Assembly: GCA_965204755.1 (NCBI GenBank)
Contig: OZ242011.1
Location: 3,200,001 to 3,264,000, forward strand
Reading direction: 5' to 3'
DNA: 64,000 nt
Source: Candidatus Marinacidobacterium sp.
Lineage (GTDB): Bacteria > Acidobacteriota > Vicinamibacteria > Marinacidobacterales > Marinacidobacteraceae
The translations under genes and the position numbers were made by a program. Below the pieces are notes generated by a model, which made no database searches, had not been told where the DNA came from, and saw only the letters and a list, made by a program, of their open reading frames with translations. Of the stretch, positions 1 through 64,000 are shown one piece after another. Numbering within the stretch: the first letter of the stretch is position 1; each line of letters begins with the position of its first letter.

Positions 1-471
1 GGTGAAGAGCGGCTCCGGGAACCGCTCGGCGAGTTGCATCCCGGCGGGCAGCCCGATGCCGCAGACGCTCCCCTCCCGCTGGTACTCCTTCCAGCCCGAG
101 CCGTAGAGGAAGCCGCGCATCACGCACTCGAAGGGGATCGGCGTGAGCCGCTTCACCAGCATCGAGCGGCCTTCGAGTTGCCCCCGCGCCGGGGTGAGCG
201 CCGCCGGGTACTTCTCGACCTCGGCGGTGATCAGGTGGTTCGGGACGATCTCGGTCGTGCGCTTCAGCCACCAGGCGCTCAGGCTGTTCAGCACCCGCCC
301 CTTCTCCGGGATCCCCTCCGGAAGCACCACATCGAACGCGGACACCCGGTCGGTGGTGACGAGCAACAGGTCGTCCCCGACCCGGTAGATGTCCCGGACT
401 TTCCCTTCGGAAACCCGGCTCACGCCGGGGCAGGAGGAGTCGAGCGAAGTACGGAGGAGCGCGTCAGCCAT
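1..471 (-). CDS. purC: SAICAR synthase (3' end beyond window)
   Basis: Not in the ORF track. Manual translation from ATG 471 gives MADALLRT...EGKVRDIY...VTTDRVSAFDVVLPEGIPEKGRVLN...FECVMRGFLYGSGWKEY, which are PurC motifs. Confidence 0.95.
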   Translation of the reverse strand, partial: MADALLRTSLDSSCPGVSRVSEGKVRDIYRVGDDLLLVTTDRVSAFDVVLPEGIPEKGRVLNSLSAWWLKRTTEIVPNHLITAEVEKYPAALTPARGQLEGRSMLVKRLTPIPFECVMRGFLYGSGWKEYQREGSVCGIGLPAGMQLAERFPEPLFT

Positions 472-631
472 CCCCGAATTCTACGGAGCCCCGGCCCCCG
501 GCGAACGGCGGAATTGCGCCGCCGCCGGCGCGCGGCGTTCGCGCGCGCCGGCCCCAGGCGGCGGAGCCCCGGCGCCGCCGCGCCGAGGGCAGGGGCAACC
601 GCCTAGAATCCGTGCGAGGACGGGCGCGGCG

Positions 632-1723
632 GTGATTCAGACTTTCTCCGTCGGGGACTATCGGGGGATCGGCGGGCTCGCCGTGGAAGGGCTTCGCCGG
701 GTGAATCTGGTGGCCGGTCCCAACGGCGTCGGAAAGACCGCGCTGCTCGAAGCGCTGTGGACGTTCCACGGTCGGTTCCTTCCCTCGAACCTGTGGAACC
801 GGCACATTCAGCGCACGAGGCGTGAATCGTTGGATCCCGTCGCCGCGCTGGCGCGGCAGGGAGTGGATCTCGCCGGTACCGAGGACGGCGTCTCCCGAGC
901 CGCGAAGTTCGCGTTCGCACGGGACGCGGCCCTTCCGGCGACGAGTCGTAACGGGCCGGATGGCGGGAACAGTGCAACCCCGCCCACCCTCGTGACGGAT
1001 GGCGCCGCCGCCGGAGTGCCCATGACGCCGATTCGCATCGATGGGCGGTTGCGGGTGTGGCTCGACGGGGAGGAGGTCCATGAGCCCGTACAGCCGTTTC
1101 GGACGGGAAACGGGTTCGTGTTGGTTCCGCTCCCGGCGCCGTCTGAACCGAGGCCCGCCGGCGTCATCGATCTACCGACGATGGCGTTCGATCCCTCGGA
1201 GGGCGCGATCAACCACTACTCCCGCATCCTCCGCCGAGGTGCAAAGGAAGAGTTGAAGCGGAGACTGCGTCTCATTCTCCCGTTGGTGGAGGATCTGGAG
1301 ATCGTCACCAGCGACGATGGCGCCCCCTACTTGATGGCGACCACCGACGACGGAGAACGCATGGCGCTGCAGGCTCTCGGCGGAGGGATGATGCGCCTGT
1401 TTCGGACTTACACGCACTTCTACACGGCGTCTGGCGGCGGTCTGCTGCTGCTCGATGAGGTTGAGAACGGACTGCACCACTCGGTGCTCGAGAGGCTGTG
1501 GACCGACATCCGAGACATGGCGGACGCACTGGATGTCCAAGTGTTTGCGACGACCCACAGCGTCGAGTGCGTCAGGGCCGCCGTGGCGGCCTTCACCGAC
1601 GCCTGGTCGGACTTGGCCGTGATCGGCGTCTATCGTCCGCGGGACGAAGAGGGAGCGCGGGCCGTCATGTATGCCGACGACCTGCTCCGGGTCGCGACGG
1701 ACAACGGTATGGAGTTGCGGTGA
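632..1723 (+). CDS. ABC/AAA_21-type ATPase
   Basis: Walker A GPNGVGKT, signature LGGG, Walker B LLLLDEVENGLH, H-loop TTHS. Start placed at GTG 632; TAGAAT at 604-609. Confidence 0.85.
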   Translation: MIQTFSVGDYRGIGGLAVEGLRRVNLVAGPNGVGKTALLEALWTFHGRFLPSNLWNRHIQRTRRESLDPVAALARQGVDLAGTEDGVSRAAKFAFARDAALPATSRNGPDGGNSATPPTLVTDGAAAGVPMTPIRIDGRLRVWLDGEEVHEPVQPFRTGNGFVLVPLPAPSEPRPAGVIDLPTMAFDPSEGAINHYSRILRRGAKEELKRRLRLILPLVEDLEIVTSDDGAPYLMATTDDGERMALQALGGGMMRLFRTYTHFYTASGGGLLLLDEVENGLHHSVLERLWTDIRDMADALDVQVFATTHSVECVRAAVAAFTDAWSDLAVIGVYRPRDEEGARAVMYADDLLRVATDNGMELR

Positions 1724-2364
1724 CTCTCGGAGACGCGGGCTCCGCCGGGCTCATCCACCGGTCCCGCGTCCTGCTCGTGGAAGGAAAGGACGAGGCCCGG
1801 TTCTTCTCCTCGCTGTTGAGCGCCACTCCGGGCCCGAATCCCTTCCAGATCGTGCCGGTCGGAAAAGAGAAACTGCGTGAGAACTTGACCTTCGTTCGAG
1901 CCATGTTCGCCCGGGCCGCCTTGACCTGTGAGGCTCTCGGGGTCGTGCGCGACGCGGATGAAGACGCGGGGCGGGCCTTCCAGAGCGTCCGGGACGCTCT
2001 CCGCGACCGGAAGTGGATCCCTCCCTCTCGGCACGGCGAGGTCACCTGCGGCGTCCCGAAGATCGGCGTGTTCATCATGCCCGACGGAGAGGAAAAGGGA
2101 GCGCTCGAAACCCTCTGCCGGCGCGCTGTCGAAGAAACCGAGGCCGGCCGCTGCGCGACGGAATACCTGCGCTGCATGGAGCGGGCGGGCCGGATGGCCG
2201 GCATCGCGGCGCGGAGGGACAAGGCCTTCGCCCACACTTACCTCGCCGGCGGCGACGACCCGGTCGCCCGCGTGGGAGAAGGCGCCGAGCAGGGTATTTG
2301 GGACTACACCCATGCCGCGTTTTCGCCGCTCGTGGATTTCGTCCGGCGGCTCGGTTCGTCCTGA
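1720..2364 (+). CDS. DUF3226-like TOPRIM-fold protein
   Basis: GTGA overlap with the ATPase stop. LLVEGKDE (TOPRIM Glu), VVRDAD (DxD) and FIMPD..GALETL motifs. Confidence 0.75.
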   Translation: MTLGDAGSAGLIHRSRVLLVEGKDEARFFSSLLSATPGPNPFQIVPVGKEKLRENLTFVRAMFARAALTCEALGVVRDADEDAGRAFQSVRDALRDRKWIPPSRHGEVTCGVPKIGVFIMPDGEEKGALETLCRRAVEETEAGRCATEYLRCMERAGRMAGIAARRDKAFAHTYLAGGDDPVARVGEGAEQGIWDYTHAAFSPLVDFVRRLGSS

Positions 2365-2467
2365 GCCTTCGCCCCGATCGAGGTCGGGAGTATCCGCGCG
2401 ACCCGAGTCGGGCCGCGCGCCGCTCTGCGAGACGAGCGGGTTCGGAGCCGTCAGGCCCCGGAGGGGG

Positions 2468-2737
2468 TCAGCCGGCGGCCGCGGCGCGGACGAGGTGGGA
2501 GAGGCGGGACTTCGCGCGGGCGGCGGCGTTTCGATGCATGATGCCGCGGCCGGCCATGCGGTCGATCAGGGCGATGGTCTTCGGCAGGCGTTCGTTCGCG
2601 GCGTCGGCGTCGCCGGCGGCGACGGCTTCCCGGAGGTGGCGGATGGCGGTGCGGAGGCCGCTCCGGTGGTGGCGGTTGCGGAGGCGGCGGACTTCGTTCT
2701 GCCGCGCGCGCTTGCGGGCGGATCGGCTGTGGGCCAT
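2468..2737 (-). CDS. rpsT: 30S ribosomal protein S20
   Basis: MAHSRSARKRARQNEVRRLRN...GIMHRNAAARAKSRL. Confidence 0.97.
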   Translation of the reverse strand: MAHSRSARKRARQNEVRRLRNRHHRSGLRTAIRHLREAVAAGDADAANERLPKTIALIDRMAGRGIMHRNAAARAKSRLSHLVRAAAAG

Positions 2738-2864
2738 CGGGTCGTCGTTACCGGTTCTTTCGTCGTCGAGGAAGGGGGAGAGACTGGCGCCGGGCCGGCG
2801 CGGCCGGCGGGCAACCCGCGATTCTACCCTGCCGGGGCCTTCGACCTGCGCCGGACGAGCGGGT

Positions 2865-3908
2865 TCAGCGCTGACGGTCGGGCTCGGGGGCGCCGGTCAG
2901 TCGGACGGAGCCGCTGAAAGTGTTCACCGCGAGGTGGGGGCCGCCCTCTCCCCGGCGGGCGTGCAAATACCGCGGGCCGGTCTGTCCTTCGACCGCCACC
3001 TCGCTCTCGATCCGGCCGGTGTAACTCGCGGCTTCCACGGCGATCCCGGCGAGGGAAGAGAGATCCACGGCGACATCGCCGGAATGGGTCTGGATGTCGT
3101 ACCAGCCGCTCGGCCGGAACTCGCCGCCGAGACTGACCGCTCCGCTGAGCGTCTGCAGCCGGCTCCTCCGGGCCCCCAGGTCGCGGATCGAGAGGGGGCC
3201 GCTCACGGTTTCCGCGTGGAACGCGTCGGCTTCCAGACCGCGAACCGTGACCTCCCCGCTGATGCTGCGGAGCCGGAAGGTCGCCTCCGGCGAACTGAGC
3301 CCGGCGACGGTGATGGCCGCCGAGAAAGTGCGGACCACCAGTGAGGCGCCGTCGGGAAGCCACACCTCGAGATCCACCGAAACCGGGAGGATGCGCCGGG
3401 GCACGCGGATCTCCGTGATCGGGACTTCGCCGGTCGGATCGGGGCGCGCTCCCTCGGCTTCCGCCGGCGAGCGGCGGCCGGCGGCGCGGGCGCGCATCGG
3501 CGAGGGGCCGATGCGGTAGTGCCGGCCGTGGCGGGTGAGGCCCAGGTCCACCCGTTCGAGCAGCCGCGCCGCTTCCTCCGGCGGACGCTCCTCGGTGAGC
3601 CGCTTCACTCCCACGATGCGGAGGATCCGCTCTTCCCCGGGATCGGTCTCGTGGACTTCCACATGGCCGGCGAAGTTCATGACGGTGACCGTGGCGTCCT
3701 CCTCCACTTCCACGGCGTGTTCCACCCGCTCCGGGACTTCGCGTTGCGCCGCGGCGCGTTCGCCGCCGGCGGGGAAGGCGGCGCCGGCGTTCGGGAGCGC
3801 GATCGCTGTCGGCGCGATCACCGTCAGGAGCGCGAGGCGGCGCGCGCCCGGCGGGGTATGGCGATGCGGTCGCTCGGTCGTTCTCATGATTCGTTCCTCG
3901 CCGGTCAT
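2865..3908 (-). CDS. DUF4097 beta-strand repeat protein, exported
   Basis: Signal-like segment followed by repeated TFSA/SISG/TVSG/TLSG/THSG/TFSG units. ATG 3908 overlaps the upstream stop. Confidence 0.75.
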   Translation of the reverse strand: MTGEERIMRTTERPHRHTPPGARRLALLTVIAPTAIALPNAGAAFPAGGERAAAQREVPERVEHAVEVEEDATVTVMNFAGHVEVHETDPGEERILRIVGVKRLTEERPPEEAARLLERVDLGLTRHGRHYRIGPSPMRARAAGRRSPAEAEGARPDPTGEVPITEIRVPRRILPVSVDLEVWLPDGASLVVRTFSAAITVAGLSSPEATFRLRSISGEVTVRGLEADAFHAETVSGPLSIRDLGARRSRLQTLSGAVSLGGEFRPSGWYDIQTHSGDVAVDLSSLAGIAVEAASYTGRIESEVAVEGQTGPRYLHARRGEGGPHLAVNTFSGSVRLTGAPEPDRQR

Positions 3909-4363
3909 CCGGTCTCCGGCGGTTCGCGCCCGGAAAGGGCTTCGATCCGTTCCTGCGCGGTGGCGCCGTCGCCCCGTTCCAGGTCCTGCATGAGCATCAG
4001 CGTGTTGTGGAACAGGTCCAACTTGCGCCGCAGGGTCTGGAGCAGGGTCTCCTGCGCCTCCTCGTCGTCGGGCGCTTCCGCCGCCAGGCGCCGGCTCTCG
4101 GCGATGGCGGCGTCCAGCGCCTCGATCTCGGGCTCCATCGCCTCCTGCACTTCGTCGAAACCCGTCGGCGCTTCGCCCGCCCGGATGGCGGACTCGATGT
4201 CGCCGATGGCTTCTTCGTAGAGCGCCTCCGCCTCCGTCACCGGGTGGGTCGGCGCGCCGGCGTCGGGCGGCGCCACTTCGGCGCCGTCCTCTCCCGGCCA
4301 CAGCAGCAGGACGAGCGCGAGCGCGGCCACCAGGGCCGGCCACGCCCAACGGGGAACCCGCAT
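3905..4363 (-). CDS. TM + helical protein resembling the extracytoplasmic half of an anti-sigma factor
   Basis: N-terminal TM (WPALVAALALVLLLW), then an acidic helical region (YEEAIGDIE...IEALDAAIAESRR...RKLDLF). Lies directly upstream of DUF4097. Confidence 0.55.
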   Translation of the reverse strand: MRVPRWAWPALVAALALVLLLWPGEDGAEVAPPDAGAPTHPVTEAEALYEEAIGDIESAIRAGEAPTGFDEVQEAMEPEIEALDAAIAESRRLAAEAPDDEEAQETLLQTLRRKLDLFHNTLMLMQDLERGDGATAQERIEALSGREPPETG

Positions 4364-4417
4364 CGAACGCGCGGAAACCTAGCAGCGGCGGCCGCCGGCG
4401 AGTCGTCCGTCGCGAGG

Positions 4418-4837
4418 TCAGTCCGGCGCCGCGGCGCTCTCTTTGTCGTCCTTTTCGTGGAACAGGTGTCCGAAACCGAACCCGAGGACCAAGGCGTTCC
4501 ACAGCCCCAGAAGGAGCGCTTCGAGGGCGGTGTCGGGCCAGGAGGATCCGAAGAAGCCCATGAAGTTCGCCCACCCCCAGACCGCGGTCACGGTCGCCGC
4601 GCCCACCAGCGCCCCGACCACGAACGGGTAAGCGCTGCCGCCGACGAAGCGGGAGCGCCACCGAACGGCGAGTCGGCGAAACAGCGGGAATCCCGCCGAG
4701 ACTCCGCAGGCGCTGCCTATTCCATAGAGAACCGCGCCGTCCCAGCCGGTCGCCGGCGGGGTCAGGACCGCCATGGCGACGAAGACCCCGACGCCGAAAC
4801 AGACCCCGAGCGAGAGGGTCGCTTCCCGCGTAGTCAT
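4418..4837 (-). CDS. hypothetical 4-TM membrane protein
   Basis: ATG 4837 overlaps the upstream stop; four hydrophobic segments. Confidence 0.6.
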   Translation of the reverse strand: MTTREATLSLGVCFGVGVFVAMAVLTPPATGWDGAVLYGIGSACGVSAGFPLFRRLAVRWRSRFVGGSAYPFVVGALVGAATVTAVWGWANFMGFFGSSWPDTALEALLLGLWNALVLGFGFGHLFHEKDDKESAAAPD

Positions 4838-5262
4838 GATCGCGGGGGCCCCTCGGCGGCCGGCGTGAGGAAGAAGGCCGTCCAGAACCCGACGAGGCCC
4901 GCAGCCAGGACTTCCTTCAACCAAGGCGCGGCCTCCGGCGACGGGCCGTCGATCAACACATTGCACTGCGCGTCGAGAACGAAGAGGAAGACGACCCCGG
5001 CGGCGAACGCGAGGAGTGACCAGTTCCCGGAGCGACGGACAACTCGGTCGTCGAGCCATCGGCGCGCCCGGGCGAGGAAGAGGAGTCCCGCGAAGAGTCC
5101 GGCGGCGAGCCCGGCGCCCACCGCCCAACTCGAGAAACCGTTCGGCTCCTCACCCACCAGGAGCAGGAAGGTCATCAGCCCGCCGCCGACGCCGAACCCG
5201 GCGGCCAGGAGGAGCCGGTTCCGCAGCCTTCTCGCCGCGCCGCTCTTCGATTCCTCGGTCAC
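4834..5262 (-). CDS. hypothetical 4-TM membrane protein
   Basis: GTG 5262 preceded by GAGAGGAG SD; four hydrophobic segments. Confidence 0.6.
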   Translation of the reverse strand: MTEESKSGAARRLRNRLLLAAGFGVGGGLMTFLLLVGEEPNGFSSWAVGAGLAAGLFAGLLFLARARRWLDDRVVRRSGNWSLLAFAAGVVFLFVLDAQCNVLIDGPSPEAAPWLKEVLAAGLVGFWTAFFLTPAAEGPPRS

Positions 5263-5442
5263 GAAGGCTCCTCTCTCCCGTTTTCCGTTCGGTACTGCAC
5301 CTTTTGTCACGCCGGGGCGAGTTTTCAAGGGGTAGGGCGCAAGAAATTCGCGGGCAAGTCCCACGGTCGGGTGCGCTCAGCGGCGACTTCGCGCCATCGT
5401 CCGCCCCCGCGGCCCCGGCCGGGGGAGGTCAGCCGGCGGAGG

Positions 5443-7173
5443 TCAGCCGGCGGTGAGTCTCCAGAGCAGCAGCGCGGCGGCGGCGAGGGCGGCGAAGAGG
5501 ATCGTGCGGCCGATGGGGCGGTGGAAGGAGAAGGCTTCGGCCGTATCGGGACTCGGCGCTCCGTCCCCCCGGCCGCCGCCGCGCGAAGCGAGTCCGCGGG
5601 CGGCGCGGCCGGCGGCGGCGATGATCCGGCGGCGGAGCAACACGGCCTCCGGCTGGGCTTCGCCGAGGCGGCGGACGACGGCGGCGCCGAGCCGGCGGAG
5701 CGGGCGGCGGTAGAACCAGTCCGTGTCCAGCGTGAGTCCGGGCGAGGGTTTCAGCCGGGCGTAGAACAGCAGGAACGCGACGCCGGCGGCGGCGAGCAAC
5801 TGCGACGAGGAGACGATGTGGTCGAGGGTGAACGGGTGGTACTCGGCGGCCTCCGGCAACCGGCGGTACAGGAGGTCCGGCGCTGCGCCGTAGAGCAGGC
5901 AGAGCCCTCCGGCGAGGCCCATCGCCGCCAGCAGGTTCGACGGCAGCCGGGCCACGGCCAATCCCCGCCGCTCGCCGAAGAAGGCGAAGGCCGGGAGTTT
6001 CAGTCCCACGGAGAGGAAGGTGCCCACCGCCGCGAGGCCGAGCAGCAACTCCGCGGTGGGGAAGTGCGCCTCGCCGGCCGCGCTCACGATCATGGACTTG
6101 CTGATGAACCCGTTGAAGCCGGGCGCCCCGGAGATCGAGAGCGCCCCCACCAGGTACATCCCGACCGCGAAGGGCATCTTCCCGGCGACCGCGCCGAGCG
6201 CCGACAGTCGGCGCTTGCCGGTCGCCTCGATGGCGGCGCCGGCGCCCATGAACAGGAGCGCCTTGTAGAGGATGTGGGAGAACGCGTGGGCGGCCGCCCC
6301 GTTCAGCGCGAGCGCCGTCCCGATGCCGACCCCGGTCACCATGTACCCGACCTGGCTGACGATGTGGTAGCCGAGCAGCCGCCGGAGGTCGTTCTCGAGC
6401 AGGGCGAAGACCACCCCGTAGAGGGACATCGCCACCCCGAGCGGCACGAGCAGCGCCTCGCCGGGGAAGAGCCGCAGCAGCGCGTACACCGCCGTCTTCG
6501 TGGTGAACGCGGAGAGGAACACCGAGCCGGAAGTGCTCGCCTCCGGGTAGGAGTCGGTGAGCCAGGCGTGGAGCGGCGGGACGGCCGCGTTCAGCGCCAC
6601 CGCGGCCAGGATCAGCCAGGAGGGCGGCCCCGCCCCGGCGAGGACGGAGAGCGCCGCCCCGCCCCCGCCGCCGAGGTGGAACACGATCCCCAAGAAGAGC
6701 AGCGCGCCCCCGGCGGAGTGGACGAGCAGGTAGCGCATCCCGGCGGACCGGGCCGCGGGCGTCCCGCCCTCCCACACCACCACCAGCGAGGTCAGCGCCA
6801 TGGCCTCCCAGAACACGAAGAAGGTGATCCAGTCGCCGGCGAACACGGTGGCGATCGCCGAACCGGCGTAGGCCAGCGCGGCGGCGGTCTCCCGGGCGCG
6901 GAGCCGGTGCGCCCCGTAGAGGAGGCCGAGGAGGGCCACCACGGAGAACACCAGCCCGAACAGCAGGCTGAGCCGGTCGGCCCGGAACCAGAGCACTTCG
7001 AAACCGGCGACCTCCGCGGTGAGGCTGGCCGGGCCGAGCCGCAGTTGGGTGAGGAGCGCGGCGGCGGCGAAGGCGATCCCGATCGGCGGCGCCGGGAGGA
7101 GGCGCCGGAGCAGGAGCGTGGCCAGCGCTCCCGCGAAGAGCCAGAAGGCCGGGTGCGAAGCGATCCCGGTCAC
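5443..7173 (-). CDS. mrpD: Na+/H+ antiporter subunit D/A-like (third copy)
   Basis: FFVFWEAM, PLHAWLTDSYP, FTTKTAVY, HAFSHILYKALLF, NGFISK. Confidence 0.88.
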   Translation of the reverse strand: MTGIASHPAFWLFAGALATLLLRRLLPAPPIGIAFAAAALLTQLRLGPASLTAEVAGFEVLWFRADRLSLLFGLVFSVVALLGLLYGAHRLRARETAAALAYAGSAIATVFAGDWITFFVFWEAMALTSLVVVWEGGTPAARSAGMRYLLVHSAGGALLFLGIVFHLGGGGGAALSVLAGAGPPSWLILAAVALNAAVPPLHAWLTDSYPEASTSGSVFLSAFTTKTAVYALLRLFPGEALLVPLGVAMSLYGVVFALLENDLRRLLGYHIVSQVGYMVTGVGIGTALALNGAAAHAFSHILYKALLFMGAGAAIEATGKRRLSALGAVAGKMPFAVGMYLVGALSISGAPGFNGFISKSMIVSAAGEAHFPTAELLLGLAAVGTFLSVGLKLPAFAFFGERRGLAVARLPSNLLAAMGLAGGLCLLYGAAPDLLYRRLPEAAEYHPFTLDHIVSSSQLLAAAGVAFLLFYARLKPSPGLTLDTDWFYRRPLRRLGAAVVRRLGEAQPEAVLLRRRIIAAAGRAARGLASRGGGRGDGAPSPDTAEAFSFHRPIGRTILFAALAAAALLLWRLTAG

Positions 7174-7460
7174 CCGAGGCGCTCCTCGTCGTCGTCCGCG
7201 GCCGGTTCGGCGTAGTAGTCCTCTCGGCGGCCGAGCGCCGGTTTCACCACCGTCTTGGCCCCCAGGATCAGGAGGCCGCCCCCGACGAACCCGAAGGCCA
7301 GGTCCCAGAGCGGGACGGCGTTCCAGAAGCCGCCGTGGTGTTCGGCGCCGGAGAGGAACACCGCGAGGTCGGCGGCGATGAGCACCGCCGCGGCGAGCGC
7401 CGGCCCGAAGAGGCGCAAGGCGCGGGCGCCGGTCATCGGAGGTCGCGAAGGAGCGCTCAT
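7170..7460 (-). CDS. small 2-TM protein of the Mrp operon
   Basis: HHGGFW..VP..FGFVGG..LGRREDYY; coupled to the downstream mrpD by GTGA. Confidence 0.75.
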   Translation of the reverse strand: MSAPSRPPMTGARALRLFGPALAAAVLIAADLAVFLSGAEHHGGFWNAVPLWDLAFGFVGGGLLILGAKTVVKPALGRREDYYAEPAADDDEERLG

Positions 7461-7510
7461 CGCAAGGCGCGGGCGCCGGTCACCGGAAGGTGCGGGCGCC
7501 GGTCATCGCA
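7414..7510 (-). repeat. three imperfect ~23-bp copies of a start-codon region, encoding relay mini-ORFs
   Basis: AGGYGCGGGCGCCGGTCAYCG three times on the + strand. Minus strand reads MTGARTFR* (7506-7480), MTGARALR* (7483-7457), then MTGARALR again inside the 96-aa gene. Confidence 0.9.
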
Positions 7511-9023
7511 GGTTCGGGAGCGCGGCCAGCGCCGTCGGGGCCGCCGCCGCCACCTGCGCCGCCGCGGCTTTCGCCAACTCGAAGAAGCGGACCCCGGCGT
7601 TCGGGGCGACGCCCAGGACGACCGCGCAGGCGGCGGCCAACGCCGGCGGCGCCCAGAGCAGCGGCGTGGGCTCGCCGCCGGGGGCGGCGTCGGCCGCGCG
7701 CTCGAAGAACGCCGTTCGCAGGATCGGGAGGTAGTAGCCCAGGTTTAGCAGGCCGCTGCCCACCAGCAGCGCCGCCGGCCAGAGGGCGCCGCCTTCCAGC
7801 CCGCCGAGCGCGAGGTTCCACTTGCTCAGGAATCCCGGGAGGAGCGGCACCCCGGCCATCCCCAGCGCGCCGACGGTGAACGCGCCGAAGGTGATCGGCA
7901 TCGTCCGTCCCAGGCCGGCCAGAGCGGAGATGCGTTCCTTGCCGGTGGCGGCGTACACCGCGCCCGCGCAGAAGAAGAGGGTGATCTTCGTGAAGCCGTG
8001 GGCGGCGATGTGGAAGGCGGCGCCGGTGAGCGCCAGCGGCGTCCCGATCGCTCCGCCGAGGACGATGTAACTCAACTGGCTCACCGTGGAGTAGGCCAAC
8101 CGGCGCTTCAGGTGGTCTTCCCCCAGCGCGCGGAGCGAGGCGAACAGGATCGTGCCGCCGGCGAGCAGGGCGAGCGGCAGGCTGAGCCCCAGGTCGCGCA
8201 TCGCCTCCGGCCCGAACACCCAGCCGGTGAGCCGGAGCATCCCGAATGCGCCGGCCTTCACCACCGCGACCGCATGGAGCAGGGCGCTCACCGGGGTCGG
8301 CGCCACCATCGCGGCGGGCAGCCAGCCGTGGAGCGGGAAGACCGCCGCCTTCGCGCCGACGCCCACCAGGAACAGCAGGAAGAGGACCCGGAGCGCGCCG
8401 TCGCTCGCCGTTCCCGCGAGGAAGCCGCCCGGGGTGAACCCGGCGCCGGGCGCCAGGACGCCGGCCCAGATCACCGCGCCGAGGAGCAGTTGGCCGGCGA
8501 GCAGGGTGTAGGCGAGGTAGGCGCGCCCGGAGCCCAGGACCGACCGGGTCCGCCGGTGCACCACCAGCGGCCAGGTGGCGACGGTGAGTACCTCGTAGCC
8601 GATGACGAAGGTGACGAGGTTGGCCGCCAGGGCGATGGCGGCGGCCGCGGAAGCCGCCACCGCGAACGCGGCGTAGTAGCCGGTGGCGTGCGGGGACTTG
8701 AGCGTTCTCAGGTAGCCGACCGAGTAGGCGGAAGTCGCCGTCCACAGCAGCGAGGCCAGGGTGAGGAACAGGAGGCCCAGCGGGTCGGCGCGGAACTGCA
8801 GCGGCGCGCCGGGGAGCAGGGGCAGCGCCGGACTCACCGGTTCCGCGCCGGAGAAGACCGCCGGGAGCATGGCGAGCGCGGCGGCGAGTTGGACGCCGGC
8901 GGCAAGGAAGGTCCAGGTCTCGCGGAGGTTCGGGAACCGCCGGGAGAGGAGGATGGGGACGACCGCGGCGAGCCCGGCGCCGACGGCCGCGAACGGGACG
9001 AGCGAGGGGACTTCGTTCGTCAT
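7503..9023 (-). CDS. mrpD: monovalent cation/H+ antiporter subunit D family
   Basis: FPLHGWLPAAMVAPTPVSALLHAVAVVKAG, LAYSTVSQLSY, HGFTKITLFF. ATG 9023 overlaps the upstream stop. Confidence 0.9.
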   Translation of the reverse strand: MTNEVPSLVPFAAVGAGLAAVVPILLSRRFPNLRETWTFLAAGVQLAAALAMLPAVFSGAEPVSPALPLLPGAPLQFRADPLGLLFLTLASLLWTATSAYSVGYLRTLKSPHATGYYAAFAVAASAAAAIALAANLVTFVIGYEVLTVATWPLVVHRRTRSVLGSGRAYLAYTLLAGQLLLGAVIWAGVLAPGAGFTPGGFLAGTASDGALRVLFLLFLVGVGAKAAVFPLHGWLPAAMVAPTPVSALLHAVAVVKAGAFGMLRLTGWVFGPEAMRDLGLSLPLALLAGGTILFASLRALGEDHLKRRLAYSTVSQLSYIVLGGAIGTPLALTGAAFHIAAHGFTKITLFFCAGAVYAATGKERISALAGLGRTMPITFGAFTVGALGMAGVPLLPGFLSKWNLALGGLEGGALWPAALLVGSGLLNLGYYLPILRTAFFERAADAAPGGEPTPLLWAPPALAAACAVVLGVAPNAGVRFFELAKAAAAQVAAAAPTALAALPNLR

Positions 9024-10645
9024 CGCAGGTCGGGCGGGCCGGGCAGGTCGGGCAGGCCGGGCAGGCCGGGCGCCGCCCCCGGCGAGAGCCGCGCGGCTTC
9101 GCCGGCCGGTCGGGAATCCCAGTCGGCGAGCGCCCGTTCCCGGAACGGGCCGGCGAAGACCCCGAGCGCGAGGACCGCGGCGCCGAGGGTGAGGGCGGCG
9201 GCGGCGAGCGGCCTCCGGGCCGGAGACCGGGACAGCGCGCGGACGCCGGTCTGCGCCGCGGCGGATCGGAACCAGATCGATTCCACGACCCGGAGGAAGT
9301 AGATCGCGGACAGCAGGCTCGAGACGAGGAGCGCGGCGAACGCCGCGGTTCCGGCGGCGCCGCCGGCGTCGAGCGCGGCGTCGAGGAGCAGGTACTTGGA
9401 GAAGAACCCGGCGGTCGGCGGCAATCCGATCATCGAGAACGCCGCCAGCGACAGCGCCGCGGCGGTGAAGGGCGCGCGGGCGCCGAGACCGGCCCAGCCG
9501 CGGCGGTAGTCGTCCGCGTCGGTTCCGCGGCCCCCGCCGAACGAGCCGGAACGGACGCCCCCGGCGCCGAAGAAGAGACAGCCCTTCGCCAGCGCGTGGG
9601 CGGCGGCGTGGAAGAGCGCCCCGGTGACCGCGGCCGGCGTGCCGAGCGCGATGCCGAGCAGGATGGTTCCCATCGCCCCGACGCTCGACCACGCGAGCAT
9701 CCGGCTCACTTCCCGCTGCGCCAGGGCGAAGACGCTCCCGACCACCGCGCCGAAGATCCCCAGCCAGAGCGCGGCCTGGAGCGCCGCCGCGCCGCCCTCC
9801 GCGCCGCCGAGCGCCACGCCGAAGAGCCGGAGCGCGGCGTAGGCGCTCACCTTGGCCATCACCGCGGCGATGAACGCGGAGGCCGGAACCGGCGCCCGGA
9901 CATAGGCGTCGGGAAGCCAACCGTGGAGCGGGAACAGCGCCGCCTTCAGGAACAGCCCGACCGCCAGCAGGGCGACGCCGACCGCGACCGCCGGCGCCGC
10001 GTCCGCGCCGGGGAGGCGCGCCGCCAGGTCGTCGAGGTTGAGCGTGCCGGTCACTGCGTAGAGGAAGCCCACCCCGAACAGGTAGAGCGAACCGGCGACC
10101 GTCCCGGCGAGCAGGTAGCGGAACGCGGCGACCGGGGCCCGCCCTCCTCCGGAGGCGATCAGCGTCGCGGCGGCGAGGGAACTGACCTCCATGAAGACGA
10201 ACAGGTTGAAGAGGTCGCGGGTCGCGACCATCCCGACCAGGCCGGAGAGCAGCAGCAGGAGCGCTCCCCGGCGGAGGCCCTCGCGCACCGGCGCCGGGCG
10301 TTCGTCGCCGTCGCCGGTTTCGGCGGCGCCCGGCGGGATCCAGGCGGCCACCAGGGAGGTTCCGGCGACCAGGAGGGCGAAGAGCGTGGAGAGGCCGTCG
10401 AAGTAGATCTCGATGCCCCAGGGGCCGGGCCAGCCGCCGAGCGCGTAGCGGATCGGGCCGCTCGCGGGGACCTCGAGGAAGAGGCCGAGCGCGGCCGCCG
10501 CGGTTCCCGCGTGGAAGGCCAGCGCCAGCCAGCCGGTGGAGCGGCGGGTGAGGGCCGCCGCCAGCGGCACGAGCGCGGCGCCGGTCAGGGGGAGGGCGAC
10601 CAGGAGGCCCGGCAACAGGGCAACCGACAGGGGAACTGGCGCCAC
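9020..10645 (-). CDS. mrpD: monovalent cation/H+ antiporter subunit D family
   Basis: DLFNLFVFMEV, KAALFPLHGWLPDAY, GLPPTAGFFSK; GGAGG SD. Confidence 0.9.
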   Translation of the reverse strand: MAPVPLSVALLPGLLVALPLTGAALVPLAAALTRRSTGWLALAFHAGTAAAALGLFLEVPASGPIRYALGGWPGPWGIEIYFDGLSTLFALLVAGTSLVAAWIPPGAAETGDGDERPAPVREGLRRGALLLLLSGLVGMVATRDLFNLFVFMEVSSLAAATLIASGGGRAPVAAFRYLLAGTVAGSLYLFGVGFLYAVTGTLNLDDLAARLPGADAAPAVAVGVALLAVGLFLKAALFPLHGWLPDAYVRAPVPASAFIAAVMAKVSAYAALRLFGVALGGAEGGAAALQAALWLGIFGAVVGSVFALAQREVSRMLAWSSVGAMGTILLGIALGTPAAVTGALFHAAAHALAKGCLFFGAGGVRSGSFGGGRGTDADDYRRGWAGLGARAPFTAAALSLAAFSMIGLPPTAGFFSKYLLLDAALDAGGAAGTAAFAALLVSSLLSAIYFLRVVESIWFRSAAAQTGVRALSRSPARRPLAAAALTLGAAVLALGVFAGPFRERALADWDSRPAGEAARLSPGAAPGLPGLPDLPGPPDLR

Positions 10646-10667
10646 GGAACCGGCCTCCGGGTGGGGT

Positions 10668-11075
10668 TCAGTCCGTTCCGGACGAAACGGCCGGGTCCGG
10701 CCGGGAGGCGCCGTCGATCGGCGCCGCCGGCCGCCGGAGCCGCGCCAGCAGCCGGGCCTCGTTCAGGGTGCCCTCGCGGCGGCGGATCTCCAGCAGCAGC
10801 GCGAGCGCCAGGCCGGTGGTCGAGACCGAGACGACGATCGCCGTCAGCATCAGGGTGTGGGGGAGCGGGTTCAGGAAGGCGGCCGCCTCCGGTTCGACCC
10901 CCTCGGTGAGGATCGGGACCGCGGCGCCTTCCTTGAACGCGAGCGAAACGAAGAACACGATCACCCCGACCTGCATCACATTCATCGCCAGCAGTTTGCG
11001 GATCAGGTTGGGGAGCAGCGCCACGCCGGAAAGCCCGAGCGTGAACAGCGCCGCCGCGGCGGCGTAGGCGATCAC
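10668..11075 (-). CDS. mrpC: Na+/H+ antiporter subunit C
   Basis: NLIRKLLAMN...NPLPHTLMLTAIVV. Confidence 0.9.
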   Translation of the reverse strand: MIAYAAAAALFTLGLSGVALLPNLIRKLLAMNVMQVGVIVFFVSLAFKEGAAVPILTEGVEPEAAAFLNPLPHTLMLTAIVVSVSTTGLALALLLEIRRREGTLNEARLLARLRRPAAPIDGASRPDPAVSSGTD

Positions 11076-11112
11076 CGGCGAGGCAGGTGGTTCATCGGCG
11101 CCGCCGGGCTGC

Positions 11113-11892
11113 TCATCCGCGAAGCCCGGCGGCGATGGCGTCGTAGAGCACGCCGACCGTTCCGGCCACCGTGAAGAAGACCGCGGTCTCGATACCCAGC
11201 GTGGCCAGTTCGCGGGCGTGGGCGGTGTCGGCGCTCAGCGGCAGGTGTCCGAAGTCCAGGAACGCGCCCCCGAAGGCCATCGCCGCGAGGCCGATCCCCG
11301 CATAGCCGAGGATGCCGGCGCAGGCCATGACCAGCGAGGAGCGAAGGCTCGGCGCCCCGGTCGGCGCCCCGGTTTCCGTGCGGCTGCCCCGCACCAACCG
11401 GACGGCGACCAGGCCGGAGCCGAACAGGACGCCGCCCTGGAATCCCCCCCCGGGGCTGGTGTGGCCGTGGATGAGGACATAGATCGAGAACACCAGGATC
11501 CCGGGCGCGAGCAGGCGCGCGGCGGCGTCGAGGATCCCGGTGCCGAAGCGGAACGAGAGGTCGGCCCCGGGCGCGTCCGCGGCGCGCTCCGGGCGCCCGG
11601 CGAACGCGCCGAGCGCGACCAGGCAGCCGAGGCCGGCGGCGAAGATCACGAGCGTCTCGCCCAGGGTGTCGAAACTCCGGTAGTCGGCGAGGACGGCGGT
11701 CACCATGTTGAGCGCGCCGGTCTCTTCGGCCGCCCGCTCGATGTAGCGCGGGGACACCCGGGTGGAGGCGGGCGATCCGGGGTCGCCGAGGCGGGGCAGG
11801 GCGGAGGCGCCCCAGAGGAGTCCCCCGAGCAGCAGGGCGAAGACCGGCGCGGCGAGTACCGCGGCGGCCGTCGCCCTTCGGGGAGCGTCCAT
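11113..11892 (-). CDS. mrpB: Na+/H+ antiporter subunit B (MnhB domain)
   Basis: NMVTAVLADYRSFDTLGE, HGHTSPGGGFQGG. Confidence 0.9.
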   Translation of the reverse strand: MDAPRRATAAAVLAAPVFALLLGGLLWGASALPRLGDPGSPASTRVSPRYIERAAEETGALNMVTAVLADYRSFDTLGETLVIFAAGLGCLVALGAFAGRPERAADAPGADLSFRFGTGILDAAARLLAPGILVFSIYVLIHGHTSPGGGFQGGVLFGSGLVAVRLVRGSRTETGAPTGAPSLRSSLVMACAGILGYAGIGLAAMAFGGAFLDFGHLPLSADTAHARELATLGIETAVFFTVAGTVGVLYDAIAAGLRG

Positions 11893-12143
11893 CAGTCGAA
11901 CCGGCGGCGGGTGCGGTAGGCGGTGGAGACGAACAGGATCGTGCTCAGCGCCCCGCCGACGCAGGCCTCGGTGAACGCCACATCCACCGCGCCGAGGAAC
12001 GCGAACCAGGTGGCGGCGGCGAAACTGAACACGCCGAAGAACGCCGTCGCCGCGAGCAAGTCGCGCATCAGGAGCGCCGCCGCCGCGGAGGCGACCATCA
12101 GGAGCAGCAGCCCGACTCCCAGGAGTCCGCCCGGGTCGGTCAC
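11892..12143 (-). CDS. DUF4040 / MrpA-derived small subunit
   Basis: GAVDVAFTEACVGGALSTILF; GTG 12143 overlaps the mrpG stop. Confidence 0.8.
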   Translation of the reverse strand: MTDPGGLLGVGLLLLMVASAAAALLMRDLLAATAFFGVFSFAAATWFAFLGAVDVAFTEACVGGALSTILFVSTAYRTRRRFD

Positions 12144-12484
12144 GAAGCGTTGTCCGCGCGCTCGGCGGCGTCGGGCCGGCGCCAGACGGGAACTCCCGCG
12201 CGGCGAGCCGCGCGCCCCAGGGCGTGGGTCGCCGTCGGGCTGGCGGCGGCGAGGAACGCCGAAACCAGGAGGAGTTTCGCGGCGGTGGCGGCGTCCTCCG
12301 AGAGGAGGGCGAAGCCGACCGCGGCGAGCGCCAGGCCGGCGGTGTCGCACTTCCCGACGGCGTGGAGCCGGGTGTAGAAGTCGGGAAGCCGGAGCACGCC
12401 GACCGCAGCGGTCAGGCTGAAGAACAACGAAGCGGCGAGGAGCGCCGCCGCCGCGGCGTCGAGCGCCGAGAACCCGTCCGTCAT
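12140..12484 (-). CDS. mrpG: Na+/H+ antiporter subunit G
   Basis: GVLRLPDFYTRLHA..K.DT...PTATHALGRAA. Confidence 0.9.
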   Translation of the reverse strand: MTDGFSALDAAAAALLAASLFFSLTAAVGVLRLPDFYTRLHAVGKCDTAGLALAAVGFALLSEDAATAAKLLLVSAFLAAASPTATHALGRAARRAGVPVWRRPDAAERADNAS

Positions 12485-12509
12485 CGCCGCCCGGCGGCCG
12501 GTCTCCCGC

Positions 12510-12848
12510 TCACGCCGCGTTCGGCGGCGTCCCGGGCCGCTCCGCCGTTCCGCCGGCCGGGACCTCGGTCGGCGCCGCTTCGTCGTCCGAACCGCGGCCC
12601 TCGAAGTACTTGGCGAGCGAGAGCGCGGCGAGGAACCCCACCAGCGCATAGGCGAGGGCGATGTCCACGAACATCCCGGGCCGGCCGGAGAGTTCGCCGA
12701 TCACCAGCAGCAGGATCAGGGTCTTCGTCCCGAGCAGCACCAGCCCGGAGAGCCGATCCCAGAGCCCCGGTCCGCGCGCGACCCGGTAGAACGCGGCGAC
12801 GGCGGCGAGGAAGACCGCGCCGGCGAACGCCGCGAGGAGAGTCTGCAT
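12510..12848 (-). CDS. mrpF: Na+/H+ antiporter subunit F
   Basis: YRVARGP...DR...DIALAYALVGF. Confidence 0.9.
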   Translation of the reverse strand: MQTLLAAFAGAVFLAAVAAFYRVARGPGLWDRLSGLVLLGTKTLILLLVIGELSGRPGMFVDIALAYALVGFLAALSLAKYFEGRGSDDEAAPTEVPAGGTAERPGTPPNAA

Positions 12849-12873
12849 TCGCCGGGCGCGGAACGGCGGGCCG

Positions 12874-13449
12874 TCAGGCGCCGGCGCCGAACAGCCGGCG
12901 GATGCGCGCCGCCGTCAGGCCGCCGTCCGGCTGCACTCCCGCCGCCGAATCCCGGTCCAGCGAGTGGATGGTCATGCCGTCCCGGTCGGCGTCGAGGGTC
13001 ACCGTCCCCGGAGTCAGTGTGATCGAGTGCGCGAGGACCAGTCGGGCCAGCGGGTGCGGCAGGCGGTCTTCGATCCGGGTGAGCGAGGGGGAGATGGGCA
13101 TCCGGGGATCCAGGACCAACCGCGCCACCCGGAGCGCGGAATGGACGACCTGGATCGAGAGCCAAATCCCGTAGCCGACGAGGGCTGCCGTCCGCCGGGG
13201 AAGACGGGCGATCTCCTCGCCCGGCGCCGGAGGCGGCGCCATCCCCAGGAGTCGTCCGGCGAACCACGCCGTCGCCGCGGCGGCGGCGACGCCGGGGACC
13301 AGGTGGAGCGCGTCGAACTTGCCGGAAAGGACGATCCAGAAGGCCAGCAGCGAGACGAAGGCGAGGGCCACGACCGCGGCCGGCGGCCGCGCCCCGGAGT
13401 CGCCGGCGGTCTCGCGGCTCGGTTCGCCGAGCGGCTCCGGACTCGCCAT
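12874..13449 (-). CDS. mrpE: Na+/H+ antiporter subunit E
   Basis: FWIVLSG, AHSITLTPGTVT; start placed at ATG 13449. Confidence 0.9.
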   Translation of the reverse strand: MASPEPLGEPSRETAGDSGARPPAAVVALAFVSLLAFWIVLSGKFDALHLVPGVAAAAATAWFAGRLLGMAPPPAPGEEIARLPRRTAALVGYGIWLSIQVVHSALRVARLVLDPRMPISPSLTRIEDRLPHPLARLVLAHSITLTPGTVTLDADRDGMTIHSLDRDSAAGVQPDGGLTAARIRRLFGAGA

Positions 13450-13606
13450 CGGGCGTGAATCGTACAAGGGGAAAGGGCCTCGGGAAGCGCGGGCTCAGCC
13501 GCCTGCGGGGAAAGTCCGGGTGGGAGCGTCCGGTCAGGCGACCGGGCCGGGCCTTCGCGTCGTCCGGTCGGAACGGGGAGGGCCGGACGCCCTCCCCGCG
13601 GGCCGA

Positions 13607-14353
13607 CTACCGGTAGTAGTTGATGCCGATCAGCGCCTGCTGGGTGCGCCGGGAGAAGTCCCGCGGCGACCAGATGCGGTACTCCGCCCGCGCCGACAGG
13701 TAGTCGAAGATATAGACCTCGAAGCCGGCGCCGAGATGCGCGGTCGGCTCGTACACGGTCTCTTCCAAGGTCACGCGCGTGGCCGTCGGGATGCGCACCC
13801 CGGTCGCCGAGGGCTGGTTCCGGAAGAGACCGTCCCGGAGCGACTGCGGCGTGGAGAACTCGAAGTCCTCGCGCAGGGCGTCGCGCCGCACCACGCCGCC
13901 TCCGGCCAGCACCCAGGCGTGGAACGGCTGCCTCCGGCCCAGGTGGAACACCAGGGAGCCGTCGAGGTGGTAGCGGTTCATCCGGAACTGGTAGGCCGGG
14001 GAGGCGAGCACATCCTCGACCGGCTGGTTTTCGGCGGTATAGCGCCGGTTCGACCGGCCGAAGTAGAGGCCGGTCTCGAAACTGAAGTTGTCGCTCGCGC
14101 GGACCGCCGCGGCGCCCCCGAGGCTCGCGCCGCGGCCGAGCCGCAGGTCGGGGTCGGCGAAGAACTGCAGGCCGACGCCGGTGGAGAGCCGGAACCGGTG
14201 CCGGGGCTGCGCTTCGGCGGGGTGGGCGGCGGCCCCGAGAAGCGAGACCGCCGCGAACGCGAGCAGCGGGAGGCCCCCGCGCGGGAGCGGTCCGCGGCGG
14301 CGGATGGCGCCCCGAAGGGGGCGGCGGAACGCGGGTTCTTCGGGAAGGGCCAA
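13607..14353 (-). CDS. outer-membrane beta-barrel protein
   Basis: Signal peptide, alternating beta strands, GAGFEVY..LSARAEYR and a terminal INYY. Start uncertain. Confidence 0.7.
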   Translation of the reverse strand: MALPEEPAFRRPLRGAIRRRGPLPRGGLPLLAFAAVSLLGAAAHPAEAQPRHRFRLSTGVGLQFFADPDLRLGRGASLGGAAAVRASDNFSFETGLYFGRSNRRYTAENQPVEDVLASPAYQFRMNRYHLDGSLVFHLGRRQPFHAWVLAGGGVVRRDALREDFEFSTPQSLRDGLFRNQPSATGVRIPTATRVTLEETVYEPTAHLGAGFEVYIFDYLSARAEYRIWSPRDFSRRTQQALIGINYYR

Positions 14354-14458
14354 AGGCGGCGGGATGCTACTCCACCGGGCGCCGCCGGCCGGGTCGGCTG
14401 CGCCGAGATGCAGCGGACGGGGCCGGGACCGGCGGGCCCGGGATCGGCAGGCCCGCCG

Positions 14459-14764
14459 CTACTCGGACTCGCGCTGTTCGCCGGGGGCGACCCGGCGGAC
14501 CTTCATGATTTCCTCGTCGTAGTAGCGCCGGTAGAGGAGATCCCAGGCCTCCGTGCCCTGCTGGACGGACTGGCTCTGGCTGTCGATCTTCCGGCGGACG
14601 ATCTGGTCGATGCGCTCGTCGTCTTCGAGTTCGGAGTTGATGACCCGGGTGATCGTCCGCCGGATTTCGTTGTCCGGGGCGTAGAACTCCACGGTGTCGT
14701 CGGCGCGCAGGAGTTGCAGGATCTGGCTCGCCAGGTGGTTGATCTTGCTGTTCGTCAGGCGCAT
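14459..14764 (-). CDS. DUF507 family protein
   Basis: MRLTNSKINHLA...GTEAWDLLYRRYYDEE. Confidence 0.8.
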   Translation of the reverse strand: MRLTNSKINHLASQILQLLRADDTVEFYAPDNEIRRTITRVINSELEDDERIDQIVRRKIDSQSQSVQQGTEAWDLLYRRYYDEEIMKVRRVAPGEQRESE

Positions 14765-14820
14765 GGAGGTGCTCTCGCTACCGGGGGGTTCCTCCGTGTC
14801 CGCGCGGCGCCGCCGGCCGG

Positions 14821-15099
14821 CTAGAGGATGAGCCCCCGTTCCCGGGCCAGGCGCTTCTTGACCAGTTTGAACATCTCCCGGTACTCGACGCCGTCGCTCC
14901 GGATCTCCTCCCCGTAGTTGTCGAGGAGTTTCCGGACTTCCTCGTTGAGGTCGTCTTCCTGCCGCAGATCCTCGGTGATGAGTTCGACGATGGTGTCCAT
15001 CAGGAGGTTCGGATCGTCCGTGTCGATAAGCCCCTGAACCTGCAATTCGTCGGTGATCCGGTAGCCCAGAAACTGGATCTGGCTCTTCGTGAGTCGCAT
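14821..15099 (-). CDS. DUF507 family protein
   Basis: MRLTKSQI...EDDLNEEVRKLL...YREMFKLVKKRLARERGLIL. Confidence 0.8.
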   Translation of the reverse strand: MRLTKSQIQFLGYRITDELQVQGLIDTDDPNLLMDTIVELITEDLRQEDDLNEEVRKLLDNYGEEIRSDGVEYREMFKLVKKRLARERGLIL

Positions 15100-15171
15100 C
15101 TTCGGCAGCCGGAAATCGTACCGCAAACCCGCTTCCCGGTGAACCTCGGAGAGTGTCCGGGGCCGGGAAAT

Positions 15172-15180
15172 TGCTAGAAT
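15172..15180 (+). promoter_or_regulatory. extended -10 promoter of tRNA-Asp
   Basis: TGcTAGAAT ending 19 nt upstream of the tRNA. Confidence 0.6.
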
Positions 15181-15199
15181 CCGTCGGTTGCGGCGACTC

Positions 15200-15277
15200 G
15201 GGGTCGTAGTTCAGTTGGTTCAGAATGCCGGCCTGTCACGCCGGAGGTCGCGGGTTCGAGTCCCGTCGGCCCCGCCA
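15200..15277 (+). tRNA. tRNA-Asp(GTC)
   Basis: Acceptor stem GGGGTCG/CGGCCCC, anticodon GTC at 15235-15237, GGTTCGAGTCC T-arm, encoded CCA. Confidence 0.97.
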
Positions 15278-15392
15278 TCCGCCGCCGCCCCTCCGCTGCC
15301 TCGGCGCCCGGCCGCCGGCCCCCGTTTCCGGGGAGTCCGTCGGGCCGACGGCGCCGCCGAACCCCCTTCCCGGGAGAGAGCCCTCGACGGTC

Positions 15393-15626
15393 ATGACGGT
15401 CACGATCACCTACTGCGTCGTTTGAAACTACCTTCCCAACGCCACCAGTCTGGCGGCGGCAATCGAGGAAGCGCGCGGCCTGAAGCCCGAACTCATCGAA
15501 GGTGACAAGGGCGACTTCGACATCCGCGTGGACGGCGAACTCATCTACACCAAGCACGACACCGGCCGGTTCCCCGAGCACCGGGAGATCCTGGACCGGA
15601 TCCCGGAACAGGTCCCGGCCGGATAG
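15393..15626 (+). CDS. SelW/Rdx-family selenoprotein (77 aa, CxxU)
   Basis: MTVTITYCVV-TGA(15423)-NYLPNATSLAAAIEEARGLKPELIEGDKGDFDIRVDGELIYTKHDTGRFPEHREIL. Rdx motifs continue in frame after the TGA. Confidence 0.88.
15441..15457 (+). promoter_or_regulatory. candidate bacterial SECIS hairpin
   Basis: GCCACCA-GTC-TGGCGGC; apical loop starts with G about 22 nt after the UGA. Confidence 0.6.
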
Positions 15627-15648
15627 CCGGCCGCCCGGCCGGCGCACC

Positions 15649-15683
15649 GGATCCGCCGCGGGCGCCGGCCCCGCGACGGATCC
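15649..15683. terminator. GC-rich hairpin between convergent genes
   Basis: GGATCCGCCGCGGG...CCCGCGACGGATCC, 13 of 14 Watson-Crick pairs; no U-tract. Confidence 0.45.
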
Positions 15684-15764
15684 GCCCGACGACGGATCTG
15701 TCTGTGTTGCCGGTCTGCCGCCCGGCGCCGGCGGCCCCCACCGGCCGGCTCCCGGCCGGCGCCG

Positions 15765-18137
15765 TCAGAAGTCGAAAAGCCGCGTGTACTTCACGATCAG
15801 CGACCGGCCCATCACGGTGGGGACCGGGAGTCCGGTGTCCGGGTCGAACCGGTCGAAGGTCGCGGTGTTCCGAAGGTCGTTGTAGACGACGAAGAGTCCG
15901 GTGCCGCTCCGGTCGAGCAACACCAGCCGGATGTTCGAGGAGATCGAGGCGGACTGGCTGTTGTACTGGATCAGCGCTTCCAGTCGCCGCAGCGGCGTGA
16001 ACGAGTAGTTCAGGCGGATGGGCGCCAGGTCGGTGGTGAAGTCGCCGCCGGGCAGACTCACGATGTCGCGGTTCCAGCCCACGCTGGCCTGGAACCGGGC
16101 CCCGATCCGCCCGTTCAGGCTGAGATCGCATCCCCGCCGCTCTCCGTCGTAGAAGCCGCCCCGGCGGCAGTACGCGGTGGGGTAGAGCCGGGCGCTGGCA
16201 TTGCCCAGGTAGTTCACCGTGACCACACTCCACTCGTAGCGCCCCGGCGGGATCGTCACTTCCGCCCCGTCCGCTCCGGCGAAGACGGTGAAGTCGGTCA
16301 GGGGCCGATCCCTCATCCGGTCCACGAAGATCCCGAACCGACCCCCGCTGTTCGGCTGGAACTCGATCGGGTGCCAGTGCCCCCGCCCGGACTGGACCTC
16401 CCCGTCGAAGCCGTAGTAGGCGTTCCAGGTCACATGCGGCGAGAACCGGCGCACCCAGGACAGCGCCGGAATCCGGGTGGGCTGCCAGTTCAGGTAGTAA
16501 CGCGCCTGGTACTTCCGGTAACCCCGCCGGGGAACGAACCCGACCTGCGGGTCGAAGTCCTCCCCCACCTGGGTGTAGCCGAGGTGCCCCTGGTGGAGCG
16601 GATCGGCGTAGTTGAGGAAGGCCCTCCCTGCCAGGGTGTCGGAGACCGACGCGCTCTCTTCCCCGGCGGTCGCGGTCTTCGCCAGGAAGGTGAAGAACCG
16701 GGCGTGCTCGCCGATCTGGACGGCGGCGTCCGCGCCGAAGGCCCGGTTCGCGTCGTTCTCCCCGGCCCGGTCCCCGGTCCCCTGGCGGTTCACGAAGATG
16801 CCGCCGAAGGACGACCGCCCCACTTCGCGCTGGACGCGGGCCACCGCGAAGTTGTTCGCGGACCGGAGCAGGCCGCCGCTCTCCGGGTCGAAGGCGGCCT
16901 CGGTCTGCATGTTCATCACGCCCAGGTTCCAGGCCCCGACCTTCCCGGACATCCGGGCGCCGCCGATGATCCCCACCGGCTGTCCGGCGTGGAGCCCGAT
17001 CCGGCGGCTGAAGAACAGGTCCACCTCCTGCGGCGCTCCGAACTGGAAAGTCGAGGCGTTTTCCAGGAAGAACGGCCTCTTTTCCGGGAAGAACAGCGGA
17101 AAACGGGTCAGGTTGATCTGCTGGTCGTCCGCCTCCACCTGGGCGAAGTCCGTGTTCGCGGTGATGTCCACCGTCAGGTTCGGGGTCACGCCCCACTTCA
17201 CATCGAGCCCCAGGTCGAAGGTGTTCCGGGAGCGGTTCGCGGAAGCGGCGGCCAGCGGGTTCCGGGTGGCGTCGCCGAGCGCGAAGGGGGTCACCCGAAG
17301 GTCGCGCCGCAGGGGCAGGTCGAGGCCGGAGATCTTCCGCGCCAGCGAGACCCGGTAGAGGTTGTAGCCCCGCGGGATCGGCGCGAGGAACGACTGCTCG
17401 TTCTTCCGCCGGATGTTCCGCATCACATTCAGACCCCAGGTGCGCCCGTCGCCGGCCTCGTAGCGGAGCGTCCGCAGGGGGATGGCGAACTCGGTCTCCC
17501 AGCCCCGGCCGGTCTGCCGGGAGCGGACCGTCCAGTCGCCGTCCCAGTTGGCGTTGAACCCGGTGACCCCGCCGCGCTGCGAGCCGCGCTGGCCCGGCCG
17601 GGGGTTGTAGCCGCCGGTCGCCCCCTCGCCGGCGATCTGCCCGTCGTACTCGATCCCCTCCGGATTCGTCCCGAACAGGAAGGCGTTCTGGTTGTCATCG
17701 AAGGTGTCCAGCACGATCTGGACGGAGTCCGACTCGTTCAGGTCGCCGTCCCGGCGGCTCTCCGAGACCAGCACCCGCTCCGGCTCCCGGTCGAAGGCGA
17801 TGATCCCCACATAGAGGGTGGTGTCCGACAGGAGCAGCCGGACCTCGGTGCGCTCGGTGGCCGGCGCCCCGTTGTCCGGCTCCTGCTGGATGAACCCGGT
17901 GAAGGGCTCCGCGTCCTCCCACTGCGGGTCGGTCACCAGCCCGTCCACCACCGGACCCGGAGCGCCTTCGCCGAGCGCGAACACCGTTCCCGAGGCCGAG
18001 TTCGCCGCCGGCCCCGGCTCTTCTGAAGCCGCCGTCGGGAGCGCGGCGAGAAGCGCCGCCGAACCGAGGAGAGCCGCGCCCCGAACCGGCGCCCGCGCAG
18101 GGCCGGGGCGGGTGGGAGGGCGGCGGGTCGGGGGCAT
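15765..18137 (-). CDS. CBM9-like + DUF5916 outer-membrane protein
   Basis: VVDG..D..W, GWETEFAIP..LRY, NTDFAQVEAD..NLTRFPLFFPEKRPFFLE, FFSRRIG. Start placed at ATG 18137. Confidence 0.85.
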   Translation of the reverse strand: MPPTRRPPTRPGPARAPVRGAALLGSAALLAALPTAASEEPGPAANSASGTVFALGEGAPGPVVDGLVTDPQWEDAEPFTGFIQQEPDNGAPATERTEVRLLLSDTTLYVGIIAFDREPERVLVSESRRDGDLNESDSVQIVLDTFDDNQNAFLFGTNPEGIEYDGQIAGEGATGGYNPRPGQRGSQRGGVTGFNANWDGDWTVRSRQTGRGWETEFAIPLRTLRYEAGDGRTWGLNVMRNIRRKNEQSFLAPIPRGYNLYRVSLARKISGLDLPLRRDLRVTPFALGDATRNPLAAASANRSRNTFDLGLDVKWGVTPNLTVDITANTDFAQVEADDQQINLTRFPLFFPEKRPFFLENASTFQFGAPQEVDLFFSRRIGLHAGQPVGIIGGARMSGKVGAWNLGVMNMQTEAAFDPESGGLLRSANNFAVARVQREVGRSSFGGIFVNRQGTGDRAGENDANRAFGADAAVQIGEHARFFTFLAKTATAGEESASVSDTLAGRAFLNYADPLHQGHLGYTQVGEDFDPQVGFVPRRGYRKYQARYYLNWQPTRIPALSWVRRFSPHVTWNAYYGFDGEVQSGRGHWHPIEFQPNSGGRFGIFVDRMRDRPLTDFTVFAGADGAEVTIPPGRYEWSVVTVNYLGNASARLYPTAYCRRGGFYDGERRGCDLSLNGRIGARFQASVGWNRDIVSLPGGDFTTDLAPIRLNYSFTPLRRLEALIQYNSQSASISSNIRLVLLDRSGTGLFVVYNDLRNTATFDRFDPDTGLPVPTVMGRSLIVKYTRLFDF

Positions 18138-18164
18138 CGGGCGGGCGTATCCTACGCGCGCCCC
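18138..18164. promoter_or_regulatory. 27-bp dyad-symmetric divergent promoter region
   Basis: CGGGCGGGCGTA-TCC-TACGCGCGCCCC. TATCCT (+) and TAGGAT (-) each lie 11 nt from their start codon. Confidence 0.55.
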
Positions 18165-19658
18165 GTGTCCCCTGCGACGACCGTTCCCGACCTCCTCCCC
18201 AACTTCGTCGGCGGCGAGTTCCTCGCTTCGTCGTCGTCGGAGACGCTGCCCGTCTTCGACCCCGCCACCGGCGCGGTGCTCGCCCGGGTGCCGCTCTCCC
18301 CCGCCGAGGACATCGGCCGGGCGGTCGCCTCCGCGAAGGAGGCGCTCGCCGACTGGCGCGAGACCCCGGCGCCGGACCGGGTGCAGCCGCTCTTCCGGCT
18401 GAAACAGATCCTGGAGCGGGACTTCGAGGATCTCGCCCGGCTGGTGACCACCGAGTGCGGGAAGACGCTCGCCGAGGCGCGCGGGGAGATGCGCCGCGCG
18501 GTCGAGAATGTGGAAGTCGCCTGCGGCATCCCGACCCTGATGCAGGGCCGGATGCTCGAGGACATCGCCCGCGGGATCGACGAGTTCCTGGTGCGGCAGC
18601 CGGTGGGGGTGGTGGCGGTGATCGCGCCGTTCAACTTCCCGGCGATGATCCCGTTCTGGTTCCTGCCGTACGCCCTCGCCTGCGGGAACACGGTGGTGAT
18701 GAAGCCGTCCGAGAAGGTCCCCCTCACCATGCATCGGATCGCCGAGGCCTTCCGCGAGGCGGGTTTCCCGCCCGGCGCCCTGCAGGTGATCCACGGCGGC
18801 CGGGAGGCGGTGGACGCGCTGCTCGACCACCCGGACATCGCCGCGGTGAGTTTCGTCGGCTCCTCGCCGGTGGCGCGGAGCATCTACCGGCGCGCCGCGG
18901 AGAACGGGAAACGGGTGCAGGCCCAGGGCGGCGCCAAGAACCCGGTGGTCGTCCTCGAAGACGCGGACCTCGGCGCCGCGGTCGCCACCGTCGGCGAGAG
19001 CGCGTTCGGCTGCGCCGGACAGCGTTGCCTCGCCGCCTCGCTGGCGATCACCGTCGGGGAAGCGCACCGGCCGTTCACCGAAGGAGTGGGCGCGCTGGCC
19101 GAGTCCCGGGTCGTCGGCTCCGGGCTCGACGAAGCGGTGGAGATGGGGCCGGTGATCCGGGGCGAAAGCCGGCGCCGCATCGAAGGCTTGATCGCCGAGG
19201 CGGTCTCCTCCGAGGGCGCGGTCCCGGTGGTGGACGGACGGGGCGCGCGCGTCGCCGGCGGCGAAGACGGGTTCTTCGTTCGACCCACCGTCCTCGACCG
19301 CCTGCCGGCGGAGGGGAAGACCGCGCGCACCGAGATCTTCGGGCCGGTGCTGGGTGTGATCCGGGTGGACACCGTGGACGACGCCGTCTCGCTGGTGAAC
19401 GGCGGCGAATACGGGAACATGGCGTGTCTGTTCACGAGCGACGGCCGGGCGGCGCGGGACTTCCGCCACCGGGTGCTCACCGGCAATGTGGGAATCAATG
19501 TGGGGGTCGCCGCCCCGATGGCCTTCTTCCCGTTCAGCGGTTGGCGCGGGAGTTTCTTCGGGGACCTGCACGCCCAGGGCGCCCACGCCGTCGAGTTCTA
19601 CACGCAGACCAAGGTCGTCATCGAGCGCTGGCCCAAAGACGCCTCCCGGCGTTTCTAG
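18165..19658 (+). CDS. mmsA: CoA-acylating methylmalonate-semialdehyde dehydrogenase
   Basis: PFNFPAMIP, KPSE, SFVGS, GGAKN, AFGCAGQRC, EIFGPV, FPFSGWRGSFFGDLH. Confidence 0.92.
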   Translation: MSPATTVPDLLPNFVGGEFLASSSSETLPVFDPATGAVLARVPLSPAEDIGRAVASAKEALADWRETPAPDRVQPLFRLKQILERDFEDLARLVTTECGKTLAEARGEMRRAVENVEVACGIPTLMQGRMLEDIARGIDEFLVRQPVGVVAVIAPFNFPAMIPFWFLPYALACGNTVVMKPSEKVPLTMHRIAEAFREAGFPPGALQVIHGGREAVDALLDHPDIAAVSFVGSSPVARSIYRRAAENGKRVQAQGGAKNPVVVLEDADLGAAVATVGESAFGCAGQRCLAASLAITVGEAHRPFTEGVGALAESRVVGSGLDEAVEMGPVIRGESRRRIEGLIAEAVSSEGAVPVVDGRGARVAGGEDGFFVRPTVLDRLPAEGKTARTEIFGPVLGVIRVDTVDDAVSLVNGGEYGNMACLFTSDGRAARDFRHRVLTGNVGINVGVAAPMAFFPFSGWRGSFFGDLHAQGAHAVEFYTQTKVVIERWPKDASRRF

Positions 19659-19693
19659 CCCGGCCGGCGTCGCAACCCGGCTCTCCGCGCGGG

Positions 19694-20518
19694 GTGGACG
19701 GCGGGGACGGGCGTCGGCCGGACCCGGAGACGGGGTCGGGCCCGGCGGAGTCGGAGGTCGGAGCGGCGCCCGCCGCCGTCCCGGCCCGCCGGAAGCGCGA
19801 TCCCGCCGGAAGGCGGCGGCAGGTGCTGCGCCGCGTTTGGAAGCCGGTGATGTGGGCGTTCTTCGTCCTCAATGTCGTGCTGCTGCCGCTCGTGGTCGGA
19901 GGCGGCGCCGCCGGGCAGCCGGCGGAAGTTCCCGGCTGGATGCCGCAGGGCCTTTTGCCCTTCATCCTCGCGCAGGCGCTGCTCGTCGGTTTCGCCCTGC
20001 CGAACTCCGTCTTCTGCCTGGCCGCGGGCGCCCTCTTCGGTCTCGGCCGGGGAGCGCTCGCCGCCGCGACCGGCAGTTACGGCGCGGCCCTCGTCGCTTT
20101 CTTCGTGGGCCGGTTCCTCGCCGCGAGACTGCTCCGCCGCGGCGCCGGCCGCTTCCCCTCGCTCGGCGCGTTCCTCACCGCGCTGGGAGAAGCGAACGCC
20201 CGCACGGTGTTCCTCACCCGGCTGTCCCCGCTGTTCCCGTTCGTGGTGCAGAACTTCGGCTGGTCGTTCAGCCCGATCCGCTTCCGCAGTTACGCCCTCG
20301 GCTCGCTCTTCGGCGTCCCCGTCGGCGCGGTCTTCTTCGCCCACCTCGGCGCCGCCGGCAGCGCCGGCGCCGCCCTCGCGACCGGCGGTTTCTCCTGGCC
20401 GGAAGCGGTCACCGTCGTGGGTATCGCCGCCACCTTCCCCGTCGTCCGCTGGCTCGGCCGCCTCGCCGACCACGCCCTCACGGGGACACTTCCCCGGAGG
20501 ACTGACCCGGCAACCTGA
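19694..20518 (+). CDS. TVP38/TMEM64 (VTT/DedA-like) membrane protein
   Basis: LP...AAGALFG, RLSPLFPF..QN. Start uncertain. Confidence 0.75.
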   Translation: MDGGDGRRPDPETGSGPAESEVGAAPAAVPARRKRDPAGRRRQVLRRVWKPVMWAFFVLNVVLLPLVVGGGAAGQPAEVPGWMPQGLLPFILAQALLVGFALPNSVFCLAAGALFGLGRGALAAATGSYGAALVAFFVGRFLAARLLRRGAGRFPSLGAFLTALGEANARTVFLTRLSPLFPFVVQNFGWSFSPIRFRSYALGSLFGVPVGAVFFAHLGAAGSAGAALATGGFSWPEAVTVVGIAATFPVVRWLGRLADHALTGTLPRRTDPAT

Positions 20519-21924
20519 TGGCCGGAGTTCCTCTAAACTCTCCCGTGCCCTCGCCCGACACTCTGGGAGGCGGCGCCGAGGCTCCACTCATGACCATCAC
20601 CAAGATTACGGCCAAGGACTTCCGCTGTTTTCGTCGCGCGGAGGCGCGCCTTGCGCCGTTGACCCTTCTCGTGGGCGAGAACAGCACTGGCAAGACCTCG
20701 TTCCTGGCGCTGGTGCGGGCGCTGCTGGACTCGGGCTACGGCCTTCAGGTCCCCGATTTCCGAGAGGCGCCGTACGATTTGGGCACCTTCCAAGACATCG
20801 CCCACAGTCGGGGAGCGAGAGGTGGCACTGCGAGGGCCTTCTCTGCCTCGTTCGAGGCTCGGGACAGGCCCAAAGCGAAGACGCATCGTTATGAAGTTAC
20901 TTTCGAGGAGCGGGCGGCATTCGCCGTTCCCTCCGTTCACCGTTATGCGTCCGGGAAGAACGCGTTCGTGGAACGGGAAACGGACTTCACCATCGAAACG
21001 CCGCGTGGCAAGTGGACGGGCGCGTATTCGGAAACTGGCGTGCCCATCCGGCGTGGTGAGGCATTCTCCATTCCACCATGGTTTGTGCTACGCGAACTCT
21101 TCGCCCGAGGAGAGGCGGCGGACACGATACGCCGTAGGTTGAGGGACGAAAATGGAACGGAGTCTGCTCCCAGCCACGATGATCTGAAGGCAGTGTCGAT
21201 GGCTTTGCGCTCGTTCTCCGCCGTATGGCCGTTGGAAAGACCGTACTGCAGCGCCCCCGTCCGTACTCGACCACTCAGGACCTACGATCCGTTGAAACTG
21301 GCGCCCGATCCAGAAGGAGAGAACATCCCGACCTACTTGGCCAATCTGAGCGCTCGCGAAAAGGATCAATGGGAGGGACTACGCGACCTCTTGGTGTCGT
21401 TCGGCAGTACCGCCGGCCTATTCGACGAACTTCGTGTGAACCGCCTCTCTGGTTCGGGTGGAGGCCCCTTCCAGATCCAAGTGCGGAAACATGCCCTCGG
21501 CAAGAAGGGGCCGTGGCGAAACCTCATAGATGTGGGCTATGGTGTTAGCCAAACGCTTCCGTTCCTCACGGAGCTCAATCGTCATGACGGTGCCGAGATG
21601 TTCCTGCTACAGCAGCCGGAGGTGCATCTCCATCCTCGGGCCCAAGCCGAGGTCGGGAGCCTGTTGTGCAAAGTGGCCGCTTTGGGCCAACAGGTCATTG
21701 TGGAGACACACAGCGACCACTTGCTGGACCGCGTCCGAATGGATGTGAGGGATGGCAAGACCGACTTGGAGCCGAAGGATGTCTCTCTGCTATTCTTTGA
21801 GCGAGGAGACTTGGATGTGAATATCCATTCACTCAAGTTCGACGGGGCTGGCGCCGTTATCGGCGCGCCGGAAGGATACCGGCAGTTCTTCCTCGACGAA
21901 TTGGATCGCTCGATCACTGTCTGA
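20518..21924 (+). CDS. ABC/AAA_21 ATPase with DUF3696-like C-terminus
   Basis: GENSTGKT, DVGYGVSQ.LP, LLQQPEVHLHP, ETHS. Start is 20518 (TGATG overlap) or 20590. Lower GC than the flanks. Confidence 0.85.
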   Translation: MAGVPLNSPVPSPDTLGGGAEAPLMTITKITAKDFRCFRRAEARLAPLTLLVGENSTGKTSFLALVRALLDSGYGLQVPDFREAPYDLGTFQDIAHSRGARGGTARAFSASFEARDRPKAKTHRYEVTFEERAAFAVPSVHRYASGKNAFVERETDFTIETPRGKWTGAYSETGVPIRRGEAFSIPPWFVLRELFARGEAADTIRRRLRDENGTESAPSHDDLKAVSMALRSFSAVWPLERPYCSAPVRTRPLRTYDPLKLAPDPEGENIPTYLANLSAREKDQWEGLRDLLVSFGSTAGLFDELRVNRLSGSGGGPFQIQVRKHALGKKGPWRNLIDVGYGVSQTLPFLTELNRHDGAEMFLLQQPEVHLHPRAQAEVGSLLCKVAALGQQVIVETHSDHLLDRVRMDVRDGKTDLEPKDVSLLFFERGDLDVNIHSLKFDGAGAVIGAPEGYRQFFLDELDRSITV

Positions 21925-21925
21925 C

Positions 21926-22387
21926 ATGTGTGCCATCGTAGATGCCAATCGCTGGCATGAGGTGTTTTCGCCGAAGCGTACGGCTGCCGGCGCTGCCTTT
22001 CGCCGGTGGCTGTTGAGTAAGCGCGGATTCGCCGTGCTGGGAGGCAAGTTGAGGCGCGAGATCGCGGACGGCACGGAGCGCAAGAAACAGGTCCAAGAAT
22101 TCGTGCAGAACGGCATGGTTATCCCAATGCCTGACGCGGATGTGGACGACGAAACGGAGCAGATAAAGAAGGGCGGCGGGCTCCGGTCGGATGACCCGCA
22201 CATCTTGGCGCTGGCGAAGGTCAGCGGCGCGCGCTTGCTCTACACGAATGACCGCGACCTGCAGGACGACTTCAAGAACGCCGACTTCGTCGCCGACGGC
22301 AAGGTCTATTCGACTTTGGAGACGACGAAGCACACTCGCCGTCAACGAGACCTGCTCAAGCGGCAGGTCTGTCAGCGGACTACTTGA
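21926..22387 (+). CDS. PIN-like domain protein
   Basis: IVDAN...SDDPHILALA...LYTNDRDL acidic residue pattern of PIN RNases. Confidence 0.65.
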   Translation: MCAIVDANRWHEVFSPKRTAAGAAFRRWLLSKRGFAVLGGKLRREIADGTERKKQVQEFVQNGMVIPMPDADVDDETEQIKKGGGLRSDDPHILALAKVSGARLLYTNDRDLQDDFKNADFVADGKVYSTLETTKHTRRQRDLLKRQVCQRTT

Positions 22388-22488
22388 AGGGGCCCCCGGC
22401 GGCGGAAATCGGGGACATTCGAACGCTCTGGTCCGTTGGCCGGAACGGGCGTGGTCGGAGTGAGCGCCGGTTCGCGCTCCGCGGCGGT

Positions 22489-23802
22489 TCAGCGCGAAGC
22501 GGTGATGTCGAAGGCGAGCAGGGTGTCCTGGTCCCGGAGGTAGAGGCGGCCGTTCGCGACGACCGGGTGGCTCCAGGTTTCGTTGCCGGAGCGGTCGGCG
22601 TCGGGGAGGCGGAAGCGGCCGCGCAACTCGAAGCCGGCGCGCGACGGTTCGACCAGGGCGGCGTCCCCGCGTTCGCTGAACAGGTGGAGAAGGCCGTCCG
22701 CGAGGGTGAGGGAACCCTTCGGGATCGCGCGGTCGCGCCAGAGCACCGTTCCGGTGGCGGCGTCCAGCGCGCTCAGGATAGAGCCGGAGTAGCCGTAGAG
22801 CACGCCGCCGTGGAGGACCGGGGTCGCATGGTGGGCGCGCAGGTTCCGGCTGAACCAGACTTCCTCGACATCCACGCCGCCCCGCCCGTCCGACTGCAGT
22901 TCGAGCAGCGCCGCTCCCGTGCCGTAGTCGGAGGACAGGAGCACGCGCAGCGCCTCGCCGTCCGGGCCGGTCGTCGGCCAGACCAGCGGCGTGGCGATGT
23001 TCGCGGTGCGGTTCGAGGCGCGCAGGTAACTCCACAGGACGGCGCCGTCCTCGGCGCGCACGCCGACCGCGCGCTCGCCGCTGAAGAAGATCACATGGGG
23101 CGCGCCGGGCAGCGGCGCCGCCATCGGCGAGGCGTAACCGGCCCGGTCGCTCTCGACAGCCCACTCCAACTCGCCGGTCTCCGCGTCGAAGGCGGCGAAT
23201 CCGGCGCCCCGGCCGCCGGGGGAGACCAGGACCCGGCCGTCGAGCAGGAGGGGCGACTCGCTGATGCCCCAGGAGATGTTCCGGCCGCCGAACCGGTCGA
23301 GGAGGTTCACCGACCAGCGGACCTGGCCGCTCCGGGCGTCGAGCGCGGTGAGTTGGCCGGTGGCGCCGAGCGCGTAGGCCCGCCCCTCCGCCACCGTCGG
23401 GACGCTGCGGGGGCCGTCGCCGCGCCATTCGCGGAAGCCTTCGGCGTGCGGCGTCGTCCAAAGCGCCGATCCGGTGGCGGCGTCGAGCGCGACGACCCAC
23501 TCGCGGTCCGACCACATCCCCAGCGTGTGGACGCGCCCTTCGGCTACGGAAACGGTGGAGTAGCCGGCGCCGAGGCCCTCGGCGCGGAAGAGGAGCGGCG
23601 GGCCGTCCGCCGGCCACGCCCGGAGCAGCCCGGTCTCCCGCGACACGCCGTCGCGGCGGGGGCCGCGCCACTGCGGCCAGTCTTCGGACGCGCCGGCCGC
23701 GGAGGGCAACAGCAGCGCCACGCCCAGCGCGACCGAGACGGGGACGGCTCCCGGCCGCCTGACGGGATTCATCGGGCGCCGCCCGGCGCATCGCGGATTC
23801 AT
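22489..23802 (-). CDS. PQQ-like beta-propeller protein, exported
   Basis: DWPQWRGP.RDG, repeated ALDA.TG...W, WSHPVVANGRLYLRD. Confidence 0.88.
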   Translation of the reverse strand: MNPRCAGRRPMNPVRRPGAVPVSVALGVALLLPSAAGASEDWPQWRGPRRDGVSRETGLLRAWPADGPPLLFRAEGLGAGYSTVSVAEGRVHTLGMWSDREWVVALDAATGSALWTTPHAEGFREWRGDGPRSVPTVAEGRAYALGATGQLTALDARSGQVRWSVNLLDRFGGRNISWGISESPLLLDGRVLVSPGGRGAGFAAFDAETGELEWAVESDRAGYASPMAAPLPGAPHVIFFSGERAVGVRAEDGAVLWSYLRASNRTANIATPLVWPTTGPDGEALRVLLSSDYGTGAALLELQSDGRGGVDVEEVWFSRNLRAHHATPVLHGGVLYGYSGSILSALDAATGTVLWRDRAIPKGSLTLADGLLHLFSERGDAALVEPSRAGFELRGRFRLPDADRSGNETWSHPVVANGRLYLRDQDTLLAFDITASR

Positions 23803-24851
23803 CGGGCGGGGCCCTCGCCGCCGGGCTGGGCGCGGAGCCACTCCCGCGCCGGCGGAAGCGCCGCCGCCCGGAGCGCGGCCAGGTGCTCCGCGAGGCGGCT
23901 GCCCACCGCGGCGGGCTCCTCGTCTCCCGCGCCGGGCAGTTCGCCCATGAACACCTGGACCAGTTCCCGGCCGGGCGGGTCGCCGGAGCGGCCGGTGTAG
24001 CCGGAGAGCACGCGGGTGATCGGTGCGCTGTTCAGCGAACCGCCCTTGGTGAAGGCGCGGCCGTCGGGGGTCTCTTCGGAGAACAGGATTTCGCGCATCG
24101 CCTCGTGGGTCTCCGGCGAGAGGCCGGGCGTCGTTCCGGTCGCGATCTCCGCCAGCACGGCGGCCAGCGAAGCGGCGGTGGCCTCGTTGTCCCCGGTCAC
24201 ATCCCGCGCCGCCAGCATGTAGCGCCGGGCCTCGATCCCGGCGAAATCCGGATGGCGGGCGTGGATCCGCGCGGTCAGCGCCCGCGGCCCGCCGAGGACG
24301 GCGGTCGTGAGGTTGGCGGCGGCGTTGTACACGGCGTTGGAGACATCGTCTCCGCGGATCATGTGGCGCCCCACCGTCCGGACGGTCGCCTCGGTCAGGT
24401 GTTCCCGGATTTCGGCCCGGGTGGCGGCGTCGAAGTGGGCGACGGCCGGATGCTCCGGATCGTCCACGATGGAAGCGGCGCCCGGCAGCGGCCGGTCCAG
24501 CGTCCCCGCGTGCTCGGCGAAGAGTTCGACCAGGTAGGAGGCCTTGATGGAACTCGCCGCCGGCCGCGGAGTCTCCGCCGCCTCCGCGTAGAGGGGTTCT
24601 CCGCCGCTGACCCCGGAGTCCGCGAACCCGATCCACACGCTCCGCTCGAGGCCGGGCAGCCCGTCGGCCGGGACCGTCCCGAGGGCGGCGGCGATCGCCG
24701 CCGTCCCCTCGCCGGGCGACGGCGGCGCGGCGGTCGGAGGCGCCGCGCAGGCGAGCGAGCCGGCCAGCGTCAGCGCCCCGAACAGCCGGCCGGCCGCGGC
24801 GAAGGCGGCGCTCTTGCCGCGCTGTCGGGGGAGGGTGACCGGATGTCTCAC
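23799..24851 (-). CDS. class A beta-lactamase-like serine hydrolase lipoprotein
   Basis: Lipobox LAC, PAASSIK (SxxK), VSN, KGGS. AGGAG SD before GTG 24851. Confidence 0.7.
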   Translation of the reverse strand: MRHPVTLPRQRGKSAAFAAAGRLFGALTLAGSLACAAPPTAAPPSPGEGTAAIAAALGTVPADGLPGLERSVWIGFADSGVSGGEPLYAEAAETPRPAASSIKASYLVELFAEHAGTLDRPLPGAASIVDDPEHPAVAHFDAATRAEIREHLTEATVRTVGRHMIRGDDVSNAVYNAAANLTTAVLGGPRALTARIHARHPDFAGIEARRYMLAARDVTGDNEATAASLAAVLAEIATGTTPGLSPETHEAMREILFSEETPDGRAFTKGGSLNSAPITRVLSGYTGRSGDPPGRELVQVFMGELPGAGDEEPAAVGSRLAEHLAALRAAALPPAREWLRAQPGGEGPAR

Positions 24852-25083
24852 GACCGGATGTCTCCTGAACACTTCGGCGGCGGAGACCCCCGCCGCCCGG
24901 GGGCGGAACTCTACGCGCCCGAAGAGAGGGAAGGGACCGCCCCGGCTTTGCTGCTTCGCGAACCCGTCTTCACCCTTCGCAAAAAATCTCACAGTCCGCC
25001 AAGATTTCTGGTCCAAATCAATCACGGACCGGCGGAATTTGCCACGATTGTTGAACGACTGGATTATTTCTCTCGCTCAAAGT

Positions 25084-25092
25084 TGGTATAAT
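25084..25092 (+). promoter_or_regulatory. extended -10 promoter TGgTATAAT
   Basis: Consensus TATAAT at the end of an AT-rich patch, facing the TetR pair. Confidence 0.6.
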
Positions 25093-25221
25093 GGGCTACT
25101 TCCGCGAGCGCACGCGGCAAGTTTCTTCCCCGAGGGGGGAGAGACCTTCCTCTCTCCGGGCGCCGCGACCTCCATTCTACCTTCGGCCCGACCATCCCCG
25201 CAGTTTGTCCGGCTTGGCCCG

Positions 25222-25252
<31 letters not shown>

Positions 25253-25486
25253 ACGAGTCGGGCGTCGAGGGGAATGTCGAAATCGCCCTCGACCGGTTCG
25301 TCGGCTTCCCGGAAGTCCGTCCCTCCCGGACCGGGCCGGCCTGACCGGCGCCGAGACCGGCGCGACGCCGGCCGGCGAGCGCCCGCGTTCCTGGCGTCGG
25401 CCGGCGCCGTGACTTCGGATCGCCCCGCGGCGCCGGCGCCGGGCCCCGCCTTCGGCGACCGCGCTCCGACCGGAGGACTGCGACCG

Positions 25487-26131
25487 ATGCGGCGAAAGCA
25501 GCAGCGGGCCCTTTCGTCCCGGCGCGCCCTGTTCGAGGCCGCCTTGGACGAATTCGCCGATGTCGGGTTCGAAGGCGCCTCGACGCGGCGGATCGCCGAC
25601 CGGGCCGAGGTCAGCGTCGCCCTGATCCGGCACCACTTCGGCAGCAAGGAGGACCTTTGGAAGGCGACCGCGGAGGAAGTCTGCGGCGCTTTCGCCGCCC
25701 GGCTGGCCCGGCGGCGGGAGGGGCTCGCCGGCGTCGGCGACCGGACGCTCCTGCGGCTCCTGCTTCGCGAGTACCTCCGGTTCTTCGGCGAGAGGCCGCA
25801 GGCGGCGCGGTTCCTGGTCCAAGCGAACCATGCCCCCCGCGAGTTGCTCGAGTGGATGGTGGAGCGGTTCGTCGCGCCGGCCGACGGCTGGCACGCCGCG
25901 CTGCTCCGGCGAACGCAGAAGATCGGCTTCTTCCCTTCCGGCGACCTCTTCCTCCTGCGCTTCGTCTTTCTCGGCGCAGCGACTTCCCTGTTCAGTTTCG
26001 GCCCGACGATCTCGATCCTGTCCCGCCGGGACGCCCTCGACGACACCATGTTGGAACCCTTCGTGGAGATGGTGCTCAACATGTTCGTCGGCCCCCTCCC
26101 CACCGGCCCTCCGCGCGCCGGACTCGTCTGA
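25487..26131 (+). CDS. TetR/AcrR family regulator
   Basis: GFEGASTRRIADRAEVSVALIRHHFGSKEDLW; GGAGG SD. Confidence 0.92.
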   Translation: MRRKQQRALSSRRALFEAALDEFADVGFEGASTRRIADRAEVSVALIRHHFGSKEDLWKATAEEVCGAFAARLARRREGLAGVGDRTLLRLLLREYLRFFGERPQAARFLVQANHAPRELLEWMVERFVAPADGWHAALLRRTQKIGFFPSGDLFLLRFVFLGAATSLFSFGPTISILSRRDALDDTMLEPFVEMVLNMFVGPLPTGPPRAGLV

Positions 26132-26242
26132 CCTCGCGGCCCCCGCGCCGCAGCGGTCTGACGCGATTCCGGCGGCCGCGGCTCCTCCCGCTCTCGATTC
26201 GCCGCCGGCGACCGTGAGACGCCGACATACCCAGGACTTCCG

Positions 26243-27031
26243 ATGACCGACACCCAAGTCGAACGCGCCCCGGCTGCGCCGGCCCGCCGCCCGCCGCCCG
26301 CCGCCCGCGCCCGCCCGGCGGACGCTCCCGCCCCGCGGCGCGAACAGGAGCGAACGAAACGCACCAAGCGGGCGATCCTGGGATCGGCCCTGTCGGAATT
26401 CGCCCGCCACGGTTTCGAGGGCGCTTCGACCCGGCGCATCGCCGAGTCGGCGGGCATCACGCCCGCGCTCATCGGCCACCACTTCGGGGACAAGGAGGCT
26501 CTGTGGAAGGCGGTCGCCGCCGACACCTACGACCGCTTCCTCAAGCGGTTGGCGGGGAGGCACGCCGGCCTCGAGGGGGTGGACGACTGGAACTTCCTCC
26601 GGTTGATGCTCCGCGAGTACCTGCTGTTCTTCTCCGAGGAGCCGGACTTCTTCCGCTTCGTCTTCCACGCGAACCAGGGCGACCCCGACCGGCTCGACTG
26701 GCTGGTGGACACTTACATGGCCCCCTCCGGGCAGCGGTACATGGCCCTCCTCGGCCGGGCCCAGGCCGCCGGCTGGATCATCGAAGGCGACCTCTACAGT
26801 CTTCGCTACCTCTTTTGGGCGGCGGCCGGCTGGATGTTCGCCTGCGACGGTGGCTTCCGGCGGATCTCCGGCCGCGACCCCCGCGACCCCGCGTTCCTCG
26901 AAGAACATGTGGACCTGGTGCTGCGGCTCTTCCTCCGTCCGGGGGGGAGGGCGGCGGAGGGCCGCGAGGAAGCGGAACCGGCGGCGGCGCCCGCGCCGGC
27001 GCTGCCCGGACGACTCGCCACCAGGGGATAG
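26243..27031 (+). CDS. TetR/AcrR family regulator (paralogue)
   Basis: GFEGASTRRIAESAGITPALIGHHFGDKEALW. Confidence 0.92.
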   Translation: MTDTQVERAPAAPARRPPPAARARPADAPAPRREQERTKRTKRAILGSALSEFARHGFEGASTRRIAESAGITPALIGHHFGDKEALWKAVAADTYDRFLKRLAGRHAGLEGVDDWNFLRLMLREYLLFFSEEPDFFRFVFHANQGDPDRLDWLVDTYMAPSGQRYMALLGRAQAAGWIIEGDLYSLRYLFWAAAGWMFACDGGFRRISGRDPRDPAFLEEHVDLVLRLFLRPGGRAAEGREEAEPAAAPAPALPGRLATRG

Positions 27032-27226
27032 AGCCGCTACCCCGCAGCGGGCGGGCGGTCGATCCGGCGGGGGAGCGGCGAGATCGGCGACCGGGGAGGG
27101 AGATCGACCGCTGTCCGGACGCGCCGTACGAGGGACGGCCCCGGCCGGTCCGAGACCGGCGCGGGGCCGCCGAAGGGGGCGCGGGAGACGACGGCGCGGA
27201 GCGCGCGCCGCCGTTCCCGCCGGGGA

Positions 27227-29449
<2,223 letters not shown>

Positions 29450-29508
29450 TTTTCTGTCTCTCGCGGTCGCTCGGTTGTCCCGCGGGGGCGCCGGGAGCGC
29501 CCGGGCCG

Positions 29509-30291
29509 CTACGCCGCCCGGAGGACGACCTCGAACCCGCAGGCGTCTTCCTCGACCACCGCGTCCGGCGCCGCGTCGGCCCGGAGGCCGACCCCGGCGG
29601 CTTCGAGGGCCGCCCGGTCGGCGTCCGGGTCGGCGGTTTCCAGGACGAGCGCCCGGAGACCCGCCGCTCCCGCGTCCGCGTCGCGGGGAGTCTCGAAGCG
29701 GAGGTCGCAGCCGTTCGGGAAGGGAACCAGCACGCCGCCGTCCGCCGGACGGGCCGCCGCGCCGAAGAGCGTCTCGAACCGTTCGCCGGCGGCCGCCGGG
29801 TCGGGGACCGCCGCCACCACCTCGGCGAGGCGCGTCACGGCCAGCAGCGGGCTCACCCGGCTCGGCGGCGGATCCGGCCAGTTCCAACTGCTCGCATGGG
29901 GCTGGATCAACTCGACCGTGAAGCCGGCGGCGTCCTCCGGGGCGACGAACGCCTCGAAGCCGTCCGCGGCGTGGAAGATGGTGTCCTCGAAGACCGGCGC
30001 CGACCGCTTCACCCGCTCCACCGCCCGCTCGATGTCGGAGACCTCGACGGCGATGTGTTCCAGCCCTTCGCCGACCGATCGCAGGTGCCGGCAGACCCGC
30101 GCCTCCGGGTTCCAGTTGTGAACCACATGGAGCCAGCACTCGTTCCCGAGGAGGACCCGCGAGTCGAGTTGGAACCCCCGCCCCTGGTCGGTGCGGAGTT
30201 CCGCCGGCGGAAGCCCGATCCGCCCGAGCCGCTCCGCCGCCGAAGCGTGCGACCGGTGCGCGGTCCCGATGTGCTGGAGCCGAAGGATCAT
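29509..30291 (-). CDS. VOC/glyoxalase family protein
   Basis: LQHIG, GEGLEHIAVEV.DI, GFTVELIQ. Confidence 0.8.
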   Translation of the reverse strand: MILRLQHIGTAHRSHASAAERLGRIGLPPAELRTDQGRGFQLDSRVLLGNECWLHVVHNWNPEARVCRHLRSVGEGLEHIAVEVSDIERAVERVKRSAPVFEDTIFHAADGFEAFVAPEDAAGFTVELIQPHASSWNWPDPPPSRVSPLLAVTRLAEVVAAVPDPAAAGERFETLFGAAARPADGGVLVPFPNGCDLRFETPRDADAGAAGLRALVLETADPDADRAALEAAGVGLRADAAPDAVVEEDACGFEVVLRAA

Positions 30292-31025
30292 CCGCGGCGC
30301 CTTCCCGATCTCAGCGCCGGAAGGTGGCGATAGTAGGGCGGTCCCCAGTCCTCATCCGGGTTGTCGAGCATGATCTCGACGAAGACCGGGACGAGGAACT
30401 CCATGATGCGAGCGCCGGTCGTGACGGTGTCGCGGTTGAGAGTACTGTTCCAAGTCGAGCCGCCGTGCACCAACTGGTTGCGCAGCGTGTAGAGACGCTC
30501 GAAGAGAGTCGTGAGTACGGGTTTGGTCCGCTGTTCTCCCAGACTCCGGAACACGCGGCGGTTGGCTCCGGCGAACCAATACTTCCACTTCGCGTTTCCG
30601 GGCTTCCCGTTGGCGTGATCCCAGAAGGGGCCGAACAGGTATTCACTGGAGAGCAGTACTCTGACGGGGCCGGAGTACTTCGCCCAAATCGCGTCGAAGA
30701 TCTTGCTGTCCCGGTCCGAGCGAAGAAGCCGGCCGAAGAACTTGGCGAACTCACGCCGCTCCGTAGGCTCCTTGCCACCGGCTTCCTGACGCTCCCGGTC
30801 GGGAGATTCCGCCGAGACATCCCGGGCGTAAGCAGCGTTGAAGGCGATCCAGTAGAGGATGAAGGCGACATCGTGATCCCCGGCGTCGCGCTCCTGCTCG
30901 GCTCGCCGCAGCCACCGGATGGCGCGGTAGGTGCGGAGAGCGAGCGGGCCGAACGCCTTCCCGCGTTCCCATCTGCTCTCGTGCTTTCGCTGCAGGCTCT
31001 CGGCGGTGGGCGCCTGATGAGTCAT
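30288..31025 (-). CDS. HEPN-domain protein, copy 4
   Basis: FILYWIAFNAAY...LYTLRNQLVHGGSTW (RxxxxH). Confidence 0.85.
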   Translation of the reverse strand: MTHQAPTAESLQRKHESRWERGKAFGPLALRTYRAIRWLRRAEQERDAGDHDVAFILYWIAFNAAYARDVSAESPDRERQEAGGKEPTERREFAKFFGRLLRSDRDSKIFDAIWAKYSGPVRVLLSSEYLFGPFWDHANGKPGNAKWKYWFAGANRRVFRSLGEQRTKPVLTTLFERLYTLRNQLVHGGSTWNSTLNRDTVTTGARIMEFLVPVFVEIMLDNPDEDWGPPYYRHLPALRSGRRRG

Positions 31026-31108
31026 CCCAAGAAATCTCTGCGCGCGCCAATTCTATGGCTTCTCCGCCGATTCCGGTGAGGAACGATGCCTCCCGCGACG
31101 CGGGCGGA

Positions 31109-31777
31109 TCAGCCCCGGGGCCGCCTCTGCTGCAGCCCGGGCCGATAGTAGGGGCGTCCCCAGTCCCCGCCCGGGTTGCGACGCGTAATCTCCACGAAGA
31201 CGGGGACCAGGGCCGCCATGAGGTGCGCGCCGTGACCTACGGAGTCCCGGTTGCGGTCACCGCCCCAAGTCGCCCCGCCGTGGACCAGTTGGTTGCGCAG
31301 CGTCTTGAGTCGTTGGAATACGAGGTCGAGGATCATCCCCGGCGCCGCGCGGTCGTCGATCCGTGAAAGCGCGTCGCGGACGCGCGCCGTCTCCCGATCG
31401 AACTTCTCCCTCCACCGGGCATTCCGTGACCTCCCATTCATGAAGAGCCAATAGGGCTCGTAGAGATACCGGTTCGCTACCAGAGCCTTGATACGGCCGG
31501 CGTTTTCTCGGATGGCGTTCTGGATGTCCCGGCTGCCGTCGGAATCCAAGAGGGTCTGAAAGTAGGCCCGTATCTCGTCGCGGGTCCGGGGAGCGTCGGA
31601 GGCGAAATCGGGCGAGACATCGGTAGCGAAGGCTGCGTTGAACGCGACCCAGTAGAGGATGAACGCCACATCCAGGTCGCCGGCCTCCCGTTCGCCGACG
31701 GCGCGCTTCAACCAAGCGTCCGCCCGGCGCATGCGTACCCGGAAGTGGTACGCCCGGTCGTCTCCTGCCGGGGACAT
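31109..31777 (-). CDS. HEPN-domain protein, copy 3
   Basis: FILYWVAFNAAF...LKTLRNQLVHGGATW. Confidence 0.85.
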   Translation of the reverse strand: MSPAGDDRAYHFRVRMRRADAWLKRAVGEREAGDLDVAFILYWVAFNAAFATDVSPDFASDAPRTRDEIRAYFQTLLDSDGSRDIQNAIRENAGRIKALVANRYLYEPYWLFMNGRSRNARWREKFDRETARVRDALSRIDDRAAPGMILDLVFQRLKTLRNQLVHGGATWGGDRNRDSVGHGAHLMAALVPVFVEITRRNPGGDWGRPYYRPGLQQRRPRG

Positions 31778-31863
31778 CGCGAAACTCGGGCCGGAGCGGG
31801 CGACTTAGGGGCCGATGTGCCCCCGTCGGGCGATCTCCCCGGCAAGCGCGGCCCTATCGACCG

Positions 31864-32544
31864 TCATTCCCGGAATCGTCCGCTCTTCAGGCCGGGTGGG
31901 TACATGGGCACGCCCCAGCACTTCTGCGGGTTGGCCCGCATGAGGTCCACGAGGATCGGGACGAGGCGATCCATGACCCGGGCGCTGTTGCGAACGGAGT
32001 CTCGGTTGAAGGAACTGCGCCAGCGCGCGCCGCCGTGGACGAGTTGGTTGCGGAGCGTGTAGAGGCGCCGGAAGAGGGTGATCAGGATTTTCTTGGTGTT
32101 CCGTTCCCGCAACTCGAATTCCAGTTGGCGCTGGACATCCGTGAACCGCGTCTTCCAGCGGCCGGTTCCGCGCTGCCCGTGCGTGGAGTCCCAGAACGGC
32201 CCGAACAGGTACTCGTTCGCGAAGAGGGAAGTGACCGTGTCTCGGAGGTCCCCCCACAGCGCTGCTTCGATGGCGCGGTCTTCGTCCAGGGACAGGAGTG
32301 TTTCGAGGTACTTCTCGAACGCGCCGCGCTCCGATAGCCTCTCGTCGGAGAAGTCCCGGGAGATGTCCCTCGCATAGGCCGCGTTGAAGGCGATCCAGTA
32401 GAGGAGGAAGGCCAAGTCGGGATCGTCCCCGTCCCGCGCCGTCTCGGCGCGTTCCATCCAGGTGTCGGCTCGGCGAAGGCGCACCGAGAAGGAGTGGAGC
32501 GGCTCGCCCCTCTGGGCGGGCGCTTCGCCAGAGTCCGAGATCAT
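31864..32544 (-). CDS. HEPN-domain protein, copy 2
   Basis: FLLYWIAFNAAY...LYTLRNQLVHGGARW; ATG 32544 overlaps the upstream stop. Confidence 0.85.
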   Translation of the reverse strand: MISDSGEAPAQRGEPLHSFSVRLRRADTWMERAETARDGDDPDLAFLLYWIAFNAAYARDISRDFSDERLSERGAFEKYLETLLSLDEDRAIEAALWGDLRDTVTSLFANEYLFGPFWDSTHGQRGTGRWKTRFTDVQRQLEFELRERNTKKILITLFRRLYTLRNQLVHGGARWRSSFNRDSVRNSARVMDRLVPILVDLMRANPQKCWGVPMYPPGLKSGRFRE

Positions 32545-33212
32545 TCCGGATTCATTTTCCCTTGAAGTCCGGGACGGTAATAGGGAATGCCCCACTGCTC
32601 CCCTCGGTGCTGCCGAATGATTCGGACGAAGGCCGGAACCAAGTGCGCCATGATGGGGAGGCCGTGTTCGACGGAACTACGGTTGTACCGACTCTTCCAA
32701 GTCGCGCCGCCGTGGACGATCTGGTTGCGTAGCGTGGCCAAGCGCTGGAACAACAGGGAAAGAAGCGTCTTGGCGCGGACCTTCGGGGCCCGGCGCGTGG
32801 CGTTTCTCACGCTGGCGAGTTGATCGTCGAACCGCTGCCGCCAGTTCTCGTTCCCCTTTCTGCCGTTTACGAAGTACCAATATCTCTTGAAGAGATACTT
32901 GTTGTTCAAGATCTCATGCATGGGACCGGTGAATTTCTCCAACGCGCGGACGATCTCACCGTTATCGTCGAAGCGCAGAACCTGCGCGAAGCACTTGTGA
33001 AATTCCCGGTGAGTATTCGGAGACTCCGAGTCGTCGGTCGCGAAGGCGGCGTTGAACGCAATCCAGTAGAGGACGAAGGCGACATCCCAGTGGCCCGAAG
33101 ACAGGTCGCCTGATTGGTGCGCCCTTCTGGCGCACGCGAGCCAAGATTCAGCGCGGCGGAGCCGCGTCTCGATGTTGCTGAAGTAGGACGAATCGTCGTA
33201 GTCGATCGTCAT
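32541..33212 (-). CDS. HEPN-domain protein, copy 1
   Basis: FVLYWIAFNAAF...LATLRNQIVHGGATW; real start ATG 33212 inside a long shadow ORF. Confidence 0.85.
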   Translation of the reverse strand: MTIDYDDSSYFSNIETRLRRAESWLACARRAHQSGDLSSGHWDVAFVLYWIAFNAAFATDDSESPNTHREFHKCFAQVLRFDDNGEIVRALEKFTGPMHEILNNKYLFKRYWYFVNGRKGNENWRQRFDDQLASVRNATRRAPKVRAKTLLSLLFQRLATLRNQIVHGGATWKSRYNRSSVEHGLPIMAHLVPAFVRIIRQHRGEQWGIPYYRPGLQGKMNPE

Positions 33213-33265
33213 GCGGACAGGCGAGGAGGTAGGGTGAGGCGAAGTCCGGCCGGAGGTGTCTGCCG

Positions 33266-35431
33266 CTACTCCACCCCCAAGTGGTGGAGGACGAAGGCCC
33301 AGCGGTCGGCTTCGAGTTCGATGCGCATGGAGACGGGCATTCCGCCGCCGTGGCCGGCGCTCTTCTGGACGCGCAGGAGGACCGGGTCGGCGCCGCCGCC
33401 GTGGACTTCCTGGAGACGGGCGGCGTACTTGAACGAGTGGCCCGGGGCCACCCGGTCGTCGTGGTCGGCGGTGGTCACCAGGGTAGGCGGGAAGTCGGGA
33501 CTGTCCTCGACATTGTGGTACGGGGAGTACGCGCGCAGGACGGGGAACATCTCCGGGTCGTCGGGGCTTCCGTAGTCGGAAGTCCACGCCCAGCCGATGG
33601 TGAAGCGGTGGAAGCGGAGCATGTCCATGACGCCCACGGCGGGGAGGGCGGCGCCGAACAGTTCGGGCCGCTGGTTGAGAACCGCGCCCACCAAGAGGCC
33701 GCCGTTCGAGCCGCCGGCGATGGCGAGCCGGTCGGGCTGCGTCACGGAGTCGTGGATCAGGAATTCGGCGGCGGCGATGAAGTCGTCGAACACATTCTGC
33801 TTGTTCTCGAGCATCCCGCCCCGGTGCCAGGGCTCCCCGTACTCGCCGCCGCCCCGCAGGTTGGCCTGGACATACACGCCGCCACGCTCCAGGAAGACGA
33901 GAGTCGAGGGGTTGAAGGAGGGGCGCAGGCTGATGTTGAAGCCGCCGTAGCCGTAGAGCAGCGTGGGGTTCTCCCCGTCGCGCTGCATGTCCTTCCGGTG
34001 GGTCAGGAACATCGGTACTTCGGTTCCGTCGTCGGAGGAGTAGAACACCTGGTTCGTCTCGTAGTCGTCGAAGTCGAACGGGGCGTCGGGCTCGTAGTGC
34101 GGGGAGACTTCTCCGCTTTCGAGGTCGTAGCGGTACACCGTCGGCGGGGCGAGGAACGACGAGAAGACGAAGTGGAGCGCGTCGTCCGATCTTCCGCCGG
34201 TCAACTGCGAGACCGAGCCGATGCCGGGAAGCGGCGCGTTCCGCTCGAAGGCGCCGTCGAGCGTATGGACGGCCAGCCGGCTCTTCGCGTCGTCGAGGTA
34301 GGCGAGCGCCAGCCGGTCGCCGACGATTCGCGCGCGTTCCAGCGTGTCCTCGTGTTCCGGGACCACTTCCAGCCAGTTCTCCGGCGCCGGCCGCGCGAGG
34401 TTCACGGCGACCACCCGGTAGCGGGGGGCGTCCCGGTCGGTGAGGAAGTAGAACCGGGGGCCGTCGTTCCCCAGGAACTCGTAGGACGCGTCGAACTCGT
34501 CCAGCAGCGGGACGACTTCGCCGGAGAGGTCCGGCGCGCTCCCGCCGCCGAGATCGAGCACTTGGATCCGCTTCCGTTCGTCGGTGCCCTCGCCGACCGT
34601 GAAGACCACATACCGTCCGTCGTCCGAGACTCGGGCGCCGACACCCCATTCCGGCCGGTCGGGCCGGGCGAACACCACCCGGTCGGAGTCCTGCGGCGTC
34701 CCCAACTCGTGGTACCAGACGGTCTGGTTCTCGGTGATTCCCCCCTGCGCGGCGTCCGGATCCGGTTCCGGGTACCGGCTGTAGAAGAACCCGGCGTTGT
34801 CGCGGGTCCACGAGGCGCCGGAGAACTTGATCCACTGCAGTCGGTCGTCGAGATTCCTCCCGCTCTCGACTTCCATCACCCGCAACTCCCGCCAGTCGGA
34901 GCCGGACTCACCGAGGGCATAGGCGAGCAGCGTCCCGTCCTCGGTGAAGGAGGTGGCGCCGAGGCTCACCGTTCCGTCCTCCGAGAGCGAGTTCGGGTCG
35001 AGCAGCGCCTCCCACTCCGCCTGCGGATCCCCGGGATCGCCGAGCCGGTAGAGCACATCCTGATCCTGCAGCCCGTCGTTCGCGCGGACGAACCAGTGCT
35101 CCCCGAACCGGAAGGGGGCGCTCCGCCGCGCGTAGTTCCACAGTTCCGTCAGCCGATCCCGCAGCGCGTCCCGGCCGGGAAGGGAGCGCAGGTGCTCGAA
35201 GGTGACCTCGTTCTGCGCGTCCACCCACTCCAGGACCTCGGGATCGTGGTCGTCTTCGAGCCACCGGTACGGATCCTCGACGGTGACCCCGTGCAGCGTC
35301 TCCGACACGGCCTCCCGGCGCGTGTCCGGGTAGTCGAACCCGCCCCCGCACGCCGCCAGGAGCGCCAGCGCCAGTCCCGGCGCCGCCGCGAGCGACGCGA
35401 GTTCGAGACCGATGGATCGCTTCGATTTCAT
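33266..35431 (-). CDS. prolyl oligopeptidase (S9A) lipoprotein
   Basis: LAAC lipobox, DPYRWLE, GYGGF, GGSNGGLL, DHDDRV, AGHG. Confidence 0.95.
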   Translation of the reverse strand: MKSKRSIGLELASLAAAPGLALALLAACGGGFDYPDTRREAVSETLHGVTVEDPYRWLEDDHDPEVLEWVDAQNEVTFEHLRSLPGRDALRDRLTELWNYARRSAPFRFGEHWFVRANDGLQDQDVLYRLGDPGDPQAEWEALLDPNSLSEDGTVSLGATSFTEDGTLLAYALGESGSDWRELRVMEVESGRNLDDRLQWIKFSGASWTRDNAGFFYSRYPEPDPDAAQGGITENQTVWYHELGTPQDSDRVVFARPDRPEWGVGARVSDDGRYVVFTVGEGTDERKRIQVLDLGGGSAPDLSGEVVPLLDEFDASYEFLGNDGPRFYFLTDRDAPRYRVVAVNLARPAPENWLEVVPEHEDTLERARIVGDRLALAYLDDAKSRLAVHTLDGAFERNAPLPGIGSVSQLTGGRSDDALHFVFSSFLAPPTVYRYDLESGEVSPHYEPDAPFDFDDYETNQVFYSSDDGTEVPMFLTHRKDMQRDGENPTLLYGYGGFNISLRPSFNPSTLVFLERGGVYVQANLRGGGEYGEPWHRGGMLENKQNVFDDFIAAAEFLIHDSVTQPDRLAIAGGSNGGLLVGAVLNQRPELFGAALPAVGVMDMLRFHRFTIGWAWTSDYGSPDDPEMFPVLRAYSPYHNVEDSPDFPPTLVTTADHDDRVAPGHSFKYAARLQEVHGGGADPVLLRVQKSAGHGGGMPVSMRIELEADRWAFVLHHLGVE

Positions 35432-35465
35432 GATTCCTCTTCCTCTCCCGGATCGGGCCGGGACC

Positions 35466-36797
35466 TCACCGCGCGCCGGGCCAGCGGAGAACGAGCACTT
35501 CTTCACGCAGTCGGTCTTTGGTGGCCGTCGCCGCGCGAGTGCGAAAGAGATCCGTCCGGACGACTTCGTAGCCCAGGGATTCCGCGACGATGCCGAGCAG
35601 TTCGCCGGTGCGGATCAGGACTCGGAAATAGGAGGCTTGGTCGCCGACGACATAGGCGAGGACGGCGCCCGGTTTGAGGACGCGGCGGAGCGCGGCGAAG
35701 TGGCGGGCCATGCCCCCGAAGTAGAGCAGGGTGACGCGGTGGTCGTTGCGCTCGAAGCCGGAGGTCTTGCCGAGTTCCGAGCGGCGCTCCTCGATGAGCC
35801 GGGCGACCTGCTGCACCGGTTCGATGCGCTCGATGAGTCGGTGGTCGTCGTCGGTCTTGTAGACGCTGCGCGTGTTGGAGCGGACGAGGGTCTTCTTCAG
35901 GCCGCGCAGTTCCTCCATGTTCCGGGCGAAGCCGAGCAGGACGGTCTCGAGCCGGGTCGTCCGCGAATAGTCCTTCTCGTTCGGGTACGGCGGGGAAGTG
36001 ATGACGAAGTCCACCGACTCGGGTTCGAGGCGCGCGGGATCGCGGGCGTCGGCGCGATGGACTCGGCCGGCGCCGGAGGAGCGGAGGCGGGAGACGCGGC
36101 GGAGGTCCTCGGCGATTCCGCGAACCCGCGACAGCCAGGAGTCCACGACCGGGGCGTCCTCCTTGAGGTGGCGAACGCCGACTTCCGGGCCGAAATGCAG
36201 GTTGCTGGCATCGTGGACGATCGTCGTCGCGAGCGCCAGCCGCTCATGCCGCGCCGGTTGGCCGGCGCCCGCGGCCTCCTCGTCGAGGGCTTCGAGCAGC
36301 GCGAGCGTCCGGTCGAGAGGACGGGGGCTGATGGAGTCCTTGATGAGCAGGCGTTGCGCGGCGTCGGGAAGCGTCCGCAGGGCGCGCCCGTTGCGCCGCG
36401 CTTCGAGCCGCGCGGCCCGGACCGCGACGCGCTGCGCGCGCCGGACGAGATCCTCCGGCGGCGGAGTCCAGTCGGTCTTGACGCTGCTGGCGAAGTGGGC
36501 CATCGGCATCGCTTCGAGGCCGACGGCGGAAACGCCGAGTTTGCGGCTTTCGACGAGCGTCGTCCCCGTTCCGCAGAACGGGTCCAGGACGACGCTGTCC
36601 TCGTTCGCGCCGAACTCCGAGAGGTACCGGCGGACGAGATGGGCCGGGAACGAGAGGACGAACCGGTACCAGCGGTGGACGGCCGTGTCCTCTTCTCGCA
36701 GCCGGTTGATCGAGGCGCGGGCGTCGGTCGGACCGGGAGCCGGGAGCGTCGGGAAGAGCGTCGGGGTCGGCGCCCGCCGGGCGGCGGTCGAGGGCAC
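35466..36797 (-). CDS. DNA methyltransferase, alpha order, SPPY (likely m4C)
   Basis: HRWYRF..SFP, VLDPFCGTGTT (motif I) preceding ITSPPY (motif IV). Start approximate. Confidence 0.85.
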   Translation of the reverse strand: MPSTAARRAPTPTLFPTLPAPGPTDARASINRLREEDTAVHRWYRFVLSFPAHLVRRYLSEFGANEDSVVLDPFCGTGTTLVESRKLGVSAVGLEAMPMAHFASSVKTDWTPPPEDLVRRAQRVAVRAARLEARRNGRALRTLPDAAQRLLIKDSISPRPLDRTLALLEALDEEAAGAGQPARHERLALATTIVHDASNLHFGPEVGVRHLKEDAPVVDSWLSRVRGIAEDLRRVSRLRSSGAGRVHRADARDPARLEPESVDFVITSPPYPNEKDYSRTTRLETVLLGFARNMEELRGLKKTLVRSNTRSVYKTDDDHRLIERIEPVQQVARLIEERRSELGKTSGFERNDHRVTLLYFGGMARHFAALRRVLKPGAVLAYVVGDQASYFRVLIRTGELLGIVAESLGYEVVRTDLFRTRAATATKDRLREEVLVLRWPGAR

Positions 36798-36814
36798 GCG
36801 GCTGCCGGGGGAGG

Positions 36815-39800
36815 TCAGCGGGCGGAGGCGCCCGGCGGGGGAGGGGTGTCCTGCGTCCAGAACGGTTCGTACGGCGGGCGTTCCACCGGCCAGATCTGCG
36901 CCATGGTGTTCGCGTCGAACAGTTCGCCGTTCCGCATCACGAACCGCACCGAGTTGGTGTTGCGGAGGTCTTCCAGCGGGTTCTCGTCGAGCACCTGGAG
37001 GTCGGCGAGTTTTCCGGGAGCGAGCGAGCCGAGATCCTCGGCGAGCCCGATGGCTTCGGCGCCGAAGAGGGTGGCGGCGATGAGGGTCTCGTGTTCGGAC
37101 AGCCCGCCGGAGCCCATCGCCCAGATCTCCCAGTGGGCGCCCAGCCCCTGGAGTTGGCCGTGGCTTCCGAGGGCGCATCGCCCGCCGGCGCGGATGACCC
37201 GCGTGCAGCCTTCGGCGATGCCGGCGTGGACATATTCCTCGGGGAGGAACCATTGGCCGCGCCGCCGCACCATGTTGTCCAGGATCGCGGCGGGGATGAA
37301 GCGCGCGAGTTTCTCGTCGCCGGCGACATCGGTGTTCTGGAAGTAGTAGTTCTCCGACCAGGGGCCGCCGTAGGCCACCAGGATCGTGGGCGTGTAGTAG
37401 GTCTTCGTCCGCGCCACATACTGCGCCACATCGTCGTAGATCGGGATGATCGGCAGGCTGTGTTCGTTGCCGGAGTACCCGTCGGCCATCTGCGTGAGGT
37501 CGAGTTTCAGGTCGAGCGCGCCTTCGGTCGTCGGCGTCAGCCGGTGCTTCGCCGAGGCGAGCGCCACCCATTGGCGGACGATCCGGTCGCCGACGACATA
37601 CTGCTTGACGGTCATCGAGTCGTAGGACTCGGCGTATCGCTTCAGGAAGAGGTCGGCGGCCTCTTCGTCGTAGACGCCCGACCGCGAGAAGATGCCCGGC
37701 CCGGTGGCGTAGATGCGCGGCGCGGTGATCCGTCCGATCTCCTGCAGGTCGCGGTAGGCGAAGACATCGGCGGTGGAAGTCTGCGGATCCCGAGTCGTGG
37801 TGACGCCGTAGGCGAGGTTCGCGAGGTGCTGGAAGACCTGCCGCTGGTGCACGCCGCGCGGCGCCCACATGTGCGCGTGGGCGTCCACATACCCCGGCAG
37901 CACGGTCTTGCCGGAGACATCGAAGACCCGGGCGCCTTCGGGCGCTTCGAGTACGGCGCCGACCGCGCGGATGCGGTTGTCTTCGACGAGCACATCGCCG
38001 CCGGCGATCACTTCCTCGCCCTCCATGGTGATGACCCGCGCGGCGTTTCGCAGCAGGATCGTCCCCTCGGGACGGGCGCGCGGCTCGGTTACCAGTGCGG
38101 TGAAGACCTCGCCGTCCGGCGCGGAACGGTGTTCGCCGTCTTCGCGCTCCTCTCCCTCGCCGCGCTCCGCGTCCTCGTCGCCGTCTTCATGCGCGGCTTC
38201 GTCCGCGTCCGCCGCGGCGGCGATGATGGAAGCGATCGGACGGCGGTGGATCCGGTTGCCGAGCGACCAGACCACGGCGTCCCCGGCGGCGCTCCACGAA
38301 AGGTGGCTTCCCCCCTCCGGCGCCGCCTCGCGCACCGGCGCCGGCGTTTCGCCGCCGCCGACCTCGATTTCCAGGGTCTTTCCGCCGGCGGCGGGCGTCT
38401 CGACCAGGTAGTGCCTGTTCTGCAACTCGAAGAACGCCCGGCTCCCGTCCGGGGAGAGGACGATCTGGCTGGCCGGCGGCGGGTTACGCCCGGCGCCGCG
38501 CCCGGTGACCTTCAGATGGGTTCGCCGGTCGGCGCCGTCGAGCCGCAGCGAGTAGAGCCCCTCGCGACCGGTCAGGTACACGCGGTCGGGTTCCGCCGCG
38601 AAATGCGGGAATCGGCCGCCCTCCGCCGGGCCGATCACCACCGGGTCGGCCGGCGCGCCGGACGCCGTAACGAGCAGGAGTTCGCTGAGTTCGGCCGGGC
38701 GCATACCGCCGATCTCTTCCTCCTCGCCGTAGAGGTCGGTGCGCCCGAACGCTGCCCGCAGGTAGGAGTAGAGATGCTCCTTGACCGGCGCCCGGCGGAC
38801 GACGATCCGGTCGCCGTCCGGCGTCCAGACCGGTTCGGCGTAGAACGCCGGCGTCTGCGTCCGGGCGGTTCCGCTGCCGCCGGCCGCGGGGACGGTCATC
38901 ACCTGGCCGCCGTCGCCCGACCAGGTCACATAGGCGACGGCGGCGCCGTCGGGTGACCAGGCGGGCATGAACTCGTCTTCGTCCGAGTCGGTGAGCCGCA
39001 CCGGCGCCCCGCCGGGCAACTCCATCCGGTAGAGGCGGCTGAACGCCGAGAACACCGCCGCGCTCCCGTCCGGCGAAATCCGCGGCCAGCGCACGATCCG
39101 CGCGGTTACCGCGTCGCCGTCGTCCACCCGGCGGGGGTAGTAGAGCCGGGGAGCGACTTCCGCCCGCACTTCCGCCCGGAACGGAATCTCGGTCATCGCT
39201 CCGGTGTCGAACTCGATGCGGAAGATCCCGCCGTTCACCGGCGCGATCAGCGCATCGCCCTCCGGCGTGAAGGCGTAACCGGGCATGGTGTCGCGGCTGG
39301 CGCGCGACTCCTGGTCGTCCCGGGTCACGCCGTTCACCAGCCATCTTTCCTCGCCGGACTCCAGGTCGCGTACGCGGAGCGCGGTGTTCGTCCGGTGCCG
39401 GGTGGCGTACGCCAAGTGGTTGCCGTCGGGGCTCAGCAGCGGGCGCATGGCGCTGCCCGGGGCGCTGGTGATCGTGGTCTCTTCGCCGGTCTTCCGGTCG
39501 AAACGCACGACCTGCCAGATGGGGAACTGCGCGTTGTAGTTGAAGGTTCCGCGCCGCTCCGAGAAATAGACGAACCGGCCGTCCGGGGAGGCGACCGCGC
39601 CCAGGCGATTCACCGGTTGCGGCCCGCCGCCGCCCGGAGTCGGCTCCGGCGGCGCGTCGCCGAGTCGGATGCCGGATCCCCCGTCCCGGTGGATCAGGAA
39701 GACCGAAGCGGTCCGCTCCGGCGGGCGCGAACGCGAGACCAGCAGGTAGTCCCCGTCCGCCGTCCAACTCGGGGAAACCATGAGTTGGGGGCGGTCCCGG

Positions 39801-40255
39801 GTGGGCTTGTCCTCGGTCACCGCGCGGGGGTTCGTCCCGTCGGCATCGGCGATCCAGAGGTTCTCCACGCCGCTGCGGTCGCTGAGGTAAGCGATTTCGC
39901 CGCCGTCCGGGGAATAGACCGGTTGGCTCTCGAAGGAGATGCCGCCGACGATCCGGGTTGCGTCGCCGCCGGTGATCGGCAGGGTGTAGAGGTCGCCGAG
40001 CAACTCGAAGACGATGGTCTGCCCGTCGGGAGACACATCGAGCGACATCCAGGTCCCCTCGGTAACGGTGAACTCGAGGGTCTCCGACGCGGCGAGCGGA
40101 AGTCCTTCGTCCTTTCCGTCCGAGTCGGCGTGGTCTTCGTCCGCGTCCTGCGGGGCGAAGGGGGAGGCCGCGGCGGGCGGCGCCGGGAGGAGGAGACCGA
40201 AGAGCGCGAGGGCGAGGAGCCCCGCGCGGCGGTGTTTCGAGAGGGCGCGGGGCAT
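36815..40255 (-). CDS. TolB/PD40 propeller + amidohydrolase fusion, exported
   Basis: EGTWMSLDVSPDG, repeated P.(W/Y)SPDG, PGYVDAHAH, GSLAPGKLADL. Confidence 0.9.
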   Translation of the reverse strand: MPRALSKHRRAGLLALALFGLLLPAPPAAASPFAPQDADEDHADSDGKDEGLPLAASETLEFTVTEGTWMSLDVSPDGQTIVFELLGDLYTLPITGGDATRIVGGISFESQPVYSPDGGEIAYLSDRSGVENLWIADADGTNPRAVTEDKPTRDRPQLMVSPSWTADGDYLLVSRSRPPERTASVFLIHRDGGSGIRLGDAPPEPTPGGGGPQPVNRLGAVASPDGRFVYFSERRGTFNYNAQFPIWQVVRFDRKTGEETTITSAPGSAMRPLLSPDGNHLAYATRHRTNTALRVRDLESGEERWLVNGVTRDDQESRASRDTMPGYAFTPEGDALIAPVNGGIFRIEFDTGAMTEIPFRAEVRAEVAPRLYYPRRVDDGDAVTARIVRWPRISPDGSAAVFSAFSRLYRMELPGGAPVRLTDSDEDEFMPAWSPDGAAVAYVTWSGDGGQVMTVPAAGGSGTARTQTPAFYAEPVWTPDGDRIVVRRAPVKEHLYSYLRAAFGRTDLYGEEEEIGGMRPAELSELLLVTASGAPADPVVIGPAEGGRFPHFAAEPDRVYLTGREGLYSLRLDGADRRTHLKVTGRGAGRNPPPASQIVLSPDGSRAFFELQNRHYLVETPAAGGKTLEIEVGGGETPAPVREAAPEGGSHLSWSAAGDAVVWSLGNRIHRRPIASIIAAAADADEAAHEDGDEDAERGEGEEREDGEHRSAPDGEVFTALVTEPRARPEGTILLRNAARVITMEGEEVIAGGDVLVEDNRIRAVGAVLEAPEGARVFDVSGKTVLPGYVDAHAHMWAPRGVHQRQVFQHLANLAYGVTTTRDPQTSTADVFAYRDLQEIGRITAPRIYATGPGIFSRSGVYDEEAADLFLKRYAESYDSMTVKQYVVGDRIVRQWVALASAKHRLTPTTEGALDLKLDLTQMADGYSGNEHSLPIIPIYDDVAQYVARTKTYYTPTILVAYGGPWSENYYFQNTDVAGDEKLARFIPAAILDNMVRRRGQWFLPEEYVHAGIAEGCTRVIRAGGRCALGSHGQLQGLGAHWEIWAMGSGGLSEHETLIAATLFGAEAIGLAEDLGSLAPGKLADLQVLDENPLEDLRNTNSVRFVMRNGELFDANTMAQIWPVERPPYEPFWTQDTPPPPGASAR

Positions 40256-40313
40256 GGCGTTCGATTCTAGTGGCCGGTCGGCGGGCCGGCTCCGGGCCGA
40301 GTCGCGGCCGGAT

Positions 40314-41957
40314 TCAGCCGGTCGTCACCGCCCCGCGGCTGGCGGAGGCGACGGTCTTCGCGTACTTGGCGAGCGCGCCGGTGCGGAAGAGCGGGGCGGG
40401 GGGCGCCGGGCGGCGGGACTCCGCGCCGGTCATCTCCACTTCGATCGCGCGCGCGTCCAGGTCGATCGTGATCCGGTCCCCGTCCCGCGCGAGGGCGATC
40501 GGGCCTCCGGCGGCGGCTTCCGGGGCGACATGGCCGACCATGAAGCCGTGGGTCGCGCCGCTGAACCGGCCGTCGGTGACCAGCGCCACGCTGTCCCCCA
40601 GCCCCCGGCCGATCACCGCGGCGGTGACGCCGAGCATCTCCCGCATTCCCGGGCCGCCGCGCGGCCCCTCGTAACGGATCACGATCACATCGCCGGCGGC
40701 GATGCGCCCTTCCTGGACCGCGGCGAAGGCGTCCTCCTCGGAGTCGAAGACGCGGGCCGGGCCTTCGTGCCGGGTGCGCTCGTGGCCGGCCAACTTGAGC
40801 ACGCAGCCGTCGGGGGCGAGCGAGCCCTTGAGGATGGCCAGTCCGCCCCGGGACTTCAGCGGGCGGCCGGCCGGGCGGATGACTTCCTGGCTTTCGGTTT
40901 CTTCCGCGGCGTCGGCGAGTTCGAAGAGGGAGTCGCCGGAGACCGTCGGCGTCTCGGTGAGCCGGCCCAGCGCCCGCAGGCGGGCGGCCAGCAGGCGCAT
41001 CCCGCCGGCGGCTTCCATTTCCGGCGCGGTGAACCGGCCGCCGGGTTTCAGGTCGGCGAGCACCGGGGTGGCGGCGCCGATCTCGTCGAAGTCCTCGATG
41101 GTGAGGGCGCTGCCGGCTTCGTGGGCGATGGCGAGCAGGTGCAGCACCGCGTTCGTGGAGCCGGCGGTGGCGGAGACCGCGGTGTAGGCGTTACGGAGCG
41201 CTTCCCGCGAAAGGAACTCGCGGGCCGCGCGGCCTTCGGCGAGGAGCGCCATGACCCGCTCGCCGGCGGCGCGCGCCGCTTCGGCCTTGCGCGGGCTCAT
41301 CGCCGGGATCTCGTTCCCGGTCATCGGGGAGATACCGAGGAAGGCGGTCGCGAGGGACATGGTGTTCGCGGTGAACTGTCCGCCGCAGGCGCCCGCGCCG
41401 GGGCAGGCGGCGGCTTCGAGTTCGGCGAGTTCGGCCTCGCTCATGGTTCCGGCGGCGTGGGCGCCGACCGCCTCGAAGACATCCTGGATGGTCACCGACC
41501 GGCCCCGGTAGATCCCGGGGGCGATGGAGCCGCCGTAGAGCATCAACGAGGGCAGGTCGAGCCGCGCGAGCGCCATCACCGTTCCCGGGATCGTCTTGTC
41601 GCAGCCGGAGATGGCCACCACGGCGTCGAGCAGGTGGCCGCGGGCGACGAGTTCGATGGAGTCGGCGACCACTTCGCGGGAGACCAGCGAAGCGCGCATC
41701 CCCGACGAACCCATGGCGATGGCGTCGGAGACGACGATGGTGTTGAACTCGAGCGGCGTTCCCCCGGCGGCGCGCACTCCCGCCTTCACCGCTTCGGCCA
41801 ACTCGCGCAGGTGGCTGTTGCAGGGAGTGATCTCCGTCCAGGTGTTGGCGATGCCGACCAGCGGCCGGGCGATCGCGGCCTCGTCGAGTCCGGTCGCCCG
41901 CAGCATCGCCCGCGCGGGGGCGCGCGCCGGGCCGGTCTTCACTTCGTCGCTTCGCAT
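40314..41957 (-). CDS. ilvD: dihydroxy-acid dehydratase
   Basis: PCN.HL, GCDKT.PG, GACGGQFTANTM, EGPRGGPGMREM, TDGRFSG. Confidence 0.97.
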   Translation of the reverse strand: MRSDEVKTGPARAPARAMLRATGLDEAAIARPLVGIANTWTEITPCNSHLRELAEAVKAGVRAAGGTPLEFNTIVVSDAIAMGSSGMRASLVSREVVADSIELVARGHLLDAVVAISGCDKTIPGTVMALARLDLPSLMLYGGSIAPGIYRGRSVTIQDVFEAVGAHAAGTMSEAELAELEAAACPGAGACGGQFTANTMSLATAFLGISPMTGNEIPAMSPRKAEAARAAGERVMALLAEGRAAREFLSREALRNAYTAVSATAGSTNAVLHLLAIAHEAGSALTIEDFDEIGAATPVLADLKPGGRFTAPEMEAAGGMRLLAARLRALGRLTETPTVSGDSLFELADAAEETESQEVIRPAGRPLKSRGGLAILKGSLAPDGCVLKLAGHERTRHEGPARVFDSEEDAFAAVQEGRIAAGDVIVIRYEGPRGGPGMREMLGVTAAVIGRGLGDSVALVTDGRFSGATHGFMVGHVAPEAAAGGPIALARDGDRITIDLDARAIEVEMTGAESRRPAPPAPLFRTGALAKYAKTVASASRGAVTTG

Positions 41958-42054
41958 CGGGAGGAGCCCTTTCTTCGTGGTTGTCGCGGTCGGGTTCGGG
42001 CTTTACTTTCTCACAGGCGGCGGCGTTCGGCGTCGGTGTTCGGCGCCGCGCGGT

Positions 42055-42993
42055 TCAGCGGGCGCCGGGCGAGCGCGCGGCGGGGGCGGCTTCGCGCCGG
42101 CGGACGAGGCGGAGCAGCAGGTCGTTCCACGGGGTGGGGACGCCGGCGGCGCGGCCGCGGGCGGAGATGACGCCGTTGATGGCCTCGATCTCGGTGCGGC
42201 GTCCGCGTTCGAGGTCCTGCAACATGCTGGAGCGGTTTTCCGGGGTCGCCGCCGCCACCCGGCGGATGGTCGCTTCGACTTCGCCCGGCTCGCAGGGGAC
42301 GCCTTCGCTCCCGGCGACCCGGCAGGCTTCCGCCGCGACCCGGCTCACGACCAGGCGGCGCCCCGGGTCGGCGAGGAGTTCCCCGGTGCGGAGCCCGAGC
42401 AGCGCCGTTACCGGGTTCACGGCGGCGTTCAGGATCACCTTCTCCCAGAGCGGTTTGCGGATGTCCTCGGTTTCGCGGGCCGGGAAGCCGACGGCGCGGA
42501 AGAGCGCGGCGAGTCGGGCGGCGGCGTCCGCCGGGGTATCGGGCGAGAACGCCCCGAGGACGACCTCGCCGAGTCCCGCGTGGAAGACCTCGCCGTCCTC
42601 CCGCAGCGTGGCGCCGTTGTTCGTAACCGCGCCGAGCACGGGATGCCCGCCGTCGGCGAGGATCTCTTCGTTGCCGAGTCCGTTCTGCAGCGAGACGCGA
42701 ACGGGGTCGTCGGGGAGGCGGTCGAGCGCGGCGGCGGCCTCCGCGGTGTCGGACGACTTCACGGTTACCAGCGCGAAGTCCGGGCGGAAGTCGGCGAGTT
42801 CCTCGGGCGAGGCCGCGGCCGGGAGCCGAACCGCGGCCTCGGTGGCGCCGGTGACGCGGAGTCCGTCGCGGCGGATCGTTTCCAGCCGGGCGCCGCGGGC
42901 GGTTACGGCGACTTCGTGGCGCGAGGCGAGGCGCGCCGCGAAGACGCTCCCCGTCGCCCCGGCGCCGAACACCAGGAACCGGGGCGCCGTCAT
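42055..42993 (-). CDS. panE: 2-dehydropantoate 2-reductase
   Basis: GAGATG, VTVKS, SLQNG, WEK...N..N, SSMLQD..GR.TEI..ING. Confidence 0.93.
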   Translation of the reverse strand: MTAPRFLVFGAGATGSVFAARLASRHEVAVTARGARLETIRRDGLRVTGATEAAVRLPAAASPEELADFRPDFALVTVKSSDTAEAAAALDRLPDDPVRVSLQNGLGNEEILADGGHPVLGAVTNNGATLREDGEVFHAGLGEVVLGAFSPDTPADAAARLAALFRAVGFPARETEDIRKPLWEKVILNAAVNPVTALLGLRTGELLADPGRRLVVSRVAAEACRVAGSEGVPCEPGEVEATIRRVAAATPENRSSMLQDLERGRRTEIEAINGVISARGRAAGVPTPWNDLLLRLVRRREAAPAARSPGAR

Positions 42994-43075
42994 CGGTAGA
43001 GAGCGTACCGGGGGTTTGGGACGGCGCATGATGCGCGGGTTCGCGCCGGGCCGCGGCGGCGGTCCGCCGGCGGCC

Positions 43076-44746
43076 TTACCCGGTGCCCTTCGGCAGGAGT
43101 TCCTCGGCGATCCGGTCCAGTTTCTCGCGGACTTCGGGGTGGATCTCCTCGGGCTTCATGACCGCGGCGAGTTGGTAGAGGTCGGTCTTCTTCGTCCGCC
43201 GCCCGGCGCGTGCGAGCATGGGGAGGAGGATGTCCTCGCTCGCCTTCACTCGTCTGAGCAGAGGGTGGTCGCCGAAGAAATCCGTACCGTCCGGCAGTTG
43301 CCGACGGAACTCGGCGTCGATCTCGTCAGGGCTCGTCCCCGTAGTTCTTTCGACGAATCGCCTGATGGCGTCGGGGTGGAGCAGGTAGTTCTCGATTTCG
43401 TACCGGCGCCACTGCAGCACGAAGAACCCCGCTTGGTCGGCGCCCTCGTCCTTCCCGTCGCGGTTGTTGCCGTCGAGCAGGCACAGGCCGGGCAACTCCG
43501 GGAACTCGGTCCGCAGCAGGGAGAAGTGGCGGCGCGCCTGCTTCGGCAGCCGCCCGCGAAGCCGGCGGATGTTGGGCAGCGCGAAGAACTTCCTCGCCGG
43601 GTGTTCGAGGATGCGGGCCCATTCCCGCAGGATGTCCTCGTCGGACCCGTCCTCGACATAGAGGATCGCGCCGCGCTCCCGAGCGCGCAGGAGGTCGGAG
43701 ACTTCGAGTTCCCGAAGGGCCTCCACGAGTCGCGTCCGGTCCTGCGATGTCGACAGCGAGCGGGGACCGGTTGAGAAGAAACCGAGGATCTCGGACGGGT
43801 CAGTGGCGTTGAGGACGACCTCGGAGTGCGTTGCCGCGATGAGTTGGCCGCCGCGCCGGGAGATGACTTCGCGGATTCGTTGGACGACCTGCTTCTGCCG
43901 CAAAACATGTTGATGGGCGTCCGGCTCGTCCATCAGGATGACGGAACCGCGCCGGGCATGGAGGAACGCGAAGAGCAGGATCACCTGCAGCGCGCCCGTT
44001 CCCGCGCTCGACAGATCGAGAGGCCTCCGGTGTCCGTGCGCCCGGTACTCACAGCGGATGTAGGCGTCTGCCGGCGCATAGAGCGGTTTTTCCAGTTGGA
44101 TGCCGAGGATTCCCTCGACTACCTCCCGGAGAGCCGGCCAGTCTTCGGTATTCGCGCTGATTTCCAGCAGAAGGTTCCGCAGGATCTCCCCGGTGCGTCC
44201 CTGTCCGACCAGCAGATCCTGCATCCCGCGGTCATGGCGCTGTTCTTCTCGCGCGATTCCCGCAAGCGCCGGGACCTGAACCACTACGAGAGCCCGTGCG
44301 CCCGGGGGCGGGAATGACTCGAACTGTTGGCTGCTCATGTTCTTGACTGCCAACGGGCGCGCATAGAGGAGTTCCGAACTGTGGTACTGGAACTCCATTC
44401 CGCAGGTCCAGGTGTCGCCTTCGGTCTCGGCCTCGACAACGATCTCGATGCGTCGGGGTGTCCTGGGATCGAAGCGAACGGTGCGCTGTTCCCAAAGCAA
44501 GTTCAACTCGCGGACGGGAACCGGAGTGAACTGGCTACGAGTGATGGACGCACCGGTGCGTGCCCTGGCGCGGCTCCGAATGCGGTGCGCCAGCCACCGA
44601 TCCAATCCGAACTTCCAGGTCGAAATCGCCTGGAGCAGCGTCGTCTTGCCGGAGTCGTTCGCGCCCGCGAGGACGACGGACTCGGAGAGGTCGAAGACCT
44701 CCTCTTCGAACCGCTTGAAGTGGCGGACGGTGACGCGGCGGATCAT
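43076..44746 (-). CDS. ABC ATPase fused to a C-terminal TOPRIM-like domain
   Basis: GANDSGKT, LMDEPDAH, ATHS, followed by LYVEDGSD...LLDGN...YEIENYL. Confidence 0.8.
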   Translation of the reverse strand: MIRRVTVRHFKRFEEEVFDLSESVVLAGANDSGKTTLLQAISTWKFGLDRWLAHRIRSRARARTGASITRSQFTPVPVRELNLLWEQRTVRFDPRTPRRIEIVVEAETEGDTWTCGMEFQYHSSELLYARPLAVKNMSSQQFESFPPPGARALVVVQVPALAGIAREEQRHDRGMQDLLVGQGRTGEILRNLLLEISANTEDWPALREVVEGILGIQLEKPLYAPADAYIRCEYRAHGHRRPLDLSSAGTGALQVILLFAFLHARRGSVILMDEPDAHQHVLRQKQVVQRIREVISRRGGQLIAATHSEVVLNATDPSEILGFFSTGPRSLSTSQDRTRLVEALRELEVSDLLRARERGAILYVEDGSDEDILREWARILEHPARKFFALPNIRRLRGRLPKQARRHFSLLRTEFPELPGLCLLDGNNRDGKDEGADQAGFFVLQWRRYEIENYLLHPDAIRRFVERTTGTSPDEIDAEFRRQLPDGTDFFGDHPLLRRVKASEDILLPMLARAGRRTKKTDLYQLAAVMKPEEIHPEVREKLDRIAEELLPKGTG

Positions 44747-44765
44747 GAGCGGCGAATGTCGGCGC

Positions 44766-45593
44766 CTACGGCCGGTTCAGGTTCCAGTCGTAGTCGAGGA
44801 ATCGTACGGGCGCGGAGTCGTTCCCGTCGAGCAGCGTCCGCGCCTCGTCGTTGTAGCGGGCGGCGAACTCGGCGACCGACGGCTCGGCGCCCCGGTTCCC
44901 GGGATCGGTGAAGTCGTCCCCGAACCAGTCCAGGATGCGCGTCAGCACCACGGTCCCGTCCTCCGCCCGGACATAGTCGCGGTCGCCGAGCGTCCGCGCG
45001 GCGGCGGCCTCCAGTTGCTCTTCCAGCCCGTCGCCGGTGAAGGCGTGCTCCGGGAGGGGCGGGCAGGAGAGCGAGGCGCAGTTCACGGCGAAGTGGACGC
45101 GCGGGTCCCGGAAGATCGGACGCAGCACGCCGTGCTCCATGTCGTCGAGGCTGAGCGCGTGTCCGCCCACCGTGTGCGCGGTCACGCCGAACACATCCTC
45201 GATGTCGCGGATGCTCTCGATGCCGAAGTCCCCCTCCGGCGAGACCCGGTTCAGGATGGTCTTGACGGTATAGGCGTTGTAGGCGTTGATGAAGAGCGCC
45301 GCGAGTTCGTCCCCGGAGAGCGACGGGATGTCCGCCGCGCCGAGGGCGGCGAGGTACCGGTCGAGCGCCGCTTCTTCCCGCTTCAGGCCGGCGTAGTCGA
45401 ACCGGCGGCCGCGCTCCCGGGCGTAGGCGCGCGCCAGCCGATCCCATTCGGAGTGGTCGAACGCGGCGCCTCCGGAGGCGATGCCCCGCTCGATGAGTTC
45501 CGGGAGCGTTCCCTCGATGACCTCGGCGCGGGGAACGCACGCGGCGAGAGCGAGCAGGAGCGCCGCGGGAGCGGTTCGGGTGAGTTTCGGCAT
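44766..45593 (-). CDS. DUF547 lipoprotein
   Basis: LAAC, FINAYNA, SLDDMEH, DPRVHFAVNCASLSCP, YDWNLN. Confidence 0.9.
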   Translation of the reverse strand: MPKLTRTAPAALLLALAACVPRAEVIEGTLPELIERGIASGGAAFDHSEWDRLARAYARERGRRFDYAGLKREEAALDRYLAALGAADIPSLSGDELAALFINAYNAYTVKTILNRVSPEGDFGIESIRDIEDVFGVTAHTVGGHALSLDDMEHGVLRPIFRDPRVHFAVNCASLSCPPLPEHAFTGDGLEEQLEAAAARTLGDRDYVRAEDGTVVLTRILDWFGDDFTDPGNRGAEPSVAEFAARYNDEARTLLDGNDSAPVRFLDYDWNLNRP

Positions 45594-45608
45594 CGGGTTT
45601 CTCCGTCT

Positions 45609-46520
45609 TCAGTCTTGCGGGGCCGAAGCGGCGGGTTCGCCGGTCTCGACCGGCCGGGCGGGATCGGCGCACCACTCCGACCACGACCCCGAATACACGG
45701 CGACGCCGTCGAACCCGGCGAGCGTCAGGGCGAGCGCGTCGTGCGCGGCGGTGAGCCCGGAACCGCAGTAGCAGACGATCCGCCGCCCGCCGCGCCCTTC
45801 CGCGAGCGGGGCGAAGCGGCGCGCGAGTTCCGCGCTCGGAAGGAAATGGCCGTCGGCGTCGAGATTCCCCTTCCAGAGGTGGTTGCGCGCGCCGGGGATC
45901 CGACCGGCGACCGGGTCGAACGGCTCGATCTCCCCGCGCCAGCGCTCCGGCTCCCGCGCGTCGAGCAAGAGGTCGGCGCCGGCGTCGAGTCCGGCGGCCA
46001 CTTCGCCCGCATCCGGCGAGAGCGACGCCACCGGTTGCGGCGCGAACGAGCGCGCCGCGCGGGTTTCCACTCCGGAGCGCAGTTCACCGCCGGCGCCGCG
46101 CCAGGCGGACAGCCCGCCGTCGAGGAGGGCGGCCCGCCGATGGCCGAGCAGCCGCAGCATCCACCAGAGCCGCGCCGCATACATCCCGGCGGAGGCGTCG
46201 TAGGCGACGACCGCGGTCCCGGGGCCGATCCCGAGGCGTCCGAGGGCGGCAGCCATCCCGGCCACCGGGGGCAGGGGATGGCGCCCGTTCCGGCCGGTCT
46301 TCGGGGCGGAGAGGTCGGCCTCGATGTCGGCGAAGACCGCGCCGGGGATATGCCCCTCCCGGTAGCGCTTCCGCCCCGCCGGGGGATCGCGGAGGTCGAA
46401 CTGGACATCCACGACCAGCAGGTCGGGCCGATCCCCCGCATCCAACCGTTCGCGCAGCCAGCCGGCGGACACCAGCGGACCGAATTCCGCCGTTTCGCGT
46501 CCCGCCGCCGGGTCGTTCAT
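45609..46520 (-). CDS. sseA: 3-mercaptopyruvate/thiosulfate sulfurtransferase
   Basis: GHIPGA, GRHPLP, LDGG..AW, YCGSG, YSGSWSEW. Confidence 0.92.
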   Translation of the reverse strand: MNDPAAGRETAEFGPLVSAGWLRERLDAGDRPDLLVVDVQFDLRDPPAGRKRYREGHIPGAVFADIEADLSAPKTGRNGRHPLPPVAGMAAALGRLGIGPGTAVVAYDASAGMYAARLWWMLRLLGHRRAALLDGGLSAWRGAGGELRSGVETRAARSFAPQPVASLSPDAGEVAAGLDAGADLLLDAREPERWRGEIEPFDPVAGRIPGARNHLWKGNLDADGHFLPSAELARRFAPLAEGRGGRRIVCYCGSGLTAAHDALALTLAGFDGVAVYSGSWSEWCADPARPVETGEPAASAPQD

Positions 46521-46557
46521 GCCGGGGAGGGTACCCGGCGGCCTCCGGGCGCGCCGG

Positions 46558-48246
46558 TCAGGAAGGGGCCGATCCGGAGGAGGCGTGGGCCAGGGGCGGC
46601 GGAGGGTCGAGCAGGAACTTCCGCAGCCAGTCCGGCGGCCCGCAGTCCGGTCGCATCGCGACAGCGCCGACCCGATGCTCGCAGATGTAGGACTCGTCCG
46701 CCAGCCAGGTGTAGCCGTCGTGCTCCACTGCCGAGGTCGTGGGCGCCACGATCAGCGTCGCCGCCGGTCGGAGTCCCTTCCGGCCCCAGCGCAGGCCGTC
46801 TTGGTAGGCGTGCGCCGTGTCCCCGATCTCGTTCAGGAGGTTCTTCGCCGTGTATTTGGAGTCGAGGAGCACGAAATCCGTTACCTGCCCGTCCCGACTG
46901 CGCGTCAGGAGGAGATCGGGACGGCGTTCCCGCGAGACCGCCCAGCCGTCTTCCCCCGGAACGCCCCAAGTGTTGCGGAAGGTGGATTGGAGATGGAGGG
47001 TGAGTGTGACCCCTCCCGCGCTTCCGACGACTTGCCGCCGGTCGCTCCCTTCCTTCCCGCCCGGAGTCCAGTCCCACTCCGGAAGCCACTTGCGAAGTCG
47101 TTTCGCCAGCGCGACGAAGCACCATCGCTCGTAGATCTCCCAGGTCGGGGCGAGGGGAAGCAGGTCGGTGCGGTCGAGCCCGTACACCCCGGGCCGCAGC
47201 GCCGCCCAGGCGGTCTGCCAGAACCGGGAGTAGATCGGGTGCGCGGAGACCGCGTTCAGGCCGGCGGCGGTCACTTCCGCGCGGGTGACTTGCGAAAACG
47301 GCGGACGCCTCTCCGCGGCGCGGAAGGCGCGCTCCATCTCTCCGAGCAGGGCCACGCGCTCCGGCAGCCGGGCGGCGAGCGCGGTCCGGGTGTCCGATTC
47401 CTGCCGGTCGGCGAGTTCCCGGAGCCGCTTCGGGAGTTCGGCGGCGCGGCGAACCAGGGCGCGCAGCATCAACAGCGCGGCGCGGTTCGCGGGGGAATCC
47501 ACCGTGCGCTCCACCGCCGGCGTGTCGAAGATGGGCTCGGCGGAAATTCCGGGAGTCGACCGGCGGGCTGCGGCCTCCGCGCCGCGTTTCCGAGCGGCCG
47601 GAAGCGACTCGAGCGCGGCCCGGCTGCCGAGCGCCGCCCGCAGCGTGCGAAGGTCGGCGCGTCGGACTTCCCGGAGCGGGACGAAGCGGCGGCGGGGGCG
47701 GAGCACCGTCGCCGGGTCCCGACGCACCGCGGCGATCGCGGCGTCGAGTGGTTCCCGGCGGCTTCGCAGGCGCTCGAAGAGCACCAGCGGGTCGTCCGTC
47801 GGGCCGACGGCCCCCATCTTTCGCTTCGCCGGTTCCTCGCCGAGCAACAGGGCGGCGTCGAAGTCCAGGATCTCTTCGACCATGCGCTCGAAGACCTCGC
47901 CGCCGAGTTTCTCGGGCGCCGGCCCGACATCGAGTCGGTAGGTCGCGAGCGTCTGTCCGCCGGCGTCGACGAGCCGCGCCCGGACTTCGCCGGCGAAGAA
48001 GCCGGGCGTCCACTTCCAGCAGATGGCGCCGTCCGTGGTTTCTTCTGCTTCCAGGAGTTCGTCGTCCACGAAGAGGCGCAGGCCGCGATCCTTCGGCGCG
48101 GCGGCGATGAAGACGGTCTTCCGGAGTTCGGAGAACCCGCCGTTGACTTCGCGCGGATCGAGCGGCTTCCCGTTCTGGACGCGCAACGCGACCGCGCCGT
48201 CCGCCACGGCGTCACCGGGCGGCCGGAGACTCGGCATCTCGTTCAT
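46558..48246 (-). CDS. DUF2357 / McrC-like PD-(D/E)xK nuclease
   Basis: DSPANR, WEIYERWCF, RRPDLLL...LLDSKY; follows the McrB pair. Confidence 0.82.
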   Translation of the reverse strand: MNEMPSLRPPGDAVADGAVALRVQNGKPLDPREVNGGFSELRKTVFIAAAPKDRGLRLFVDDELLEAEETTDGAICWKWTPGFFAGEVRARLVDAGGQTLATYRLDVGPAPEKLGGEVFERMVEEILDFDAALLLGEEPAKRKMGAVGPTDDPLVLFERLRSRREPLDAAIAAVRRDPATVLRPRRRFVPLREVRRADLRTLRAALGSRAALESLPAARKRGAEAAARRSTPGISAEPIFDTPAVERTVDSPANRAALLMLRALVRRAAELPKRLRELADRQESDTRTALAARLPERVALLGEMERAFRAAERRPPFSQVTRAEVTAAGLNAVSAHPIYSRFWQTAWAALRPGVYGLDRTDLLPLAPTWEIYERWCFVALAKRLRKWLPEWDWTPGGKEGSDRRQVVGSAGGVTLTLHLQSTFRNTWGVPGEDGWAVSRERRPDLLLTRSRDGQVTDFVLLDSKYTAKNLLNEIGDTAHAYQDGLRWGRKGLRPAATLIVAPTTSAVEHDGYTWLADESYICEHRVGAVAMRPDCGPPDWLRKFLLDPPPPLAHASSGSAPS

Positions 48247-48269
48247 GGTGGAGCCTTCGAACCCGGTCG

Positions 48270-50363
48270 TCAGCGCCAGAAACTGCAACTGCCGGCGGCT
48301 TCCAGGTCCTCTTGCAGGCCTCGAACCTTGGTGGCGCACCTGTCGAGGCCGGCGTTCTCCAGCACGGCGACCGTGTCCTCCAAACACCTGCGGAATCGTG
48401 GCGTGTCGCTCCCCCGCAGTTTCGGGAGCACCTTGGCGTAGATCACCCGGTCGAGCGCGGCGTCGGCGCCGATCTCGATCCCGGAGTCGCGGGAGCGTCC
48501 CTCGAGGAAACCCACGACCTCCGCAATCACCCGCCAGCCGAAGTGCCGCCGCGCCGGCGAGAGTGTCTTCGCGAGGGCCGCCAGCAGGCCGCGAACCTTC
48601 CTTTTCTCGCCTTCGTCGAGTTCGCGCGACTCCCAGCCGGGCCACTCCTCCGGCTCGATGTCCCAGAACTCGAGGGTGAACGCGCGGTCGAGCACCTTGT
48701 CCGAGATGCCCATCGTCGTCTCGTCCATGTTCACCGTCCCGATGATGACCAGGTTCTTGGGGTAGGCCACGCCGGTCGGTACGCCCAACTCGTCCGGATC
48801 GCCGCGGTGGAGGGGGATCTCCCCGTCCGCGATCTCCATCGCGCTCAGGATCGGGGCGAAGTACTGCTCCGGGTGCGACAGGTTCATCTCGTCCAGGATC
48901 AGGACATGGGTCTCGTCGGGCTTCGCCGCGGCTTCGAGCAGGAAGTTCAGGAACTCGGTGCGCGCGTAGCCGCCGGTCAGCGGATTCACATACCCGAGCA
49001 GCGGGCCGGGGTCGTGCCAACCGGGATGGACGGCGATGACCTCGACGGGCCCTCCGGTGTCGCTCTCCGCCCCGGTGAGCGCCATGGCGTAGTGGAGCGC
49101 GATCCGGGTCTTCCCGGTCCCGGACAGCCCGGAGAGAACCGCGAAGTGCCGCTGTTCGTCCGCCCACAGCCCGAGATGCAGCGCCTCCACGAGCGACCGC
49201 TCGAACCGCAGATTCTCCGCGCCGGCTTGGCGGGCCATCGTTCCCCACAACTTGGCGAACTCGCTCAACCCCGAGAACAGGCCGTCGATCGGATACACGC
49301 GCTGCGGTCTGTCGAAGATTCCGGGGTCGGTGAAATCGCTGCGCGGAATCTCGGCAGGCGCCCACTTCACCGGCCGCGTATGCCGATGCTGTCCGTTCAC
49401 TTCGCCGTGCTCGTACTCCCCGTCGACGGTTCCCCACGCGATGCGCCTCCCGGCTTGCCGGCGGGGAAGGATCACGATGTCGCCCCCACGCATCTCCCGG
49501 GCGAACTTCCAGACCTGCGCGGCCCGGCCCGCCACTCCCTGCAACGACTGCTCCGGGTTCTGCTGGTGAACGACGGTGCGGTAACGCCGGAAGTCGCTGG
49601 TATCGGGGGCGGGCAGGTCGGCGAAGCCGATCATGGCCAAGCGGTTGGACAGCACGAAGTCTTCCGGGCCCTTCTCGTCGTGCTCGCCGGCCCGGACCAC
49701 CCAGATCGTCGGCCGGGTTTCTTCGGGCGGCTCGTGTCCGTTCCGCTCTCGCGACAGCAGACTGAGTTCGTTGACCAGGAGCATCCGCTCCGCCGTCCCT
49801 GCCAGTGCGTCCGCCGGCGCCCCGATCACTTCCCGGAGCCGGTCGAGCACGAGGCGGTGCGCCCCAATCGGATTGTTTCCGGGAACGGGACATCCGATGG
49901 CTCTCGAGAGTCCTACGATCCAATCCTTGTAGGCGAGGCCGGTGAAGTCCTCGGGGAAAAAGAGGGCCAGCGTGCGCAGGCTCTCGATCCACGGCTTTCT
50001 GGCGCCGCCCTTCGCGATCCGTTCCAGCGCATCGTCGTTCAGTCTTCGAAGGAACCGGACGCGCTCGTCCCGGCCCTCCGGCGGCGTCTGGACGGTCCGG
50101 CTCGCAAACCAGGCGCAGAAGTCCGCGTCGAGGAAACCGAAGTCCTTGACGAGGCCGCCCTCCCACAGCGTGCGGTCCGCCCAGACCTCACGCTGAAAGG
50201 CATCTGCCGCCCGCTCGCTTCGGTTCGCGTCGCGGATCCGCTGAAGCAACCGCGCCAGTCTCTCCACCCGTTCGGGGGCGACCCGCTCCCCGGCCCGCCG
50301 GCAGGCGGTCCTCAGCCCCTCGTCGGTCTTGAGTTCGAGGGGCGCCCGATCGGCCGGCGTCAT
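48270..50363 (-). CDS. McrB-like AAA+ GTPase (697 aa)
   Basis: GLSGTGKT, LILDEMNLS, GTVNMDETT, DKVLDRA. N-terminal WVVRAG...GDIVILP...HTRPVKW domain. ATG 50363 overlaps the upstream stop. Confidence 0.9.
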   Translation of the reverse strand: MTPADRAPLELKTDEGLRTACRRAGERVAPERVERLARLLQRIRDANRSERAADAFQREVWADRTLWEGGLVKDFGFLDADFCAWFASRTVQTPPEGRDERVRFLRRLNDDALERIAKGGARKPWIESLRTLALFFPEDFTGLAYKDWIVGLSRAIGCPVPGNNPIGAHRLVLDRLREVIGAPADALAGTAERMLLVNELSLLSRERNGHEPPEETRPTIWVVRAGEHDEKGPEDFVLSNRLAMIGFADLPAPDTSDFRRYRTVVHQQNPEQSLQGVAGRAAQVWKFAREMRGGDIVILPRRQAGRRIAWGTVDGEYEHGEVNGQHRHTRPVKWAPAEIPRSDFTDPGIFDRPQRVYPIDGLFSGLSEFAKLWGTMARQAGAENLRFERSLVEALHLGLWADEQRHFAVLSGLSGTGKTRIALHYAMALTGAESDTGGPVEVIAVHPGWHDPGPLLGYVNPLTGGYARTEFLNFLLEAAAKPDETHVLILDEMNLSHPEQYFAPILSAMEIADGEIPLHRGDPDELGVPTGVAYPKNLVIIGTVNMDETTMGISDKVLDRAFTLEFWDIEPEEWPGWESRELDEGEKRKVRGLLAALAKTLSPARRHFGWRVIAEVVGFLEGRSRDSGIEIGADAALDRVIYAKVLPKLRGSDTPRFRRCLEDTVAVLENAGLDRCATKVRGLQEDLEAAGSCSFWR

Positions 50364-51300
50364 CGCCAGAAACTGCAACTGCCGGTCGCGTCCAGGTCTT
50401 CCTTCAGACTCCGAACCTTCCGGGCGCACATCTCGAGTCCCGCCTTCTCCAGCGCGGCGGCCGTCTCGTCCAGGCACTTGCGGAACCGGGGCGTGTCGCT
50501 TCCCCGCAGTTTCGGCAGCACCTTGGCGTAGATCACCTGGTCGAGCGCCGCGTCAGGGCCGATCTCGATTCCGGAGTCGCGGGAGCGTCCCTCCAAGAAG
50601 CCCACGACTTCCGAGATCACCCGCCACCCGAAGTGCCGCCGCGCCGGCGAGAGAGTCCTCGTGAGGGCCGCCAGCAGGCCGCGAACCTTCGCCTTCTCGC
50701 TTCCGTCGAGTCCGCAGGACTCCCAGCCGGGCCACTCCTCGGGCTCGATGTCCCAGAACTCGAGAGTGAACGCGCGGTCGAGCACCTTGTCCGAGATCCC
50801 CATCGTGGTCTCGTCCATGTTGACCGTCCCGATGAGGACCAAGTTCTTCGGGTAGGGGACTCCCGTCGGGACGCCCAACTTTTCGGGGTCGCCGCGGTGG
50901 AGCGGGATCTCGCCGTCGGGGATCTCCATCGCGCTCAGGATCGGCGCGAAGTACTGCTCCGGGTGCGACAGGTTCATCTCGTCCAGGATCAGGACATGGG
51001 TCTCCTCCGGTTTGGCCGCGGCTTCGAGCAGGAAGTTCAGGAACTCGGTGCGCGCGTAGCCGCCGGTCAGCGGGTTCACATACCCGAGCAGCGGGCCGGG
51101 GTCGTGCCAACCGGGATGGACGGCGATGACCTCGACCGGCCCTCCGGTGTCGCTCTCCGCCCCGGTGAGCGCCATCGCGTAGCGCAACGCGATCTGGGTC
51201 TTCCCGGTCCCGGACAGCCCGGAGAGAACTGCGAAGTGCCGCTGCTCGTCCGCCCACAGCCCGAGATGCAGCGCCTCCACCAACGACCGCTCGAACCGCA
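48270..51300. repeat. ~940-bp direct repeat (48270-49210 and 50360-51300; offset 2090)
   Basis: Several blocks of more than 55 identical bp, e.g. 48858-48914 = 50948-51004. Confidence 0.92.
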
Positions 51301-52981
51301 GGTCGGCCTCGTCGGCTTGAAGACGAATCGCCTCCCACAAGTCGTCCATCGGGGGCAGCGGGTTGGCGCGCTCGGGCGTCCAGTGAATCTTCTTCCGCCA
51401 CCTGACGCCGCGCTCGGTGAGGGAGAGACTGCCGGCGTCATCTGCCTTGACGACCCTCACCTGACGGAGAAAGTTCACCAAATCTGAAGCGGCGCCTTCC
51501 TTCATGGCGACCTTCGACTGCAGGTGGGCCACCAAGTCCTTCTTGGGTTGCGGATTCGCCTCGAGCCGACTAAGGGCGTGGTCGGCGCCGCGGATGCGCG
51601 TCAGGAGGCACTCCATCAGGAGTTCGGCGTCGTTGTCTTCGCGCACCTTGCGACCGAGATCAGTGATCAGAATTCTCCCGTCCACGGTTTCCGTGCAGCG
51701 CAACACCGTCGCGGCTTCGATCTGGAAGTCGGTCGTCCCGACAGGCTGTCCCGGGAATTCCTCCGTCATCCGGGTGTGCAGGGCGTTCCGGTCGATTCCT
51801 TCGCCGACCAAACCCAGCATCCAGTACAACCGGCCGAAAGGATCGTCTCCTCCGAGGTGGAGGAGGATCCGGCGTTCCTGCAAAGGCAGCGGCTGCATCC
51901 CGTTGAGCACCGGCTCGATGTGTTCCGCGCGCTTGTGTAGGGAGAAGACCGTCGGGGGTTGGTCGAAGTACCTCCTATGGTCGCCGAACGCGGTCCGGGG
52001 AATGTCCGTGCGAACCCACTTCACCGGGCGCGTGTGGCGCGGCTGGCCCTCGACTTCTCGGTGCGCATATTCCCCTTCCACCGTGCCCCACGCGATGTGT
52101 CGTTCCCCTCTCTTTCGGGGAAGAACGACGATGTCTCCCTTTTGGATCTCCCACGCGAAGTTCCAGACCTGATCTGCGTTCGCCGTCACGGCGTTCTTCG
52201 GCCAGTCGGGATGCAGTGCCTGAACCACCTTGCGGTACGCCTTGTGGTCGTCGGTGTCGGGAGCGGGCAGGTTCTCGAAACCGAGCATGGCGATCCCGTT
52301 CGCCAGGACATATTCCTCATCCTGACCATCGCCGCCGGCGCGCACCCCCCAGAGGCGGGGCTCGGTGCACAGGTTCCAATACAGTTCATAACCGGTCAGC
52401 ATCCGCTCCGCCAGCCCATCGAAGCCTTCCTCCGGCGACCCGAGCACGCCTTCCAGGCGATCCAGAATGAGGCGATTCGCCTGGACCGGGTCATTGCCCG
52501 CGACATCGAGATCCAGCGTGTCGGCCAACCGTTTGAGTTTCCCCTTGTTGGCGAGATCCGTGAAGGACTCTGGAAAGAAGAGCGCGAGAGTTCGCAGGGC
52601 CTCCACATGCGGCTTGAAGTCGAGCGCCGACTGTGCGCGAAGCAGGATCTCTTCCAGGAAGCGCTTCAACGCCTTGGTTCGCTGGTGTTCGTCCTCTCGC
52701 TGAACCAGCACGGTCTCTCCGACGAACCACTGGCAGAAATCTTTCGAGAGGAGCGTGTCCAGTTGCGTTTCCGACATCAGGCCGCCGTCCCATACGAGGT
52801 TGCTGCTCCAGGCGCGCTTCTGGAACGCGCGATCTGCTCGGCGTGCCTCGGTGGCGCCGTCGATCTCCGCCAGGTACTCGGCGAGGTTCGCGATGTCGCC
52901 GCCGTCGATCCCGGAGATGGCGACCTCGCAGGCGGCCTTCAGGCCGTCGTCGGTCTTTGGGTCGTGCGGGACTCTGGGCAT
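50360..52981 (-). CDS. McrB-like AAA+ GTPase (873 aa)
   Basis: Same motor motifs. N-terminal WGVRAG...GDIVVLP...HTRPVKW domain plus an extra internal segment. Confidence 0.9.
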   Translation of the reverse strand: MPRVPHDPKTDDGLKAACEVAISGIDGGDIANLAEYLAEIDGATEARRADRAFQKRAWSSNLVWDGGLMSETQLDTLLSKDFCQWFVGETVLVQREDEHQRTKALKRFLEEILLRAQSALDFKPHVEALRTLALFFPESFTDLANKGKLKRLADTLDLDVAGNDPVQANRLILDRLEGVLGSPEEGFDGLAERMLTGYELYWNLCTEPRLWGVRAGGDGQDEEYVLANGIAMLGFENLPAPDTDDHKAYRKVVQALHPDWPKNAVTANADQVWNFAWEIQKGDIVVLPRKRGERHIAWGTVEGEYAHREVEGQPRHTRPVKWVRTDIPRTAFGDHRRYFDQPPTVFSLHKRAEHIEPVLNGMQPLPLQERRILLHLGGDDPFGRLYWMLGLVGEGIDRNALHTRMTEEFPGQPVGTTDFQIEAATVLRCTETVDGRILITDLGRKVREDNDAELLMECLLTRIRGADHALSRLEANPQPKKDLVAHLQSKVAMKEGAASDLVNFLRQVRVVKADDAGSLSLTERGVRWRKKIHWTPERANPLPPMDDLWEAIRLQADEADLRFERSLVEALHLGLWADEQRHFAVLSGLSGTGKTQIALRYAMALTGAESDTGGPVEVIAVHPGWHDPGPLLGYVNPLTGGYARTEFLNFLLEAAAKPEETHVLILDEMNLSHPEQYFAPILSAMEIPDGEIPLHRGDPEKLGVPTGVPYPKNLVLIGTVNMDETTMGISDKVLDRAFTLEFWDIEPEEWPGWESCGLDGSEKAKVRGLLAALTRTLSPARRHFGWRVISEVVGFLEGRSRDSGIEIGPDAALDQVIYAKVLPKLRGSDTPRFRKCLDETAAALEKAGLEMCARKVRSLKEDLDATGSCSFWR

Positions 52982-53167
52982 GGTGTTTCAGTCGTCAGGA
53001 AGGGCGAGCGGACAGGGCGTCGGCCGGGCGTCGCAGCGGGAAAGCGTCGGGCCCAGCCTCCGGTGATCGGGAATCGCGGAGAATACGCGACCGGTAGGCC
53101 GGTTCGACCTCCGGCGACCGGAGCAATGGGATCGAGGTCAACTCGCCCTTCGTGGCCGGGCGCCCAC

Positions 53168-53982
53168 TCACGCTTGCGCGTTCCACGGGGGATCGAGATC
53201 GCGGATGAGTCGGGCTTCGAGCGGGCGGGGCTCGGCGGTCTCGTGGATCCAGAGTTCGATGGCCCGGCCGGCGCGAGATTCGAGGAGGAACGCGTGGTTG
53301 ACCTTGCAGTTCGTGGACTGGCCGCCCTCGAAGCAGTTCCGGGGCGAGATGCGGCCGTAGCCCATGGGGCCCCACCGCTGCCGGATGTCCACGGAGATGC
53401 CCACATAGACCACCGCGCCGGCGACGGTGACCGCGTAGACGCCCGGCGCCGACGGCAGCCCCGGCACCGTGAATTCGCAGAACGGGCCCGCGCCGTGGGC
53501 GTTGAGGCGGAGCCGCCGATGTTGGCGTAGCGTCCCTGCGGCATCTCTTCCCGGATCGCGCCGCCGGGCTCCCGAACCGGCTCGATGGCGCCCGCCCAGC
53601 CGAAAGCGAGGCCATCCAGCGACAGCGTGTCGCCGCTCTCAGGTGTCGCGGGGAAGTGCTGCGGGTCACTCCGCGGCGGGCGCGAAGTCGGCGGGCTGGG
53701 GCGGGGCGCCCGGCGTGGGGCCGGGGGCGCCGCAGAGCCGACTCGGTGGAACTCCACGGTCTCGCCGTGGTGATCCACATTGGCCGTTTCCCAGCCGGCA
53801 TCGATCCAAGCCTTGGCCTGGCTGTGGCTCCGGTCGTTGTTGCTCCACCACGCGGGGTACATCCGCGCAGAGGGGGGCAGTTCTTTGCCGAGTACGGCTT
53901 CGATCTCGGAAAAAGTCGCGCGCCACGGGCTCGTGTCCCGCGCTGCGAGGAAGTCACCGAGAGGCTGGTACTTGCTGGCCAT
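53168..53982 (-). pseudogene. DUF7662 + GIY-YIG nuclease fusion with a 1-bp frameshift near 53512
   Basis: MASKYQPL...FSEIEAVLG..LPPSA..YPAWWSN, then PQGRYANIGG | LRLNAHGAGPFCEF..PGVYAVTVAGAVVYVG continues in a different frame. Confidence 0.7.
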
Positions 53983-54114
53983 GTGTCCGCGTCTCCATTC
54001 GGGTTGGGGCAAGGCCCGGAGGCGGCGTTCGACGGCCGACCGACCGGGGGAGCCCCACCATAGACGAATGACCGGACAGAATCCGTCACCCCATTCCCGG
54101 GGCGACGGCCGGGG

Positions 54115-54816
54115 TCAGCGGGCGCCGGCGCCGAAAGTGTCCCGGAGGGCGGGGGCGTTGGCGATGAGTTCGCCGAGGTCCGTCATCGCGTTCTCCATCG
54201 CGATCTCCACGGCGGCGCCGAGGATCGTGGCGCCCTGGTCGCACCCGAAGCCGGAACTGGTCTGCACCGCGTTGCCCTCCACGGACTCCCGGAACAGCAG
54301 GCCGTCCTCGGTGAAGACGGAGACGGCGAGGACGAGGGCGGTGGAGGCCTCCAGCCCCATGAACCCGGTCGAGGCGACCGCGGCGTTGAAGACCTCGGCG
54401 CGGACGGCCACCACCATGTCGAAGCCCCGCTCCACCATGTCGTCCCGCCGCATCTGCACCGGCGTGAGATCCACCTGCCGCACGAGGGGCTGCAGCGTGC
54501 CCACGACCGAGCCGGCCAAGGCGTCGCGGGCGTCCACCGGGTAGTTGGAGTTCTCGCAGTGCCCGTCCTCTTCCGCGAGGATCTGGACATCGCGCCAGAG
54601 TTGCTCCCCGTCCACGAAGACCGCGGCGCGGGCCGGCAGCGGCGAGTCGAAGGCGTAGGCGGCGCGGGACGGCGCGGCGCGCACGACGACGCCGTAGGTG
54701 CAGGCCGACGCGGCGAGGGCCCCGGCCGCCAGGGCGGCAGCGGCGGCGAGGAGCGCCGGCCTCGGCTGGCGCTGCGAACGTTCCCGGTTGGCGCCGGGTT
54801 CTGGGCGTGGATTCAT
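54115..54816 (-). CDS. hypothetical lipoprotein
   Basis: Signal peptide with ASAC lipobox. Confidence 0.7.
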   Translation of the reverse strand: MNPRPEPGANRERSQRQPRPALLAAAAALAAGALAASACTYGVVVRAAPSRAAYAFDSPLPARAAVFVDGEQLWRDVQILAEEDGHCENSNYPVDARDALAGSVVGTLQPLVRQVDLTPVQMRRDDMVERGFDMVVAVRAEVFNAAVASTGFMGLEASTALVLAVSVFTEDGLLFRESVEGNAVQTSSGFGCDQGATILGAAVEIAMENAMTDLGELIANAPALRDTFGAGAR

Positions 54817-55070
54817 GTCGTCTCTCCTTCGATGGCGGCGACGAGGGGGATGCGGTTCCGGAATCGGGAACCGCTCCGCGTCCCGGTTCGGGACCGGCGC
54901 GGCGCGCGGCGGAGGGTGGCCCGCGCCGAGTCGGTTTCCGGCGGGCCCGTTTCGCCGGCCCCGTTTCGCCGGGCCGGGCGGGAAATCTACCCGCCGAGGC
55001 GAATTCCCGGCGCCGGCGGCGCCGGCCGGGGCGGTGGCGCGGAGGCCGGGGGCGTCGGCGGGCCGCAGGA

Positions 55071-56132
55071 TCAGTTCCTCTCCCCTTCCCGCACGGCGAG
55101 GCGGGCGATCCGGTCGCAGAGTTCGGGGAAACCGATCCCGGCGACGGCCGCGGACTGGGGGAGCAGGCTGCGGGTGGTCATCCCCGGCAGGGTGTTGGCT
55201 TCGAGCACGGAGGGCTCGCCGGCCGCGTCGAGCCGGAGGTCCACCCGCGAAAAGTGCCGGAGCCCGAGCGCCCGGTGGCTGGCGACCGCGAGTTCCGACA
55301 GCGTTCGCGCGAGACGCGCCGGGATGCGCGCGGGAAACACCTCTTCGGCGAACCCGGGCGTGTACTTCGCGTGGTAGTCGAAGAGCGGCGTCTCGGTGAC
55401 GATCTCGCCGATTCCGAGGGCCTCGGGCGGGCCGCCGGCGAGCGGCTCCAAGACACCCACCGTGAATTCGCGTCCGGGAAGCAGGCTCTCCACCAGGACG
55501 CGCGTGTCGTGGCGGTGGGCGGAGGCGACGGCGGCGAGCGCTTCGTCGAAATTGCGCGCCAGGGCCAGGCCGACCGACGAGCCGACCCGCGACGGCTTCA
55601 CGATCAGCGGGTAACCGAGCGCGTCGATCGTTTCCTTCCGCTCGGCGGGGATTTCGGCCTCGAACAGTTCGAAAGCGGGGCTCGGGATCCCCGCGCCGCG
55701 CAGGACCCGCTTGGCGGACGCCTTTTCCATCGCCAGCGCGCTGGCGAGCACGCCGCTCCCGGTGTACGCCTTCCGGCCGAGTTCGAGCACCGCCTGGATG
55801 CGTCCTCCCTCGCCGTCGAGCCCGTGGAGGACCAGAAAGGCGAGGTCGCAGTCGCGCACCGCCGGCCGGCGGACCAGCCCGGCGGCGTCCTCCCGCCGCC
55901 GCATCCGGGCGAGCGCCGCGTCGTCCGGCGGCGCCTGCCCCACGCGGAGCGCGAGCAGACGCCCCTCCTGTTCGGGGCCGAGTTCGCCCTCGACGGTGTC
56001 CACCACCGAGACTTCGTGGCCGCGCGCCCGAAGCGCCCGCAGGACTTCCCCGGCGCCGGAGAGCGCGACTTCCCGCTCCGGCGTCGAGCCGCCGGTGACG
56101 AGCGCGACCCGCAGGCGGTCCCCGGGCGTCAT
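55071..56132 (-). CDS. ddl: D-alanine--D-alanine ligase
   Basis: GGSTPEREVAL, LHG..GEGG.IQ, VKP..GSSVG, FDYHAKY, EANTLPGMT..S. Confidence 0.95.
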   Translation of the reverse strand: MTPGDRLRVALVTGGSTPEREVALSGAGEVLRALRARGHEVSVVDTVEGELGPEQEGRLLALRVGQAPPDDAALARMRRREDAAGLVRRPAVRDCDLAFLVLHGLDGEGGRIQAVLELGRKAYTGSGVLASALAMEKASAKRVLRGAGIPSPAFELFEAEIPAERKETIDALGYPLIVKPSRVGSSVGLALARNFDEALAAVASAHRHDTRVLVESLLPGREFTVGVLEPLAGGPPEALGIGEIVTETPLFDYHAKYTPGFAEEVFPARIPARLARTLSELAVASHRALGLRHFSRVDLRLDAAGEPSVLEANTLPGMTTRSLLPQSAAVAGIGFPELCDRIARLAVREGERN

Positions 56133-57634
56133 CAGAGGGTGAGCGCGAGGCGCACTGCCTCCGGCGGTTCGGGCGGCTTCGACAGCAGGCTCGCGGCGAC
56201 GACGGTCGCGAAGCCGGCGGCCATGGCGGTGGCCGCGGGAGGCGGACCGACCTGGGGCGCCAGGAGTTCCAGCGCGAGGAGCGTCCCGAGCCCGACCGCC
56301 ATCGCCAGCGCGGCCGCCGCCGCGGTCGTCCGCTCCCAGACCAGGCCGACGGTCAGGGGGGGCGCCAGCGCCGCCGCGAACGCGCCGAAACCGAGCGTTC
56401 CGAGGAAGGCGATGAGCCCGCCGCCGGATTGGTGGAGCGCGGCCACGCCGAGGGCCGCCGCGGCGACCGCCGCGGATCCCCGGCGGGCGCTGGCGAGGGA
56501 ACGGCGGTCGGCGTCCGTCCGGCCTTCCGGCGAAGCGCCCGGGGCCGCCCGCCGCGGGCGGCGAAGGGAGCGGGGCAGGTCGCGGACCAGCGCAGCCGCG
56601 CCCAGGTTCAGGAAGGCGTCGCTGGTGGACATGATCGCGGCGAGCGCCGCGGCGGCGACGAGACCCTTCAGCAGGGCGGGGGCGGCCGGGATCGAGAGCG
56701 CCGCCAGCGCGGCGTCGTCCGGGTGCGCCAGGGGCCCGAGGCGGCCGTCGGCGGTGAACGCGAGGACCGCCGCGCCCAGCCCGAACCAGACCAGCAGGCT
56801 CAGTCCCTGCGCCCCGCCGATGACCGCCGGGAGGTAGCGCAGCGCCTCCGGGCTCTTGAGCATCAGGAACTTGTGGAGCATATGGGGCTGGCCGAGGGTT
56901 CCGAGGGAGAACAGGAACAGCAGGCCGAACCCCCGCGCCGGGGTCAGGACGCCGAGGGGATGGAGCAGGCGCGCCCCCTCCGGCCCGGAAGCCGCGACCG
57001 CCGCCGCGGCGCCTTCCGGGCCGCCCACCGCGCCGAGCGCCCAGGCGAACGCGAGCGCGGCCGCCCCCGCCATGAGGAGGCCCTGCAGCACATCGGTGTT
57101 CACGGAGGCGGTCATGCCCCCGGCGAGCGAGTAGGCCAGGACGATCCCGGCGCCGAGGGCCAGCATCGCCCCCGGAGGGGCGCCGGGGAAGGCGAACCGG
57201 CCGGCCAGGGCGAGCGCCGAGAACTGGACGCCCAGGTAGATGACGCTGCCCGCCAGGATGCCGAACGCTCCCAGCCCGGCGGCGGCGCGGGCGCCGCGCT
57301 GTCCCCGGAAGCGGAAGGCGAGGACTTCGGGGAGGGTGAGCGCGCCGCACGCTTCGGCGGCGAGCGCCAGACGGCGGCCCACGGTTCGGCAGAGCAGGGC
57401 GGCGGTGAAGCCGGCGGGAACGACGATGAAGAGCGAGCCGAAGCCGATCTGCCCGGTGAGGCCGGGGCCGCCGAGGAAGACGAAGCCGCTGAAGGCGGAG
57501 GCGGCGACCGCGAGCCCGGCGCGGAACGCGCCGAGGCGGCGCCCGGCGACGAAGAAGTCGGCCGCGTTGCGGGTCCGCCGCAGCGCCGCCAGGCCGACGG
57601 CCAGCGTGGCGGCGAGGAGGAGCGTCGGGATCAT
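56132..57634 (-). CDS. sodium:solute symporter (PutP-like)
   Basis: DFFVAGR.LG, SGFVFLGGPG, TDVLQG, GQPH, AAIMSTSD. Confidence 0.9.
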   Translation of the reverse strand: MIPTLLLAATLAVGLAALRRTRNAADFFVAGRRLGAFRAGLAVAASAFSGFVFLGGPGLTGQIGFGSLFIVVPAGFTAALLCRTVGRRLALAAEACGALTLPEVLAFRFRGQRGARAAAGLGAFGILAGSVIYLGVQFSALALAGRFAFPGAPPGAMLALGAGIVLAYSLAGGMTASVNTDVLQGLLMAGAAALAFAWALGAVGGPEGAAAAVAASGPEGARLLHPLGVLTPARGFGLLFLFSLGTLGQPHMLHKFLMLKSPEALRYLPAVIGGAQGLSLLVWFGLGAAVLAFTADGRLGPLAHPDDAALAALSIPAAPALLKGLVAAAALAAIMSTSDAFLNLGAAALVRDLPRSLRRPRRAAPGASPEGRTDADRRSLASARRGSAAVAAAALGVAALHQSGGGLIAFLGTLGFGAFAAALAPPLTVGLVWERTTAAAAALAMAVGLGTLLALELLAPQVGPPPAATAMAAGFATVVAASLLSKPPEPPEAVRLALTL

Positions 57635-58110
57635 CGCCCGGCGTCGTCTTCCGCCGGCGCTTCGCGGGCGGCGCGCCGCAGGCGATCCAGGTCCTCCGCG
57701 GACGGCGGGCGGAAGGAGAGCGCGAAGCCGAGGGAGGTGAGCAGCAGCGGCGCGAGGAAGACGCCGAGGATCAGGGCGGACAGGGACGGGGGGAAGGCCG
57801 GCGCTTCGGGCCCCCGGGCTGTCGGGAGCGAGGCGGTGAGGAGGGCGCCCGCTCCGAGGGAGACGAGGAAGGCGGCGGTGGTCCGGCGTCCCGCGCGGCG
57901 GCGTGGCCGTCGCGCCCCGGCGGGCCGGTCGTCGGCGGGCGGACGGGCGCCGAGCAGCCAAGCCCCGGCGATGGCGGCGGCGGTGGCGAGCGCCGAGACG
58001 ACCGCCGCCGGCCGTTCGTCCGCCCCGAGGAGTCCGACCAGCAGCAGGACGGCGCCGGCGCCGGCGATCGGCAGCGCCGCGAGCGGGGCGCGAAGGGACG
58101 GGGAGGGCAC
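57631..58110 (-). CDS. small membrane protein coupled to the symporter
   Basis: About four hydrophobic segments; stop overlaps the symporter ATG. Start approximate. Confidence 0.55.
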   Translation of the reverse strand: MPSPSLRAPLAALPIAGAGAVLLLVGLLGADERPAAVVSALATAAAIAGAWLLGARPPADDRPAGARRPRRRAGRRTTAAFLVSLGAGALLTASLPTARGPEAPAFPPSLSALILGVFLAPLLLTSLGFALSFRPPSAEDLDRLRRAAREAPAEDDAGR

Positions 58111-58431
58111 GGAGGGGATGGAGTTTCGGGGCGGCGACGGGGGATTCTGCGGCCTCCGCAGTCCGGGGAGCGGACTCGTCGAGTCCCGGTTGCGCGGAGG
58201 CGATAGGCGTCGGCCTCCCGGCGCGCGGCCCGGTCGGTGTCCGCCGGCGGCCGCGCGAGGCGCGCCCCGAAGCCGCGGCGCGCCGGAAGCCGGTCGGCGC
58301 TTCTCCGCCGTGACCGTCGAGCGCCGCGTCGCGGCGCGGGTCGACGATCGTCGCGTCCCCGCCGCTGTCGGAGGAATCCCGCGAATGCCCGTGACGAAAT
58401 CTGTCCTCACCCGGAAGGACGATCCTCGGCG

Positions 58432-59427
58432 ATGCCGGCGCCTCGGCTCGCGGATCCCCGTTCCGTCCGACTCCCCGGTGATCCCGGCGGGGAAACCGAT
58501 ACCTCGGCGCGAAAGCGGCGGACCGGCCGGTTCTATACCGTCGCCAACCCGTTCCGGCATCCGGCGTTTCGCGCTTGGGCGAAGGCGGCGGGGCTGCCGG
58601 GGCGACGAATCCTCGAACCCTTCGCCGGGTCGAACCGACTCATCGAATTCCTCGAGGAGATGGATCTCTGCCGCGATTCCCGGTCGTTCGACATCGCGCC
58701 GGCGGCCCCGCGCGTTCGCCGGCGGGACACGCTGCGGTCGTTTCCCTCCGGTTACGAAGTGTGCGTGACCAATCCGCCGTGGCTCGCGCGAAACAGCGCC
58801 GCGTTCCGCGGGCTGTCGTTTCCCCCTTGCCGACACGACGACCTCTACAAGTGGTGTCTCGAGAAGTGTCTTTCGCGGTGCTCGTGGGTCGCCGCGCTCA
58901 TCCCCGAGTCGTTCCTGCGCTCCGGGCTTTTCCGGACGCGCCTTCGCGACTTCGTCTCGCTCACCGCGCGGATGTTCGCGGACACCGGCCACCCGGTGGG
59001 CCTCGCCCTCTTCGGGCCGGACCGGAGCGCCGATGCCGCGGTTTGGGCCGACTCCCTTCGCGTCGGCGCCCTCTCCGACCTCGAACGACTGCGCCCCTCG
59101 CCGACCGCCGACGGGCCGGCGATGCGCTTCAACGACCCGCGCGGAAATGTGGGGCTGATCGCGCTCGACAACACGCGAACGGCGTCCATCCGCTTCTGCG
59201 AGGTTCGGGAACTGGCCGGTTACCGGGTGAAGAAGACCGGGCGCCACATCACGCGGATCACGGTCCGGGGGCCGATCCGCATCGAGGCCTGGAACGGGTA
59301 CCTGGGGGAGTTCCGGGAGAGGACGCGCGATGTGCTCATGACCGGTTACAAGGGCATCCGCAAGGACGGGATGTACCGCCGGCGTCTCGACTGGCGGTTG
59401 GCCCGGGGCATCGTGCACCACGCCTGA
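58432..59427 (+). CDS. orphan N6-adenine DNA methyltransferase (gamma-like order, NPPW)
   Basis: GRFYT (X), ILEPFAG (I), VTNPPW (IV), DLYKW, LIPESFL. Confidence 0.75.
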   Translation: MPAPRLADPRSVRLPGDPGGETDTSARKRRTGRFYTVANPFRHPAFRAWAKAAGLPGRRILEPFAGSNRLIEFLEEMDLCRDSRSFDIAPAAPRVRRRDTLRSFPSGYEVCVTNPPWLARNSAAFRGLSFPPCRHDDLYKWCLEKCLSRCSWVAALIPESFLRSGLFRTRLRDFVSLTARMFADTGHPVGLALFGPDRSADAAVWADSLRVGALSDLERLRPSPTADGPAMRFNDPRGNVGLIALDNTRTASIRFCEVRELAGYRVKKTGRHITRITVRGPIRIEAWNGYLGEFRERTRDVLMTGYKGIRKDGMYRRRLDWRLARGIVHHA

Positions 59428-59520
59428 GCCGCCGGATTGCGCGGCGGTCGAGATGGCGCGGCGGGCGGGGAGGCCGGGCCGGGGAGCGGCGTTCGCCGTG
59501 GTTAGCATTCCGCGCTTCCC

Positions 59521-59562
59521 GGTGTTCCCGATGAGGTAATCCCGATGAGGTGTTCCCGATGA
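59521..59562 (+). repeat. 3 x 14-bp tandem repeat covering the RBS/start
   Basis: GGTGTTCCCGATGA GGTAATCCCGATGA GGTGTTCCCGATGA. Confidence 0.92.
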
Positions 59563-60422
59563 GTCGTCTCCGTTCCTTCCTTCCTCTCGCCCTCTTCGCC
59601 GCGGCGGCGCTGTCCGGCGTGGCGCTCGCAGCCGGCTGCGGCGCGCCGGCGGAAGAAGCGTCCGCCCCTCTGCCGACGGGGCCCGAAGCGGTGGCCGGCT
59701 GGCGGATGGTGGACCTCAGCCATGCCTACGGCGAGGACACGCTCTACTGGCCGACGGACACGCGCGGGTTCGCCCAGAACACGCTCGCCGAGGGGGAGAC
59801 GCCGGGCGGCTACTACTACGCCGCCCGCGACTTCGCGAGCGCCGAGCACGGCGGCACCCACCTGGATGCCCCGATCCACTTCGCCGAGGGCGGGGACGAC
59901 GCGGCGGAAGTGCCGCTGTCCCGCCTGATCGCCCCCGGCGTGGTGGTGGATGTGTCCGCCGCCGCGGAGGCCGATCCCGACTACCGGATCACCGCCGCCG
60001 ACATCGAAGCCTGGGAGGCCGAGCACGGGCCGATCCCGGCCGGCGCGGCCGCGCTCTTCCACACCGGCTGGGCGGCCCGTTGGCCGGATGCGTTGGCCTA
60101 TCTCGGCGACGACACGCCGGGGGACGCGGGGAACCTCCACTTCCCCGGGGTGGGCGAGGACGCGATGCGGTTGCTGGTGGCCCGGGAAGTCGGGCTCGTC
60201 GGGATCGACACCGCGAGTTTGGACTACGGGCCGTCGCAGGACTTCATCGCGCACCGGGTCGGCGCCGCCGCCGGCATCCCGAACCTGGAAAATGTGGGCG
60301 ACCTTTCGGAGTTGCCGGCGACCGGTTTCCTGCTGGTCGCGCTGCCGATGAAGATCGAGCGGGGAACGGGCGGACCGGTCCGCATCGTCGCCCTGATTCC
60401 GCCCGCGGCGCCCGCCGGTTGA
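59559..60422 (+). CDS. cyclase family (KynB-like) lipoprotein
   Basis: AAGC lipobox, EHGGTHLDAPIH, GIDT.S.D, LPMKI..GTGGPVR. Confidence 0.9.
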   Translation: MSRLRSFLPLALFAAAALSGVALAAGCGAPAEEASAPLPTGPEAVAGWRMVDLSHAYGEDTLYWPTDTRGFAQNTLAEGETPGGYYYAARDFASAEHGGTHLDAPIHFAEGGDDAAEVPLSRLIAPGVVVDVSAAAEADPDYRITAADIEAWEAEHGPIPAGAAALFHTGWAARWPDALAYLGDDTPGDAGNLHFPGVGEDAMRLLVAREVGLVGIDTASLDYGPSQDFIAHRVGAAAGIPNLENVGDLSELPATGFLLVALPMKIERGTGGPVRIVALIPPAAPAG

Positions 60423-60511
60423 TTTCCGGCGAACCCGAGGCCGGCCCCGTCCCGTTCGTCCGCCGCCGGTCCGCGGCGGGCTGACCCGCCGCCCGACCCG
60501 AGGCCCCCCGC

Positions 60512-61912
60512 GTGTCCGACGCCCCCGATCGCAAGGGGTTCTTGGCGCTCCTCCGCGAGTCGTTCCGCAGTTCCGAAGACCGCGACCTGACCTCCGGGCC
60601 GCTCTCGCCGGCGGTGCTGGTGCTCGCGGTGCCGATGGCGCTGGAGATGGTGGGCGAGTCCATCTTCGCGGTGGTGGACGCGCTCTTCATTTCGCGCCTC
60701 GGGTCGGCGGCGCTCGCGTCCGCCGGGCTGACCGAGACGGCGCTCGACCTGGTCTATGCGGTGGCGATCGGGTTCTCGTTCGCGGTGACCGCCGTGGTGT
60801 CCCGCCGGGTGGGCGAGGGGGACCGCCGGGCGGCGGCGCGGGCGGGAGTCCAGTCCATCGGCCTCGGGCTCGTGGTTTCGATCGTCCTCGGAGCGGTCGG
60901 CGTGTTCTTCGCCCCGCACGCGCTCCGGGTCATGGGCGCGGACGCCGACACGATCGCCGTGGGCACGACCCACGCCCGGATCATGTACGCCGGGATGGCG
61001 ACGATCATCCTGCTCTTCCTGAACAACGCCATCCTCCGGGGCGCGGGGGACGCGCAGGCGGCGATGCGTTCGCTGTGGCTCGCCAACGGGATCAACATCG
61101 TCCTCGATCCCTGCCTGATCTTCGGGCTGGGCCCGTTCCCGGAACTCGGATTGCCGGGAGCGGCGGTGGCGACCACCATCGGCCGCGGGATCGGCGTCCT
61201 CTACCAGTTCCGGGTGCTCGCGCGCGGCCCGCGGCTGAAGATCCTGCGGGAGGACCTGCGCGCCGAGTGGGACGTGCTGCGAAACCTCTGCCGGGTATCG
61301 ATCGGCGGCATCGGGCAGATGCTCGCGGACATGCTGCCCTGGATCCTGCTCATCCGCATCATCGCCGGATTCGGGACCGTCGCGGTCGCCGGCTGGGTGA
61401 TCGCCATCCGGGTGGCGCTCTTCGTGATCCTGCCGTCCTGGGGTCTCTCGAACGCCGCCGCCACGCTGGTGGGTCAAAACCTCGGCGCCGGGAAACCCCA
61501 CCGCGCGGAGCGGGCGGTCTGGATCACCGGCGGCTGGAACATGGCGTTCATGGGCGCGGTCACCGGCGTGTTCGTCGTCTTCGCGGCGCCGATCGCCGGC
61601 ATCTTCACCACGGACCCGGAGGTGCTCCGCACCGCGGCGACCGCCCTGCGGGTCGTGAGTTACGGCTATGTGTTCTACGCGATCGGGATGGTCACCCGGC
61701 AGGCGTTCAACGGCGCCGGCGACACCCGGACGCCCACGGTCATCGACCTCCTGTGTTTCTGGGCGTTCGAGATCCCGCTCGCCTGGCTCCTCTCCCGCAC
61801 GGCGCTCGGCGTGGACGGCGTGTTCTGGGCGGTCGCGGTTGCCTATTCGCTGTCCGCCGTGGTGAGCATGTTGTGGTTCCGCCGCGGGAAGTGGAAGACG
61901 ACGAAGGTCTGA
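60512..61912 (+). CDS. MATE efflux transporter
   Basis: LAVPMALEM, RGAGD, NIVLDP.LIFG, GQNLGA. Confidence 0.93.
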   Translation: MSDAPDRKGFLALLRESFRSSEDRDLTSGPLSPAVLVLAVPMALEMVGESIFAVVDALFISRLGSAALASAGLTETALDLVYAVAIGFSFAVTAVVSRRVGEGDRRAAARAGVQSIGLGLVVSIVLGAVGVFFAPHALRVMGADADTIAVGTTHARIMYAGMATIILLFLNNAILRGAGDAQAAMRSLWLANGINIVLDPCLIFGLGPFPELGLPGAAVATTIGRGIGVLYQFRVLARGPRLKILREDLRAEWDVLRNLCRVSIGGIGQMLADMLPWILLIRIIAGFGTVAVAGWVIAIRVALFVILPSWGLSNAAATLVGQNLGAGKPHRAERAVWITGGWNMAFMGAVTGVFVVFAAPIAGIFTTDPEVLRTAATALRVVSYGYVFYAIGMVTRQAFNGAGDTRTPTVIDLLCFWAFEIPLAWLLSRTALGVDGVFWAVAVAYSLSAVVSMLWFRRGKWKTTKV

Positions 61913-61956
61913 GAGCCCTTCGCGTCGCCGCGCCGCCTGCCGGTAACCTGACCGGT

Positions 61957-63378
61957 ATGGCCCGCCACTCCTTCCGGCGATTCGTTCGCGCGTTTCGCGC
62001 TCCCGCTCTCGGCGCCGCTCTCGCGGCCGGGGGCGCCGCTCCGTCGCCCGCCGGGGAGGCGCCGCTCGCCCTGGTGGGCGTGACGGTAGTCCCGATGGAT
62101 CGCGAGCGGACGCTCCCGGATCACACGGTGTTCATCCGCGGCGGGCGGATCGCGGCGCTCGGCCCCGCGGACGCGGTCGAGGTTCCCGCCGACGCCCGGC
62201 GGGTCTCCGCGGCCGGTCGCTTCCTGATTCCCGGTCTCGCCGAGTGGCACGGCCACCTGCCGGGGGCGGGGAGCCCGCCGCAACTCACGGAGGATGTGCT
62301 CTGGCTCTACGCGGCGAACGGCGTCACCACCGTGCGCGGGATGCAGGGGCACGCGAGCCAACTCGAACTGCGCGACCGCGTCGCGGCGGGGGAATTGGTC
62401 GGGCCGCGCCTGGTGGTGGGGAGCCCGGCGATGAGCGGGCGCGTCGAGTCCCCGGAGGAGGCGCGGCGGCTGGTGGCGGAATACGCCGAGGCCGGTTTCG
62501 ACCTGCTGAAGGTCCACGAAGGGTTCGCCCCGGAGGTGTACGCGGCGCTCGCCGCCGCCGCCCGCGAGCGGGGAATCCCCTTCGCCGGGCATGTGGCGGA
62601 CCGGGTCGGTCTGTTCGATTCTCTGGTTGCGGGGCAGGACACGGTGGACCACCTGGACAACTTCGTGGAGGCAATGATTCCGGAGACGGCGCGCGCCGGA
62701 ATGGAGGCGCTCCGCGGGATCGCCTCGCTCGCCGACCGGGTGGAGCGGGAGCGTCTCGACGCCGCGGTGGCGGCGATTCGGGACAGCGGCGCCGCGGTCG
62801 TTCCGACGATGGTGCTCTGGGAGTCGGGCATCCTGCCGACCCGGCCCGCGGAGGCCCTGCTGGCGGAGCGCTCCGAAGTTCGGTACATGCCGAAGGAAAC
62901 GGTCGAACGCTGGACCGCTGCCGTGGAGCAGGGTCTCGCGCGGCCGGGAGCGGAGAACCACCGGGCCGTCGCCGCGCTGCGGCGGGACATCCTGGCCGCG
63001 CTCCACCGCGCCGGGGTCCCGATCCTGCTCGGAACGGACTCGCCGCAGATATTCAGCGTTCCCGGTTTCTCGGTCCCGCGGGAACTGGCGGTCTATGTGG
63101 AGGTCGGGATGACGCCCTGGGAGGCGCTCCTGACCGGCACCCGAGCGGTGGCCGAGCATTCGGCGCGGAACGGTTGGATGCCCGGGGACTTCGGGACGAT
63201 CGCGGAGGGGAAACGCGCCGACCTGGTGTTGCTCGAGGGGAATCCGCTCGAGGACATCGGCGCCGCGGGCGCGGTCGCCGGCGTGGTGCTGTCCGGGCGC
63301 TACCTGGACGGGGAGGAGATCCGCGCCGCCCTCGCGGCCATCGAACGGCGGCGGGCCGCGGAGTCCGCCGGTTCCTGA
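61957..63378 (+). CDS. amidohydrolase family protein
   Basis: IPGLAEWHGH, ANGVTTVR, GTD, GTIAEGKRADLVLL..NPL. Start placed at ATG 61957. Confidence 0.9.
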   Translation: MARHSFRRFVRAFRAPALGAALAAGGAAPSPAGEAPLALVGVTVVPMDRERTLPDHTVFIRGGRIAALGPADAVEVPADARRVSAAGRFLIPGLAEWHGHLPGAGSPPQLTEDVLWLYAANGVTTVRGMQGHASQLELRDRVAAGELVGPRLVVGSPAMSGRVESPEEARRLVAEYAEAGFDLLKVHEGFAPEVYAALAAAARERGIPFAGHVADRVGLFDSLVAGQDTVDHLDNFVEAMIPETARAGMEALRGIASLADRVERERLDAAVAAIRDSGAAVVPTMVLWESGILPTRPAEALLAERSEVRYMPKETVERWTAAVEQGLARPGAENHRAVAALRRDILAALHRAGVPILLGTDSPQIFSVPGFSVPRELAVYVEVGMTPWEALLTGTRAVAEHSARNGWMPGDFGTIAEGKRADLVLLEGNPLEDIGAAGAVAGVVLSGRYLDGEEIRAALAAIERRRAAESAGS

Positions 63379-63396
63379 CTCGCGCCGGCCGGTCGG

Positions 63397-64000
63397 TTAC
63401 GAGAGTGCGCCGCCGGCGATCCGGTCCGGCAGGGCGGGCAGGTGCGAGACCGGCAGCGCGGAGATCTTCCCGGCGAGCGGATACGGTTCGTCGCCGGGGT
63501 AGATCACGAAGAGGTGGTCGAGCCCCAGGTCGGAGAGAGCCGTGTGCATCGAGCGCGTGGTTCCGGGAGCGTCGCTGAACTTCACCTCGAAGCCCAGCCG
63601 CTGCTGTCCGCGAATCAGCAGCAGGTCGAGTTCCGCGCCGGTTCGGGTTCTCCAGAAGAAGGCGCTTCGCGGTCGGAAGGCGGCGAGCGCCTGCTCGATC
63701 GCGAACCCCTCGAACGACGCGCCGACCTTCGGATGCCCCGACAGGCGTTCCCGCCCGGTAGTTTCCAGCAGACCGTGCAGCAGCCCGCTGTCCCGCAGGT
63801 AGATCTTCGGTGAGCGGACCTGCCGCTTTTTCAGGTTCTCGAACCAGGGCGGGAGTACGCGAACCAGGTAGGTCCCGGCGAGGATGTCGAGATAGCGGCG
63901 GGCCGTGCCTTCGCTCGAACCGAGCGATCTCGCGAACTCCGCGGCGTTCCGGACTTGGCCGTGCCAGTGCGCGACCATCATCCAGAACCTCCGGAGCGCC
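63397..64000 (-). CDS. AAA_14 + DUF4143 ATP-binding protein (5' end beyond window)
   Basis: PKIYLRDSGLL, GASFE, FWRT..GAELDLL...FEVK. Confidence 0.88.
   Translation of the reverse strand, partial: ALRRFWMMVAHWHGQVRNAAEFARSLGSSEGTARRYLDILAGTYLVRVLPPWFENLKKRQVRSPKIYLRDSGLLHGLLETTGRERLSGHPKVGASFEGFAIEQALAAFRPRSAFFWRTRTGAELDLLLIRGQQRLGFEVKFSDAPGTTRSMHTALSDLGLDHLFVIYPGDEPYPLAGKISALPVSHLPALPDRIAGGALS

What the first reader, a model, noticed from the sequence alone, without database searches (positions are those of the whole stretch)
30288..33212. Four tandem, diverged HEPN RNase paralogues with no antitoxin
Seen: four co-oriented genes of 222-245 aa share LYW(I/V)AFNAA, TLRNQ(L/I)VHGG..W and WG.P.Y. 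All keep the RxxxxH motif but differ widely elsewhere. Copy 1 couples to copy 2 and copy 4 to the VOC gene by ATGA overlaps; copy 4 also has its own TAGAAT at 31050-31055. No nucleotidyltransferase antitoxin, sensor or mobile gene is adjacent. Known: HEPN RNases form their active site at a dimer interface and often act in abortive infection. Inference: a diversified effector battery, with different triggers or combinatorial heterodimers. Best candidate here for an undescribed system.
Basis: partly seen in the sequence, partly recalled or inferred. Interest (0 to 1): 0.85.

Follow-up and report, generated by a model that had tools for sequence, protein, structure and literature searches.

The report
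Tandem array of unnamed HEPN-fold genes
Four old, diverged copies of an unnamed HEPN-type (probable RNA-cutting) gene sit side by side in a variable slot between two core genes, and relatives carry one, seven or even fused copies, which makes this a natural series for how paired HEPN nucleases diversify.

Summary
Four co-oriented minus-strand genes (c1 32541-33212, c2 31864-32544, c3 31109-31777, c4 30288-31025) are 37-48% identical paralogues and all keep RNQ(L/I)VH. They belong to a large family (2314 clusters) that reaches no Pfam threshold and has no NCBIfam or family-level PADLOC match.

The family is nearly always single-copy. Arrays occur only in this genus (4 here, 7 in the sister genome), in a slot between prolyl oligopeptidase and a VOC gene upstream of groESL. 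In sister genomes that slot is empty or holds one copy, a NYN gene, or an integrase.

The copies are old and each has its own orthologues. They differ mainly in the insert, not the interface, and variants are mostly synonymous. Relatives carry natural two-domain fusions, which supports pairing of unlike copies.

RNase activity, defence role and transcription are untested.

The parts
32541..33212 (-). copy 1 (c1), 223 aa, HEPN-like, TLRNQIVHGG. This is the strain-variable copy.
   Evidence: alternative allele of its 5' two thirds in runs X6 and X10
31864..32544 (-). copy 2 (c2), 226 aa from the ATG that overlaps the c1 stop (ATGA); an alternative GTG start lies at 32595. Long-branch paralogue that keeps all family-invariant residues.
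31109..31777 (-). copy 3 (c3), 222 aa. Used for the AlphaFold model and the dimer prediction; R161-N-Q-L-V-H166.
30288..31025 (-). copy 4 (c4), 245 aa. Its stop overlaps the VOC start (ATGA). Its relative in the sister genome is the N-terminal half of a fused two-domain protein.
31050..31055 (-). TAGAAT hexamer 25 nt upstream of the c4 start. A sequence match only.
   Evidence: not listed by the promoter scan
29509..30291 (-). VOC/glyoxalase-fold gene, 260 aa. A core gene of the taxonomic family and the downstream border of the variable slot.
33266..35506 (-). prolyl oligopeptidase (Peptidase_S9_N + Peptidase_S9). A core gene and the upstream border of the variable slot.
29371..29399 (-). sigma-70-like site (TTGACA-17-TATCGT) before groES. 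The only promoter-like match in 28800-35700.

Best explanation
The four genes are old paralogues of an unnamed, widespread, normally single-copy, stand-alone family of the HEPN superfamily, about 220 aa long. The layout is helix 1, helix 2, a ~95-residue variable insert, helix 3 ending in the invariant RNxxxH, helix 4, and a WGxPYYP tail.

Shown or computed: the fold, the motif, a predicted symmetric dimer that brings the two RNxxxH loops and the conserved helix-2 WxxFNAA face together, the expansion at this one slot, signs of purifying selection, and natural fusions of two unlike copies in relatives.

Inferred: the dimer forms a composite RNase site, as in other HEPN enzymes. The variable insert gates or aims that site, acting as an autoinhibitory or sensing element, so no separate antitoxin is needed. 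The genes are accessory conflict or defence cargo in a variable slot between two core genes. In this genus the gene was duplicated repeatedly, giving a set of subunits that share one interface but differ in the insert. These can act as homodimers and as mixed dimers with different triggers or targets. The most likely outcome is stress- or phage-triggered RNA cleavage with growth arrest.

For: Dimer. Score 0.62 (runs 0.62, 0.62, 0.72) against a best control of 0.00. Runs agree in at least 50% of contacts and partner pLDDT is at least 76. The interface is 14-25, 34-51, 104-114, 163-173 and 209-215.

Pairing of unlike copies. A 474-aa in-frame fusion exists in G001. Five fused orthologues of 474-493 aa exist, and other fusion layouts are P0209, P0217, P0130 and P0133. 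The fused model has pTM 0.82 despite a disordered linker.

Selection. Each copy has its own orthologue clade. Between paralogues, interface identity is 68-78% against 32-45% elsewhere, and the insert is only 25-37% identical. A 99.5%-identical strain contig shows 8 synonymous and 3 nonsynonymous differences in the four genes.

Accessory or conflict context. The family was found in 8 of 41 relatives and 10 of 401 phylum genomes. The POP|VOC slot is empty, or holds 1, 4 or 7 copies, a NYN gene, an integrase or a HATPase_c_4 gene. In other phyla a WYL/WCX regulator lies within two genes in 12 of 79 loci. R-M, AbiEii-like, NOV_C and helicase genes are frequent neighbours.
Confidence: 0.55

Rival explanations
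1. Housekeeping or stress-response RNA-processing enzymes. The genes are co-transcribed with prolyl oligopeptidase and VOC next to groESL, and trim or degrade cellular RNAs under stress, with no role in conflict with phages or mobile elements.
For: The genes share a strand with core genes, with short gaps, ATGA overlaps and no terminator-like site. The same slot is used in three genera. Many family members in other phyla have metabolic neighbours. The closest Pfam family, RiboL-PSP-HEPN, is linked to an endoribonuclease domain.
Against: Distribution is patchy: 8 of 41 relatives and 10 of 401 phylum genomes. Six sister genomes have POP and VOC abutting with nothing between, and others carry a NYN gene or an integrase there. 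One relative carries the gene in an island with an integrase and an IS3 transposase. WYL, R-M and Abi-type neighbours occur elsewhere.
Confidence: 0.15
2. Internal toxin-antidote set. One or more paralogues neutralise the others by forming inactive mixed dimers, so the array is a self-contained addiction or regulatory module rather than a battery of effectors.
For: There is no separate antitoxin. The interface is conserved among copies, so mixed dimers are plausible. In fused relatives the second domain changes the residue after R (RKQLVH, RDRLVH, RGRLVH), which hints at asymmetric roles. c1 and c2 are translationally coupled.
Against: All four window copies keep R, N and H. The family is single-copy in 77 of the 79 other-genome loci counted, so it needs no paralogue partner. 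Each copy is conserved like an enzyme.
Confidence: 0.12
3. Non-catalytic HEPN-like binding proteins. They bind a nucleotide or ligand, as do the HEPN-like C-terminal domains of nucleotidyltransferases, and serve as adaptors or regulators.
Against: The published survey reports that the Rx4-6H motif is lost in the substrate-binding versions fused to nucleotidyltransferases. Here it is invariant in 40 of 40 members and sits at the predicted dimer interface.
Confidence: 0.08
4. Neutral remnants of repeated duplication or insertion at a recombination hot spot, with no function maintained.
For: GC3 is lower than in neighbours (0.77-0.86 against 0.89-0.96). Copy number turns over between genomes. c2 is on a long branch.
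Against: All reading frames are intact and all invariant residues are kept. Orthologues are 78-97% identical, with the interface 89-100% conserved. Strain differences are 8 synonymous to 3 nonsynonymous.
Confidence: 0.04

Closest known systems
RiboL-PSP-HEPN (Pfam PF18735)
   Same: It is the closest Pfam model: 25 of 40 family members hit it over the helix-3 RNxxxH region. It is a bacterial HEPN family that keeps the motif.
   Different: All hits are below the 28.4-bit cut-off; the best seen were 18.6 bits and E 0.001. No fusion to an L-PSP domain and no ParB neighbour was seen. The long insert and the WGxPYYP tail are specific to this family.
ApeA (Apea-like HEPN; PDB 9hxl) and DARNA/PD-T7-3, single-gene HEPN defence proteins
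   Same: They are single-gene HEPN proteins with no antitoxin. HEPN dimers form the active site, and in DARNA an inserted loop blocks it until activation (preprint 10.64898/2026.02.22.705581, passages read). There is a weak motif-level match to ApeA, E 0.9 over RLYxxRNxxxHGG.
   Different: Those proteins are about 55-60 kDa with a separate sensor domain. This family is about 25 kDa with only an insert inside the HEPN domain. No PADLOC model of them matches. No trigger is known here.
HepT-MntA (HEPN-MNT) toxin-antitoxin pairs
   Different: No MNT nucleotidyltransferase gene was found next to any copy, here or among the neighbours scanned in other genomes.
Cas13 and other proteins with two HEPN domains in one chain
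   Same: Fused relatives (474-493 aa) carry two unlike HEPN domains in one chain, predicted to pack together (pTM 0.82). Cas13 likewise uses two HEPN domains (PMC6559982 and PMC12165695, search listing and abstracts only).
   Different: There is no guide RNA, no other Cas-like domain and no sequence relationship. The window copies are separate genes.
PaREP1/8 HEPN genes in tandem repeats (archaea)
   Same: A HEPN family recorded as occurring in operons with tandem repeats of the gene (PMC3710099 Table 1 passage).
   Different: That family lacks the R of the motif and is archaeal. Here R, N and H are invariant and the genes are bacterial.

Membership tests
HEPN superfamily | Core of four helices in an up-down bundle | tested here: met
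HEPN superfamily | Rx4-6H motif in the C-terminal part of helix 3, with a polar residue (N, D or H) after R | tested here: met
   R161-N-Q-L-V-H166 lies at the end of helix 145-166. R, N and H are invariant in 40 of 40 members. Definition from PMC3710099 passages.
HEPN superfamily | [quoted passage not shown] | tested here: met
   Residues about 51-144 form the insert. Paralogue identity there is 25-37%, against 49-60% in the core. It is longer than the inserts of 'up to 60' residues quoted.
HEPN superfamily | Dimer that forms a composite active site from two motifs | tested here: met
   In silico only. Homodimer score 0.62, best of 3 controls 0.00, at least 50% contact agreement, partner pLDDT at least 76. 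Residues 163-173 of both copies are at the interface. The pass may reflect likeness to solved HEPN dimers.
HEPN superfamily | Metal-independent endoribonuclease activity | not testable with these tools
   Needs purified protein and RNA substrates.
Pfam HEPN_RiboL-PSP (PF18735) | Score at or above the gathering cut-off (28.4 bits) | tested here: not met
   Window copies score 13.4-15.8 bits, with no hit for c3. 25 of 40 members hit it, all sub-threshold, best E 0.001.
ApeA defence protein | Match to the HEPN_Apea or PADLOC ApeA model, plus a large N-terminal domain | tested here: not met
   HEPN_Apea gives sub-threshold hits in 2 of 40 members. No PADLOC ApeA hit. PDB 9hxl matches at E 0.9 over 29 residues. 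The proteins are 222-245 aa with no extra domain.
HEPN-MNT (HepT/MntA) toxin-antitoxin | Adjacent minimal nucleotidyltransferase antitoxin gene | tested here: not met
   No NTase domain was found in the window neighbours or in the 95 neighbours scanned from other genomes.
Csm6/Csx1 CRISPR ancillary RNases | CARF (or SAVED) sensor domain fused to HEPN | tested here: not met
   Only the HEPN part of the CARF_HEPN and Csx1 models is matched weakly (best E 2e-4, 18 of 40 members). There is no room for a CARF domain in 222 aa.

The most novel reading that the evidence does not exclude
The locus and its relatives preserve, within one gene family, every step from a homodimeric stand-alone HEPN nuclease to separate unlike subunits (arrays of 4 and 7) and on to covalently fused two-HEPN enzymes. 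The array works as a combinatorial immune repertoire: subunits share one interface but carry different inserts, and mix into heterodimers with distinct triggers or RNA targets. One copy (c1) is swapped between strains.
Probability: 0.3. Interest if true: 0.8.

Novelty: new variant of a known kind. Interest (0 to 1): 0.6.

Why it matters
HEPN RNases are among the commonest effectors in prokaryotic immunity and toxin systems. How they acquire new triggers, and how two-HEPN enzymes such as Cas13 arose from dimeric ancestors, is known mostly by inference.

This family is large (at least 2314 clusters at 50% identity) yet reaches no Pfam threshold and has no NCBIfam or family-level PADLOC match. 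It needs no partner gene. It offers single copies, arrays of unlike copies and several independent fusions, all in close relatives.

That makes two questions directly testable with a few expression constructs: how subunits pair, and what the insert does. If the WYL-linked members protect against phages, this would add a compact single-gene defence family.

Tried and rejected
- Foldseek against the PDB gave no match at E <= 0.001; the fold assignment rests on VIA-align.
- NCBIfam gave no hit. PHROGs gave no hit better than E 0.0079.
- PADLOC gave only weak HEPN-part hits to CARF_HEPN and Csx1 models.
- The profile search of PDB sequences gave only ApeA at E 0.9 and one chance hit.
- The ESM Atlas does not hold c3. 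Its homologue P0074 falls among unnamed clusters, and the nearest named cluster (HEPN_RiboL-PSP, 0.75) is only a lead.
- The metagenome-contig scan found 7 distant loci and no close orthologue DNA, so a proper orthologue dN/dS could not be computed.
- NG86 on paralogue pairs is saturated: dS 0.5-1.6, dN/dS 0.3-0.9.
- No RNA holder is listed for the stretch, so expression is untested.
- The listing of cluster members could not be run because the database was switched off, so source names and accessions of family members were not obtained.
- Earlier findings of this scan returned nothing by place or by sequence.
- Rfam found nothing in the array; the only hit in the window is a tRNA at 15200-15274.
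- I considered VOC as a dedicated partner or antitoxin and rejected it. It is present in 22 of 24 family genomes, with or without the HEPN gene.
- I considered the short (268-346 bp) POP|VOC gaps in G019, G002, G018 and G023 as HEPN remnants. No convincing similarity was found (best E 0.03-0.06).
- Literature searches found no description of this family or of such arrays. They cover only the held library.
Full report
**1. What is there**

Four minus-strand ORFs occupy 30288-33212.
- c1 is 32541-33212, 223 aa.
- c2 is 31864-32544, 226 aa from the ATG that overlaps the c1 stop. A GTG at 32595 would give 243 aa.
- c3 is 31109-31777, 222 aa.
- c4 is 30288-31025, 245 aa.

They are 37-48% identical to c1, with 58 invariant columns. 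These include LYW(I/V)AFNAA, TLRNQ(L/I)VHGG..W and WG.P.Y. A profile of the four finds only these four places in the 3.98-Mb genome, at E 1e-108 to 1e-111.

Upstream on the same strand is a prolyl oligopeptidase (POP, 33266-35506). Downstream are a VOC/glyoxalase-fold gene (29509-30291, with an ATGA overlap with c4), then groES and groEL. The consensus scan lists only one promoter-like site in 28800-35700, before groES, and no terminator-like site. Co-transcription from POP to VOC is therefore plausible but unproven.

The wider window is housekeeping: Mnh antiporter, ilvD, panE, rhodanese, TetR regulators and a TolB-like amidohydrolase. It has no mobile or known defence gene except a DNA methylase domain upstream of POP.

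**2. What family it is**

- No copy reaches a Pfam threshold. Three of the four give sub-threshold HEPN_RiboL-PSP hits at 13-16 bits against a cut-off of 28.4.
- NCBIfam has nothing.
- PADLOC gives only weak hits to the HEPN part of the Csx1 and CARF_HEPN models.
- Across 40 aligned family members, 25 give sub-threshold RiboL-PSP-HEPN hits, 2 hit HEPN_Apea and 1 hits HEPN. 18 of 40 give weak CARF_HEPN hits, best E 2e-4.
- PHROGs has nothing.

The family is nevertheless large. A profile search of 1.84 billion representatives found 2314 clusters at E <= 1e-3, 1584 at <= 1e-10 and 544 at <= 1e-30, nearly all 200-260 aa. These fall in Dehalococcoidia, Sphingomonadales, Rhodobacterales, Acidobacteriota, Binatia and others. 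Sources mostly call them hypothetical; one calls a member 'Apea-like HEPN' and one 'HEPN domain-containing'.

**3. Fold**

The AlphaFold model of c3, built from a 40-row alignment, has pLDDT 85.7 and pTM 0.84. Its long helices are 8-31, 35-50, 145-166 and 177-200, and a helical insert lies between the second and third. RNQLVH (161-166) ends helix 145-166.

- Csm6 8jbc, 7.7
- AbiV 9bj5, 7.7
- 2hsb, 7.7
- 1wol, 7.6
- 8xdj, 7.2
- sacsin 3o10, 7.1
- Csm6 6tug, 6.0

1ufb, 8oz7, 1ylm, 5yep and 2jpu also appear; I take these to be HEPN from recall or. The related C-terminal domains of nucleotidyltransferases also match (3c18, 3jyy, 4ebj).

**4. Dimer**

A homodimer of c3 scored 0.62 (three runs: 0.62, 0.62, 0.72) against 0.00 for the best of three controls. 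Runs agree in at least 50% of contacts, and partner pLDDT is at least 76. The symmetric interface consists of helix 1 (14-25), helix 2 (34-51, the WxxFNAA face), 104-114, the motif loop 163-173 (QLVHGGATW) and 209-215.

These are the family-invariant positions. This is the arrangement expected of a composite HEPN site. It remains a model, and it may pass by likeness to solved HEPN dimers.

**5. How unusual the array is**

- Among 41 relatives, 8 have the family. The same-genus genome G001 has 7 tandem copies, and the others have 1 copy or a fragment.
- In a sample of 401 genomes of the phylum, 10 have it. All have one copy except one genome with two dispersed copies and the window's genome with four.
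- Among the 79 best loci from other species-representative genomes, 77 have one copy. One (L096, titled Acidimicrobiales) has two in tandem, and one (L056) is split in two pieces.
- Equal contig lengths suggest several further metagenome contigs with 2-3 paralogues (for example P0010, P0022 and P0024). This is an inference from the listing only.

**6. The slot**

In G001 the seven copies lie between POP and VOC-groESL, as they do here. I located VOC in family genomes (found in 22 of 24) and examined 20 loci, leaving out L135, which is only 1307 bases. Together with G000 and G001 this gives 22 genomes.

Sixteen of the 22 have the order POP-VOC-groES-groEL. In those sixteen, the space between POP and VOC is as follows:
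- At most about 25 bp in 6 genomes: G014, G021, G024, G022, G011, G007.
- 268-346 bp in 4 genomes (G019, G002, G018, G023), with no convincing similarity to the family.
- A NYN-domain gene in G008.
- A phage-type integrase in G017.
- A HATPase_c_4 ORF in G005.
- One HEPN copy in G016.
- Four HEPN copies here.
- Seven HEPN copies in G001.

G006 has POP-HEPN-groESL, with VOC elsewhere in the genome. In G014 the family gene lies elsewhere, between a phage-type integrase and an IS3 transposase.

So the gene is accessory cargo and the POP|VOC junction is a variable slot. VOC is a core neighbour, not a dedicated partner.

**7. History and selection**

The tree has 77 rows and was built by the quick method, so support is SH-aLRT only. 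Each window copy has its own clade of metagenome orthologues:
- c1 groups with P0018 (85% identical) and P0022, support 96.
- c3 groups with P0006-P0010 (78-87% identical), support 99.
- c4 groups with P0042 (97% identical), support 97. G001_c5 is sister to this pair, support 88.
- c2 is an orphan on a long branch.

Most G001 copies do not pair with window copies. The copies are therefore old, and they turn over by gene birth and death.

Identity between paralogues is 68-78% at the predicted interface and 32-45% elsewhere. It is 49-60% in the core and 25-37% in the insert. Orthologue pairs show 89-100% identity at the interface and 60-99% elsewhere.

A strain contig from run X4 is 99.5% identical over 29897-33400. 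It has 18 differences, all of them listed in the output. Eleven lie in the four genes: 8 synonymous and 3 nonsynonymous, each scored as a single step. Random change would be roughly three-quarters nonsynonymous (general knowledge, not computed here).

NG86 dN/dS between paralogues is 0.3-0.9, but dS is saturated and is biased by the high GC3. GC3 of the copies is 0.77-0.86, against 0.89-0.96 in the neighbours. Taken together, the copies are under constraint and are not decaying.

**8. Pairing of unlike copies**

In G001 two adjacent copies form one 474-aa reading frame. It consists of a c4-like domain with RNQLAH, a low-complexity linker, and a second domain with RKQLIH.

Five fused orthologues of 474-493 aa exist on other contigs, with linkers of different length. 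Other layouts also occur:
- A full domain followed by a domain without most of the insert: P0209, P0217 and P0130.
- An insert-poor domain followed by a full domain: P0133.

The fused protein is modelled with pTM 0.82 although its linker (220-248) is disordered. This implies confident packing of the two halves, but I could not inspect the contacts.

They do not show that the four window copies mix.

**9. Context elsewhere**

There is no universal neighbour. The largest neighbour cluster has 12 proteins in 12 of 79 loci, 7 of them directly upstream on the same strand. I scanned five of its members and all five hit WYL and/or WCX. For that scan I sent 95 of the 155 adjacent ORFs, leaving out the short ones and near-duplicates.

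Other neighbours include HsdM, type ISP restriction enzymes, an AbiEii-like AAA_21 ATPase, NOV_C, UvrD/PD-(D/E)XK, SNF2 with ADP-ribosylglycohydrolase, and SbcD-like proteins. Many loci, mostly Dehalococcoidia and Acidobacteriota, have ordinary metabolic neighbours instead. Seven IMG/VR contigs carry the family.

This mixed picture fits a mobile conflict gene but does not prove defence.

**10. Verdict**

The genes are members of a new, unnamed family within the HEPN superfamily. Here the family has expanded in place into an array of old, constrained paralogues that share a dimer interface and differ in the insert.

The most likely mechanism has three parts: a motif-dependent RNase site formed by dimers, gating or aiming by the insert, and homo- and heterodimer variety supplied by the array. 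This mechanism is inferred. Activity, trigger, targets and transcription are all untested; no RNA run holds the stretch.

My searches of the held papers found no description of this family or array.

Noticed in passing
window 32736-33264 (5' two thirds of c1): Contigs of runs X10 and X6 replace this stretch with an equally long sequence (529 bases against 528) that is under 85% alike. Its motif region matches c3 (31622-31687) better than c1. X6 holds both alleles, at depths 10.9 and 97.9. c2-c4 differ by only a few percent in the same contig. c1 therefore looks like a strain-variable cassette, or the product of recombination between paralogues.
   Followed up: partly
L014 6086-8398 (-) in G001; protein P0225: The last HEPN copy and the VOC gene form one open frame with a proline-rich linker in G001. 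A 534-aa metagenome protein has the same layout, with Glyoxalase domains at 271-440. In the window the two genes only overlap by ATGA. This may be a real fusion or a lost stop codon.
   Followed up: partly
window about 35466-36870 (-): A DNA methylase gene (N6_N4_Mtase) lies between the TolB-like amidohydrolase and POP, in this genome and in G001 (73% identical). tblastn did not find it at that place in the other family genomes whose fetched stretch reached the TolB-like gene. G006 has a 28%-identical methylase-like match just downstream of groEL. No restriction partner was seen.
   Followed up: partly
L118 6615-7241 (-), L124 2137-3495 (+), L133 6382-7599 (+): In sister genomes the same POP|VOC slot holds a NYN-domain gene (G008), a phage-type integrase followed by about 1.3 kb without a clear gene (G017), or a HATPase_c_4 ORF (G005).
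   Followed up: yes
proteins P0129 and P0157; locus L062: P0129 (813 aa) joins a family domain to an acyl-CoA dehydrogenase, and in L062 an acyl-CoA dehydrogenase is the next gene. P0157 (528 aa) has an unrecognised N-terminal part of about 320 residues before the family domain, with no Pfam hit.
   Followed up: no
window 25091-27031 (+); L014 251-2579: Two adjacent TetR-family genes lie upstream of groEL here. G001 shows three tandem TetR-like matches at the same place, so this is another small tandem family beside the array.
   Followed up: no
L105-L111 (IMG/VR contigs): Seven viral or proviral contigs encode family members, 35-41% identical to c3. I did not examine their positions within the phage genomes.
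   Followed up: no
L096 5168-6618 (+): The only other tandem pair among the 79 best loci from other genomes is in a genome titled Acidimicrobiales. It lies directly upstream of a 1429-aa type ISP restriction-modification enzyme.
   Followed up: no

Follow-up and report, generated by a model that had tools for sequence, protein, structure and literature searches.

McrBC of E. coli is a Type IV restriction system made up of McrB, an AAA+ GTPase that forms a hexamer, and McrC, a DUF2357/PD-(D/E)xK nuclease. A short form of E. coli McrB is said to modulate ring assembly or the availability of McrC. In Type I systems, hsdS shuffling places several recombining specificity modules on one enzymatic chassis, with conserved stretches acting as the substrate for recombination. 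Some genomes have been noted to hold pairs of McrB homologs whose divergence is concentrated in the N-terminal DNA-binding region, and in the passages drawn on here such differences are taken as shifts in specificity (Fukuda et al. 2008, Genome Biol, PMC2614495). A further branch of McrB GTPases carries the motif N-x-D, usually followed by E or D, and no NxD McrB has been characterised according to the main text of the paper describing it (Bell et al. 2024, eLife, PMC11090510). The locus discussed here lies in a 64-kb window (the whole stretch of DNA analysed) and is probably a modification-dependent (Type IV) system of the McrBC type, in which two translationally coupled McrB paralogs and one McrC form a head-swapping chassis with motor conversion. 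McrBC with twin McrBs on one nuclease gene is a new form of McrBC.

ORF calls across the window place three genes on the minus strand in the order McrB1, McrB2 and a McrC-like gene (Table 1). The ATG of McrB2 overlaps the stop of McrB1 as ATGA, and the McrC-like gene starts 24 nt past the McrB2 stop. Two McrB-type genes with a single nuclease partner downstream had been proposed in the original prediction, and this arrangement is borne out. The motor, which like that of E. coli carries a fused N-terminal reader, matches solved McrB chains (PDB 6hz4, 6ut6 and 7vsr) with E-values of 4e-10, for 6hz4, to 6e-10 over about 165-190 residues. Both genes also match PDC-M26A (E 4e-34 and 6e-35), a PADLOC model belonging to candidate system PDC-M26. 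The NCBIfam McrB model is matched at E 4e-8, but since its 32.5 bits fall far under the equivalog cutoff of 637, this is not an equivalog of E. coli McrB; the Pfam AAA_5 match to the motor is likewise under its cutoff. McrB1 and McrB2 both retain Walker A (GLSGTGKT), Walker B (LILDEMN) and the VNMDE motif, as had been claimed, and both motors would be expected to use GTP. The canonical NxxD signature is absent; the motif reads N-M-D-E, not NTAD as in E. coli, and the E. coli D is aligned with E in the HMMER alignment.

The partner resembles E. coli McrC in bearing both a DUF2357 domain (Pfam, 27.6 bits where the cutoff is 23.3) and nuclease motifs. When 13 related McrC genes are aligned with it, 12 retain the E, PD and D-S-K positions and the other, L035, is truncated. 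Sequence searches with the partner matched none of the solved McrC chains and no PADLOC model. The locus as a whole presumably functions in defence.

Table 1. Coordinates of the genes, domains and motifs of the locus within the window
Feature	Residues	Position	Strand	Basis
McrB1 (helical domain, EVE/YTH-like domain, two winged helices, McrB-type AAA+ motor)	873 aa	50360..52981	-	ORF calls, McrB matches
McrB1 helical head domain	aa 1-205	52367..52981	-	all-helical in model
McrB1 EVE/YTH-like (PUA-like) reader	aa 206-360	51902..52366	-	VIA-align, PADLOC
McrB1-only insert, tandem winged-helix module	aa ~366-545	51347..51886	-	alignment, VIA-align
McrB1 motor, repeat copy 1	aa 561-873	50363..51301	-	PDB match, motifs
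McrB1 Walker A		51197-51220	-	
McrB1 Walker B		50972-50992	-	
McrB1 VNMDE		50810-50824	-	
McrB2 (helical, EVE/YTH-like, motor)	697 aa	48270..50363	-	ORF calls
McrB2 helical head domain	aa 1-212	49728..50363	-	VIA-align
McrB2 EVE/YTH-like reader	aa 218-366	49266..49712	-	VIA-align
McrB2 motor, repeat copy 2	aa 385-697	48273..49211	-	PDB match, motifs, repeat
McrB2 Walker A		49107-49130	-	
McrB2 Walker B		48882-48902	-	
McrB2 VNMDE		48720-48734	-	
McrC-like nuclease: DUF2357 (aa 151-323) and PD-(D/E)xK	562 aa	46558..48246	-	Pfam, motifs
McrC nuclease motif E		47122-47142	-	
McrC nuclease motif PD		46906-46926	-	
McrC nuclease motif D-S-K		46852-46869	-	

The two McrB genes end in an ungapped direct repeat of 313 codons (48270-49211 and 50360-51301, offset by 2090 nt). 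The original prediction had called the last ~310 codons nearly identical, which is right as to the repeat and overstated as to its identity, measured at 90.6% for DNA across 942 nt (the 939 coding nt differ at 89 sites) and 90.1% for protein. The longest identical run is 62 nt, and by itself a repeat-finding program returned only a 300-nt piece at 86%. At the boundary, 60 nt are enough for DNA identity to drop from 0.8-1.0 to about 0.3, and the 30-nt windows just beyond both repeat ends stand at 0.30-0.33. Identity is also far from uniform along the proteins, with 30-codon windows giving 0.23-0.67 in the heads and 0.60-1.00 in the last 313 residues. Ahead of the motor, the helical domains are 40% identical, the EVE-like domains 50% and a 15-residue linker 27%. 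The heads overall are about 45% identical, which agrees with the earlier description of the N-termini as homologous but strongly diverged.

A second genome of the same genus, G001, shares the tandem and its chromosomal position with the window genome, G000, and the flanking genes are common to both (Ddl 74%, DUF547 82%, AAA_15 ATPase 62-65%). The motors are 90.1% and 90.7% identical within the genomes and 81.2-83.1% between them, while head identity is 41-47% in all six pairs. Paralogs exceed orthologs in identity over a bounded tract at syntenic sites, the pattern of concerted evolution. Synonymous divergence (dS) in G000 is 0.27 for the motor and 1.14 for the head; motor dS rises to 0.37 inside G001 and to 0.49-0.63 when the genomes are compared. 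Among quartet sites of the motor, 71 nucleotide positions are concerted, 5 group by gene position and 4 are cross (20 : 0 : 0 for amino acids). Head amino acid sites fall 7 concerted, 18 by position and 5 cross, a modest signal that suggests a duplication older than the species split. Taken with the excess of motor identity within contigs and one approximately unbiased (AU) test, both described below, these data support the predicted gene conversion of motors or, at the minimum, recombination with a boundary at the head-motor junction. With 89 nucleotide differences and a dS of 0.27, the last motor homogenisation in G000 is not recent. The first-copy heads of G000 and G001 share just 47% identity, and head replacement instead of motor conversion could explain part of the pattern. 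Selection "keeping motors compatible" is not needed, as conversion that stops where the homology of the tandem repeat ends would give the same result.

The wider clade was sampled as 67 proteins with motors at least 71% identical to McrB2, which sort into 18 head types. Relatives bear one, two or three McrB copies. Fifteen contigs appear to bear McrB paralogs (two in 13 cases, three in 2) in varying head combinations, co-residence on 13 other contigs being taken from matching contig sizes without gene order. Motor identity averages 91.5% across 14 same-contig pairs; on different contigs it averages 89.9% for same-head and 89.1% for different-head pairs, and the within-contig excess has a shuffle P of 0.0004. 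On several contigs, motors under different head types are 97.4% alike, compared with about 92% for motors of one head type elsewhere. Close relatives have orthologous motors that are 96.5% and 98.1% alike, against 90.1% for the two paralogs. The motor tree implies 32 changes of head type where 17 would be the minimum. Among AU-test groups that were defined before the tree was built and picked for testing after it was seen, forcing head type 13 into one motor clade costs 200 lnL (AU p = 0.0005), while head type 16, that of the window's own McrB2, is not rejected as one clade (AU p = 0.34). As motors that follow head type are not rejected in the latter case, conversion in the window's clade would be episodic and not current. 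Heads have evidently been exchanged between genomes too, and for this reason the locus is best described as a common chassis with swappable heads, beyond motor homogenisation alone.

A rival account does without later gene conversion. A separate tandem duplication in each lineage, followed by head replacement or very fast divergence, would leave motors alike simply because the duplication is young. One event of moderate age would explain a motor dS of 0.27-0.37, identical runs at third codon positions are not significantly long (P = 0.63), and both the non-rejection of head type 16 motors as one clade and the exchange of heads among genomes sit well with this account. It has no ready place for a tandem at one chromosomal site in both members of the genus, for head residues that group by gene position, or for near-identical motors under different heads; the shuffle result and the AU rejection of head type 13 motors as one clade also go against it. 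We consider separate duplications unlikely, and motor conversion on a head-swapping chassis remains the preferred reading.

The original prediction had raised the possibility of EVE/PUA-like N-termini, and such a reader is found in both heads when AlphaFold2 models (mean pLDDT 91.6 for McrB1 and 88.2 for McrB2) are compared by VIA-align, with PUA-like matches spanning the whole domain. The McrB1 domain matches VcaM4I (Z 10.5, rmsd 3.0, 120 aligned), PH1033 (Z 10.0) and YTHDC2 (Z 9.7), and its region matches PADLOC PDC-S02 at E 5e-27. The McrB2 domain matches the same three at Z 8.7, 8.2 and 7.2, THYN1 with 5mC DNA at Z 6.0 and the archaeal McrB N-terminal domains of S. marinus and T. gammatolerans at Z 5.8 and 4.8. 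Foldseek gives the reader weak E-values (at least 0.03) with a probability of about 1, and Pfam EVE or YTH models have no match at E <= 0.01. The McrB1 domain has 1300 library matches at E <= 0.001; in a sample of 45, Mrr_cat occurs 13 times, AAA_5 8, EVE 3, Mrr_N 2 and MrcB_N once, and the EVE-like domain recurs ahead of restriction modules. The majority of nearly invariant head columns lie inside the helical domain. In McrB2 this domain gives matches of the HhH-GPD glycosylase kind, the closest being the Tm1821 8-oxoG glycosylase (Z 7.8, 156 aligned), a modest score that falls short of the threshold recommended by the tool for helical folds, followed by EndoIII, MagIII, OGG1, MutY and AlkA at Z 3.4-4.8, also short of it. 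The extra segment of ~175 residues noted in the first gene is real and has no counterpart in McrB2; it matches FokI (Z 10.7, 170 aligned), N.BspD6I (Z 10.6) and BpuJI (Z 9.9). In G001 a homologous winged-helix module is encoded upstream of the McrB pair, not within McrB.

From these models, the heads are predicted to read modified-base features. The EVE-like cores of McrB1 and McrB2 have many conserved residues in common, and because of this the two heads may read the same base. This would suit an arrangement in which both recognise one modified base, with sequence context the sole difference between them, or in which one paralog alone gives specificity while the other, like the short E. coli form, acts on ring assembly or McrC availability. 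In relatives, certain array members of 570 aa (head type 1) lack the EVE-like domain but retain the helical one. However, both heads in the window are complete and confidently folded in the models, both motors keep every NTPase motif, and McrB1 has an additional predicted DNA-binding module. The high diversity of head types and their recombination in arrays fit selection for different targets. An arrangement with one reader or one base is likewise considered unlikely.

It is scarcely credible that metagenome assembly joined two strain alleles of one McrB gene into a false tandem. The source is a single-contig metagenome-assembled genome of 89% completeness, and short-read contigs do break into short unitigs at the motor middles, but contigs from four runs in four studies (X1, X7, X9 and X3) run from the McrB2 head past position 50360 into the motor end of McrB1, that from X1 spanning 49161-50795 with 0 differences. 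The start/stop overlap is exact, G001 has the same arrangement, and many other contigs also show paired lengths of about 700 and 880 aa. Deletion or amplification of a reader through the 2090-nt repeat, also proposed originally, is indirectly supported by the varying copy number in relatives, but no collapsed joint was seen among the contigs examined.

In the favoured mechanism, the heads would direct their motors to distinct DNA features, and cutting would follow when the motor ring activates the single McrC. The rings could be mixed or separate. In the evolution of the locus, recombination is sharply bounded at the head-motor junction, motor copies within a genome probably overwrite each other repeatedly by gene conversion, and head exchange between genomes generates arrays of one to three McrB genes with different head combinations. 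We tentatively raise, as a possibility that is open to doubt, that the paralogs co-assemble into mixed McrB rings with two or three kinds of reader head per ring, motor conversion keeping captured heads compatible with the ring and with McrC. If so, cleavage would depend on combinations of DNA marks, or one ring would cover several marks, and the locus would give Type IV restriction a set of plug-in readers that evolves as heads are shuffled.

Compared with E. coli McrBC, the window locus has two different-headed McrB genes per McrC, and its heads are not of the E. coli type, each combining a helical with an EVE/YTH-like domain and one having a winged-helix pair as well. The N-M-D-E motif agrees with the NxD-E variant of Bell et al. 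(PMC11090510), a likeness drawn by motif comparison alone; unlike that branch as its main text presents it, the window proteins have no coiled coils, HEPN or RNA-binding additions, and the McrC nuclease motifs are intact. The same main text makes no mention of a tandem or second McrB, of two McrBs or of a paralog. The pairs of Fukuda et al. (PMC2614495) are two mcrBC homologs, sometimes on different replicons, whereas the window has a tandem pair with one McrC; the passages drawn on do not mention a tandem pair on one McrC, concerted evolution of motors or combinatorial head arrays. The readers have the same fold as EVE-HNH and YTH/EVE-fused Type IV enzymes such as VcaM4I and also resemble archaeal McrB N-terminal domains. 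They differ from the fused enzymes in escaping the Pfam EVE model and in being preceded by a helical domain, and the effector is a McrB motor with McrC in place of the fused HNH of VcaM4I. Unlike Type I hsdS shuffling, the units here are whole motor-bearing genes in direct orientation, and no invertase or inverted repeats were seen at the locus. What the two have in common is a single chassis with recombining specificity modules.

The locus holds two complete, translationally coupled McrB-type genes with intact NTPase motifs and unlike heads, the N-terminal reader parts that precede the AAA+ motors, together with one intact gene for McrC, the DUF2357 and PD-(D/E)xK nuclease. The three genes lie head to tail in a genome made up of a single contig of 3.98 Mb (G000), whose closest named relatives are metagenome genomes of acidobacteria in the class Vicinamibacteria. 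The G+C content is 0.67-0.68 over 48000-54000 compared with 0.72-0.74 on either side, and the flanking genes are of a housekeeping kind, rhodanese and DUF547 downstream and D-Ala-D-Ala ligase (Ddl) upstream; a dip between such genes fits an acquired island. The gene just upstream of McrB1 opens with a DUF7662 domain (Pfam E 2e-16), and its high third-position G+C switches frame near 53530, which reflects either a frameshift in the gene or an assembly error of one base; its second part has no Pfam match at E <= 0.01. An AAA_15/AAA_21 ATPase gene, syntenic in the second species of the genus (G001), lies three genes downstream of McrC. It matches the PADLOC models for AriA, NsnB, PtuA and GajA (best E 4e-20) and may be a second defence gene.

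Positions of genes and segments at the tandem McrB locus
Feature	Position	Strand	Length	Remark
McrB1	52981..50360	-	873 aa	
McrB2	50363..48270	-	697 aa	ATG overlaps McrB1 stop as ATGA
McrC	48246..46558	-	562 aa	start 24 nt past McrB2 stop
Motor repeat, McrB2 copy	48270-49211		942 nt	
Motor repeat, McrB1 copy	50360-51301		942 nt	
Strain-variable stretch at the winged-helix insert of McrB1	51428-51922			
Gene upstream of McrB1	53168-53982	-		
DUF7662 domain	53982..53701	-		
ORF in upstream gene	53467..53168	-	99 aa	
AAA_15/AAA_21 ATPase	43076-44746	-	556 aa	

An alignment of McrB1 with McrB2 spans both proteins except for about 180 extra residues in McrB1 (~366-545), an extra segment that had been anticipated. 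Measured in windows of 30 codons, the heads are 0.23-0.67 identical as protein, compared with 0.60-1.00 for the last 313 residues; identity is thus not uniform along the genes, and the heads are homologous but diverged, as the original prediction held. By domain, identity is 40% for the helical domain, 50% for the EVE-like domain, 27% for a 15-residue linker and 90.1% for the motor. The corresponding DNA repeat is ungapped, with an offset of 2090 nt, and just outside both of its ends the identity of 30-nt windows drops to 0.30-0.33. This sharp step is real and far beyond chance. The last ~310 codons had been described as nearly identical at the DNA level; a high-identity repeat is indeed present, but the wording is too strong for 90.6% identity, with 89 differences in the 939 coding nt and a longest identical run of 62 nt.

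The tandem itself is real. A mis-assembly of two strain alleles is contradicted by Logan contigs from four sequencing runs of four studies, which pass from the McrB2 head across 50360 to the end of the McrB1 motor (X1, which may be the source sample, 49161-50795, with 0 differences; X7, 49125-50587; X9, 49161-50757; X3, 49747-50542). The middles of the motors fragment into short pieces in these contigs, as expected of a repeat. The contigs showed no joint that skips the 2090 nt, which carries little weight as contigs drop rare variants. None of the sequencing runs listed as carrying the locus is from RNA. In X3 and X9, contigs match the window in the McrB1 flanks and fall below 90% likeness in the winged-helix insert, which in X3 is replaced by a stretch of similar size. 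This insert seems to vary more among strains than any other part.

G001 likewise carries two McrB genes and one McrC, and the two loci have flanks in common (Ddl 74%, DUF547 82%, AAA_15 ATPase 62-65%); as tblastx synteny is heavily noisy at high GC, the comparison relies on the long matches of 74-82% identity only. Within the two genomes the motors share 90.1% and 90.7% identity, and between genomes 81.2-83.1%; head identity is 41-47% in all six pairs. Synonymous divergence in G000 is 0.27 for the motor and 1.14 for the head, and the motor value rises to 0.37 within G001 and to 0.49-0.63 when the genomes are compared. The low motor values indicate that motor likeness reflects recent shared DNA ancestry and not only protein constraint. 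Quartet sites in the motors are concerted in 71 cases, by position in 5 and cross in 4 (20 : 0 : 0 for amino acids), and head residue quartets number 7, 18 and 5 in the same order, a modest signal that the first copies are mutually orthologous and the second copies likewise. The history is mosaic, with a breakpoint at the head-motor junction. First-copy heads of the two genomes are 47% identical, McrC 63% and the motor 82%, and head exchange between genomes has clearly contributed to this history.

The proposal that gene conversion homogenises the motors agrees with the quartet counts and the low synonymous divergence within genomes, although conversion is not recent here and heads have been exchanged too. 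Motors of close orthologs are 96.5% and 98.1% alike compared with the 90.1% between the window's paralogs, a single clade of motors bearing head type 16, that of McrB2, is not rejected (AU p = 0.34), and the longest stretch of identity at third positions, 20 codons, is not significant (P = 0.63). Together these suggest that conversion in the window lineage has been episodic. In a post-hoc contrast, third positions differ 11 times within the first 118 codons and 47 times within the other 195. Selection for motor compatibility need not be invoked, since the pattern would arise from conversion between direct repeats that stops at the end of the homology.

Of 13 related loci in species representatives, 12 have one McrB gene each and only that of G001 has two motors. 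An order-wide search of 55 genomes gave matches in 10, with the tandem only in G000 and G001 and a second, partial copy elsewhere in G004; a metagenome contig scan with the motor as query returned no relative. Heads vary among the single-McrB loci. A search of 5.8 billion proteins with the motor as query listed 67 (P0001-P0067) with a motor at least 71% identical to that of McrB2, and grouping of their heads at 60% identity gives 18 types. Of these proteins, 32 appear to lie on 15 contigs, 13 with pairs and 2 with threes; two of the contigs (G000 and G001) were checked as true tandems in DNA, and co-residence on the other 13 is inferred from equal longest-contig sizes. Type 13 heads co-occur with types 7, 8, 11 or 1, and type 12 heads with types 15, 7, 2 or 8. 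The motor tree requires 32 changes of head type against a minimum of 17, several sister motors bear unlike heads (including same-contig pairs 97.4% alike), and a constraint that unites the nine motors with type 13 heads lowers lnL by 200 (AU p = 0.0005). In that clade, mean motor identity is 91.5% for 14 same-contig pairs (shuffle P = 0.0004), and for different-contig pairs it is 89.9% with the same head (36 pairs) and 89.1% with different heads (250 pairs).

The motors of McrB1 and McrB2 are both similar to solved E. coli McrB chains (E 4e-10) and keep the Walker A, Walker B and VNMDE motifs, as the original prediction had claimed. The NCBIfam McrB model matches at E 4e-8, but its 32.5 bits against a cutoff of 637 mean that the motors are not McrB equivalogs; Pfam AAA_5 and AAA_22 score under their cutoffs, and PADLOC assigns the motor to PDC-M26A and residues ~210-340 to PDC-S02. 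In the HMMER alignment E. coli NTAD lies opposite NMDE, so the window motors lack the canonical NxxD motif. By motif they fit the NxD-plus-E variant, which in the text of Bell et al. (2024, PMC11090510) defines a large McrB branch without a characterised member. McrC, the single nuclease partner expected, scores above the Pfam cutoff for DUF2357 and has no real match among solved chains. Its nuclease residues (E / PD / D-S-K) are intact, and are kept in 12 of 13 aligned related McrC genes, the thirteenth, at locus L035, being short. At the single-McrB loci L035, L031 and L027, McrC looks short or is apparently in two tblastn pieces, and these may be decayed systems.

AlphaFold2 models of the heads, built from alignments of 60 and 61 rows, have mean pLDDT values of 91.6 (McrB1) and 88.2 (McrB2). 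As had been predicted for the N-termini, residues 206-360 of McrB1 and 218-366 of McrB2 resemble EVE/YTH/PUA-like readers of modified bases along the entire domain, with Z scores for McrB1 and McrB2 of 10.5 and 8.7 against VcaM4I, 10.0 and 8.2 against PH1033, and 9.7 and 7.2 against YTHDC2. The McrB2 domain also matches THYN1 bound to 5mC DNA (Z 6.0) and N-terminal domains of archaeal McrB proteins (Z 5.8 and 4.8). For the EVE-like fold, Foldseek gives weak E-values at a probability of ~1. The suggested winged helix is found in the McrB1 insert and is absent from McrB2; the insert is modelled as a winged-helix pair matching restriction-enzyme recognition domains (FokI, Z 10.7 over 170 aligned residues; N.BspD6I, Z 10.6; BpuJI, Z 9.9). 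G001 carries this pair twice upstream of its two McrB genes (locus L016, 9013-10810): one copy shares an open frame with a preceding Swt1-like HEPN domain (Pfam E 1e-33), and the other forms a separate gene of 191 aa. The helical domain is best matched by HhH-GPD DNA glycosylases (Tm1821, Z 7.8; others, Z 3.4-4.8), and a glycosylase-like nature is a lead, as these values lie under the level that the tool advises for helical folds. In a protein atlas it reaches 0.93-0.95 with unnamed clusters alone, DUF8425 and ScoMcrA_N being leads below 0.9.

The EVE-like domain has 1300 matches at E <= 0.001 among 1.84 billion representatives. A sample of 45 contained 13 with Mrr_cat, 8 with AAA_5, 3 with EVE, 3 with CBS, 2 with Mrr_N and 1 with MrcB_N, while 3 proteins had other families only and 15 had no Pfam family; the domain is a mobile reader module found in restriction-type proteins. 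One single-McrB locus (L024/L017 of genome G007, 5819-6877) and P0060-P0067 place the EVE-like domain before the helical domain, opposite to the window, so head modules are permuted as well as swapped.

McrB paralogs that differ in their N-terminal region within one genome are already known, and were read as specificity shifts in the available text of Fukuda et al. (2008, PMC2614495). The main text of the McrBC census (PMC11090510) makes no mention of a tandem, second or paralogous McrB, and we found no earlier description of tandem McrB genes with homogenised motors on one McrC in the full-text literature as available, including PMC11090510, PMC12707154 and PMC2614495. By analogy with established McrBC, the heads would bind DNA, the motor ring would engage McrC and nucleotide hydrolysis would power cleavage. 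The two heads probably give two target ranges, in view of how diverse the heads are and of the FokI-like module that McrB1 adds, although the EVE-like cores of both heads have many residues in common and may read the same base. The paralogs may form mixed rings, as the original prediction proposed, and this would be the most novel feature of the system. If the heads read different marks, the cell would gain broader Type IV coverage against phages with changing DNA modifications, with no duplication of the nuclease. With 18 or more head variants that occur naturally on nearly identical motors, the system lends itself to mapping recognition by EVE-like readers, and the locus offers a first accessible example of the uncharacterised NxD-form motor, as judged by motif, and an instance of concerted evolution in bacteria whose tract has sharp bounds. 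McrBC is the textbook modification-dependent restriction enzyme and is usually viewed as a single reader with a single motor and a single nuclease; the present locus and related ones show a natural design of one motor-nuclease chassis with two or three interchangeable reader heads, in which recombination keeps the motors alike.
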